A DNA stretch of 64,000 nucleotides from Malacoraja senta. Lineage: Eukaryota. The stretch is taken from contig CM075989.1 in NCBI GenBank assembly GCA_038087875.1, positions 1,550,001-1,614,000 of the forward strand, in the 5' to 3' direction. Below, in pieces: positions 1-64,000 of this stretch. The notes under the pieces were generated by a model that made no database searches, had not been told where the DNA came from, and saw only the letters and a program-made list of their open reading frames with translations. Every line of letters begins with the position of its first letter. The first letter of the stretch is position 1. Both the position numbers and the translations under genes were made by a program.

Positions 1-412
1 GAAAGCGTCGAAGGTGAAGGCAAGTCGAGCCGCCGGGAGAGTTGCTGTGGAAGACCGCGGGAGTGCGGGTAGCGGGCAGCCGCGTATCTCACCTACCAAG
101 TCGCTGCCGGTACGGCCAGTGATTTCAGACTTGGTGCCTCCTGAGAGCACCGTGGCTGCACCATTGGGGCGGAAAGCCACTAAAAAGTCTGCGCGGGCCG
201 TAGACTCGGATGAGTCGGGCCGGGAGGATTCCCCTCCGGTAATGGATAACGTCTTTGGACGTTGGTCCAGGATGGAGATCCTAATGGAGAGGATGCTCCA
301 CCAAGATACACTCCAACAGGAGGAGTTGTGTCGGCGCGGGTCTCCTCGGGGGCCCACGCCAGCGGCACCTGTATCAGGGCTGCTTAATGTCTCCCTCTTG
401 GAGGAGTAGAGA

Positions 413-1261
413 ATGCGGAGTCAGTTTTATTCTGACGCCGAGTCTGTGGGTTTAGCCGTGGAGCATACCCCAAGGGATGAAGGGCACGAGCCAGAGGTAC
501 CAGTCCTGGCAGCAAGATTTGCTATCCCAACACAAACAGGGGAGCCGCTGGGTGAAGAGTTGGCTGCAAGTATAAATTACCTGGCCTCACACCAGCTTCA
601 AGAGCATACTATGGATGAAACATCCAGAAAATATGAGATCCCTGTTAACTGTGTCCTGCTCAAAGTGCCGGCGGTTAACCACGCCATCTGGGGTCATATG
701 GGCGTAGGCATCAGAGCTCAGGAACTGAGGCTTCAGAGGGTTCTGAAGCTGCTCGCCTCAGGTATTACAGCGTTCGCCAAGTTGGTGGATGGAGGGCACC
801 TGTCTGATGTACAGCAGGATGCCCTGGCCCTCATGTGCAATGCACACTTTGAGATAAATTGCCTGAGGAAGAGCACCATCCGCCCTACCATCAACCCTAA
901 GTTCGTGGCTCTGTGCAAACCCAGCAATATCCAGCCACCAAATCTGCTGTTCGGTGAAGACGTCTCTAAAAGAGTCAAGGAGCTGGTTCGACGAGGCAAG
1001 AACGGTCGGACTCATCAAAGCACCGACGACCAGCAGAACCTCGTTTCGGCGACAGCATCCCTACAAACGGTTTGCTTAAACCGGTTCAGGGTAAGGACCA
1101 AGCCGGCCATTCATAAATATGCACAGCTGGCGCACTCCAACAGGGGCACGGGCGAACATGTCCTTACCCCCCAGAAACAGGGGGCAGAAAATGGTGGCAG
1201 ACACCAGGTCATGCAAATTCAAAGACAACACAGAATGGATGTTGAATCTGCATGTATTTAA
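413..1261 (+). pseudogene. DIRS ORF1 (gag-like), interrupted upstream by a stop at 407-409
   Basis: CNAHFEINCLRK..IRPTINPKF..LCKPSNIQ..NLLFGED matches the copy-2 ORF at 9292. Confidence 0.75.
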
Positions 1262-1640
1262 TGATATTGTTGTTCGGTATGGGATGCCAGATATCGATTT
1301 GTTTGCATCCAGACTCAATCACCAGTTACCGAAGTATGTTTCATGGGAACCAGACCCAGGGGCAGTAGCGGTAGATGCATTCTCGCTACACTGGGGTGGA
1401 ATGTTTTTATATGCATTTCCCCCATTTTGCCTCATCAGTCAGTGCTTGCTCAAGATCAAGCAGGACTCCGCCTCAGGAGTTTTGGTGGTACCCGACTGGC
1501 CTACATAGCCATGGTTCCCACTCGTTTTGGGGATAATAACACAGCCTCTTATGACTGTCCCGAAACGTAGTGACCTACTGGTGCACCCTGTAATGGGGAT
1601 CCACATCCTTTACATGACCGTATTGATCTATTGATTTGCG
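1190..1640 (+). pseudogene. DIRS N6-adenine methyltransferase-like domain (pol C-terminus)
   Basis: DIDLFASRLN..YVSW.PDP.A..VDAF...W...YAFPPF...VVPDWPT*PWF; in-frame stop at 1506-1508. Confidence 0.8.
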
Positions 1641-2613
1641 GATTCTGAGGAGGCCATACCTGGGGCTCAGACTATCCGATTGTACCGTGGATGTGATCAC
1701 TGCGGCCTGGATGGATAGTACCAAACAACAGTACATCTCTCATGTCAGGAAATGGGAGGTGTTTTGCTTACGGGGAAACATAACATTTCACACGGCATGC
1801 ATCTCAGATGTGCTAGAGTTTCTGTCAACGCTATACTTTGATGAAGGGTTGAGCTATAGTGCCATCAATAGTGCCAGGAGTGCCCTGTCATCATACTTAT
1901 GGCTGGGGTCGGAACAACACTCTGTTGGATCTCACCCTTTAATATCCCGGTTAATGAAGGGTATTTTTAATTCCAATCCCCCCAGGCCCAGGTATTCTGA
2001 AATCTGGGATGTGAGCATGGTACTCACGCTGCTTCGCCAGTGGGCTCCAGCCACATCCCTGTCTTTGCCCAAAATCACACTTAAGGTGGTCATGCTCATG
2101 GCGCTGGTTTCAGCACAACAGGTCCAGACGTTGCAGAAGCTGCGACTGGACAGGATGGTATCATCTGGAAATAACATAACGTTTTTCGTTTATGATTTAA
2201 TTAAGCAGAGTAGACCAGGGGTGCCAGGATTTAATTTTTCGGCATACCCCACGGATTTACGACTGTGTGTAGTTTCGCACTTGCAACATTATATCAAGGT
2301 GACCAAGAGCCTCAGAGGCTCGGAATCAGCATTATTTATTAGCCACAAAAAGCCGCATAAGAAAGTGTCGGTACAGACCATTTCAAGATGGCTGAAACAA
2401 GTTCTGGTTTGTGCAGGAGTAGACACTGACAATTTTAAATCTCAATCCACCAGGGCGGCATCAACGTCAGCAGCGAGGGCAATTGACATCCCTCTCGACC
2501 ATATCCTCGCGGCCGCAGGATGGTCAAATGAACTGACGTTTCAAAGATTCTATAACAAACCGCTTACCGAACCGGGGGTATTCGCCCATTCCATTTTAAG
2601 TTCTGTTTCATAG
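1636..2613 (+). CDS. DIRS tyrosine recombinase (open frame, catalytic R and H substituted)
   Basis: 325-aa ORF; SYSAINSARSALS, P.PRY..IWDV, (H>Q)STRAASTS, AAGW, FQRFY motifs. Confidence 0.88.
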   Translation: MRILRRPYLGLRLSDCTVDVITAAWMDSTKQQYISHVRKWEVFCLRGNITFHTACISDVLEFLSTLYFDEGLSYSAINSARSALSSYLWLGSEQHSVGSHPLISRLMKGIFNSNPPRPRYSEIWDVSMVLTLLRQWAPATSLSLPKITLKVVMLMALVSAQQVQTLQKLRLDRMVSSGNNITFFVYDLIKQSRPGVPGFNFSAYPTDLRLCVVSHLQHYIKVTKSLRGSESALFISHKKPHKKVSVQTISRWLKQVLVCAGVDTDNFKSQSTRAASTSAARAIDIPLDHILAAAGWSNELTFQRFYNKPLTEPGVFAHSILSSVS

Positions 2614-3120
2614 CTTCCCCCTGGGAGAGAGGGGTCGCTATTGTTTTTTCTTTGTTAAATAAACCATCAACATGTTCAAATCAATGCCATGGTTCAATGC
2701 ATTGTTTATTATTCACTCATCCTGGGTCAATTGATGCAGTGAGACGCCTGGATTCGTATCTATGACATGAAATCACAGAGCTTTGAAATCTTCACAGAAT
2801 CACTCATGTGACTGAAGTAAAATAGTAAGGTTAAACGAGAACTTACCAGTTTGAAGTTTGATCTTTATTTTATGAGGAGTTACGATGAGCGATTACGTGC
2901 CCTCTGCTTCCAACCCTAATATCACAAAGGTCATCTGGTAGTTCTAGGTTTCTAATCGTACTATGTTACTTCAATTACTGTTACCTGCGATTTCACACCG
3001 CTGCTTTGAAGATTGACCCACATGCGGGCTGGTGGGTTCTTCACGTAATCGCTCATCGTAACTCCTCATAAAATAAAGATCTAACTTCAAACTGGTAAGT
3101 TCTCGTTTAATCTTACTATT

Positions 3121-3842
3121 CTTAATGGGAAAGTAGTGGGTAGAAAGGCATGTCATGCGTGGTTTGAAGAGGAAAAACTTGTAGTTTACAATGCCAAAAT
3201 TGAAAAGTTGAGGAAAAACAAGGTGTACAGAGTTGCTTATTGGTTACAATCTGAGGAGTATGATGATGCTACTGATTATGATATGCCAATGTACCAGCTA
3301 GCAACTGATCTTCTCCATAAAGACTTGGTCTATTGCTAGAAATTGTAATTTATTTACCTATCTGTTATGGACTTACAGCATATAATACAATAATATTAAA
3401 GTTCTGATCTTGAGAATATCACATTTTTGAATTTTCAAGGCAGTCTGGGTGTTTATTACTATTTCCGTCACAACGGTCAATTTTGTAATTAGCTACAATT
3501 AGGTAATTAACTAATTATATGCTTTAATTTCAGGTCATCCAAGTAAGATGTTTATTATTTGTTTCAGAATGCTTCAATCTATATTAACTGAAAATTTCAT
3601 TCAGTTCTCTTAATTTTTAAGAAAGTTATGGGCTTTTGACTGTCCTCGATCACAGCTTTTGTCTTCAGTCAATGGAAAAGCAATAGGGAACAAGATGCTA
3701 ATTTCCGAGTATGAAAATGGCCATAACTTTTTTTAATATTGAAGATATGAAAGTGAATTAGGTGTCAAATTAAACTTCTTTTTATGCTTTATCTGATGGT
3801 ATAAATTGCAGACTTGATTTTTTAAATCTCAAAACATTGCTA
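3121..3842 (+). mobile_element. 3' part of a TAG..CTA DNA transposon with ORF C-terminus (3121-3339), interrupted by DIRS copy 1
   Basis: 3478-3842 is near-identical to 15787-16148, ending CATTGCTA; upstream lies a coding remnant. Confidence 0.75.
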
Positions 3843-3899
3843 TAGAAATGCTGCCTGTCCTGCTGAGTTATTGCAGCTTTCGGTGTCTATCATTGATTG

Positions 3900-4180
3900 A
3901 AGTTGACTGATGGGGGAAGTCAAGGATCCAGTTGCAAAGGGTAGTGCAGAGGCCCAGGCTTGGAGTTTGGTGATGTGTTTGGTGGTGTTGAATGCCGAGC
4001 TGTAGTTGAGGAACAGCAGCCTGTTGTATCCAGATGGTCCAGGGCTGGGGAGAGCCAGTTAGATAGCATCCACTGTTGACCTACTGTGGCGATAGGCAAA
4101 CTGACATGGATCCAGGTCAGTCCTGAGGCAGGGGTTGATTCACATCGTAACCCACCATTCAAAGCACTTCATTATGCCAG
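3900..4180 (-). pseudogene. Rex1/Babar-like LINE RT fragment
   Basis: Minus-strand KCFE..LDPCQFAYRHSRSTVDAI motif. Confidence 0.65.
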
Positions 4181-4374
4181 CTGTTTAGACGGAGGCCATT
4201 GAGACAGGTCAACTTGCCCTTCCTGGGCATCGGTAAAATGGATGCCCTTTATTCGTTCAGTATTCCTAATTTCTACATTTAATTTCACAAATGTTTAACA
4301 TTACTAAACACATCAAAATGTACCATTCTGCAGGATTATAGAAATACCCTTTGGAAAGTATAATCCCTTCTTCA

Positions 4375-4630
4375 ACACAGATTCGATCCTGCCTTCTGAT
4401 GCTTTCTGTGTAGAGTTTGCATGTTCTTCCTGGGACCAAGTATGTTAACTCTGGATGCTCTGCATTTCCTCCCACTTTCCGAAAATGTGCAGGTTTGCAG
4501 GTTAATTGGCTTCTATAAATTGCCCCTCATATGTAGAGGAGGTGAATGTGAAATAACATAGAATTAGTGGGATAACAGGTGATCGATGGTTAGGATGGAC
4601 TTGGTGGACTGAAGGGTCTGTTTCCATGCT
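4375..4630 (+). mobile_element. Degraded V-SINE (HE1-like)
   Basis: GAGTTTGCATGTTCT..TTTCCTCCCAC core and CR1-like tail. Confidence 0.65.
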
Positions 4631-4687
4631 TACATAGCAAAATAAGCAAGATTTGAAGAAACTTGCCAATCATTTTCGACATTTTCT

Positions 4688-4965
4688 GTTTAGTTTAGTT
4701 TAGAGATACAGCACGGAAACAGGCCCGTCGGCCCATCGAGTATACGCCGACCAGTGATCCCCGCACACCAACGCTATCCTGCACACACTGTAGGACAATT
4801 TCCAATGAACCTACAAATCTGTTCGTCTTTTGAGTGTGGGAGGAAACCGGAGCACCGGGCGAAAACCCACGCAGGTCACGGGGAGAACGTACAAACTCCG
4901 TACAGACAGCACAGTCAGGATCGAATCCGGGTCTCTGGTGTTGCAAGGCAATAACTCTACCGATG
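4688..4965 (-). mobile_element. V-SINE (HE1-like)
   Basis: tRNA head, V core, (CTAAA)n tail. Confidence 0.85.
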
Positions 4966-5273
4966 TGCAAAGTAATTTACTAATTAAATAGTAATTTAAT
5001 TAATGTATTCCCAAGGCAATAGTTTCAATGACAAGCGATCAGTGTAATCAGACTGTTTGTCACTTCCCTTAACCCCAGTTCTGGAGGGCACAATGTCATA
5101 ACAATGATGATGTGATAGTGATGTTTAAAAGATTTTAGATAGGCACATGGATACTGAGGGAATGGAGGGATTTGGATCATGTACAGGCAGCAGAGAGTAG
5201 TTTAACTTGGCATGATGTTTGGTGCACACATTGTGGCCCAAAGGGCCTTTTCCTGTGCCGCAGTGTTCGTGTT

Positions 5274-5637
5274 GAGGTCCACCACCGATTTTCTAGCAAC
5301 TGGTAGTCCGGCCCCTCGTTTAATCTGGATAAATTTCTGCCCAGAAGCCCCCCCCTACCCCTGAAAATGTGGCGCCTAGGTCGGGTGAGGTGACTGATCT
5401 CGACGTCATCGGGACTTCCGGGCCAATCAGCGGGTCAAATTTCTCGGCTGCGGCCAGGACTTCGGAATTCTGGCCCGACTGGAGCCGGCAGATTTGTTCC
5501 CATAGCCACCATAGCTGACTTTGCGGGTGGGTATCTCAACCCACCCAAGGCCGTGACCTCTGCTGGTCTGGCTAAATGGATATTCCGGTAAAATAAGCTC
5601 TGGAACCAAAGGTGCTGGAAAATCAGTGGTGGACCTG
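5274..5637. mobile_element. Tc1/pogo-like MITE
   Basis: TIR AGGTCCACCACCGATTTTCTAGCA / TGCTGGAAAATCAGTGGTGGACCTG. Confidence 0.7.
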
Positions 5638-5662
5638 TTCTATGTTCTAAACAGTACAGTGC

Positions 5663-8002
5663 TAAGAGAGAGTTAGATAGAGCTCTAGGGGCTAGCGGAA
5701 TCAAGGGATATGGGGAGAAGGCAGGCACGGTTTACTGATTGGGGACGATCAGCCATGATTGCAATGAATTCTAAAAGGGTTGACGGTGGACATGCAATGG
5801 AAGACATTTAAAGACTGCATGGATGAACTACAAAAATTGTTCATCCCAGTTTGGTAAAAGAATAAATCAGGGAAGGTAGTGCATCCGTGGATAACAAGGG
5901 AAATCAGGGATGGTATCAAAGCGAAAGATGATGCGTACAAATTAGCCAGCAAAAGCAGCATACCAGAGGACTGGGAGAAATTCAGAGACCAGCAGAGGAG
6001 GACAAAGGGCTTAATTAGGAAAGGAAAAATAGATTATGAAAGAAAACTGGCAGGGAACATAAAAACTGACTGCAAAAGTTTTTATAAATATGTAAAAAGA
6101 AAGAGATTAGTTAAAACAAATGTAGGTCCCTTGCAGTCAGAAACAGGTGAGTTGATCATGGGGAACAAGGATATGGCGGACCAATTGAATAACTACTTTG
6201 GTTCCATCTTCACTAAGGAAGACATAAATAATCTGCCGGAAATAGCAGGGGACCGCGGGTCAAAGGAGTTGGAGGAATTGAGTGAAATCCAGGTTAGTCG
6301 GCAAGTGGTTTTGGGTAAATTGAATGGATTAAAGGCCGATAAATCCCCAGGGCCAGATAGGCTGCATCCCAGAGTACTTAAGGAAGTAGCTCCAGAAATA
6401 GTGGATGCATTAGTAATAATCTTTCAAAATTCTTTAGATTCTGGAGTAGTTCCTGAGGATTGGCGGGTAGCAAACGTAACCCCACTTTTTAAGAAGGGAG
6501 GGAGAGAGAAAAGGGGGAATTACAGACCAGTTAGTCTAACATCGGTAGTGGGGAAACTGCTAGAGTCAGTTATTAAAGATGGGATAGCAGCACATTTGGA
6601 AAGTGGTGAAATCATTGGACAAAGTCAGCATGGATTTACGAAAGGTAAATCATGTCTGACGAATCTTATAGAATTTTTCGAGGATGTAACTAGTAGCGTG
6701 GATAGGGGAGAACCAGTGGATGTGGTGTATCTGGACTTCCAGAAGGCTTTCGACAAGGTCCCACATAAGAGATTAGTATACAAACTTAAAGCACATGGCA
6801 TTGGGGGTTCAGTATTGATGTGGATAGAGAACTGGCTGGCAAACAGGAAGAAAAGAGTAGGAGTAAACGGGTCCTTTTCACAATGGCAGGCAGTGACTAG
6901 TGGGGTACTGCAAGGCTCAGTGCTGGGACCCCAGCTATTTACAATATATATTAATGACCTGGATGAGGGAATTGAAGGCAATATCTCCAAGTTTGCGGAT
7001 GACACTAAGCTGGGGGGCAGTGTTAGCTGTGAGGAGGATGCTAGGAGACTGCAAGGTGACTTGGATAGGCTGGGTGAGTGGGCAAATGTTTGGCAGATGC
7101 AGTATAATGTGGATAAATGTGAGGTTATCCATTTTGGTGGCAAAAACAGGAAAGCAGACTATTTTCTAAATGGTGGCCGACTAGGAAAAGGGGAGATGCA
7201 GCGAGACCTGGGTGTCATGGTACACCAGTCATTGAAAGTAGGCATGCAGGTGCAGCAGGCAGTGAAGAAAGCGAATGGTATGTTAGCTTTCATAGCAAAA
7301 GGATTTGAGTATAGGAGCAGGGAGGTTCTACTGCAGTTGTACAGGGTCTTGGTGAGACCACACCTGGAGTATTGCGTACAGTTTTGGTCTCCAAATCTGA
7401 GGAAGGACATTATTGCCATAGAGGGAGTGCAGAGAAGGTTCACCAGACTGATTCCTGGGATGTCAGGACTGTCTTATGAAGAAAGACTGGATAGACTTGG
7501 TTTATACTCTCTAGAATTTAGGAGATTGAGAGGGGATCTTATAGAAACTTACAAAATTCTTAAGGGGTTGGACAGGCTAGATGCAGGAAGATTGTTCCCG
7601 ATGTTGGGGAAGTCCAGGACAAGGGGTCACAGCTTAAGGATAAGGGGGAAATCCTTTAAAACCGAGATGAGAAGAACTTTTTTCACACAGAGAGTGGTGA
7701 ATCTCTGGAACTCTCTGCCACAGAGGGTAGTCGAGGCCAGTTCATTGGCTATACTTAAGAGGGACTTAGATGTGGCCCTTGTGGCTAAAGGGATCAGAGG
7801 GTATGGAGAGAAGGCAGGTACGGGATACTGAGTTGGATGATCAGCCATGATCATATTGAATGGCGGTGCAGGCTCGAAGGGCCGAATGGCCTACTCCTGC
7901 ACCTAATTTCTATGTTTCTCTGTTTCTATGAATGGCGGTGCTGGCTCGAAGGGCCGAATGGCCTCCTCCTGCGCTTATTTTCTATGTTTCTATGTTTCTA
8001 TG
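5663..8002 (+). mobile_element. Short older CR1 3' end (5663-5765 and 7929-8002) interrupted by a young 5'-truncated CR1 (~5765-7929)
   Basis: The 3'UTR GATCAGCCATGAT..|GAATGGCGGTGC is split by the long copy; two (TTTCTATG)n tails. Confidence 0.88.
5879..7831 (+). CDS. CR1 ORF2 reverse transcriptase, 5'-truncated (no endonuclease)
   Basis: 650 aa uninterrupted; KSPGPD, NYRPVSLTS, YLDFQKAFDKV, QGSVLGP, FADD, LVRPHLEY. Confidence 0.95.
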   Translation: MHPWITREIRDGIKAKDDAYKLASKSSIPEDWEKFRDQQRRTKGLIRKGKIDYERKLAGNIKTDCKSFYKYVKRKRLVKTNVGPLQSETGELIMGNKDMADQLNNYFGSIFTKEDINNLPEIAGDRGSKELEELSEIQVSRQVVLGKLNGLKADKSPGPDRLHPRVLKEVAPEIVDALVIIFQNSLDSGVVPEDWRVANVTPLFKKGGREKRGNYRPVSLTSVVGKLLESVIKDGIAAHLESGEIIGQSQHGFTKGKSCLTNLIEFFEDVTSSVDRGEPVDVVYLDFQKAFDKVPHKRLVYKLKAHGIGGSVLMWIENWLANRKKRVGVNGSFSQWQAVTSGVLQGSVLGPQLFTIYINDLDEGIEGNISKFADDTKLGGSVSCEEDARRLQGDLDRLGEWANVWQMQYNVDKCEVIHFGGKNRKADYFLNGGRLGKGEMQRDLGVMVHQSLKVGMQVQQAVKKANGMLAFIAKGFEYRSREVLLQLYRVLVRPHLEYCVQFWSPNLRKDIIAIEGVQRRFTRLIPGMSGLSYEERLDRLGLYSLEFRRLRGDLIETYKILKGLDRLDAGRLFPMLGKSRTRGHSLRIRGKSFKTEMRRTFFTQRVVNLWNSLPQRVVEASSLAILKRDLDVALVAKGIRGYGEKAGTGY

Positions 8003-8084
8003 GTGAGGGAGCTGATCACAATCTCCGTGAAGGGGGAGGGCGGTGTGAGTTTAGGAGTCAGGAGAGTCAAGAGTGTTCAATTGT

Positions 8085-8220
8085 GTAGGAAGAACTGCAG
8101 ATGCTGGTTTAAACCGAAGATAGTCACACAAAAAAACTGGAGTAACTCAGTAGGTCAGGCAGCATCTCTGGAGAAAAGGAATAGGTGATGTTTCAGGTCG
8201 GAATCCTTCTTCAAACTGAC
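8085..8220 (-). mobile_element. Penelope pLTR-derived fragment
   Basis: Matches the Penelope terminus at 26770-26870. Confidence 0.7.
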
Positions 8221-9639
8221 TGTGGCATATATGGACAATAGTACAATGAAATTCTTATTTCCTGTAGACATAATAACACACAGATAAATGCAGAATAAAA
8301 ATACAATAAATTAATAAGCATTATTAAGGGAACTAAATTAATAACCATAATAATCAGTATCCAATTTTACTTCGGAGTCACGTGAGTGACTACATGAAGA
8401 ACCCCGCCAGTGCGCCTGCGCGTCCTTACGTCAGACGCCTTGACGCAAACGGACGTGGCTCCTCTAATGGATTTGTAGTTTTTTAACTACAAGGTAAGTA
8501 AAAACTTTTTTCAGTAAATTCAGGTCCGTTTACTGTGGGTCTATGGGGATTTTTTCCACAGACGCCATGGAAAAAACGGACAGGGGGAAGAGGCGAGCGA
8601 CTCAGCCGACAGAAAGTCGGGAAAGTCGGGAGTCTGCGGTTAGCGACCAACCGCCTCTAAACCCTGGTACAGTCGCCAGCGGTGAGCATAGCGACTGTGG
8701 ACCTGGGGCAGTCAGCGCCTGTCGGGCGCAAGGCCAAGTTCAAATCTACACGGCCCACGGAGGAGGAGTCCCAGGAAATGGAAATGGAAGAAGCTCTAGG
8801 GCTAGATACTGCTTTTAAGCGTATTGCTGAAATGGAAAGCCTGCTACATAGGCTGTTGGAACGAAGCACACTCAGGTAAGAGTGTACTGAAATCCAAGCT
8901 GATGAAAGCAGCTCAACAGCTCCTGGTACAGGGCTGATAGAATGCACCCTCAGGAATGCACCTTCAGATCCCGACTCTGACGGTGAGGCTGTACAAGGCG
9001 AAGAACGGCTGCTGCCAGATGTTCCATCCCTGGCAGTACGATTCGCTGCCCCGTCAGGGTCAGGAGAGCCATTAGGAGAAGAATTGGCCTCCCTAATAAA
9101 TTACTTGGTTTCCCATCAGCTGGAACAGCAGGAGATGGATGAGAATGCAAGAAAATATGAGTTGAGTATGAGAACTCAAGAATTGAAATTGCAGACAAAT
9201 ATCAAAGCTGCTGGGTTCTGGAATAACTGCTTTTGCCAGAATAGCGGATAAAAGCCAAGAGATGACGGAGTTGCATCAGTAAGCACTGGGGTTGCTATGC
9301 AGCACCCACTTCGAGATCAATTGTCTGAGGAAAGGTGCTATACGGCCTATTATGAATCCGAAATTCGCAGCACTCTGCAAACCAAGTAATATACAATTAC
9401 CCAACTTACTCTTTGGAGAGGATCTCGGGAGACGTATTAAAGAGTTGGAAGATGAAGCGAAAATAGGATTGATGAAAACATCAATGGTTGTAAAGTCTGT
9501 AAAGAGGAAGTATCCTTTCAGACGTCATACGGATCCTGGACCAGGACCAAGTCGCTCATTAACGCAGGGACGTAGCTGGCGGCCTGCAGCGGGAGCAAGA
9601 ACCAGTGGGGGTGCTTCCGGGCGAATCCAGGGATCTCAG

Positions 9640-11560
9640 AGTACTCAAATGACTCAAGAGGTAGGTGGACCTGGTTCTCATGGGAACATACTAATCGGAT
9701 TAAGTCCAAAAGTTGGAGGCAGATTACGTCTCTTCTATAACAATTGGAAGAAGATTACTTCAGATGTGGTAATTCTGAATAATATACAAGGATTTCGAAT
9801 TGAATTCAATCCAAATTATGATTTGACTGTCCGGCATGTTCCTAGCAGAACTCTCCACTTTGCACAAAAAGAAGTGATGGAGGTTCAAGCTGCGCTTCAA
9901 ACCCTATATATAAAAGGTGTTATTGAAGAATCAGTCTACCAAAGTCACCAATTTGTGTCAAATATATTCCCTCGATCAAAAAAGGATGGAGGATGTAGGA
10001 TTATTATAGACTTGACAAGTCTGAATCCTTTTGTTCATGTTATACATTTAAAAATGGAGACATTTGTACTGCCAAACAACTTATCTCAGAAGCATGTTTT
10101 ATGGCAACTATAGATTTAAAAGATGTATATTATTCAGTGTCTGTTCACTTGGAAGATATGAGGTATCTTAAATTTACATGGATGAACCAGTTAGGGCAGT
10201 TCAAAGCTCTGCCTAATGGGTTAACGTCCGCTCCCAGAATATTCACAAAATTGTTAAAATCAATTCTGGGGTTGCTGAGAAGCCAGGGGCATGTACTAAT
10301 GGCATACTTGGATGATGTCCTGATTATAGGAAGGACAAAACAGTCAACAGAAGCATCTGTTGCAGTGGTGAAATCAACTTTTGAAAGTTTGGGGTTTTCT
10401 AAATTCATCCAAAGAAATCAAGGTTAACACCATGTACTTCGATTGATTATTTGGGGTTCACAATTGATTCAGCCCAAATGAAAATTACTTTGCCCAGTGA
10501 AAAAAGGATGGAGTTGATTAAAGATTGCAGTAATCTGTTAAACGAGCAAAAACCCTTAATCAGACAGGTGGCTCGAGTACTGGGAAAATTAGTAGATTCC
10601 CAGCAGTCCCGTATGGACCATTACATTATCACCAGCTGCAGAGAGTTAAACAACAGGCACTGAGAATAAATGCTGTTCATTTTGATAGAACCATGCAACT
10701 AACAACAAATGCTGTTTCTGATCTGCAGTGGTGGATTCTACATGTCTCAAGCAGTTCCGGCAAAGTGCTGATTGAACAACCTTCCATGATATTACAAACT
10801 GATGCCAGTGCACTAGGATGGGGTGCAACTGACTTAACATCTAGCTGCGGAGGCAGATGGAATCATGAAGAGTCATTGTTACTGCAGACATGGGGAACTA
10901 ACTATTTGGTGCTTTTGGGATGTTTCTATGGACTCCAAGCTTATTGTTCTAACACAACTAAAAGGCATGTTCAAGTTCAAATTGATAAACACAACAGCAG
11001 TTGCCTATATTAATGATATGGGTGGAATTAAGTCGGTGTCATGTGACAAAATGGCTAATCAACTTTGGTCTTGGTGTATTGAAAAGAACATTTGGATTTC
11101 AGCTATCTATCTACCAGGTAGAATGAACACGATAGCAGCCACCAGGTCACGAAAGTTCCATGATAATAAAGAATGGATGTTGAATCGAGAGGTATTCAAT
11201 GATATAGTAATCAGATTTGGAATGCCCGACATCGACTTGAATCATCAGCTATCGAGATATGTCTCATGGGAACCAGATCCAGGAGCAGTGGCGATTGATG
11301 CTTTCTTGCTACATTGGGGTGGTATGTTTTCATATATATTTCCACCTTTCTGCCTCATAAGCCAATGTTTGCTTAAAATCAGGCAAGATGCTGCTTCACG
11401 TGTATTGGTAGTACCAGATTGGCCTACACAGCCATGGTATCCGTTGATATTAGAATTAAACAACACAAATGTTGATGAAAGTCCCAAAAAGGAGTAATTT
11501 ATTGCTGCACCCTGTAACAGGGGAACAACATCCATTATATGATCATTTGGATTTGTTGAT
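9640..11560 (+). pseudogene. DIRS pol (RT-RNase H-MT), several frameshifts
   Basis: VGGRLRLF..NW, IDLKDVYY, YLDD, TDAS, YIN.MGG, YIFPPF. Confidence 0.9.
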
Positions 11561-11566
11561 TTGCAG

Positions 11567-12310
11567 GTTTTAAGTAGGCCTTTTCTGGGGCGAGGACTGT
11601 CTGAGCGTACTGTGGACATGCTTACGGCAGCCTGGAGGAAGAGCACTCAAAAACAGTACCTTTCTTATATTAAGAAATGGGAAGAGTTCTGTGTACAAAA
11701 GAATGTGCAATATATTACTGCAGATATTTCAAATGTTTAGAATTTCTGTCAAAACTTTATTATGATGAAGGTCTGAGTTGTAGTGCAATTAATTCAGCAA
11801 GAAGTGCATTGTCCTCATGTTTGGTTCTGGATTCAGAAAGAAACCCAATTGGGTCACACCCAATTGTTTCCAGACTAATGAAAGGAATCTTTAATTCCAA
11901 ACCACCGAAACCTAGGTACATGACAATCTGGGATGTAAGTGTGGTACTGAAACTACTTCGTGAATGGTCACCAAGTGTGTCTTTACCTTTGGCCAAGCTC
12001 AGTATGAAAGTATTCATGCTTATGGCATGAGTGACAGCACAACGAGTGCAAACACTTGGAAGATTACAAATAGACAGTATGGAAGTAACTGAAGATAAGG
12101 TTACATTCTATATCTATGACCTACTAAAGCAAATTAGGCCAGGTGTGACAGGATTTAAAATTATGCTAGCAGCATATCCAAATGGCCAGGGCAAAAGATG
12201 TCCTCGTCGATCATATCCTCGCAGCCAATGAGTTGATGTTTCAACATTTTTACCATCGGCCTATTGTTAATGCGGGATTGTTTGCAGAAACTATTTTAAG
12301 TTCTGTGTAA
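11567..12310 (+). pseudogene. DIRS tyrosine recombinase, disrupted and internally deleted
   Basis: AINSARSALS, PKPRY..IWDV, TAQRVQTL. Confidence 0.85.
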
Positions 12311-12882
12311 ATTCCTCTGGTTTAAAGGGGATCTGATTCATTTCATTATTGAAATGAATTACTGCATTTGTGGTACAAATGTTATTATGAATGCATGATT
12401 GATTATTCTCGTTCCGAGTCAATCAAAGCAGTGAGAAGCCGGGATTGATCTACGGCATGAAATCACAAAGCTTTAAAATCTTCACGTAGTCACTCACGTG
12501 ACTCCGAAGTAAAATAGTAAGATTAAACGAGAACTTACCTAAGTTTGAAGTTTGATCTTTATTTTATGAGGAGTTACGTAGCTGAGTATGTGCCCGCCAC
12601 GACCCTACCCTCTATCATAAAGGTCAGATGGAAGTTCTTGTATTACTCGTTTTATTATGAGACTATATTACTTCGGTTGTTGTTTTTTGTGATTTCACAC
12701 CGCTGCTTTGAAGATTGACGCGCAGGCGCACTGGTGGGGTTCTTCACGTAATCACCTACATAACTCCTCATAAAATAAAGATCAAACTTCAAACTTAGGT
12801 AAGTTCTCGTTTAATCTTACTATTAATAACCTTAGTACTCGAGTTTAGCAGCATCATGAGAGGCAACAGTGATCCTGGAAAT

Positions 12883-13097
12883 AGACACACAGTGCTGGAG
12901 TAACTCAGCAGGTCAGACAGCCAATCTGGAGAAAAAGGATGGATGACATTTCAGGTCGGGATCCATCTTCAAACCGCGGGTCCCTACTCGAGATGTCATC
13001 CATCCGTTTTCTCCAGAGTTGCTGCCTGACCCACTGAGTTTACTCCACCACTTTGTGTATATCTGCGGTATAAACCAGCATCTGCAGTTCCTTCTTG
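12883..13097. mobile_element. Penelope-derived inverted pLTR insert
   Basis: Two opposed copies of the GCTGGAGTAACTCAGC..GACCCGAAAC-type unit. Confidence 0.7.
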
Positions 13098-13954
13098 GAG
13101 CCTGGACAATCCTGGGTTTGTCAGGCAGCTCCTTCCGTGTTGATTAATGGATGTCAGTCTGAATAGGATTGTCCATTTTAGTCATGCATTCAGCAGGTAA
13201 ATTAGTTTTCCACATATATATCTGATAAAACAGATTTAATTTTTCAGGCTATTATAGTAAATGCTTTCTGTAATGGAGCTGGAATCATATACTCTGGGGT
13301 TATGGACGGTGCAGCGAGACTATCTTGTAAAGGAAGACTTGTCAGAGCTGCATGAGAAACCATTCTCTGAACATTTAGCTGACAAAAATGTCTTGTCGCT
13401 ACCAGTGTGTTTAAAGCGTGTTTGATGGCAGTATTTTCATCCTCATTGTTCCTGACTGTTGCAATTGCAACTCATTTATTTCCCAAAGTGATGTGAGTTC
13501 AAGCTATTCAAAGAGAAACCAAAACTCTATTCAAGTTCATTTTCTTTTGCATCAGACAGAAAGAAAGACTTGGATCCAATATCTTCTGGGACACATCACT
13601 GAGAGTTTTGATCATAGAATCATAGAACTTTTCTGGCACAGAAGGAGATTATTTGACCCTCTGAGTCTTTCAGCTATTGGAAGACCAATCCCATTAGCTC
13701 TCTCCCCGCCCTCTCCCCACAGCCCTCAGTTCTCTTTCATTTGATGCCATTCCCACCACCTCCGCACTCAGTACGTTCCAGTTCATAATTACTCTCCACA
13801 TATAAAAACTTTCCTTCATAATCTTATTTCATCTTCTGACCAAAGTTCTACATCTGTGCTGCCTCATCCTTCATCCATTTAGTGATGAGAACCGCCTCTA
13901 GTAACCTGTTCCGAAGACACTGTCAAATGTGTTCTCAAGCTTAGAGTGAAGGAG

Positions 13955-14212
13955 ACTAGTATAGTATGCCAACAGACCCTTTGGCCCAAGTTGTCCATGC
14001 CAACCATAATGAAGCTAGTCCCATTTGCCCACATTTGGCCCATATCCCTCTAAACCTTTCCTATGCAAGTCCAAGCATCTTTTGTAAGTTGTTATTGTAC
14101 CCACCTCATCTACCTCCTCTGGCAACTCATTCCACGTGCCCACCACCCCCCTGAGTGAAAAAGTTGCCTCCTAGGTTCCTATTAAATCTTTCTCCGCTCA
14201 CCTTAAACCTTT
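13955..14212 (-). mobile_element. CR1 3' fragment
   Basis: Reverse-complement CR1 ORF2 end and 3'UTR. Confidence 0.7.
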
Positions 14213-14224
14213 GACACCATTGAT

Positions 14225-14730
14225 ACCTCATGCTGCCTCGGCAGCAGCACAATCAAGTCGCACCCTTGCCACTCCCTCTTCTTCCCTCTCCAATCGGGCA
14301 AAAGGTATGGATAATGCACACCTCCAGATTCAGGGATAGTTTCTTCCCAGCTGTTATCAGGCAACTGAATCATCCCACCACAACCAGAGAGCAGTCCTGA
14401 GCTAATATCTACAGTACCTCTTTGGTGACCCTCGGACTATCCTTGATTGGACTTTACTGCTTTACCTTGCTCTAAAATGTATTCCCTTATTACAGTATAT
14501 ACCTGTACATTTTGAATGGCTCAATTATAATCATAAAAAGGGGTCTCAACCTGAAACGTCACCCTTTCCTTCTCTCCAGAGACGCTGCCTGTCCCCCTGT
14601 GTTACTCCAGCATTTTGTGTCTACCTTCAATTCTAATCATGTATTGTCTTTCCGCTGACTGGTTAGCACGCAACAAAAGCTTTTCACTGTACCTCGGTAC
14701 ACGTGACAATAAACTAAACTGAACCGAACT
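14225..14730 (+). mobile_element. Rex1-like LINE 3' end with Penelope-derived insert (~14537-14630)
   Basis: RFRDSFFPAVIRQLN-like end; TTTCACTGTACCTCGGTACACGTGACAATAAA tail. Confidence 0.65.
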
Positions 14731-15110
14731 GCTGTATAGCCTCCAGTTCATGATCCCCCTCCTCTGCTTAAAAGACTGTGCATTCAGCCCATCTATTCCC
14801 ATCAGGGTTTTATAAATTACTTATTGGAGGCTGAAGGCTGTCCTTACATCACAAGGTGCATAGGGTAGTAGGATAGATAGTCACAGCCTTTCTCCCAGGG
14901 TAGGGGAGTCTAAAACTAGAGGGCATAGGGAAAACTGGATCTGAGGGGTAAGTTTTCCACGCAGAGGTTGGAGTGGAATGAGCTGCCATAGGAAATGGGA
15001 GTGGTGTGAACGGCATTTTGACAGGTGCATGGATAGGAAAAGTGCAGAGGAACATGGGCCAAAATGCAGGCAGATTGGACTAGTTTATGTATGCACCTTG
15101 CCTTATAAAG

Positions 15111-16148
15111 TAGGTATGTTACAATACTTACCTTCAGCGGTGCTGCAATTCTGCCACTGGCCGTGTGCGTGATTTTGGCGTCTTTGAGGGGGTGAGGGGG
15201 GGGGCGGGGTTAAAACGCGGATTTCTCCTACCTTGTCCTGGATTATATTTCGTTGGAGTGCAAGCTTTTGCTGAAGAATCGTTCCAACGGGCGTTCTGTG
15301 TATTTTGTTTTTAAAATCGCCCGACAAGTTCAGCGCTGGAGTAATATTATAATCAGCTTCTAAAGCCGTCAACGCCGACAACGGGGATGGATTTAAACGC
15401 ACAGGACAGGTAAACGAAAGACGTTTATTTTATGTATAAAAGTGTTCCTTAAGATGCCTTTAATTCACATTTTAAGTTGCGAAACGGTGATTTGTTTCCT
15501 CGTACGAACCGGCAGAATTTTTCATGCTGATACGGGTTTGAATTCACCGCAACCGCAACGTTCCAAATGATCGCGTTCCAGAAAAACCCAAGATGATTTA
15601 AATGGGCATTAATTTACAGGTATCAAACATTAAATTCCTTCCATTTGGCCTATAAATCCATGACAATGAGATTTAAAAATTATGTTATATTGTGAATTCT
15701 TGTGTGAATGTTATTTGGACACTTAGGCTTTTTAAAAATGTTAATCTATTCTTAAGAAATTGATAGATGTTTAGATCTATTAATTGAATTTTGTAATTAG
15801 CTACAATTAGGTAACTAACTAATTATATGCTTTAATTTCATGTCGTCTAAGTAAGATTGTTTCATATTTGTTTCAGTCTATAATAACTGAAAATTTCTTT
15901 CAGTTCTCTTAATTTTTAAGAAAGTTATGGGCTTTTGACTGTCCTCGATCACAGCTTTTGTGTTAAGTCAATGGAAAAGCAATAGGGAACAAGATGCTAA
16001 TTTCCAAGTATGAAAATGGCCATAACTTTTTTAATACTGAAGATATGAAAGTGAATTAGGTGTCAAATTAAACTTCTTTTTATGCTTTATCTGATAGGAT
16101 AAATTACAGACTTTATTTTTTAAATCTCAAAATTTTGTAACATTGCTA
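15111..16148 (+). mobile_element. Non-autonomous DNA transposon, TAG..CTA termini, 7-bp TSD
   Basis: TIR TAGGTATGTTACAA / TTGTAACATTGCTA; TATAAAG at 15104-15110 and 16149-16155. Confidence 0.85.
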
Positions 16149-16704
16149 TATAAAGACCCAGCATTACATCCTTGTTTTTATATGGCAGTGCTCACTTATT
16201 AAATGCTAGCATTGCATTTGTGTTTCTTACTACCAATTTGACTTGCAAATTAACTTTTTGGGAATCCTGTACCGGCACTCACAAGTTCCTTTGCATTTCT
16301 GATCTCTCCCCATTCAGAACATAATCTACGCCTTTGCCAATTTAAGTCATTCCTGGTCACCAGAACCGGTGCTATAAAGCTCACAAACCCATGCACCAGA
16401 CCAGAGTTGCTCATTGTGGATCTGACATTCAGCATCCTGATTCAACCCCACTTATTTTATTTGGCGCTTTAGCCAATCTGAGTGGAAGCCACCAGCAGTG
16501 GCTGTCTCGCCAACAGTCTGTCTGTCCTTTCTTCTTTTTGTTGTTTTTAGTATGTGTTAAACAGGCACGTGTCGTGAGTAATTACTCAGGGTAGGCAGTC
16601 AGTCGGCTTTTAAAAAATCTTAAACCGCGCAGATTGTTCTCCTCTCCGTAAGCTGTCAGTCGACTTTTATAAAGTCTTCAAAAGCCATATCGCTTAATAA
16701 AGTA

Positions 16705-17914
16705 CCGTATTTCCCGGCAATGAAGATGCACCCACATTTTGTTGCTAAATTTTGAATGAAGGCTGGTGGGACATAGAATTTCTCACGCTCAAAACAATAA
16801 AAATAAAGAAAGTAACAATTCAATTTGCCCCGGGCTTCCAAATCTCCTTCATTCTGAATTACTGAATGGATGGGGGATGGAGGATGATGGCAGGTGGAAA
16901 GATGGTGGGAAAAACGGGAGCACACCGGGACAAGTTGAATCAGTTATGATCTTATTGAATGACAACACTAGTTCAAGGGACCAATTGGAGGGAAATTTCC
17001 TTTCCCAGCGTGTGGGGAGTCTGGCCAGGGGTAAAGTTGCGAGGAGGGCAGGAGCATTGAGTAGGAGTGTCGGGGATCATGCCAGTAACTCACGCACCGT
17101 TGCCGCGGCGCTCCGGGCGCGGAGCCACCGCATTGTGGCCGGGGAGGGAAGTTGCTCGGGTGGCTGCGAGCGACCGCCAGGACCGGACAGCGGAACTGGC
17201 CGCCACCTCAGCGCCTTCTGCTGGCCCGCTCACCTCTGGCAGTGCTCTCCGTCTGAACATCCCTCACCTGCCGCTTCGCTCATGTCAGCCGCTTCCCGCA
17301 AATCCATAAATTCCGAGAGCCGAGTAACCTCAATTGGTCCCTTGATCGCGCTGTCGGAATTTAAGGATTTGCGGGAAGCGGCTGACATGAGTGAGGCCGG
17401 CGAGCGGCAGTAAAGAGGTTTTCAGACGGAGAGCACTGCCAGAGGTGAGCGGGCCGGCAGAAGGCGCTGAGGTGGCGGCCGGTTCCGCTGTCCGGTCCCG
17501 GCTGCCGCTCGCAGCCACCCGAGCTACTTCACTCCCTGGCCACAATGCGGTGGCTCCGCGCCCGGAGCATTGCGGCAAGTGAGTTGCTGGCATGATCCCT
17601 GACCCCCTCCTTCTCAATGCTCCTGCCCTCCCCACAATATTACCCCGGGCCAGACTCCCCACACGCTGTGAAAGGAACTGTCCCCCCCCAGCGGCACTGT
17701 CCTTTTATAGCCGCCTCCCATCAGCTGCCAGCAATGAGGGATAGACTTGGCTATCCCTCAGTACAGAAACATTGTTCTTGATGTTGCTGTACTGTGGGAT
17801 AGGCAAGTCTATCTTTCTTGGCTAACAACCTAACCTTCGGCCTCCAAGATGCAGGTAAATTTTCATGCCTTATTTTTGGGTAAAAAATAGCGTCTTCAGT
17901 GCCGGGAAATATGG
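16705..17914. mobile_element. Tc2/pogo-like MITE with long internal foldback
   Basis: TA|CCGTATTTCCCGGCAATGAAGA ... TCTTCAGTGCCGGGAAATATGG|CA. Confidence 0.8.
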
Positions 17915-18815
17915 CATTTAAAAACATATAGCTCAAAGAAATTTACTTAACATATTATTTGTACACAAACTCCATTCTTCTCTCTTTGTTTCCCAAGATA
18001 CTCTTAAGATAAGGACAATCCATGTTTGAAAAACCCGCCAAGAAACTTGCGCACACAAGCGCAGTGCGCAGTCCACGGTGCAAAGGCAGAATTTCAGCTG
18101 CCTTCAGTTCCGCTTGTCATTGAATGTTTGAAGCAGTGTCGACGGCACGTGAGCTGCACATACTTTCGCGTATTACGTGTACTGCGCATGGAAGGCACGG
18201 AGAATTACGCCTACCTAAGAGATCGATCTCTTATATAGGCATAATTCTCCCATGCCTTTACTATTTATATTTAATAATTACCATTTTAGAATTTTAGTCA
18301 GGGTATGGTATCCGTATGGTATCTCCGTCCCCACTGCGGCCTAACATTGTGGTGTTGGCGGCCTTTCCTGGAGACAGACGGGCGCTCCAAGCCGCGGGAG
18401 TCTGCGGGACTTTAACATCGCGGAGCTTGCGATCCCTTTGCCGGGGATCATAGCTCCAACTGTGGGTCCTGTGGACTTTAACATCGTGAAGCCCGCGGTC
18501 TCTGGTAAGAAGAGGCGACTCGGGAGCTCCAAGAGAGAGTTTAAACCACCCCGACGCGGAAGATTCAATCACCCCGATGGGGGCTTCAATCGTTGGCTGC
18601 GGGAGCTCTGATCGCCTCGACTGCGGATGGCTTGATGTCCCCGACCGTGGGAGAACAACAAGAGGAAGAAGATTGAACTTTATTTGTGTTCCATGACAAT
18701 GAGGAATGTGGAATCCACTGTGGTGGATGTTTATGTTAACTTTTATGTGGTGGTGTGTCTTGGTGCTTTTCACTTAGTATGGCTGTATGGTAACTCAAAT
18801 TTCACTGTACCTTAA

Positions 18816-19606
18816 TGCCCCTGTCCCACTTAGGAAACCTGAACAGAAACCTCTGGTGACCTTGCCCGCGACCCAAAGTTTCCATGAGTTTGCCGGAGGT
18901 TTTGGTCACTCGCCTGGAAAGCCTCGAGCTGGATCGACCGAAGCGTGAGTTGCATCTACCAACCAAAGATCTTATAGGATCTTTGCTACCGACCGCACAC
19001 ACACACACACAAACACATCACGAAGGTGGGGGCCATGAAGAGCTGTCTGCGCGATGAAGAGAAAGGTAAACGGCTGTCCCAGAGCACGGTAAGTCCTTTA
19101 GAGAGCGCGGGGTGGGGGGGGGGGGGGTTGAGAGAAGGGGGGAGAAGGGGAGAGAGGGGAGAGAGAAGGGGAGAGAGAAGGGGGAGAGAAGTGGGGAGAA
19201 GGGGAGGAGAAGGGGAGAGAAGGGGGGGAGTAGGAGTGGAGACAGTTTTAAGAAGTTTAATAAAGTTTAGCTGGCATTTTACCTTCCGGTGGGTCTTCTA
19301 GGTCGTGAAACTCCAATGAGCCAATCAAAATGACCGGTTAGCGAAGGAGATGGCCTTCGACTGCCTGTAAGTAAATAACGACCCCACTCCACTGGCTTCG
19401 ACCAAACGGTAACCTATTTTTGGTCGAGGCTGGTTTTGATATTGTTGAAATAATCGAAGCAACCTAGAAGAAGCCTTGACCACGCGGAAACCACTTTCGA
19501 CCATTAGGGAGACTAACCAAAACCTCCGGCGACCTCATGGAAACCTTGGGTCACGGGCAAGGTCACCAGAGGTTTCTGTTCAGGTTTCCTAAGTGGGACA
19601 GGGGCA
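18816..19606. mobile_element. PIF/Harbinger-like MITE
   Basis: Long TIR TGCCCCTGTCCCACTTAGGAAACCTGAAC..; TAA TSD at 18813-15 and 19607-09. Confidence 0.88.
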
Positions 19607-20234
19607 TAACTGGTACATGTGACAATAAACTGACCTTGAAACCTTGAAGCTGACACATATCATCGGCAACCAAAGAGCCAGGATCTGATGACTGGACTTT
19701 AATCTCAGGTGCCTCTCGTATCCTGGTGCTGTACAGGAAGTGAAAGACATGCCATGTGTGGGTGATTTAGGTTGAAATATGGTCCACAACCTCAAGACAA
19801 TATTTACAACTCAGTAAGTGTTTACAACTCAGGTGAAGGAGAACAAGCCATGGAGATCCATGGAGACACAAGGAACTGCAGATACCTTTACTCGGACTTT
19901 ATCTTGCACTAAACGTTATTCCCTTTATCCTGCATCTGTACACTGTGGACAGCTTGATTGTAATCATGTATAATCTTTCCGCTGACGGATAACACGCAAC
20001 AAAAACGCTTTCCAGTTTATTGTACACGTGACAATAAACTAAACTCAACTAATCTTAGGAGTAAAACAATTGTAAATATATAGCACAGAACACATTTCCA
20101 ATTGTTGATATCCCAAATGCACCATTCAAAATGCAGTCAGTGGGTTGCGTTGCATTGGGAATTAAATCAGCCAGGACTCCTTTGATACAAAGCAAGATGG
20201 TGTGCTGTAAGTCCCTGAGATCAACATCTCAGGA

Positions 20235-20710
20235 GTCAAAGTATCCTTTATTGTCATTCAGACTTTTCAGTCTGAACGAAATTATGAACCTTGCAGTCAT
20301 AACATAGAATAAAATAACAGAACACACAATGAACACAGTTTAACATCCACCACAGTGAGTCTACCAGGCACCTCCTCACTGTGATGGAAGGCAAAAGTGT
20401 TAAAGTCCTTGTCTCTTCCTTCCTTGTTCTTCCTCTGCGTTGAGGCGATCCAGGCTTTCGATGTTGGGTCCCCGCCGGGTGATGGTAAGTCCCGCGACCG
20501 AATCCGAGCTCTGCGAACGGGCCGGTTCAAACACCGCGGCCCGTGTCGGACGAAGCTGCCACCCTCCAGTCCAGCGGACAGAGCTGTTGTTGCGGGAGCT
20601 CCGGAGAACCGGTCACCAACCTGGGACCTGCGAGCTCCCGATGTTGCCGTCCAGTGGGCCCACGGGTCGGGTCGCCGCCGCCGCCGCCGCAACGCCACCA
20701 CAGCCCAGAA
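20235..20710 (-). mobile_element. GC-rich non-autonomous retroelement
   Basis: GCCTTCCATCACAGTGAGG module and GACAATAAA tail on minus strand. Confidence 0.7.
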
Positions 20711-22569
20711 GTCGGTCGCCCATCGCTTGTAAAAGCGATGCTTCTCACACGCCCTTTATCCCTCACACTCCAGCATGCTCACATAAGCATCCATCGCAAT
20801 GCCCACATGCAGTTTATTGGTCAAAATGTTACACTCTGCTCGAGGAGGCAGAGAATGATGGCATCTTACTGTTGGGCGAACATCTCTGAAAGAGTTGTTT
20901 ACTTTTCCCCGTGTCCCTGCCCCGGTCCTGCACCCTTTCACATATTTACTCATATTCATGCACATTTTAAAAGCCGTTATGGACTCAGCTTCCACACATT
21001 TCCAGTAAGGCACCTCATAAATCTGATGTTTCACATGCCGGTGATATTGAATCTAGGATCTCCAGTTGCCGACTTACTGATAGTTACCATATGTACTTGA
21101 GGAGGTGCTTGAAGGAGCTCGGGATTGGGAAAGGGAATGGGAGGGACGGGGAGAGAGGGGGAACGGGGTATCCATGGCTCACAAGGATCTGTTAATCTTT
21201 CTTCACAATGCCCGCATTAAGTTCTGGGTGTTTGAAACCTGAAACGCCACCTATTCCTTTTCTCCAGTGATGTTCCCTGCCCAGCTGAGGCACTCCAGCA
21301 CTCTGTGTTCAACTGAGGAACTCCAGCGCTGTGTGTTCTACTGTTATTCAGTGCACAGATCTTTCACAGATATGAGCTCGTGATACGGATGATTTATAAA
21401 GCGAGCGGGCAAGACACAATCACCAGGTCAGGCGATAACTGCAGCATCCAGAGCAACGCCAATATTTCCTCTCTTCATTCCCAACATAGGTGGCTTTCGT
21501 CATTCATAACAATAATTGGGGCCATCTTGAAAGGGGATGATAGAATTTTGTTAATTTGCTTTTGAATAATTCTCTTAACTAGGGTGTAGTTAGCTGGGCC
21601 AGAGGAATGCTTTGCAATTTAATTCATTTGCAGAATGTATGTATGTGGTCATTAGCCAAGCAGGATAAAAATATCAGGGCAGCAGTGGCGTACACTGCTG
21701 CCAATGATGGGTGTGTTAGGGCACCTTCCTGACGAGAGCAATGTGACAACTGTGATGCAGTGACTGAGGTTAGACGATGCATCTCCAAAGCATTACACTT
21801 CAACTTTATTTATATTGGGATCGATATAGATAGTATAAATATACAATTAAGAAGTTCCATTAGCGTGTGTGTACAGCAACCAGTCCAATTAACTGTCTGG
21901 ATGTAAAAGATTAAGGACATTGCCCATGGGATAGATGTCACCGATTCCTAGTGTATCTTCACCGATCATTATGGCAGCTTCATTATATTAATTGGATATT
22001 TAAATGAGTATCCAAAAGAGTTTTCAATTGCGTGCAAAAGGAATTAGTGATTAAGATGGTAATAATGCTGCCGCGCGTAATGTTGGGTCTCAGCTCTGTG
22101 GGGAAGCTCACTAACAACGCTCATTACTTTGCTCAAACACATTTGAGTTTCCAATCTCTTTTATCTGATCATCAGAGAGTGAGGTTATGAATAGTCATCA
22201 GGCCCCACTATGGTGCCAGGCTCTGGGTGCTTGAGCATCAATGTGCTCTTCCTTTCCCTTGACTTCATTCAAGGCAACTGACATGGGGTGAAGACGGAGA
22301 TGGTGATGGAGAGTTGGGCAAACACCCTGGGGCTGAGACCTTCGCTGACTTTCATTCAATGGAATCGACTCGAGGAGAAGACGCAGGAACACCAACATGC
22401 ACATGCCAAGCAGTGTAAACATCGTCCAGCTCTCCTGCAGTAGGAGACAGGAATGCAGTGGGACAAAACTGCCTTGGAAGTTGAGTCGGAGACGTCAACA
22501 CAGTGCGCACGTCATTGGTCTGAAGCAAAAACAGCTGGCACTGCGCAGGACTTTGGCAAACAGCTCAGC

Positions 22570-22820
22570 TCAGTTTAGTTTAGTTTAGAGATACAGCGTG
22601 GAAACAGGACCTTTGGCCCACCGAGTCCGCACCCACCAGCAATCCCCATACACTGTCATTACCCAACACACACTCTAGGGACAAAATTAAAACATTTCCC
22701 GAAGCCAATTAACCAGCAAATCTGTACATCTTTGGAGTGTGGGATGAAACCTGAGTACCCAGCACAAACCCACGCAGTCACAGGGAGAACGTACAAACTG
22801 CGTACAGACAGGACCAGTAG
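22570..22820 (-). mobile_element. V-SINE, 5'-truncated
   Basis: V core and (CTAAA)n tail. Confidence 0.8.
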
Positions 22821-22821
22821 T

Positions 22822-23512
22822 CAATAGATAATAGACAATAGACAATAGGTGCAGCAGTAGGCCTTTCGGCCCTTCGAGCCAAGACCGCCATTCACTATGA
22901 TCATGGCTGATCATCCACAATCAGTACCCCGTTCCTGCCTTCTCCCCATATCCCTTGATTCCATTAGCCCTAAGAGCTCTATCTAACTCTCTCTTGAAAG
23001 CATCCAGAGAATTGGCCTCCACTGCCTTCTGAGGCGTAGATTTCCACAGATTCACAATTCTCAGGGTGAAAACGTTTTTCCTCATCTCCGTTCTAAATGT
23101 CAGACCTCTTATTCTTAAACTGTGGCCCCTGGTTCTGGACTCCCCCAACATCGGCAACATGTTTCCTGCCCCCAGCGTGTCCAATCCCTTAATAATCTTA
23201 TATGATTCAAGTAGATCCCCTCTCATCCTTCTAAATTCCAGTGAATACAAGCCCAGTCGCTCTATTCTTTCAACATATGACAGTCCCGCCATCCTGGGAA
23301 TTAACCTAGTGAACCTACACTGCGCTCCCTCAATTGCAAGGATGACCTTCTTCAAATTTGGAGACCAAAATTGCACACAGTACTCTAGGTGTGGTCTCAC
23401 CAGGGCCCTGTACAACTGCAGAAGGACCTCTTTGCTCCTATACTCAACTCCTCTTGTTATGAAGGCCAACATGCCATTAGATTTCTTCACCGCCTGCTGT
23501 ACCTGCATGCTT
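22822..23512 (-). mobile_element. CR1 3' fragment
   Basis: ORF 22921-23508 (LVRPHLEY..GYGEKAGTGY); (CTATTGT)n tail. Confidence 0.92.
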
Positions 23513-24186
23513 ACGCAGTTGCCACATGGTCACCACATGTTCGCGGGTTGTTGCTGGGGAGTCGCCTTCATGGTCGTGAGGAGTTCCCGCATTCTGGGAA
23601 CTGGTCGCGGCCTCATTATGGTCGCCGCTAATGTTTCAACGGTGAAAAATTAGCGGCGACTGGAATGAAGCGGCCATGGGGAGTAGTGAGAATTCTCGTG
23701 CCGTAGGTGGGTTGCCAGGAGGTCCTAGTGGGTTGCCAGGTGGTCGAAGGTTCTCTTTGGTTCTCGTAGGTTGTAGCCGGTGCTGACCGGTGCATTTCAT
23801 TGGCTCATTGGGGAAAAAAAAGGTTAGCAGTAGTTTTCAAAACCAAGGATAACCGACTGGTAATGTTAATGTCCGCTGAGCTCCACAGTGTTACTCTGGC
23901 TTCTTAAAAGTTGTCTCCAATCCTTCTCCACCCCCCCTCTTTTAAAGGACTTATCATACACTGAGCTTTACCCGTATTAATAACAGCGCCAACCTTTCTG
24001 TTGATCGCGGTGTGTGTCTGTATCACCTTGGCTTTGCACCATGTGAATTTTTTAGACAGCGCTCCCCCCGCTTGTCCTGTCCCCCGCCTGCATAACAGGA
24101 TGGTGAAGGAAGTGATGTGTGTGTGTGTTCCACTCCAGTCGCCATTCCAGTCGCTGTTTTTTCAGGCGACTGCCGGCAACTTGACA
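23513..24186. mobile_element. Probable internal fragment of a Harbinger-like MITE lacking TIRs
   Basis: Similar motifs to the 18816-19606 interior (TTTCATTGGCTCATTGG, GACCGG). Confidence 0.45.
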
Positions 24187-24632
24187 GTGGAGGCCAATTC
24201 TCTGGACGCTTTCAAGAGAGAGTTAGATGGAGCTCTTAAAGATAGCGGAGTCAAGGGATATGGGGAGAAGGCAGGAACGGGGTACTGATTGTGGATGATC
24301 AGCCATGATCACAGTGAATGGCGGTGCTGGCTCGAAGGGCTGAATGGCCTACTCCTGCACCTATTGTCTTTTGTCTATTGACCAGCGATCCCCGCACATT
24401 AACACTATCCTACACACACTAGGGACAAGTTACATTTATACCAAGCCAAATAACCTACAAACCTGTACGTCTTTAGAGTGTGGGAGGAAACGGAAGATCT
24501 CGGAGAAAACCCACGCGGACACGGGGAGAGCGTACAAACTCCATACAGACAGCACCCGTAGCCAGGATGTAACCTGGGTCTCTGGCGCTGTGAGGGAGCA
24601 ACTGTGATGGCTGCGCCACCGCGCCGCCCAAC
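24187..24632. mobile_element. CR1 3' tail (+, to ~24380) abutting a V-SINE (-)
   Basis: VEANSLDAFKRELD..TGY, then reverse V-SINE. Confidence 0.8.
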
Positions 24633-25289
24633 AAGCGAGGAAAAAAATGATATATGTGTTTAAAGCTGCACTTTATAAAAGAAAGAAAATACCAGGGGAG
24701 GCAGGGACTGCCACAGTATGGACGAGTTGTTATGCAGAGCAATAAGGAGAGGATAACAAAGAGATTTTCCATTGTGTTATAACCATAGGCATCACACAGT
24801 GTAAAGGGCAGTACAGACGATGTCAGGAGTGAATCATTACCAGAAGCAGAGATATATAGGATGGTGTGATCAAATCATTTGTTCTGTCATTTATGGCTCG
24901 AGTTTATTTCTAGTGTAAGTGAGATTGATTTTCTCAGGAAAGAATGCTGGCTCCATAATCATATCAGCACTGTGTGTATTGGTGAAATTCATCACTGGAA
25001 TTACCTGCGGCTGTAAAGGGGGCGATAAACCACTTGGTAATAGAGGGAAAAAGTTTTAAAGGTATGAATAGTTGTTTTTATTGTTTGCATACTGTTGACT
25101 TGAAACCACCAGCTGTTCCTGTGTACAAGGATAGGGGGGTCAGACTGAGCCACTCGAGATGCTGGAGTATGTCAGAGGCTGGCGATCCTCTGGTGAGTAA
25201 CGGCCCCGCACCCCTTCACTCTCCAAGGCCAGTCCACCACCAACAAGTCTCAAGTCAGCAGTGCCATCGAAAACTCTCCACCTTAGCTT

Positions 25290-25620
25290 AGTTTTATTTA
25301 TGAGATACAGCAAGAAAACAGGCCCTTCGGCCCACTAAGTCCATGTCCACCATCGGTCACACGCTTTACACTAATTCTACCTTATCCCATTTTCACACCC
25401 ACTCCCTGCACATGAGGGGCAAATTTCCAGAGGCCAATCAACCTGCAAACCTACACATAATTTTGGGATGTGGGAGAAAACCCGAGCACTCGGAGAAAGC
25501 CCGCACGGTCACAGTGAGATCGTGCAAACTCCACACAGACAGCACCTGTGGCCAGGATCGAACCTGGGTCTCTGGCGCTGTGGGGCAACAACTCTACCAG
25601 CTGTGCCACTGGGCTGCCCA
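25290..25620 (-). mobile_element. V-SINE
   Basis: tRNA head and V core. Confidence 0.8.
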
Positions 25621-25954
25621 CCTGATAGGCTAGAGTAGTTTCAACAACACTCCAGAAGTTTAACACCATCCAGATCAGATAGGCTCTCCCATCCACAACT
25701 GTTCTCACCCTCCACCACTGATGTCGAGTCAATGCAGTTTTATACTGTCAGCAGGATGCATTACAACAACCCACCAGGAGTCCTCAAACAGTAGCTTCCA
25801 AACTCAATTCCTCTACTCGCTGGAAGGCAGTGAAGCATGGAGACTTCATCCGCTGGAAGTTACCCTCACTGCCGCATTGCCCCGTCACTTGGAAATACAT
25901 TGCCATCCTTTCTCTTTTGCTGAAACTAACTTCATAGAACATGGGAACATGAGT

Positions 25955-26272
25955 GGGCAGCCATGGTGGCGCAGTGGTAAAGTTGCTGGCTTACAGCACT
26001 TGCAGTGCCGGAGACCCGGGTTCGATCCTGACTACAGGTGCTGCCTCTACGGAGTTTTCCGTTCTCCACGTGACCACGTGGGTTTTCTTCGAGATCTTCG
26101 GTTTCCTCCCACACTCCAAAGATGCACAGGTATGTAGGTTAAGTGGCTTGGTGTATGTGTAAATTGTTCCTAGTGTGTGTAGGATAGTGTTGGTGTGCGG
26201 GGATCGTTCGGTCGGTGCGGACTCGGTGGGGCCGCTGGGCCTGTTTCCGCGTTGTAACTGTAAACTAAACAA
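25955..26272 (+). mobile_element. V-SINE, full length
   Basis: GGTGGCGCAGTGG A-box, GGTTCGATCC B-box, V core, CTAAA tail. Confidence 0.85.
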
Positions 26273-26769
26273 AACATGTAACACAGAAGATTACAGCACA
26301 GAAATGGCCCCTTCTGCCCACAATGTCTGTGCCCAACACAACAGCAAGTCAAACTAATCTCCTCTGCCTGCACATGATCCACATCCCACGATTAGTGGCA
26401 TGTCCTTGAGCTTATCTAAACGCCTGCTAAACACCACTATCATATCTGCCTCCACCATTAATCCTGGCAGAGTGTAACAGGAACCAACCACTCTCTGTGT
26501 AAAAATTGGCATTGTCCAATGGAGAAAATATCATCAGACATGGAAGACTGGAAGTTGGCTAATATTGTGTCTCAATTTAAGAAGGGCTGCAAGGAAAAGC
26601 TTGGGAACTAAAGATCAGCGAGTTTAGCGTCTGTGGTGGGCAAGTTGCTGGGGATTATTCTGAGTGATAGGGATTTAGGGATGCATATGGGTAGACAGGG
26701 GCTGATTAGAGATAGCATGGTTTTGTACATGAGAGATGGTGTCTTATGAATCTGACTGATCTTTTGGAA

Positions 26770-27795
26770 GATAGACAAAAATGCTGGAGAAACAGCGGGT
26801 GAGGCAGCATCTATGGAGCGAAGGAAATAGGCAAGGTTTCGGGTCGAGACCCTTCTTCAGACTGATGTGAGAGTGGGGGGGGGCGGGAAGAAAAAAGGAA
26901 CAGGTGGAGACAGTGGGCTGAGGGAGAGCTGAGAAGGGGAGGAGAAAGCAGGGACTACCTGTATTTAGAGAAGTCAATGTTCATACCACTTGGGTGTAAA
27001 CTGCCCAAGCGAAATATGAGGTGCTGCTCACACTGGCCATGGAGGAGGCCCAGGACAGAAAGGTCGGATTCAGAATGGGAGGGGGAGTTGAAGTGCTGAG
27101 CCACCGGGAGATCAGGTTGGTTAATGCGAACCGAGCGGAAGTGTTGGGCGATGCGATCGCCAAGCCTGTGCTTGGTCTCACCGATGTAGAGCAGCTGACA
27201 CCTAGACAAGCGGATGCAATAGATGAGGTTGGAGGAGGTGCAGGTGAACCTCTGCTGCACCTGGAAAGACTGCTTAGGTCCTTGAATGGAGTCAAGGGGG
27301 GAGGTAAAGCGACAAATGTAACATTTCCTGCGGTTGCAAGAGAAAGTGCCCGGAGAGGGGGTGATTTGGGTGGGAAGGGACGAATTGACCAGGGAGTTAC
27401 AGAGGGAGCGGTCTCTGCGGAAAGCAGACAGGGGAGGATATGGGAAGATGTGGCCAGTGGTGGCATCCCGTTGGAGGTGGCGAAAATGTCAGAGGATTAT
27501 TTGTAGTATGTGATGGCTGGTAGGGTGGAAGGTGAGGACAAGGGGGACTCTGCCCTTGTTGCGAGTGGGGGGGATGGGGAGTGAGAGCAGAGTTACGGGG
27601 TATAGAAGAGACCCTGGTGAGAGCCTCATCTATAGTAGAAGAGGGGCACCCCCGTTCCCTGAAGATTGAGGATCTCTCCAATGCCCGTCTGTGGAACACC
27701 TCATCCTGGGTGCAGATGCGGCATAGACGGAGGAATTGGGAGTAGGGGTTGGAGTCCTTACAGGAAGCAGGGTGGGAAGAAGTGTACTTCAGATG
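26770..27795 (-). mobile_element. Penelope-like element 3' part (RT C-terminus, GIY-YIG endonuclease, pLTR)
   Basis: HPASCKDSNPYSQFLRLCRIC; FTCTSSNLIYCI..YIGET..R..QH..VAQHFN. Confidence 0.9.
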
Positions 27796-28458
27796 TACTT
27801 TTTTGGAAGAAGTAACCAAAAATATTGGCAAGGGCAATTAGTTTAATTCAGTCTGAGGAAGGGTCTCGCCCTGAAACGTCACCTATTCCTTCGCTCCATA
27901 GAAGCTGCCTCACCCGCTGAGTTTCTCCAGCAGTTTTGTCTACCTTCTATTAGTTTCATTCAGATAAGTGAGAGGTTTTGCAGAAATTGGCCAGGGCAAA
28001 AGCTTCACAGTGAATGGTGGGGCTCTGGGGAGTGTTGCAGAGCAGAGGGATCTGGGAGTACTGGAACGTCTATCTATATTACTAAAAACCTGATCTTGAC
28101 CACTTCCTGTTGATTTTGATTTTAGAAAACACGCTGCCACTTACGGCTGTAATTTTTGGCCATCTTACTCAGAGCCCCCCTCCGCTGCGCAGGACAAGAG
28201 GATTTTTCCCTTCGATGAAAAACAAAAGAGTTATTAGTGTTTTAAAAATGTTGAGATTCTCGCTCCTGAAGGCCACGCCCCTTCCGGAGGGACTATAAAA
28301 CCCGGAAGTGTTGAATGCCTCAGTCAGTCTCTGCAAGATGGTGGAGTGAGAGGGTCACGTCTCTCAGTCTGAGCTATGAATAACATTGAACACATGTCTA
28401 CTAAACTGTGAGTGGTTTTACTGACCTGTCAGTGCCCTTAATGTGGTTTGAAAATATA

Positions 28459-28680
28459 GTTTGGAAATGCTAAAGCTGTGTTGCCTTTGGTTTGGAAATG
28501 CTAAAGCTGTGTTGCCTTTGGTTTGGAAATGCTAAAGCTGTGTTGCCTAATTAAAGTTGCCTTGCCTAATTAAAGTTGCCTTGCCTAATTAAAGTTGCCT
28601 TGCCTAATTTAAGTTGTCTTGCCTAATTAAAGTTGCCTTGCCTAATTAAAGTTGCCTTGCCTAATTAAAGTTGCCTTGCT
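28459..28680. repeat. Minisatellites in Helitron (~31-bp x3, then 19-bp CCTAATTAAAGTTGCCTTG x7)
   Basis: Directly visible tandem arrays. Confidence 0.9.
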
Positions 28681-29445
28681 GAACCACTAGGGGCGCCGGG
28701 GATATGGCAGCCCTGCCGGCAGCCTGTTCGTTTTTTTCATCTTTTTGTTATTTTTAGCATTTGTTAAAAGTTTGTTTTAATGTACTTCGGTTTGTTTTAT
28801 GTGGGGGGAGGGGGGTGGGGTTCGGGGGAAACTTTTTTTTCAAGCTCCTACCTTCCCGGAGATGTGATCTATTTTCGGATCACATTCTCCGGGCCCTGCG
28901 GCCTACCATCGCTGGAGCTGGAGGCCTCCTCGGATGGTCGTGAGCCACACCGCGGGGCGTGGACTTAACATCGGAGCAGATCCCTTGCCTGGGATCACTC
29001 CCACCGCGGCCTGCGGACTTACCATCAAGGGCTCGCAGTCTCGGGAGAGGCTCGTCGGGAGCTCCAACGCCGCCGAAGGTTCGACCAGGCCCGAAGCGAG
29101 GTTCGATCACCCGGCGCGGGGGAGCTGACAACCCCCCCGATGCGGGAGCTGAACGACTCAACACGGAGGGCCCGAATGCCGCCGGCTGCGGGAGTGAAGA
29201 CTGTCCCGTCAACGGAGGGCTCGAGGCCCCCGACCGAGGAAGAACAAAAGGAAAGACTTGAACTTTAATTTGCCTTCCATCACAGTGAGGAATGTGTAGG
29301 AGTCACTGTGGTGGATGTTCATGTTAAAATGTGTTTTTGAGTCTGTTGCTTTTAATTGTATGACTGACCTGGCCAGTGAAATTCCTCGTATGTTGCAAAA
29401 ACATACTTGCCGAATAAAATCTGATTCTGATTCTGATTCTGATTC
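28680..29445 (+). mobile_element. GC-rich non-autonomous retroelement inserted in the Helitron minisatellite
   Basis: AATAAA then (TCTGAT)n tail; 19-bp repeat resumes at ~29446. Confidence 0.75.
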
Positions 29446-30490
29446 TTGCCTAATTAAAGTTGCCTTGTCTTCTATGCCGGCTGTGATTTTTGGCTCATCA
29501 GGTGCCGAGGATTTTTCCCATCGATGAAAAATAAAAGAGTTATTAGTGTTCAAAAAATGTTGAGATTCTCTCTCCTGTCAATCATGCCATGAAAGCCACG
29601 CCCCTTCTTGTGGGAAGGGGGAGGGGCTATAAAACCCAGAAGTGTGGGCGTGGCTCAGTATCTGCAAGATGGAGGAGGGAGAGGTCACGACTCGCTGCCT
29701 TTAGTGGCCTTGCACCCTGCTTGAAATGGTATGAAACTGCACTTGAATTTGGTGGCCTTGCACCCTGCTTGAAGTGGGAAGAAACTGCACTTGAATTTGG
29801 TGGCCTTGCACCCTGCTTGAAATGGAATTTCAAGGAATAGCCGTGAGTCAACTGCCAGCCCACCAGCCGTGAGTGAGTGAGCTGCCAGCATAACAGGCTT
29901 GAGTGACTGAGCCGCCAGCCCAAGAATCCATTCGGCCCACAAGGTCCATACTAGCCCTCTGGAAACCAGTCCCGTCAGCCCACAACACCCATATTAGCGC
30001 TCCAGAAAGCCCCCCCCCCCAACCCCCACTGGCCACCAATATTGGAATTGGTGAGAGGTGGAATATTGCGTTGGGGGACCAGCCCTCCCATGTGATGCTG
30101 GGATCCAACGGATCCCACTTAGTCTTGTAGTATCCTAAAAGTAGCATCACAGGTAGATAGGGTGGTTGAGAAGAGTTTTAGTGCATTGGCCTTCATCAGT
30201 CAGGGTATTGATTATCGATGCTTGGATCTTATGTTGCAGTTGTACAAGACTTTAGTTTTGGTCACCCTTCTATAGGAAACATTTGATTAAGCTGGAAAGA
30301 GTGCAGAGAAGATTTATGGGGATGTTGCCAGGACTCGAGGGCCGGCTTTAGGGTAAAATTGGGCTGTGTAAGACTTTATTCCTTGGAGCAAAGGAAGTTA
30401 AGAGGTGATCATATAGAGCTGTATTGTATTATGAAGGGAATACACAGAGTCTTAACCTAGGGTAAGGAATGAAGAACCAGAGGACATAGG

Positions 30491-33400
30491 TTTTACTTCG
30501 GAGTCACGTGAGTGACTACGTGAAGAGCCCGCCAATCCAGCTTGCGCTGCTTCTGCCAGCGGTAAGTGAAACCTACAGGTAAGTTTTTAACTTTCCAGGT
30601 TAGGTTTCTCTGCAGGAATCTCTTTTATAATAATTAATTTTATTTACTGGCGCCTTTCTAAAACCCAAGGACACCTTACAAGGCATAGAATCACAAAAAT
30701 ACAAAACACATAATCAGAATAAATTAAATTAAATATAAAAACACCACAGTACACAAATCAAGGACAGAATTCAATTTCAAAAGCACAAAAAGAAAATAAG
30801 AAACACAATTTGAGGAGAGAGCAGCGGCAGCCAAACCGCGCCAGCGTCCACTCTCCCCTCCGACCGCCATCTTGCACACAGACTAACAGGCACAGCACAC
30901 AAAAATCATCCCCCCACAATGACCACCACTGTGGGGGAAGGCACAATGTCCAGTCCCCAACCCAGTTCTCCCCAGAGTCAGGCCCAATGTGGCCTCCACA
31001 GTTGCCTCTATGGAGGCCCGATGTTCCTGGCCGTCAGGAGAGTCCTCGGAGCGGCTGGAACGGCCGGTTTCCCAGCAGAGTCGATGGCACCTGAAGCCGA
31101 GAGGGCCGCGCCGATTTGGAGTCCACGAGGCTCCTGATGTTGGAGTCGGCGCCGCCGCCCGCGGCTGGTCGCTCCGCAGTCCCGCAGCCCGGAGGTGTTG
31201 ATCTTGGCGGTCACCGCATACCGGAGCTCCAGCGTGTCGACCCAGCGCGGCGACCCAGGCAAGACATCGCCCGCTCCGCTCCACGATAGCGCCCCAGCGC
31301 TGTGCCGCCGACCGAAGCTGAAGGTGCTGGGCGGTCCCCGTCAGGAAACGGCGCTCCATGCCCGCTGGTAGGCCACGAGGATGGGTCGACGAGGCAGCCT
31401 GGAGAAAAAGCTGCCTCACCGACCAGGTAGGGACATAGAAATAGTTTCCCCCTTACCCCCCCACATTAAAAGTCAAAATCCCCCAAAGAAACAAAGAAAT
31501 AAAAAAAGCTAAAACTAAAGAAAAAGTGAATTTGACGGACGGCTGCTCCAAGATGGCGGCTCCTCCTGAGTTTTATAGAGTTCCTGCTGGATTTCGGGGC
31601 AAAGGTGAAGGGCCGCGGGGAAACCTTTATGGACCGCGTCCCAGTCACGGACCGTGGGGAATCCCGGTCACGACCTAGGGGAAGCCCGACCACAGATTCG
31701 CGGGAAAGCTGGCCACAGACCGCGGGGAAATCCCGGCCACAGACTGCAGGGAAATCCCGGCCACAGACCGTGGGGGAATCCCGGCCAGAGACCGCGGAAG
31801 TGCGGGTAGTGGCGGCGGTCAATTTCGCCTTCCGAGTCGCTGGCGGTGGAGCCAGCGGCTTCAGATTGGTGCCGGCAGCACCTTGGCAAACCCGCTTGGA
31901 GGGTAGCCACAAAGAAAGACTGTACGGCCCGTTGACCCAAATAAGTCGGGTCAAGAAGATTCCTAATGGAGAGGATTCCCTCCTTCAGTGGGTAACGTTC
32001 TTCGGAGGTCAAACCAACATGGAGCACCTGATGGAGAGGTGCTCCACAATAGTATGCTCCAAGGAGGGAGTTATATCACCGCGGGTCTCTGTGGGTCCGC
32101 GGCAACAGCACCTGTGTACAGGGCTACAACACTGTCTCCCTCTGAGAGGAGGGGAGCAGTCGGGTCGGTTCTGTTTGACTTGGAGTTCGAAGATATAGCC
32201 GGGTGCATACCATGAGGCACCAAGGATATGGTCCGTGGAGGGGCCATATCAGTGCAGGTCTCTTCAGGGCCTGCGACAACAGCACCTGTGTACAGGGCTG
32301 CAACACTGTCTCCCTCTCTGAGCAGGGGAGCAGTCGGGGTCAGTGTCTAACTGACTCCAAAATTCGGTGTATATCCGTGGCACATACTGGAGTTCCTGAA
32401 AGTGCCGGCAGTGAACAGCGCTATCAGGGGTGACGTTGGAGAGGCATGGACCCAGGGAACCAGCCGCCGAATCTTCTCTTCAGGTAAACCTATTCAGCAG
32501 GTGAGACCTGCATGAGGGAGTTAAAGCTGTCGAACTACGAGTACAGCCTCATCGTTTCGGCAACAACACACCCCACACCTCCATCGGCAGTAGCGGTTCA
32601 CTGAAGCCGGTGGCAGCCGACAAAGTGAACTGTTTTGTCAGGCAGTCTCAGGAAAAATATGGAATCCATGTACCCTCAATCAGGACAAAAATAGAACCCG
32701 CATCAGGGGCCTTTGGGCTTACCATAAGACCACCGGTAACCATGAAGGTAGGTAGGTCAGGTTTTTTCTGAAATATGAGGTATATGGACCATTTACAAGT
32801 TTGTAATACTTATTGTTTGTACAAATGACAAAGTGAACTGTTTTGGCATCCATCCAGTTAAATTTAAGTTGATACCAACTAGAGTTATTGATTATTGTGA
32901 TTTACCTTTAACTCTATTAATTTGCTGTGACTCCGCCCTGGCGGCAAGAGATGGGAATCAATTAAAGCCTGTAACTTTTACTCAGTAACTCTTTAGTTGT
33001 ATTACAAAGTAATGCTAGTACTCAAAGATGAAATTACGAATACCATCTATTTACGGAGGCAGATGGGCTTTGCATGGGTTACCTATTTTCGGTTATATGG
33101 TATCAACTATCTATAAGACACTGAGTGTATCATCACGTAAAATCCATGACAACATGTGCTTCGATGGAACACCGAATATCAATATGATTTGCATCCAGGC
33201 TCCATCACCATTGCAAAAATATGTGGCACAGTGGAAATAGGTGTATTCTCGAAAATCCAGCAAGATCTCGCCTCAGGCATTCGTACTGCCTGACTGGCTT
33301 ATGCGGCCATGGTTCCCGCTAAATGTTAGGAATGATAATAGGACCTTATATGGTTATCCTAAACACAAAAGGTTTGGTAGTTCACCCTGTGACTCGGGAA

Positions 33401-34800
33401 ACCATCCTATTCATGATAAAATCAATTTATAGACTTGCAGACTCTGAGAAGACCATTCTGCGGCTCGGGTTGCCAGACCGATCTATGTACATGCTCACTG
33501 CAGAGTGCAGGGATAGCACTGAGAAAGCAGCACATTTTTCCTCATCAGCAGATGGGAAGTGTTTGTTTCAATGCTAACGTTACATATAATACGGCATGGA
33601 TAGCTAACGTCTCGGAGTTCATTAACTCGATTTTCAGACAATCGATTAAATGATAGTACAATTACTGTGCCAACGTGCTTCCTCACAATAGTTGCTGCAG
33701 CATTCGGGACCCACTCTGTTGGGTCTCACCCTCTGATATCCAGAATTATAAGGATTTTTTTTGACGCAAATTCGCCCAGGTACTTGGAGATATGGGATGT
33801 TAGCTTTGTTCTTAAACTGCTTCAACAGTAGGGCCCAGCTACATCTTTATCCCTGGTCAACTCACTTACAAAGTAGTTAGCGCAGACTAGGGGCGTTAGG
33901 TTCCAAACAATTTCTCATGGCATACCCCATGGACCTTTGGTTGTGTGTGGTCACACATTGACAATAATACATCAAGGTCACCTGGAGCCTTAGAGGCTCT
34001 GCACTAGCAATGATTGTTAGTTACTAAAAACCTCATTAAAAAAATATCAATCCAGACTATCTCCAGGTGGTCAAAACAGGTTTTGGCTTATGCAGGAGTA
34101 GATACTAATATTTTCAAATCTCACTCCACTAGGGCTGCAACAACATCAGCAGCAGGGTTATGGACATTCCGCTGGACCACATCCTAGCGGCTGCAGGATG
34201 GTCAAACGAACGATCTTCCAAACATTTATAACAAACCCATTGCCAGACCAGGGGTATTGCCAACTCTATTTTAGGTTCTGTTTTATAGTTTCCTCCCAGA
34301 TGAGAAGAGTTACTATTGTTATTATTTGTTCATCAAAAAGCATCAACATGTCTATATCTATGTCATGTCTGAATGCATTATTAATGTTCACTCATCCTTG
34401 GTCAACCGACGCAGTGTGTGACGCCTGGACTCGTTTCCACGGCATGAAATCACAGAGCTTTAAAATCTTCACGTAGTCACTCACGTGACTCCGAAGTAAA
34501 ATAGTAAGATTAAATGAGAACTTACCAGTTTGAAGTTTGATCTTTATTTTATGAGGGGTTATGATGAGGGATTACGTGCCCTCCAATCCCAACCCTCTCT
34601 CATAAAGGTTAGCTGGTATTTCTATTTTCTCGAATCTTACTATTTTCACTTCAACAACTGTTATCTGTGATTTCACACCGCTGCTTTGAAGATTGACGCG
34701 CAAGCTGGACTGGCGGGCTCTTCACGTAATCCCTCATCGCAACTACTCATAAAATAAAGATCAAACTTCAAACTGGTAAGGTCTTGTTTAATCTTACTAT
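30491..34800 (+). mobile_element. DIRS1-type retrotransposon copy 3, both termini present, internally deleted and degenerate
   Basis: Left TTTTACTTCGGAGTCACGTG; ICR ~34466-34578; right ITR ~34693-34800; YR remnant 33441-34285 with SHSTR and AAGW. Confidence 0.93.
30630..31570 (-). mobile_element. GC-rich non-autonomous retroelement with L2-like tail, inserted in DIRS copy 3
   Basis: TSD TTTTATA at 30623-29 and 31571-77; tail TGTAAGGTGTCCTTGGG..AAAGGCGCC..AATAAA. Confidence 0.7.
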
Positions 34801-34924
34801 TTAACGTGAGAGGGGATGCATTTAATAGGAACCTGAGGGGCAACCTTTTCACACAAAGTGTGGTGGGTATATGGAACGAAATGCCAGAGGAGGTAGTTGA
34901 GACGGGTCCTATAACAACATTTTT

Positions 34925-35713
34925 TATAACAACCAGATTACTATCTAAATGGCGTCAAGTTGGGAAAAGGGGAAGTACAACGGGATCTGGGGGTCCTTGT
35001 ACATTGGTCTATGAAAGTAAGCATGCAGGTACGGCAAGCAGTGAAGAAAGCAAATGGCATGTTGACCTTTATAATAAGAGGAATCGAATATAGGAGCAAA
35101 GAGGTCCTTCTGCAGTTGTACAGAACCCTAGTGAAACCACACCTAGAGTATTGTGTGCAGTTTTGGTCCCCTAATTTGAGGAAGAACATTCTTGCTATTG
35201 AGGGAGTGCAGTGTAGGTTTACAAGGTTAATTCCCGGGATGGCGGGACTGTCATATGCTGAGAGAATGGAGCAGCTGGGCTTGTACACTTTGGAGTTTAG
35301 AAGGATGAGAGGATATCTCATTGAAACGTATAAGTTTGTTAAGGGCTTGGACACGCTAGAGGCAGGAAACATGTTCCCGATGTTGGGGGACTCCAGAACC
35401 AGGGGCCACAGTTTAAGAATAACGAGTAGGACATTTCGAACGGAGACGAGGAAACACTTTTTCTCACAGATAGTGGTGAGTCTGTGGAATTCTCTGCCTC
35501 AGAGGACGGTGGAGGCAGGTTCTCTGGATGCTTTCAAGAGAGAGCTAGATAGGGCTCTTAAAAATAGCTGAGTCAGGGGATATGGGGAGAAGGCAGGATC
35601 GGGGTACTGATTGGGGATGATCAGCCATGATCACATTGAATGGCGGTGCTGGCTCGAAGGGTCAAATGGCCTACTCCTGCACCTATTGTCTATTGTCTAT
35701 TGTCTATTGTCTA
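34925..35713 (+). mobile_element. CR1 3' fragment
   Basis: ORF 34960-35571; (CTATTGT)n tail. Confidence 0.92.
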
Positions 35714-35724
35714 TTTAAAATACA

Positions 35725-36753
35725 CTGGACAAAGTAGGACCCGTTGGGTCCCTGTCACACAGGAGGCTTGGTCTCCCAACGCAATATTCCACCACTCACC
35801 CATAGCCCTCAACTACACAGGTGCTGCTCATTTCCCCTCATCCCGAGCACTCTCTCCCCCTCCTCCACTCTCCCTCTTTTTTCCCCTCTCCTCCCCTCCC
35901 CAATCCCTCCCTCACCTCTCCCTTCCTCTCCTTTCCGCTACCGTCAGTCACTCCCTCCCTCCCTCCATAACTCCTCTCCCCTACCTACTCCCCTCCTCTC
36001 CCTCTATCCCCTCTCCTCACCTACTCTCCCTCCCTAGGATCTCGAGGTTGACGCTCCTCTCTCTTCTTGCGTGCCCTGGAGGAGCATCAGCCATCAGCGC
36101 CCTCAGAGCCAGGCCTCGTTTCGGCCCAGAAGCAGGAGCAGCTACGACCGCGCCAGCGTGTGGGCGGGAGAGGGGGGGGAGCGGGGAGCTCGGAGAAAAG
36201 ATAGGGGAAGAGCCATGGGGGAGAGGGGGGTATCACAGGGGAGGGGGCAGGAACCAGCGAGGGGGACCAGAGGGGAAAGGGGTGCAGCTGTGGGACGTTG
36301 CGATGGCAGTGCGTTTGGGACTCACAGCGAGCGCTGGATGCTATCCGCCGCTGGGATCAGACTCTCTGCTTTCCGTTTGTCGACATTGCCGCGCTGCTGG
36401 GATACTGGGCTGCTGGGGGTCCCTCCACTTTCCTCAGCTCCAGTAAAGACGTGATGGCGCAGGAAGGGGCGGACCGTCCAGGGGAGTGACAGGGGAAGAG
36501 ACTAATCCTCGCGGCGCTGGAAGGCAGGAGAAGAGATCGATCTGCACACGTGCGGTTTTTAAGATTTTTAAACCTCGCTAACTTTGACGACATTCAACCG
36601 ATCGGAACGAAACTTGGTGGACTCGCAGCACAGGAGAACGGTGAGTGAACCGTTTTTGCGCAAATAGAATGACCGCCAAACCAGAAGATAACAAGATCAG
36701 AGTTTTAGTTATGTATAATAAAGAAAAATAGAATAAATATATAGATGGTTAGA
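35725..36753 (-). mobile_element. Non-autonomous Helitron
   Basis: Minus 5' TC.., 3' hairpin GGGACCCAACGGGTCC then CCAG; inserted between host A35724 and T36754. Confidence 0.78.
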
Positions 36754-37198
36754 TTTGGACAGATACATGGATAGGACAGATTTGGAGGGATAAACGCAGG
36801 CAGGTGGGACTAGTGTGGAAGGGGCATATTGCTCGGCATGGGCAAGTTCTGCCAAAGGGCCTGTTTCCGTGCGGTATGAATATGTGATTCGATGACTCTA
36901 GGTCCATACCTGCCGAATTTAACTGGAACATCGAGAGACATCTGGGGCTGAGACTGTGCTGGCATCACATACAGTTGTGTGGGGATCACAATCCAGTTTG
37001 CAGGAAAGATGAATAGCAGGTGAGAGGCAAAATGTTCCAAAGCAATACCCGGGGAACACCTGGTGCGAACGTGTACAAGTCACCCCCATAAATTTCAAAC
37101 GTTTGTCCATGACTCTTTGCTATCCACAGACCACCCATAGAGAGAAGGGACTTCACAATTGCACAACTTAAGGCCATGATTGTTTCATTGTTCATGTA

Positions 37199-37478
37199 TT
37201 TAGTTTAGTTTAGTTTAGTTTAGTTTAGTTTAGAGATACAGCACGTAAACAGGCCCTTCGGCCAACCGAGTCTGTGCCGACCAATGATCCCCATACACTA
37301 ACACTATCCTACAAACTAGGGACAATTTACATTTATTCCAAGCCAATTAACCTACAAGTCTGTACGTCTTTAGAGGAAACCCATGCAGGTCATGTGGAGA
37401 ACGTACAAACTCCGTACAGACAAGCAGCCTTCGTCAGGATTGAAGGCAGTTGGTCTACCGCTGTGCCACCGTGCCGCC
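37199..37478 (-). mobile_element. V-SINE
   Basis: (CTAAA)n tail and V core. Confidence 0.8.
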
Positions 37479-39139
37479 CTCGACGTCGCCGTGTATTGAA
37501 ACTGAACAAACCATTTTTATTTGCAGCAGCATAACAGTCTGCAAACACAACACTCATAGTTACTTCCTTGTCTGTCAATAGGAATCGATCGAGTCGTTGA
37601 GTCATGGAGTCACACAGCAAAGAAACAGGCCCTTCGGCCCCACTTGTCCATGTGACCACGATGCCCCATCTCAGCCACTCTGAATTACCTGCAATTGACC
37701 ACCGTCCTTCTGAACCTTTCCTATCCATGTACCTGTCACTCATTAGGACATGCATTTTAAGAAAAAAGAACAGGTGGGAGAAGGTCAACAATCTGATTAA
37801 AACCAGCTCAGCAAGAAGGTCAATTGCAGCATTTGGCTCCAACAGCTCTGACATGTCTAGGTATGATGGCATACCTTTGCTGTAAATGACTAAAATGATG
37901 GAAACAAACAGAGGTCCAGACTAATTCATCTAGGAGACATTGAGTCATAGAACGATACAACATAGAAACAGACTCTCCAGCCCCTCAGTGATGCCATCCA
38001 AGATGCCTCATCTATGCTTGTCCCATTTGCCTCTGTTTGGTCCATAAGCCCCTAAGACTTTCCAATCCATAACATATATACTTTAATGATCCCAGAGGAA
38101 CCAGTGATAAAGATTGAAGGGATTGGTGGATTTGCTGAAGATTTGCTTTAACCCAAATCCAAACAAGATCCTGCCAAGGTTTACATTTGCTCTAAGGTTA
38201 ATAAAACCCAACAAGTAAGTAGCTGAACACACAGTGGAATTGAAGAAGTTATCACCAAACTACACCAGGCGCTCTCAGATGTTTAGAGACACATTCGTGT
38301 GTGGAATCAAAGATTGGATTCAGAGCTGAATCTGACCTTTGAGGATGCACTGAAAATTGCCCAAACAGCAGCGTGAACAAGTGAAAACCATGCATAACTT
38401 GCAAGTGAGACTGTCTGTGCATGTAGCAGCATGCCCCTGAGACACACTGCAAAACACTAGTTCAAGGTAAGCCAAGCATCAAATGGTAGGCAATGGCTGG
38501 AGCTGCTGGGGAGGGAATCATACATCCACAGAATACTGGTCTAGGCAAGTGAAGCATTACAGAGTGCAGGAGTATCTCAGATTGATGCTCCCACAAGATG
38601 CTGCCTAACCTATTTGATTACTCCAGCACTATTTCTTTTTTTCATGAACTGGAATCTGCAGTTCCCTGTAACTCCGAGTAAAGTGGTATATGTGTGGGTT
38701 AAAAGGCCACATTGTCGAAGCTTGGTGAAATAAACAGAAGGCAAAGTGGAATAACAAAACTAAAGGAAGGTGCTTAAGATTTCTGAAATCTCCCCCTTCC
38801 TCAGCACATAATGGAAGCAGGGGAACGGGGTGTTCCCAAACGAGGGAGAGTTCACAATGTTTAATGAAAAAGCTGCTACAGGTCTGAATAAATGTAGAAC
38901 CACCGATTCTGAAAATGAATGTGAGAGAATGAACATTTGAGCTTGACTCTGGATGGAAGGTTACGCAATGTTTCTCAGCCAGTGGGCTACACAGTGGGGT
39001 GACCAGCAAACACCTCAACCAAACTTAACAAGAACCTAAAAAGGCAAATTTGAAAACCAATATCGGTGAACACAACATGTAGCTGGAGTGGCTGATGGAA
39101 CAGTGGCATGGGAAAGACAGTTCATGACAATTAGTTAAT

Positions 39140-39555
39140 AGAAACGAACAGCATGGAAACAGGCCGTTTGGCCCATCGAGTCCATGCCAACCATCTTTCA
39201 CACTAGTTACCCCACGTCAGTTATCCCACTTTCTCATTCACTCCCTATAAACAATGGGCAATTTACAGAAGGTCAATTAACCTGTAAACCTTCATGACTG
39301 GGATATAGGAGGAAAGCAAAGCAGCTAAAGGAAACCCAAGAAAGACACAGGAAGCTGGAGTAACTCAGCGGGACAGGCAGCATCTCTGGAGAGAAGGAAT
39401 GGGTGACGTTTCAGGTCGAGACTCTTCTTCAGACCCGGAAACCCATGCAGTCACAGGGAGAACGTACAAACTCCACCCAGACAACACTCGAGGTCAGGAT
39501 TGAACCTGGGTCTCTGGCACCGTGAGGCAATGGATCAGCTGCACCACTGTGCCGA
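39140..39555 (-). mobile_element. V-SINE with Penelope-derived insert (~39342-39435)
   Basis: GGAAACCCA flanks both sides of the insert. Confidence 0.75.
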
Positions 39556-41041
39556 CAACAGCTATAGTTGTTGCAAGCTCTAGGCGTAAACTAACAGGGA
39601 GCGGTGGACTGAAGAATATTTCCCTGGATTGCATGAAAATTCCTTGTGTTAAGATGGGCGAGACTGGAATTAGCAAAAGGTGCAGAGACATGAGGAGTAT
39701 TATAAAGATGAATGGAGCATGTTGAAGGACAGCTAATCCAAAATTCATATTGATCCCAATTTTCCACCACAGTTCTTCAAGCCATGTTTATTGTTTTGTA
39801 CAATGAATCTAAAATTAGGGCAGAAATCAATAGGATTAAAATAATTAATCTCAGTGGGAAAGTGATTGAATGCTAAATACTCTGAATGGTCAGTTTAAAA
39901 GTCCATTAGATCCATCAGAATTTGTGGAGACTGCAAGCTGATTATTAATTGAGTCTTGTCTCTGGAATTGGTATTGCTTTATTATTGTCTGTACAGTGAA
40001 AAACTTTGCTTGGGTACTATCCAGGCAGATCAACCGATTAAATCATACAAAAGTACAACAAATACTACAAAGAGAAAGAAAACAGAGTGCAGAATAAATG
40101 TTACAGCTACAGAGAACGTGCAGATCAAAAAAGTGCAATGGCCACATTGAGGTAGGTTGGGAGATCGAGACTATGCTTGAACTTATGGGAAGACTATTGG
40201 ATAGTCTGATAACAGTGGGGAAGAATCTGGTGCTTTCAATCTTTTATATTTTCTGTCCTATGGGAGAAGGGAGCAGAGGCAGTAACCGGGGTATGAGTGG
40301 TCACTGATTATGTTGAATAGTATCCCAATTGTGGAATAGAAGACGTATGTGCTCCTTTCTATTTGGGACACCAGTTCGCTAGGTTGGATATCAGTTATGC
40401 ATGTGTGAGAGGAATGGTCTAAGAAGTTAATATATGGATAGGAAGGGTTTAGAGGGATATGGGCCATATGCAGGAAAAAGGGAAATAGCCCAGTATACCA
40501 ACTTGGTGACTAGGTGGGTCCAAGGGATGTTTTCTTGCTGGACATCACTCTGATGCTAACACTTTGACTGCAATCACACAAAAGCTTTTAAACATGGAAA
40601 ACTGAATATACTTTGGAAATTCATCGGCACCTGAACCTGGATGGAATGGAGGAATATGGATCATATGCAGGTTGATGAGATTACTTTAGCTTGGCATCAT
40701 GTTCTGCACAGGCATTGTGGGCTGAAGGGCCTGCTCCTGTGCTGTACTGTTCCAGGCTCTATGGCTTTTTTCATCAGCCATGGGGTTGCTGCAGGACACT
40801 CATAGGGTGGCTGTGTGGATGTGTGTTGGTTATGGTGACCCCGAGAGATGAACACTGGGGGAATCTGAAAGTAAAGTTGACGGACCGGAAAAGGCAGGTC
40901 TACATTCAAAGAGAAGTATAATGTCATGACAATCAAGTTCGGTATTTGAGGTCGTGGCAATGAAGTTCGGGTGTTGTCCATCAGCGTTCCACATGAACAC
41001 TGAAGGACAACACCCAGTTCAGGAGAAGCTAAAGACTATTA

Positions 41042-41462
41042 GCGGTGGCGCAGCGGTAGAGTTGCTGCCTTACAACGCCAGGGACCCAGGTTCAATCCTG
41101 ACTATGGGTACTGTCCATACGGATTTTGTATGGGTTCTCCGGTTTCCTCCCACACTCCAAAGATGTGCAGGTTCAAGTTCAAGTTCACATTAATTGCCAC
41201 ATGCACCAATTAAGGTACAGTGATATTTGAGTTACCATACAGCCATACAAGAACACAATACACGATCGAGTTTAACATAAACATCCATCACAGTGGAATC
41301 AGCATTCCTCACTGTGATGGAAGGCGATAAAGGTTTGTCGGTTAATTGGATTCTGTAAAAATTATAAATTGTCCCAGTGTGTGTGTGCGGGGATCGCTGG
41401 TCGGCACAGACTCAGTGGGCCGAATGGCCTGTTTCCACGCTGTATCTCCAAACGTAAATAAA
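41042..41462 (+). mobile_element. V-SINE with opposite-strand LINE-tail insert (~41173-41330)
   Basis: tRNA head; (TTCAAG)n insert. Confidence 0.75.
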
Positions 41463-42602
41463 CAATGTTCCTGCCCCAACTAACGTAAGGGGTTATATGG
41501 GACTGCTGAATTATTTTGATAAATTCATGCTGAATCTAATAATAACCTAAGATCTGTGGCATCTATCGCTGCAAGGGGACTGACACTGAGTAAAGGACTA
41601 TTGTGCAATGCTACGGACTGCCTCAGTCTGTTGGTGTGCTCGTTCATTATCCTACAGACACTGAGGTAATCTCATGATGGATCACCAGGCAAAGCTGTTG
41701 CTGGATTGTACCATGCGGTGCAATGTGCTTCTGAAAACCCACTAGGTTTTACGCTCATGATGTTGACAGCAGCTGAGCAAAATGCCTCTCAGCTGGATAA
41801 AGAAGGTTTAAACATCATGCTCCGAGAGCAGTGATTCCATGAGCACATTTGTAGACGTCACTTCACCACAGACCACACTCGCCTGATTTCTCTGCTCCAT
41901 TAGGTGAAGTCTGTGTCTCAAATGGGTTCCCCATGAGTTCAAAGATGAGTTCAAAGATGGGTTGCAACGTTGAGAGCATTGGAACGTAATTGTTTTCAAA
42001 AGGAAAAAATGCCAGAACGGATTTTACTCTCACTTGCCTTACCTGTAGTGACTGCTGATGAAGGAATTTAGGGCCAAGTAGTGAGGATGGAGCAATCAGG
42101 CACTGTGTGCTGGTGAGTTCTGTCCAAATTAGATGGTGGACAGCAAAAGATCCTGTTCTGCTTCAGCTGAAGGTCAGAAGATCTGATAGTGAGAGGAGAT
42201 ATCCAGCATTGTCAAGATAGTTTGTTAAATAATGTTGAATGTAGTTTGGGGAAAATGGTAAATGTAGAAATGTAAAGAATTTATTCATGCATTGTTCTCC
42301 TGTAAGCCTTCAAAGTCATGCTGCCTTTGGGACTTAACTTGCATCATAGCTTTGATAGACACCACTGTGCTCGATCTCTGTTAAGGTTGTATTTGTAGAC
42401 ATGTGCCCTCAATAGGCTTCCAGAAAACACATCAACATCGTATGGGATGAAATTCTGCCTCCAACCTTTGTGTTTACATGAAGGTAAAACAACCAGACTC
42501 CCTGATAGGGGTTTGGGTATGAACTGCTCTGCATCTTTCAATGGAGTTGCATTTCTTCCATCCAGTAAGTCCTGTTTTCTTTCAAGTTCCGCTGCACTAG
42601 AA

Positions 42603-42920
42603 TGGAGACACAATGAACTGCAAATGCTGGTTCACAAATAAACACACAAAGAGCTAGAGTAACTCAGCGGGGATGGGGAGGGGGAGGGGGAGGGGGAAGG
42701 GGGAGGGGGGAGGGGTGGGGGGTTGGAGATGGGGTAGTATGTTGGTAGGTTACTTAAACGTGGAATATCCAATCATTATTCTGCTGGGTTATAAACTATC
42801 AAAGGGGAATATGAGATGCTGCTCCTCCAGTTTGCGTGTGGCCTCACTCTGTCAATGGAGGAGGCCCCGGACAGAAAGGTCAGTGTGGGAATGGGAAGGG
42901 GTGTTAAACGTTTAGGAACT
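42603..42920 (-). mobile_element. Penelope 3' fragment
   Basis: Homologous to 26960-27100. Confidence 0.7.
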
Positions 42921-42927
42921 GGTAGAT

Positions 42928-43715
42928 AGAGTCAAAGAGTCATAGTGATACAGCTTGGAAACAGGCCCTTCTGCCCAACTTGCCCACACTAGCCAACATG
43001 CTCCAGCTACACTAGTCCAATCTGCCTACATTTGGTCCATATCTCTCCAAACCTGTCCTATCCATGTACCTGTCTAACTGTTTCTTAAACGTTGGAATAG
43101 TCCCAGCCTCAACTATCTCCTCTGGCAGCTTGTTCCATACACCCACCATCCTTTGTATGAAAAAGTTACCCCTCAGATTCCTGTTAAATATTTTCCCCTT
43201 CATCTTAAACCTATGTCCTCTGGTCCTCAATTCACCTATTCTGGGCAAGAGATTGTGTGCATCTACCCGATCTATTCCTGTCATGATTGTATACACCTCT
43301 ATAAGATCATCGCTCATCCTCCTGCGCTTCAAGGAATAAAGTCCCAGCCTACTCAACCTCTCCCTACAGCTCAGACCCTCTAGACCTGGTGACATCCTCG
43401 TAAATCTTCTTTGTACTTTTCTCAGCTTGACAACATATTTCCTATAACACAGTGCCCAGAACTGAACACAATACTCTAAATGCGGCCTCACCAATATCTT
43501 ATCCAACTGCAACATGACCTCCCAATACTCAATAATCTGACTGATGAAGGCCAATGTGCCAAAATACTTTTTGACCACGTTATCTACCTGCGACTCCACC
43601 TTCAAGGAACCAAGCACCTGCACTCCTAGATCCCTCTGCTCTACAATACTCCACAGAGCCCTTCCATTCACTGTGTAGGTATTAAATTCCATCAACCATT
43701 CCTCAGCCGGCCTAG
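42928..43715 (-). mobile_element. CR1 3' fragment
   Basis: ORF 43012-43695, LVRPHLEYCVQFW. Confidence 0.9.
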
Positions 43716-43739
43716 CAGATCTTGGAGGGATCGAGCAGG

Positions 43740-45535
43740 TCTTGGAGTACTACGACAATGGTGCATCAATGTGACAGACATGCAGTCAAATGTGCAAAGT
43801 GGTGCCATGCAGGTGTTGGTCAAATACAAGAAGGAAACATGGGACAGGTATAGGCAGCTGTGATCAAGTCCCCATCCCTGGATGAGTTTTGGGAACTAAG
43901 GATTAACTGACAAAGAGAAGGGCAAAAAGGGGCAAGGAGCTAGCTCTGGCGGGCAGCATTAATGACAATCCCAAAATATTTGATAAATACATAAGGGGAC
44001 ATAACTGGAGAGAGTGGGACCTCTCAGGAATCAAAGCGGTCACCTCTGTGTGGAGCCACAGGAGATGGGCAAGGTCCTCAATGAGTATTTCTCCTCTGTA
44101 TTTACCGAGGAGAAAGACAGTAGGACAGAGGAACTTGTGTGTCACTGGAAGCAGTGTGTTATGGTGAAGAAGTACTGAAGGTAATGTCGTGTATGAAGGT
44201 GGACAAATCTCCAGGGCCTGATCATATATATATATGAGGACATTACGGGAAACTAGAGAGGAAATTGCGGGAGCCCTGGTTGAAATTTACAAGTTGTCCT
44301 TAAATACAGGAGAGGTGCCGGAAGACTGGAGGGTGGCAAATGTTGTGCCTCTTTTCAAGAAGGGCTACAGGGAAAATGCTGGGAACTATAGGTTGGTGAG
44401 CTTAACATCTGTAGTTGGAAAGTTACTGGAGAGTATTCTGAGGGATAGATTATACAGGCATTTGGATGGGCAAGAGCTGATTAGGGATAGTCAGCATGTT
44501 TTATATGTGGGAGGTTGTGTCTCACAAATCTGATTGAATTTTTGAAGACGTGACCAAAAAGGTTGATGAGGGCACATATTGTATACATGGACTCCAGCAA
44601 GGCTTTCGACAAGGTTCCGCGTGGTAGGCTGCTCTGGAAGGTTAGATCGCATGGGATCTGAGTTGAGATAGCTGAATGGATAGCAAATTGGCTCCATGGA
44701 AGGAAGCAGAGGGTGATGATGGAAGGTTGCTTCTCAGACTGGATGCCTGTGACTATGGTCTGCATCAGGGTTTGGTTCTGCGCCCATTATTGTTTGTCAT
44801 CTACATCAATGATTTGGATGAGAACATACAGGGCAAGATTATCAAGTTTACTGATGATACCAAAGTTTGTGGTTTTGCAGATAGTGAAGATGGTTGTGAA
44901 AGATTGCGGCAGGATCTGGATTAATTGGCCAGGTGGGCGGAGGAATGGTTGATGGAAATTAATACAGAGAAGTGTGAGGTGTTGCATTTTGGGACGTTGA
45001 ACAAGGGCAGGACCTATACAGTAAATGTTAGGCCTCTGGGTAGTGTTGTAGAGCAGAGGGATCTAGGGGTACAAGTGCATGGTTCTTTGAAGGTCGAGTT
45101 GCACGTAGATAAGGTGGTCAAAAAGGCTTTTGTCACTTTGGCCTTCGTCAGTCAGAGTATTGAGTATAGAAGTTGGGAGGTCATGTTGCAGGTGTATAAG
45201 ACGTTGATGAGACCGCATTTAGAATATTGTGCTCAGTTCTGGGCACCATGTTATAGTAAGGATATTGTCAGGCTTGAAAGGGTTCAGAAAAGATTTACGA
45301 GGATGTTGCGAGGACTAGAGGGTGTGAGCTATAGGGAGAGGTTGAGTAGGCTGGGTCTCTATTCCATGGAGCGCATGAGGATGAGGGGAGATACTTTCAA
45401 GAGAGAGTTAGATGGGGCCCTTAAAGATAGCGGAGACAGGGGATATGGGGAGAAGGCAGGAACGGGGTACTGATTGGCGTTGGGCCGAAGGGCCTGTTTC
45501 CACGTTGTATTACTCTTTGACGCTATGACTCTATG
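43740..45535 (+). mobile_element. Degenerate CR1 with a chimeric 3' end
   Basis: PEDWRVANVVPLFKKG, FTDDTK, RPHLEY; jumps at ~45390 to another subfamily's tail. Confidence 0.88.
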
Positions 45536-45544
45536 AATAGATAA

Positions 45545-46065
45545 GGTAGAATTTGAGCCCCACCACGGGGCATGGACTTAACATCGGAGCCGATTCCTTG
45601 CCTGGGATCCAACCCGCGGCCTGGGGACTTTAACATCAAGGAGCTCGCAGTCTTGGGAGAGACCGAGTCAGGCAGCTCCAAAACCGCACGCCATTCGACT
45701 CGCCCTGACCCGGGGTCAGATCTCCCGACGCGGGGGAGCTGAGAGTCCCCCCCCCCCCCCCCCCCCCGATGCAGGAGCTTGATCGCCCCGACCAGGATGC
45801 CCGCCGCCGGCTACGGGATTAACATCATCCCGTCAACGGTTAGAGGCCCCCAACCGCTGGAGGACAAAGAAGGGAAGAGATTGAACTTTTTTTTCGCCTT
45901 CCATCACAGTGAGGAATATGGAGGAGTCACTGTGGTGGATGTTTATGTTAAAATGTATTTTGTGTGTTCTGTTGCTTTTTATTAGTATGACTGTATGACT
46001 GTATGGCAAATCTAATTCCTCGTATGTTGCAAAACTTGGCTAATAAAGTAAGTATGAGTATGAGT
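45545..46065 (+). mobile_element. GC-rich non-autonomous retroelement
   Basis: Homologous to 28940-29445; (AGTATG)n tail. Confidence 0.75.
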
Positions 46066-46662
46066 GTGTGTAGGATAGTGTTAGTGTGCGGGGCTCACTG
46101 GTCGGAGTGGATTTGGTGGACCGAAGGACCTGTTTCCGCGCTGTATCTCTAAACTAAACTAAACTAAATTAAAAGTTGTGGGCAGAGAGAATGAACTGAT
46201 TCTACATCACAAATCGTACGACAGAGTGGAGCTGTCGCTACTCCTGACATTGTTTGGGTAACCGTATCTTATTTCTCCCAGGGACAAGTAGGAGGTTGTC
46301 ATTGGGAACGGCTTACAAGGATTTTCTGCTCTAAAGCTGCTGGAAGGACAAGGGGGTTATAGTTATACACAGAGGTCAACAGCTGTCTGTGGAGTTTAAA
46401 TCAATTGTACAATGGTGCTCTAAATGTGCTTCTCGTGATAATGCACTCGGGTCTGTAATGGATTTTGAATTAGCCCTGGTCTGCCTCATTGCACCCGTGG
46501 AATAGCTTGCAAGATAGATTATAACGCAGGGCATAAGGCGGCAGAGGATGGATCTGCTGCTGACTATTGACGGGACCTCAGATTGCAAAACCATCCCACG
46601 CACCAGAACACTGGGTCCGGCCACCCTCCCTCACCAGGTGTGTGGTCAATGGGGACAAGTCA

Positions 46663-46713
46663 ATGTGTGAGTGATTGTGTGTGTGTGTGTGTGTGTGTGT
46701 TTGTTTGTAAGTA

Positions 46714-46758
<45 letters not shown>

Positions 46759-47315
46759 GTAATTGTGTTTGTGTGTGTGTGTGTATAAGTAATTGTGTGT
46801 GTATGTGTGTGTCTAATTAATTGTGTTTGTGTGTGTGTGAGTAATTGTGTGTGGGTGTGTACGTGCAGGTGTACGTGCGTGCATGTGGTGTGTTTGTGTG
46901 TGTGTGTTTGTGTGTGTATGTGTGTGCATGAGTGTATGTGTGTGTATGTGTGCTTGTGCATGTGAGTGTACGTGCTGGTGCGTTTGTGTGTGTGTGTCTG
47001 CGTGTGTTTGTGTGAGTGTATGCATGCATGTGTACATGCGTGTGCATGTGTGTACGTGTGTGTATGTGTATGCGTGTTTGTCTGTGTGTGTCTGTGTGTG
47101 TGTGTGTGCGTGTGCATTTGTGTGTGTTTGTGTGTGTGTGTGCATGCGTGCGTACGTGCGAGTGTACGTGTGTGTTTGTGTGTGTGTGTACGTGTGTGTG
47201 TGTGTGCGTATATGTGTTTGTGTGTGTGTATGTGTATGTGCGTGTGCACTTGTGTGTGTGCGTGCGTGTGTTTGTGTGTGTGTGCATGTGTGCGTGCGTG
47301 TGTGTTTGTGTTTGT
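46663..47315. repeat. Degenerate (TG)n microsatellite
   Basis: Visible. Confidence 0.95.
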
Positions 47316-49663
<2,348 letters not shown>

Positions 49664-49689
49664 TTTTTGTTGTTGTTGTTTTTTTTTCT

Positions 49690-50747
49690 CCTTTTTTTTT
49701 CTCTCTACAGCCTACCCCCTTAGTCAACCACTGAGTCAACCACTGGATCAACTAACTCTTTATTCTCACTCACACAAACAAACTTCCTATTTGATACCTA
49801 ACCACACCACGGGTCCAATCCTTGTCTCTATGACAGATGGCGCAATGGGCTAAGTGTTCGTCTGGCAACCGGAAGGTAGCCGGTTCGAATCCCGCTTGGA
49901 GTGCATACTGTCGTTGTGTCCTTGGGCAAGACAATTCACCCACCTTTGCCTGTGTGTGAATGTGTGTGAATGTGTGTGAGTGATTGGTGGTGGTCGGAGG
50001 GGCCGTAGGCACAGATTAGCAGCCACGCTTCCGTCAGTCTGCCCCAGGGCAGCTGTGGCTACAGAAGTAGCTCACCACCACCGAGTGTGACTGAGGAGTG
50101 AATGAATAATGCGATGTAAAGCGCCTTGAGTATTAGAAAGGCGCTATATAAATCCCATCCATTATTATTATTATTATTATCCAAGCCCTTCAGACTCGTG
50201 TGAGCAGACACCTCCAGCAAGTCAGCATGGTCCCAAGTGCTAAATGGCGGGGGGTGGGTATCCCCTACAAGCCAATCACAAATATCCATCATATTATACA
50301 GTTATTGACAGTTCCCTAACCCAATCACAAAGTACCCCATTACATTGTTTCCACAGAAGCTTCTAGTTGGAAGACAGTTCACCAAAGTAAAGAAACATTT
50401 CCCCAGGTAGTGTAAACAATTTGAACAGGGCTCCACACTTTATCCAATCACAAGACAACAGCCTAAGCATTCTGCAACATAATTAACAATACTTTACAAC
50501 ACCCCATCCTATGACCAATCCTGATCATGCATTTGCAAACCTGCTCAGCTCTTCTGCAAAACCCTCATACATATTAACAATAAGAAGGACATCTGGACCT
50601 CACCTTATCCTCAACTTCCTCCCAGGGTCCAGACATCGTGGAGCCATAAGTCATAGCTATACAATGTTCACAGTAAGAGGACAAGCAGACTTTGCAAATA
50701 CAGAGATTCCCCATTTTGTGACATCTTTTATTTGGCCAATATTATCA
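49690..50747 (-). repeat. ERV-A 3' LTR (distal end uncertain)
   Basis: Minus AAAAGGGACGAA|TGATAATATTGGCC, homologous to the ERV-B PPT/LTR start. Confidence 0.65.
49832..50180 (+). mobile_element. tRNA-derived SINE with L2-type tail, inserted in the ERV-A LTR
   Basis: A-box TGGCGCAATGG, B-box GGTTCGAATCC, tail TGTAAAGCGCCTTGAG..GGCGCTATATAAAT(ATT)n. Confidence 0.85.
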
Positions 50748-51044
50748 TTCGTCCCTTTTATCATTTATGATAACCATTGATGATGATCAAAACACAATAG
50801 TAACTCTTCACTCTAGCAGATATCCTAACAGGAAGATGCTGATGTAATCTCTCAGAATTTCATCAAGCTTCCCGAGTTTTCATGGGCGTAGCTTCATGAT
50901 TCCTGTCTGATGAGTCTTTACCTCCCGAGTTTACATGAGCGCAAATCCCCTCCATCCATCCTGTCAGGTGCATCCATCTTTGTCTCATCGTAGAGTATGA
51001 TGTTTCTGAGAGAATCTGGAATAAAATAAGTTAGCAGCCTACTC

Positions 51045-54000
51045 TCCCTCTGATACTCTTGCAATGATGGAGATGCACCCATGCATTTATACCTTCTACT
51101 TTGACTGCTGTTGGAGTTGTTAGGAGAACCTGGAAAGGTCCTTCCCAGCGAACCTCCATCCCTCTCCTTACCCAATTCTTTACAAGGACATTGTCCCCAG
51201 GTTCCACCTAAGTAGAAGCAGTCAACAAAGGCAACTCACCATACACTGCTCTCACCCTACAGTGTGATTGTTTCAAAGCTCGAGTCAAAGTTAGAATGTA
51301 GTCGTTCATCTCTGCAGTCATGTAATGGAAATTTATAATTTTCATCGCATTTTGATTCCAAGGTGTTCTTAAAGGTCTACCATAAACAATTTCAGCTAGG
51401 CTCATTGTAGATTTCCCTGCAGGTGTGACTCTCATCTGAAGTAAAGCTATGGGAAGTAATTTAATCCACCCAATTACAGTTCCCGCCTTCAATTTAACTA
51501 ATTTAGTTTTCAGTGTCTAATGTGTTTCTTTCTACAAGTCCAGCAGCCTTTGGTCGATAAGCACAGTGTAATTGCTGCTGGATTCCCAACTGTTCACAAA
51601 ACTCTTTATTAACTTGCCCAATAAAATGTGGACAATTATCTGAACTAAATCGAATAGGGATGCCAAATCCAGGGACAATTTCTTTCATTAACACCTTGAC
51701 AACAGTAGCCGCTCTATTATCAAGGGTTGGATAAGCTTTGATCCACCGGCTGATACATTGACTATGACAAGTACATAACTGTAACCCTGGAACCGTTCCA
51801 ATTCAATGTAATCCATTTGTAATGTCTCAAAAGGACCCATGGGCAACGGTGTCTTTCCATCTCCGCAAACAACTCCTTTCCCAGGATTGTATTTCTGGCA
51901 ATTCAGGCAACTACTAACATTTTGAGCTAATGTTTGTAACCTTGGATGCCACCAAGTAGCCAAAAGAGTGTCTCCTACTTCCCTTGCACCGCAATGAATT
52001 GCATAGTGCATGCACTCTATAACCCATACTGCCAGTGAGTCATGCAAGTTTGCGCTGCTGGTGTGGTCCATAATCCTGTCATACAATCCAGTGTACACCC
52101 AAGTTGCTTCCATTTTTCTTTATCCCTTTTAGTAGCCTCCTCCTGCAACTGAATAATCTCTTGGATGGCTGGAATCGGCTTCTCCGAGGGGGACCTGTTA
52201 CTTAAACTTTTAGTGTTTAAGAAGGAACTGCAGATACTGGAAAATCGAAGGCACACAAAAATGCTGGAGAAACTCAGCGGGTGCAGCAGCATCTATGGAG
52301 CAAAGGAAATAGGCAACGTTTCGGGCCGCTGAGTTTCTCCAGCATTTTTGTGCAACTTAAACTTTTAGTCTACCTCATCATCTTTGGCACCACCATCTTA
52401 CATTCCTGGGATATTTCCTTTGCTGCCTGATCGGCACTACGATTTCCAATGTCTGTTGGGGTCTGTCCTCTTGTGTGTGCACTACATTTCATAACTGAAA
52501 TTTGTCTGGGTAGCATCAGGGCCTTTAATAAATCTGTCACCAAGTGTTTGTTTGATATTTGAGTCCCCGCTGAGGTAGGAAATCCTCTATTTCTCCATAA
52601 TTGTCCGAAATCATGCACTACTCCAAATGCATATCTAGAATCTGTATATATGTTTACCTTTAAAAATTCCCCATAATGCAAGCCCTAATTAAAGCAAATA
52701 ATTCAGCCTGTTGTGCAGAATAAGGCGACTCAAAGGCAGCTGCTTCTACATTTCCCCCATCTTGATTAATAATTTCTCACCTCAGGGTCCAATGGATGCA
52801 CTTCCATCTACATACAGTGTCATGTCAGGGTCCTCTATAGGTGCATCTCTCAAGTCCTCCCTCACTGATGTCTCCTCCTCGATTATAAACAAACAGTCAT
52901 GTCCTGCCTCTGACTGCTCCTCTGGAGGTGAAACAAGAAAAGATGCTGGGTTAATGGTTGTACAATGCCTAAATTGAAGCTTCGGGTTATTTAACAAGTA
53001 AATGTCATATTTATTTTGACGAGCCATTGTTAGGTGCTGAGTCTGGAGTTGTCCCAACAAGGCTGCCACTGAATGCGACCTATAAACTACTATTTCCTGC
53101 TGTAGGGTCAAATTTGCAGCAGACTGCAAACTATTATAAATGGCGGTTAGAATTTGGGTACATGGTGGGTGTCCCCTTGCTACTGGATTGAGTTTACTTG
53201 AATAATAGGCCACTGGTCAATGCCTATCCCCATGTTTTTGAGTAAGGACTGCCGTCGAACACTCAGAGAGAATGGTGCAATAGAGTTGGAAGGGTCTGTC
53301 GTAATGTGGTCTTCCCAATGCTGGGGCTTGCATCAGCGATTTCTTCAATTTCTCAAAGGCCTCATGTGCCTTATGAAGAGGCAAGGAAAAGAATGCATGT
53401 TGCAGGTCAACTATCGAGAAAATGTTGGCCAGCTGGGATTAAAGCTAAGATGTGAGCCAGGTTTGGCACTAGTGCATGGAGCGGTTCCACAACTAAGTTG
53501 ATTGTTCTTAAATCCTGGACCAATCTGTACTGGCCCTCCTTTCCTGGTTTCGGAACTGCAAGGATTGGTGTGTTACAGATAGATTGGCATTTTACTAAAA
53601 TGTCTTGCTCCAACAGCCCCCAAATTAATTTGTCTATGCTATTAATGACCTGTGGTTTCAACGGATACTGCTGTATCGAAGGCAGTGTTACCCCTTTCTG
53701 GAGAGCTACTTGGATGGGATCGATGTGCACACATCCTACCTGAGCTGTGTCTTCTGCCCAAACTTGCGGGTCCACATACTCACATACCTCACTCTCCAGA
53801 TGCTGGCGCAGCCGGGTAACAACTGTCCTTGGGGCCTGATAGAACTTAACAACAAACTGGTTAGACAAATTTTGCTCTTCGTACTTATTTGGGTCTGCCA
53901 TAGTAATTGCCCTTTTCACCATTGCTCCTCGATCTTTTGCACTTGCCAGATAGTTTACTCTTCTGGTGATATGTGGAGCAACCCCTGCAGTTCTCTTCCA

Positions 54001-54060
54001 TAAGTTCACCGGTACCTCAGCGTATTCCGCAGCGCCCTCCTTTCCATCAACAAAATTCTT
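51045..54060 (-). pseudogene. pol: ERV-A pol (partial 2H, partial RT, RNase H, integrase)
   Basis: YRLVQDLR, DLQHAFF, YVDGS, YTDSRYAFG, H..H..C..C, LQMDYI, SDN, GLVERN, WEGPF. Confidence 0.92.
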
Positions 54061-54099
54061 GTTCCCACGTTGTTCCCTCACATCAATGACAGTTACTTT

Positions 54100-54420
54100 T
54101 TCCGCCTTTTTCCTTTTTTCCTTTCTTCTCCCCACCCTATATTAGTCTGAAGAAGGGTTTCGGCCCGAAACGTTGCCTATTTCCTTCGCTCCATAGATGC
54201 TGCTGCACCCGCTGAGTTTCTCCAGCATTTTTGTGTACCTTCGATTTTCCAGCATCTGCAGTTCCTTCTTTAACACTTTGTCTACTCCACTGCGAAATCT
54301 CGTCAAGGTATGCCTCCTCCTCCGCCTTTTTCCTTTTTTCCTTTCTTCTCCCCACCCCCTATCAGTCTGAAGAAAGGTTTCGGCCCGAAACGTTGCCTAT
54401 TTCCTTCGCTCCATAGATTT
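54100..54420 (+). mobile_element. Penelope-derived tandem pLTR insert in ERV-A
   Basis: TSD TGACAGTTACTT at ~54087 and 54421; two direct copies of the CTGAAGA..GAAAC unit. Confidence 0.8.
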
Positions 54421-56835
54421 TGACAGTTACTTCATTTCCTTTCTTAGATTCTTTGTATCTTTCCCTTGGCTCTCACTCCATTCTCTCCTTCTCTGTCTTC
54501 TTGAAGAGCATTCCCTACTCCAGTGACCTAATTGGTTACAATTGAAGCAAGCCCCATGTTCTCTACTTTAAAATATTTCTCCATGTTATTATGGGGCTGT
54601 TTATAATTCTTTCTTGACTCTGGATTATCTTTTCTACCTTCCTTGTACAATCTTCAGTATTTATACTAGTATATATATCAATCTTGATAAATTATTTTGA
54701 TGGGCCCAGGGGTAGGGGTCAGGTTATCTTGTCCAATGATTCTGGACTGGCTGGCTGATCAGGACTGTGAAAATGGGTTGGTCTGTGAAAAAAGGTGTTT
54801 GTCTTCTTGGTCCCAAATCTCCTGGCCCGTTTACTCTCTGTTCTCTTGGATCTCTGGGATTTAAAGACTTCCTGTAATCCCTAGGATCTCGAGAACTGTA
54901 TTCTCCAGGATCCCAAGAGTCCCTTTGATCCTGAGGGTCTCTTCTCTGACCCCTTCCTTCAATTTGTTCCCTTGTTGGACATGCTCTACTCCAATGCCCA
55001 GTCCCACCACAAGTATAACACTGATCTGGTCCCAGTATTTTAGTATTTCTTCTCCAATTTAGTCTCTAAGGCAAGCATATCATCGTACAAATGCTCTGGA
55101 TAGTCTGGAACCCTGATTTCCCTTGTTCCATATGTTACTATTATTTTAGGACTCCACTGTCCTGAGTCAGATTTGCGCTTCCTTTTTAACTACGTATTCC
55201 GTTTTTGGTTTTACTGCAGGCTGACCTTCCTGCTTTTTAATATCTTTCCAGTGATATCTCACCGCCCGAGCCATCTGACTGGAACTATTTTCCGATCAGT
55301 CCATATTATTGGTTTTAATTGATTCAGCCACATTAGTTGGAAGGCAGTTCAATAATAATGCGCAGTACTGAGGAGAATTTGCCCCATTCCTAAAATTCAG
55401 ATCCCCTGACTGATCCATGTATAACTCAGAAAATCTCTCTAAAAATCCATCTGCTCTCTCTCCTTTCTTTGGTCACACATCCAGAATCCGATCTACCGAC
55501 TTCTGAAGAGTATTCACAAGGGCAGTTAAAACTGCATCTTCTCTTGCACTATTGTCAGCAATCACATTAGCCAGTGCTTCATGAGTTGGGTGTCCTAGGG
55601 TTGCTAGGAATCTGGTATGATCTGTTGGAGTGACTATCTGTTGGATCACAGCTCATAACTCTCCAGAGTTTGCGTGATACACATGCATTGTGGTTCTAAG
55701 GTAATCCACAAAGGAAACAGGTGATTTCTTACACTGCCATCATCTCATTGGGTTTCTATGGGGTATATACATCAATAGTTCGGGAATTGTTTGCACCAAC
55801 TGCACTAACCGGATCAAAAGCTGGATTAGGCATTTCCCTGACTGGGAACTGCCTACGGGGCACTTGCTCTGCTCTCATGATATTGGCCAGATCGGGATCT
55901 CCTTCAGTGTCTCCCGCTACTGTCCGATATGTCTTCTTCACTAGGGGGATTACAGTACTTCTTAAAGGAACCTCTCCGATCTCTCGCTACCCGTCTAATT
56001 TGTCTAGGCTTCGGCTCACAAAAGTATTCTGGGGGTTGTACTATGTCTCTAATAACCTCTGTCTCCTTAAACACGGGAGCTATCTTCTTCGCTTTACTCC
56101 TGGTACCATGAGCTACTGGACTACCTGGCAATAGTGGAGCGGTTGGAGACAAAAAATCCTGTACTTGTGTTGCTGCTGTTTGTAAAGCAGACTTTGTCGT
56201 GGAATCTGTAGGTGGTGTTAAAGGTGCTGCAGGCTCGTGTCTGTTATGTGCGTAAGCTATACAATGTGTAGATGGAGTATGGGGAACGCAAGAGGAATAA
56301 TGTGGAGGCTGCGAACTTCTTCTAATTCCAACACTTTCCCAATCTTCCAAATAATCGTTTTCTCCCCTTCAAAGCCAATGCCAACCACCGGGTCCTTGAA
56401 TTCTAAATCTACTGGTGCCAGTTTCCCTTCAGAAGATTTATCTCTCCCCTGCTCCTTATGTTCTCTAGTACATCCACACCTCTTTCTCAAGGTGCCTAGA
56501 GGTCGATTTACTTCATCACCTCTTAGTTCTATTCCAAGCTTTGAAGCTGCTTCATGCCAATTCGCCATTCTCACAGCCTCTCTATTCGCTTTCTGCTCTT
56601 CATAATACTTTCTCCATAATCCTAACAACTCCTTTGCTATGTCACTATTGCTGCATTGCCAAATAATCTTTTCGATATACTTCACTTCCTTCAATGTTCC
56701 GACCCCTCCCAATTTCCTATTCAGCGCTCCCAAAAAATTCTTTAATCTCTCAGCCTTTTGTGGAAACTCACTACACACTAATTGTAACGGGCTTTCGGGA
56801 TCTTCAATAGTATCTCGTTCTATGTGATTTCCCAT
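54421..56835 (-). pseudogene. gag: ERV-A gag, frameshifted
   Basis: MGNHIE (myristoylation-type start), PTAP motif, capsid-like region, two CCHC knuckles. Confidence 0.85.
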
Positions 56836-57290
56836 TGTTGCCAACAATGGATACAAACTCTCAACGATTCACACACTCTCCCAACAATTCACATTCCTCT
56901 CGCAATCTTCCAGACTTATCACACTCGCTCCCAAACAATGGCCAAATGTTCCGCAGCGCATCAACAGTCTCACACTTCTCACAACACAATCACACAATCA
57001 ACTCTCCTTTCAAGCGGGTACCCAAAAATTCCTTTGCAGTCTCACACAAATTCACACAAGCTTCCAATCCGGTAAACAATTTCAAGTAACAATCCTTAGT
57101 CGACAAACAAGTTAAGGTGCTTTAGCAAACAATCAAACACACTCTTCAGCAGCAAATCTCCCACACTCAAAACACTTTAATCTAGGCACAGACAAATGAG
57201 TTCCAAACACACAAGCAAAATCATACTTAGACAAGAAACTATACCACTTATTATTATCATAGAAAAACACACTCCAATGTAAAATACAAG

Positions 57291-58386
57291 TGTAAATTGC
57301 TAATATCTAAGCTTCCCCCAGTCTAGTTTCAGTAAAAACTGAATCAAGCACTTGAATAACTAATCTTTATTTTAACAAAAGCGCAATCACAGTTCAACTA
57401 CTGTACCTATCCCACTGCAGGTTTGATCCTCGTATCTGCCTGATCAAGCCTGCTAAGCCTTGCTCAAACAGAGACACTCCAGAAAGTCACGCAGTCCCAA
57501 GCGCTCTCCCAGAAGATACAATAAAATACAATACCGTTTATTGTCATTTGAACCTAAGTTCAAATGAAATTTCGTTTCTGCAGTCATACGAACAAGAAAC
57601 AAAACCTAGACACACAATTAACACAATTTACACAGACATCCAAACACCTCCTTACTGTGATCGAAGGCAAAGTCTTCTCTCTCCCCTGTACTTTATTCTT
57701 CTCCCGATGTTAAAGCCCCCGATGGGTGATGGTAAGTCCCGTGGTCGTTAAGGCGATGTAAGACCCTGCTCCGGGTCTTGATGTGAGAGCCCCCAGTGGG
57801 CGATGGTAAGTCCCACGGCTGTTAAAGCCGCTCTGGGCGATTTAAGGCCCCGCTCTGGGTCATTTTTAACCCCGCGTTTCGGGCGGAAGAAGTTGCCATT
57901 GCGGGAGCTCCGAAAAGCGGTCTCCCACCAGGAACCTGCGAGCTCCCGATGCTACCGTCCAACGGGCCTGCGGCTGTAGCCTCCAAAGCTCCGAAGTCGG
58001 GTCACAGCCGCGCGCCACCACAGCTCTCCACGCTCCGAAGCTGGCCAGCTCCGTGATGGTGAGTCCGCAGGCTCTGCGACTGGAGCGCAAGGTCGGTTCC
58101 AGTTGGAGGCCGCTCCATGGTGCTAGGCCCCAATGACAATGGAGACCCGACAGGGAAACGGTCGGGTCCCCGTACAGGGAAGAGATTTAAAAGTTTTAAA
58201 CATTTGAGAGAATTTAAGAGAAACAAGGAGAACACCTGGACCCCATACCATCCTGCATATCATTCTGAGCCTAGACTGGCTGGCGCCAATCAAAGCATGT
58301 AAAGTTCAGCTGACAAGGGTTAAGTAATTCTGACAAGTGCAGGGATCCTCCATTTTATGGTGTCTTTAATTTAGCCAATATTAACA
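57291..58386 (-). repeat. ERV-B 3' LTR, interrupted by a retroelement at ~57517-58200
   Basis: TG..CA ends on minus strand; 57291-57500 is a direct repeat of 63788-64000; PPT AAAATGGGGGAA. Confidence 0.88.
57517..58200 (-). mobile_element. GC-rich non-autonomous retroelement
   Basis: Homologous to 20235-20710. Confidence 0.7.
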
Positions 58387-58419
58387 TTCCCCCATTTTAT
58401 CATTCATGATAACCCTCAA

Positions 58420-59870
58420 CATCAACATACTGCACTAATGTAGAATTCATTTTAAACTTTAAAGTACTTAGCTGATCCTGCAGACTCCTGGAAAATAAAG
58501 TAGGCGAGTTGAGAAATCCTTGAGGCAACCTGGTCCAGGTATATTGTTGACCCTTATAGGTGAAAGCAAACAAATATTGGCTGTCTTCATGAAGAGGAAG
58601 AGAAAAGAATGCATGTTGCAAGTCGACTATCGAAAAGACTTTGGCTTCAGCTGGTATTTGGGCTAGGATATGGGCAGGATTTGGCACTAGGGCATGAAGT
58701 GGTTCGACAACAGAATTGATTTCCCTTAAGTCTTTTGCGAGTCTATATTGACCCTCCTTTCCCGGTTTCGGAACGGCAAGAATAGGGGTGTTCAAGTTCA
58801 AGTTCAAGTTCAAGTGAGTTTATTGTCATGTGTCCCTAATAGGACAATGAAATTCTTGCTTTGCTTCAGCACAACAGAACATAGAAGGCATTGACTACAA
58901 AACAGATCAGTGTGTCCATATATCATTATATAAATATATACACACATGAATATGTTACAGATAGATTGGCACTTCACCAATATTCCTAGTTCTAGCAAAC
59001 CCCGAGTTAATTTGTCTATGCTGCTGATGGCCTGTAGTTTCAATGGATATTGTTGGATTGAAGGAAGTGTTACCCCTTTCTGGAGAGCTACACGGATGGG
59101 ATTGATGTTCATGCATCCTACCTGAGCAGTGTCCTCCACCCATACTTGAGGGTCCACGTACTCGTATACCTCACTCCCCAGATGATGATGTAAGTGGGCA
59201 ACAACCTTCCTTGGGGCCTGGTAAAATTCAACAACAAATTGATTAGACAAATGTTGCTTTTGATAATTATTCGGGTTTGCCAAGGTAATTGCCGTTCTTA
59301 CCATCGTTCCTCAGTCTTTAGCTCCAACCGGGAAATTCACCTTTCGAGTGATGTGAGGAGCAGCCTCGTCAGTTCTTTACCATAACTGTGCTGGTATTTT
59401 AGCATATTCGGCAGCTCCCTCTTTCCCTTCCACTAGTGCCAATACTTCTATTTCCCATTCCTGTCCTATGTATGATTTAAAGAAGGTTTCCAGCTCACTA
59501 TTCTTTCCACTTCTATCGTAAGCCAGTGTAAAGTGAAGTGGGGGTCCTTCATCCAGATCTAAGGACTACCATTGAGTGGTCACTATGGAGTAACATTGTC
59601 ATGCAGGGGGCCTGGGGGTCACTACTATATCTCTATCGGCACATACTATTTTTAGTTGGAAAGCACAGAGTAAATCTCTTGCCATCAGGTTGCAAGCTAA
59701 TCCAGTGGTTATCACAAATCTATGTTTGATTGTCTTTCCTCCATATACTGCTTCAACTGGCTCAGAGATGGGATATTGGCAAATTTGTCCTTGAAACCTG
59801 GACAGATTCTGAACTTCTATTGATTCTGGTAAATTATAAATTGATTGAATGGATGACACGGATGCACAGG
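58420..59870 (-). pseudogene. pol: ERV-B pro-pol remnant (PR C-half, 2H domain, RT N-half; LINE-tail insert at ~58791-58953)
   Basis: NLMARDLL, LHFTL..PHIT, DLQHAFFSLPL, WTRLPQGFLNSP, QYVD. Confidence 0.9.
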
Positions 59871-59874
59871 TGGG

Positions 59875-61389
59875 CCATCCTGCTTCTTTATTTCCTTCCA
59901 ATAATATCTTATAGCCCTGGCCATTTGACGCACTATTTTCTGTCCAGTCCATGTTATTAGTCTTAATGGCTTCTGCTACGTTGGTGGGAATCCAATTCAG
60001 TAGGATGGCACAATATTGAGGGGAATTTACTCCATTTCTGTAATTTAAGTCACCCGATTGATCCATATATAATTCAGAAAATCGCTCAAAGAACTCATCT
60101 GCTCCTTCTCCCCTTTTTGGTCTTACATCTAATATTCTGGCCAAATCGGTTGGTTTCTGAAGGGTGTTGGCAAGAGCTGTTAAAGCAGCTTTCTCCCTTG
60201 CTCCATTGTCTGCTATTATATTTGGATGAGCTTCATGCGACGGATGTCCTAAATTCGTTAGAAATCTGGCATGCTCACGGGGTAATTATTAGCTGGGTCA
60301 CCGCCCATAAATCCCGGGAATCAGCGTGATAAACGCGCATTGTAGTTCTTAAGTGATCCACAAAAGAAGCGGGTCATTTTCTACGATCGGGTATTTGACT
60401 TAAATAGCCATCATCTCGTTAGGCTTCCATGGGGAATAGACTCTAATTGTACGGGGATTATTTGCACTTACTGCATTGGCTGGATCAAAAGAAAGATTAG
60501 ACATTTCCCTTACAGGGAACTGTCTAAGGGTTGTTTGTTTAGCTTCAGGATCTACCTCAGCCTCTTGAATTATGGTCTCACACCCAGATGTATCTTCCCC
60601 TTCACGGTACTTTCTAAAGGATTTCTTTCCTTTCTTAACTGCTCATTCAATTAGTCTAGGGGTACGCTCTTCTTTTTCCATGACTAATTTTGTATTTTTC
60701 CTAGTTTGGCTTCTGGTACCGTGAACTCTAGGACTGTCTGTAATGGAGGGAGCGGTCGGGGTTAAGGAAGTCTGTGCCCATGGAATTTGATTGTCTATTC
60801 CTATTACGAAATTCGCGTTGTGCATTTGAGGTATTGGGATCGTAAGGTGAATAAGGTGGTGGACATGAATTTCTATTTCTAACATTCTCTCCCAATCTTC
60901 TAAATAATCTTCGTCACCCCCCTCGTAACCAGTGCCAACCATTGGATCCTCATGCTTAAAACTTATGGATGACAGTTTCTCTGTGGAAGATTTCCTTCTC
61001 CCTTTATATTTAATACTCTCAGGCTCTTCCCTTAGGCTACCCGGAGGTTCAAATGCTTCAGTATCCTCTAATTTTAGAGTTGCTTCCTTCCAATTTGCCA
61101 TTCGTTCCACCGCTCTACTCTCTTTCTATTCCTCATAATAATTTCTCCACAATTCAATTAATTCTTGTGCCTCTATATTATCGCTGCACTGTAATATAAT
61201 CTGCTCAATGTATTTTAATCCCTTTACTGTATCTATGCCCCCTCGGGGCCATAATTCATTCCCTAATTCTCTATTTAACGATCCGGAAACGATTCTCAAT
61301 TGATCAGCTTTTTGTGGAAATTCACTGCATATTTCTTGCAGAGGGCTTTCCGAGTCAGCGGTCATATCTTTATTTGCATGGCTTCCCAT
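59875..61389 (-). pseudogene. gag: ERV-B gag, disrupted, nucleocapsid deleted
   Basis: MGSHANK start, PTAP, homology to ERV-A gag. Confidence 0.85.
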
Positions 61390-63768
61390 TCTGTTGGATA
61401 AGGAAGCAACTCTAAACTACTCGCACCTCTTAACAATTTCCCTTTCTAATTTTGAAATTACCAAAGTCGTTTTAGACAATTTTCAAATCAAAATGCTCCA
61501 GGAAACAACCAATCACACTCTCGCAGCCCGTCTCCTATCCCCAATCTTAATCTGAACGCATGTAAATGAACTCTATACACGTGAGCAAAATTGAACACAA
61601 AAAAGGAAATTAGTCCACTTATCAGAAGTATACCTCACCACACTCCTGCATAAATCAAAAACATTCACTTATTACAAATCACGCACTCCAAGAAATCCTC
61701 TTCATGGTGCAATCGTTCAGCGGGATGACTCCTCTCCCGACGCAGTGATCGAAAGAGTACAACCCCTGATCGAACCACCCCAATTCAGATTCTCACAATA
61801 CGATCTTAAACAAATACAAATATTTCACTCAAACACACTCTTATTTCAAGTTTCTAAATCTGTAAACACTCACATAAGCATCAACACAAATGACGGTCCA
61901 CGGACTTAACACGATCTAAATCTTAACTTTTAATTCTTAATACACTCTAAGTTTATTTACATACACAGAATATTTATAAAATTAAGATTTATAAATATTT
62001 ATAAAGCTAGATTTTTACAATATACAAAATGATTTAAAGCACTAGCGCACAGTTCATGAACACTCAATCTCGATATCGCATCACACTGTTATCACGCAGT
62101 AAACCGCTCCCTCTGATACCGAAGATTTTAACCTTCCTACATTACTCTTTGCTGAGTGATACTACTCCTTTAATGACTACTTTTTCTCCCGAATGGTACT
62201 ATCGCTCTGCTAAGACTGGACTTCTATAGGGGGACCTCTATCTCTCCTCTCTAAATTCTACAGAATTAGGGGTACCCTTCGCATTTGGATTACTTTTCAT
62301 AAAGTAAAGAGGTTCCCGTCTCTCAGGTACTCTTCACTATCAGGTACTAGTCAACAATCGACCAGCGGGTTACTATTCACTGTTGATCAGCCGCTATTCG
62401 GAATCGATCACGGACATGCACCAACTCCGAAGTTCAATATACAGGAATTCGAATTCCACCTTACTGGCAGAACTTCAATATGAAATTCAGTATTTGAAAA
62501 TGTGGCTTTGCAAATATAGACTCGAACTCGAACTCCTAATTTTAGTGTGTATCTCTTCTACTACGCGGACACTATGGAAGTTATAAACAAGTTACTTATT
62601 TTTACTTTTGTATTCTTAATAAATACATTTGTATCTTTGTGTGTAAACTTATAAACTAATATGTAACAGAACAAAATGGTGTCATCTAACCTTGGCTTTA
62701 GCTGAAACATAGCTGGGAAATTAAAAGCAATAGTTTGGAATTTCAGGGCGGCGAGAGAGGAAGAGATATGGGGGGAAATGTAAAGACTGAACCAAGGTTG
62801 GACGTTAATGGTGGCGAGGCAGAGAATACTAAAATCAAAGACAGATTGATGCAAAGGAGTACAGCATGAAAGATAATGTAGCAGAGATAAGGCTGAAAGA
62901 GTGTAATAAAAAGCTGCTTGTTTCTGTGGATCGGAGAGCAATTAGAGAGCGGACAGGTGGTGTCATCTCTAAATGTTCCAGCCGAATATTTGCAAATAAA
63001 GGCTTTTCGTCTTCTTGAAGAATTCTCCGTGTCTGTGTCATCTTATCCAAACTTTGAGTCTTAAAACCACGACAAAATTCGAATCAAACTAAAATTGCCC
63101 AGTTGAATTCTTGAATGGACTGGAGTATTCAGGCCAATCTATACGCTGTCCATCCAAGCCCAGTACCTTTACGAGGTTCTTCATCCGTCACTTCTGGGAG
63201 AGACTCAGATACCTTCACGCAGACACTCCTCTCTGCTGGGCACCGAGGATTCAGCGCCTAGCCGCTTCGCGCTATGAGTTATCAATGCCGGTTTTCAGAG
63301 CGCACATTTTCAATTCGCAATCGGCAAAAATCCGATCGAAGGTCAGACCTGTATTTTAATACCCCACCAATTGGATACCAAGTCTAACCCTGGGCCACTC
63401 CTCGCACAATGAAACACATTTGGCTATTGTTAAAGCAGCTGCAGTCTGCCAACTACGACCAAAGTTTTGGGCCCCTAACCCAGGAAAGGGCCTCTAACCC
63501 AACCCCAGCAGGGCCCCACCCTGGTTTTATGGGCCTCTAACCCAAAGGAGTACAACCCCCCCCCCGTCCCCCCCCCCCCCCCCTCCGTGCTTGCTAGATT
63601 CTGTTCTAATGATCTCGATTAGACCCTTTCCCAATGAATGATCGATCCGTTCCGACTAACGGTGCCGAAAATCATTGCAAAAACTGCAACGTGGGCCCGA
63701 TATCTGCACTCGCGATCGAAACAGCTCAATACCCTTGATCGCAAACTTGTGTTTGTGGGTCTGTTGAG

Positions 63769-63786
63769 ACCCCGGATGAGTCCCCA
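63769..63786 (-). promoter_or_regulatory. Primer-binding site, tRNA-Pro
   Basis: TGGGGACTCATCCGGGGT, 15/18 to TGGGGGCTCGTCCGGGAT, 1 nt after the LTR CA end. Confidence 0.85.
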
Positions 63787-63787
63787 A

Positions 63788-64000
63788 TGTAAATTGCTTC
63801 TATCTAAGCTTCCACCCAGTCTAGTTTCAGTAAAAACACTGAATCAAGCACTTGAACAACTAATCTTTTTTTTAACAAAAGTGCAATTATAGTTCAACTA
63901 CTGCACCTATCCCACCGCGGGTTCGATCCTCGTATCTGCCTGATCAAACCTGCTGGGCATTGTTCAAACAGAGACACTCCAGAAAGTCACGCAGTCCCAA
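63788..64000 (-). repeat. ERV-B 5' LTR (partial, runs off window)
   Basis: Direct repeat of 57291-57500. Confidence 0.9.

Follow-up and report, generated by a model that had tools for sequence, protein, structure and literature searches.

A hAT-type transposase ending in a Spindlin-like Tudor domain in Malacoraja senta: predicted structure, relatives and landing sites

A family of DNA transposons in Malacoraja senta encodes a hAT-type transposase whose C-terminal tail is a Spindlin-like Tudor domain. This tail probably binds methylated histone tails and would tilt insertions to CpG-rich chromatin. The element has been recently mobile in a vertebrate, and its intact copies place the domain at the end of an ORF of 978 aa. 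The analysis began with a short peptide encoded in the window, by which is meant the whole stretch of 64,000 nucleotides that was analysed (contig CM075989.1, positions 1,550,001 to 1,614,000).

Translation of window positions 3121-3339 on the forward strand gives a 72-aa peptide followed by a stop. Farther downstream, 3479-3848 aligns over 379 bases, at 90% identity, with the 3' end of the TAG..CTA element (15111-16148). The features concerned, all on the forward strand except where no strand is given, are:

1..3120, forward: DIRS-type retrotransposon lying inside transposase codon 906; its start lies some 210 bases ahead of the window
1627-2613, forward: tyrosine-recombinase ORF of the DIRS element (Pfam Phage_integrase, E 2.6e-4, below the cut-off)
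2821-2899/3042-3120: internal inverted repeat of the DIRS element
3121..3339, forward: transposase codons 907-978 and stop, Spindlin-like Tudor domain; a non-functional remnant in the window copy
3160..3279, forward: codons of the predicted cage, W920 (3160-3162), Y929 (3187-3189), Y946 (3238-3240) and Y959 (3277-3279)
3340..3842, forward: 3' non-coding end of the transposon with a damaged terminal inverted repeat, from comparison with intact copies
3843..3849, forward: 7-bp target-site duplication, one mismatch against its partner at L040:8539-8545 upstream of the window
15111..16148, forward: 1.04-kb non-autonomous relative with an exact 7-bp duplication

Full-length elements elsewhere in the genome have a 978-aa ORF, and the peptide corresponds to its residues 907-978. 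At the DNA level, 3121-3834 matches young copies with 94-95% identity, and public proteins include relatives of the peptide at 72-82% identity. Given the full-length genomic ORF and the public relatives, the peptide is no chance ORF. The original prediction had placed the peptide ORF inside the TAG..CTA transposon, which is borne out by the 3' DNA match and the ORF of the full-length elements, and had supposed that the autonomous element encodes the domain, which was indeed found at the C-terminus of intact 978-aa ORFs. It had also held that the DIRS element interrupted the ORF and that the rest should lie upstream of the window. The retrotransposon does sit in codon 906, but the remaining ORF is absent upstream: joining across the DIRS element led into a non-coding 5' half (L040:8546-9690, directly before the window) with no long ORF. 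The window copy is thus a 1.55-kb internal-deletion derivative split by the DIRS element, and an ORF continuing upstream was rejected. A spliced last exon was rejected as well, since the apparent acceptor is formed by codons 903-905 of the intact ORF. In a sister copy, a stop stands in frame about 12 codons upstream of the Tudor domain. The window copy is dead and encodes nothing; it would have been moved in trans. Eight inner bases of its right terminal repeat are missing in comparison with intact copies, and residue 959 is tyrosine here and phenylalanine in young intact copies. Of the 3' end, the relative at 15111-16148 retains just 372 bases, none of them from the Tudor codons. Elsewhere in the window, two more DIRS-type copies (11135-12824 and 31789-34805) share 69-83% identity with 1-3120. 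In the segment 46578-49853, long open frames overlap on the two strands, a pattern typical of low-complexity tandem arrays.

A DNA search with 3121-3420 returned 1680 candidates, and the 40 that were scored are each 98-100% identical; in 19 other copies, retrieved with long flanks, no long transposase ORF was present, and most of them are elements of about 1.55 kb. A protein search revealed a 960-aa relative with the same C-terminal peptide, and the core of this relative has at least 133 matches in the genome (131 of 223 candidates scored). From the better core matches, 60 were retrieved for element anatomy. Both ends were present in 49 of the 60 copies, with an exact 7-bp target duplication in 44 of these 49, and an ORF of at least 977 aa was present in 16 of the 60, a proportion that is no genome-wide rate since the copies were picked as top matches. 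Young copies measure 4.27 kb, have TAG...CTA ends and are up to 99.9% identical. Their terminal inverted repeats are 14 bp long, imperfect and start with TAG, and the target sites lean towards C-W-W-W-W-W-G (38 sites). Members of an older subfamily have 90-95% ORF identity to the young ones, and one of them shares its 5' terminus with the 1.55-kb derivative; by this sequence comparison, the older subfamily is probably the source of the derivative.

The model of the 978-aa protein (mean pLDDT 85) comprises a helical N-terminal domain, a disordered linker, coiled coils, the core, a long helix and a small barrel. In the model, the core is RNase H-like with a helical insertion. Structure comparison of the core ranked Hermes best (Z 17.2, rmsd 4.0 over 336 residues), the next match having Z 10.3, and Foldseek also placed Hermes first (E 1.3e-6). 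The catalytic core is accordingly predicted to be Hermes-like, with D429, D506 and E784 as the acidic residues and C531-x-x-H534 in the insertion; among 109 aligned rows, these positions are conserved in 104 (D429), 107 (D506), 95 (E784), 108 (C531) and 109 (H534). The long helix, residues 825-882, is predicted to keep the Tudor domain apart from the core. Between the young and the older subfamily, the core differs by 30 silent and 13 replacement changes (omega 0.12).

The C/DxxH motif in the insertion domain is a hAT feature, and 7-bp duplications characterize the hAT group known as hATw. The Hermes-like DDE fold, the CxxH in the insertion domain and the short terminal inverted repeats all speak for hAT membership, so that the superfamily, whose identification had been recommended along with the original prediction, can be named. 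The enzyme is a hAT-type transposase, yet it departs from the usual pattern in three respects: the duplication is 7 bp (exact in 44/49) and not 8 bp, no BED finger was found, and PF05699 did not match. Pfam searches with the whole 978-aa protein gave no match at E<=0.1, BED finger, PF05699 and THAP included, and in the N-terminal part no Cys pair and no BED finger were seen. Compared with Hermes (PDB 8edg, 6dwz, 4d1q, 2bw3), the transposase shares the DDE core, the large helical insertion, the CxxH motif, the single ORF and the short inverted repeats starting with TAG. It differs from Hermes, with its 8-bp duplication, in the 7-bp duplication and in lacking a BED finger and a Pfam hAT dimerisation match; it further has an extra long coiled coil (198-343) and the C-terminal Tudor domain, and identity to Hermes is 11%. 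Other superfamilies were considered. The P element would agree with the 7-bp duplication alone, but it was rejected, as there is no Pfam THAP match and the core matches it less well in structure (Z 7.8) than Hermes; Academ was ruled out by duplication length and fold. Variation in duplication length has precedent: hATs usually make 8-bp duplications, while groups with 5, 6 and 7 bp exist, and the fungal 'hAT7' families, which make 7-bp duplications, group with Ac/Tam3 (excerpts of PMC12730594). hATx and hATm are treated as 8-bp groups in the available part of PMC8721813, and the hATw label is applied to Hydra and amphioxus elements in excerpts of PMC12905397 and PMC13465017. Hydra homologues are among the matches of the transposase, a likeness to hATw by label only and not by sequence comparison, and the literature searched on hATw yielded no mention of a Tudor domain.

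The C-terminal domain, residues 897-978, was modelled with a pLDDT of 95.7 as a Tudor barrel with a closing helix and strand like those of Spindlin repeat 2. Foldseek with this model gave no match at E<=0.001, and Spindlin chains occupied 9 of its first 11 ranks. After re-alignment of 979 Foldseek candidates, the top 24 were all Spindlin entries (Z 7.4-8.6), the best being residues 125-193 of Spindlin1, which form repeat 2 (Z 8.6, rmsd 2.2, 66 aligned). A wide search of 48,161 representatives ended in a tie of the RDM15 Tudor (7.1), Spindlin-4 (6.9), the SH3-like domains of TraI (6.6-6.7) and BAHCC1 (6.3). At the sequence level, a profile of 32 domain sequences placed 17 Spindlin sequences first among 177,635 PDB sequences, at the weak E values of 0.0013-0.38. 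A 72-row profile scored 11.2 bits against repeat 1 of the host Spindlin (best shuffle 4.8) and 6.9 bits against repeat 2, below the best shuffle of 8.7. Pfam Spin-Ssty (PF02513) matched none of the 32 members, nor the peptide or the full protein, against 82 bits for the control, a host Spindlin repeat; the weak Pfam matches among the 32 members were to PTM_DIR17_Tudor in four and to a BAHCC1-like Tudor in three. As the Spin-Ssty threshold is missed, the domain is best called Spindlin-like and no filed member of that family. Single-sequence Pfam and PDB searches with the 72-aa peptide retrieved nothing relevant, and the full-length profile retrieved nothing but coiled-coil noise from PDB sequences. 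The Atlas assigned the peptide to a Spin/Ssty cluster at 0.87, which was taken as a lead only. The Spindlin repeat pattern recognized by eye in the original prediction is thus upheld by the modelled fold, the predicted cage and the profile ranking, and the search proposed there against Spin-Ssty and Tudor families gave a divided answer, Pfam Spin-Ssty remaining unmatched and Spindlins coming top by profile and structure comparison. The host genome itself has a single Spindlin locus by Pfam model search, assembled in two near-identical copies (L076-L081).

In Spindlin, the K4me3 cage consists of F141, W151, Y170 and Y177 (excerpts of PMC3967050). A comparable four-residue aromatic cage is predicted in the transposase domain, where an aromatic residue stands at position 920 in 71, at 929 in 71, at 946 in 72 and at 959 in 68 of 72 rows, these being the rows of the 109 that cover the domain, after two frameshifted rows had been removed by hand. 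A weak profile alignment with repeat 2 of the host Spindlin (probability 12.9%) sets 920, 929 and 946 opposite F141, W151 and Y170. It sets Y177 opposite P962 and not F959, so we infer residue 959 as the fourth member from the strand register. Repeat 2 of Spindlin1-4 (PDB 7e9m, 4mzg, 4h75) is the best match over the whole domain, closing helix and strand included, with three cage residues aligned and the fourth deduced. The differences are also clear: Spindlins contain three tandem repeats whereas the transposase has one fused domain per chain, identity is about 17%, the loop after strand 3 is longer in the transposase, and its score lies below the Pfam threshold.

Substitution patterns within the genome say little about constraint on the domain. 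Between the young and the older subfamily, it shows two silent and four replacement differences, too few to show constraint. For changes private to single young copies, omega comes to 0.98 for the domain and to 0.52 for the core, the latter value being biased because the copies were chosen with a core query. Across 39 derivative copies (L002-L020, L262-L280 and window 3121-3339), domain omega is 0.46 (p 0.007), with three stops and no frameshift, and the deletion junction of the derivative lies directly before the Tudor domain. The value of 0.46 is probably explained by shared subfamily variants and CpG decay, and the retention of Tudor codons by the derivatives is likely due to chance or non-independence.

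Outside this genome, 108 relatives of the transposase were found; those named that bear the domain come from a limpet, snails, a priapulid, a starfish, a crinoid, a sea spider and Hydra. Among the rows that reach the preceding helix, 74 of 91 have the domain; the other 17 of 91, fish and sponge records included, end early or diverge. The domain profile retrieved 457 cluster representatives at E<=0.001. At least 142 new representatives were listed, 65 of them with 150 aa or more, and transposase sequence lies upstream of the domain in 59 of these 65. Such a wide presence in relatives indicates that the fusion is old and typical of the lineage.

Insertions of the element are biased to CpG-rich DNA, about threefold over random, a modest effect in small samples. 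The metric was a 500-base segment close to the insertion point with GC>=0.55 and a CpG observed/expected ratio of >=0.65, and 40 random 9-kb regions of chromosome-scale contigs served as control; the threshold was fixed after four had been viewed, and gave 14/38 against 19/116 random. Duplicated loci, copies lacking a clean duplication and short flanks were removed (8/49 autonomous copies, and a few more by flank), and the insertions analysed are the surviving germline ones. With 1-kb flanks, a CpG-rich neighbour was found at 12/41 autonomous sites, 6/26 of the 1.04-kb family and 7/13 of the 1.55-kb family, which pooled makes 25/80 against 13/156 random (p 2e-5) and 2/40 for Tc1. The two non-autonomous families, retrieved later as a second set, reach 13/39 by themselves (p 2e-4 and 1.5e-3). 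The excess is weaker with 720-base flanks (16/92 versus 19/236, p 0.017). Taken by itself, the 1.04-kb family does not reach significance (3/27 at 720 bases; 6/53 per end, p 0.13). Counted per end, a segment lies within 1 kb at 26/172 (15%) compared with 20/356 (5.6%) at random, and bootstrapping by site and region gives P 0.0002. In the same count, two classic hAT families have 1/41 (p 0.034), the 41 ends being those left after 19 duplicated flanks were dropped, and Tc1 has 2/77. One of the classic families is abundant (1425 candidates); an element end of it lies at window 16563-16680, and its other copies provided the comparator. The Tc1-like family (L222-L261) is abundant and young, 1.62 kb long with 215-bp inverted repeats and about 97% identity, and many of its copies have 343-aa ORFs. 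Four neighbours look promoter-like by eye (L065, L068, L172, L267), among them that of the young copy L068, which is about 1 kb away from a proline-racemase-family gene, measured to its first coding exon (E 7.8e-28). No CpG-island-like neighbour is present at 146 of 172 ends, the window copy included; with most ends in this state, the effect is a bias and not strict targeting.

The original prediction was of a methyl-histone reader that may guide integration, and the landing-site bias agrees with it. A mechanism can be proposed in which the transpososome would be tethered to methyl-lysine nucleosomes through the predicted cage at the end of the long helix. The tethered complex would then insert within about 1 kb, and insertion near CpG-rich chromatin would become more probable. 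The best-guess mark is H3K4me3, suggested by the repeat-2 match and the promoter neighbours, and its main rival would be a mark containing K9me3. In a version of the latter that we consider unlikely, the mark recognized by the domain would be repressive or dual (H3K9me3, H3K4me3-K9me3 or H4K20me), and the domain would steer insertions to young GC-rich transposons or allow the enzyme to sit on, or to shield, its own silenced copies. Of the CpG-rich neighbours, 14/25 are repeats and 11/25 are unmatched in a 1.7-Mb pool, and the repeats are in excess on their own (14/80 versus 7/156 random, p 0.0015), as this reading would have it. The top structural matches also include Spindlin with K4me3-K9me3 and H4K20me3 peptides, and SPIN1 marks young LINE1 copies with H3K4me3 and H3K9me3 according to the abstract of PMC11499256. 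However, the unmatched, non-repeat CpG segments are likewise in excess (11/80 versus 6/156, p 0.008), promoter-like ones among them, although some of the 11 appear by eye to be low-copy retroelements. No preference for repeats or for general GC content was seen at the insertion sites (repeat content 0.429 versus 0.429 random; 16/38 sites inside repeats versus 45/116), and dual-mark reading by Spindlin takes more than one repeat in the available part of PMC3967050, whereas the transposase chain has one.

The barrel could instead be an SH3/Tudor fold that binds DNA or helps to assemble multimers, like that of Tn7 TnsB, with the bias being the ordinary open-chromatin preference of hATs; we regard this as quite improbable. 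It draws on the structural matches to TraI (Z 6.6) and to the N-terminal domain of TnsB (Z 6.8), on a lysine-rich loop at 935-940 and on the missing N-terminal BED finger, which means that another part of the protein must bind the transposon ends. Tol2 and Ds, moreover, favour start sites, CpG islands and H3K4me3 (excerpts of PMC4825651 and PMC3413126), and such a promoter preference in elements with no known Tudor domain counts against reading the bias as a Tudor effect. Against a DNA-binding barrel stand the four cage positions, aromatic across phyla, the first place of Spindlins in both sequence and structure searches, and the classic hAT ends of the same genome, which have no excess. A further reading would put the CpG excess down to small samples, threshold choice, non-independent copies or post-insertion selection, with the domain perhaps binding methylated non-histone proteins; it also seems a poor prospect. 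The comparator sets are small, the counts were made with two thresholds and four flank lengths, one site is common to L265 and L278, and some derivatives travel within a classic hAT. All three subfamilies nevertheless point the same way, whatever the flank length, chromosome-scale contigs alone give 9/33 (p 0.005), and omitting one of the two copies at the shared site alters the result little; selection, moreover, would be expected to purge promoter insertions and not to add them. Binding of methylated histone tails by the transposase tail remains our preferred reading of the domain.

Reader-guided insertion is established for some retrotransposons. The literature searched, which lay outside Repbase Reports and most subscription journals, yielded no paper in which a Tudor or Spindlin domain belongs to a DNA transposase. 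Gypsy-10_Ec32 was called the first reported transposon with a Tudor domain in a 2025 paper (PMC12477816). Chromo and PHD fusions occur in mobile elements, the sponge Ephydatia hAT-chromodomain included, according to the accessible part of 10.1101/2021.11.30.470311; 'Spin' is absent from the main text of that source, and the 823 fusions of its Supplementary Table 6 could include one with such a domain. PMC3597677 mentions neither Tudor nor Spin. Chromodomain Gypsy elements, Gypsy-10_Ec32 and the Ephydatia hAT-chromodomain likewise have a reader fused to the integrating enzyme as a proposed insertion guide, but they are retrotransposons or carriers of chromo and PHD domains, whereas here a cut-and-paste DNA transposase is joined to a Spindlin-type Tudor domain.

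A broader proposal, falling a little short of an even chance, is that animal-wide cut-and-paste transposases with their own Spindlin-type reader land beside H3K4me3 (or K4me3-K9me3) chromatin, that the reader is a removable module, and that the Spindlin repeat may have come from these elements or been captured early by them. The 80-residue tail of the intact copies, which are up to 99.9% identical, can be mutated or removed, and this makes the chromatin choice of a DNA transposon directly testable; the landing-site excess provides a first prediction. Spindlin1 helps to silence young transposons in mouse germ cells (abstract of PMC11499256), and with a similar reader in a transposon the question arises which of the two took the domain from the other.

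Several arrangements were observed among the copies themselves. In L283, L285, L286, L288, L295 and L305 (from about position 2320), the 1.55-kb derivative is cargo of a classic hAT; this host family then multiplied, so that part of the copy number of the derivative comes from piggy-backing. At L063 (1178-1707 and 5980-6317), a young autonomous copy has apparently inserted into a non-autonomous family member that lies in inverted orientation. L026 and L083, members of different subfamilies, agree in their 7-bp target and in their flanks; they seem to occupy one position in two copies of a repeat, which is possibly an insertion hotspot.
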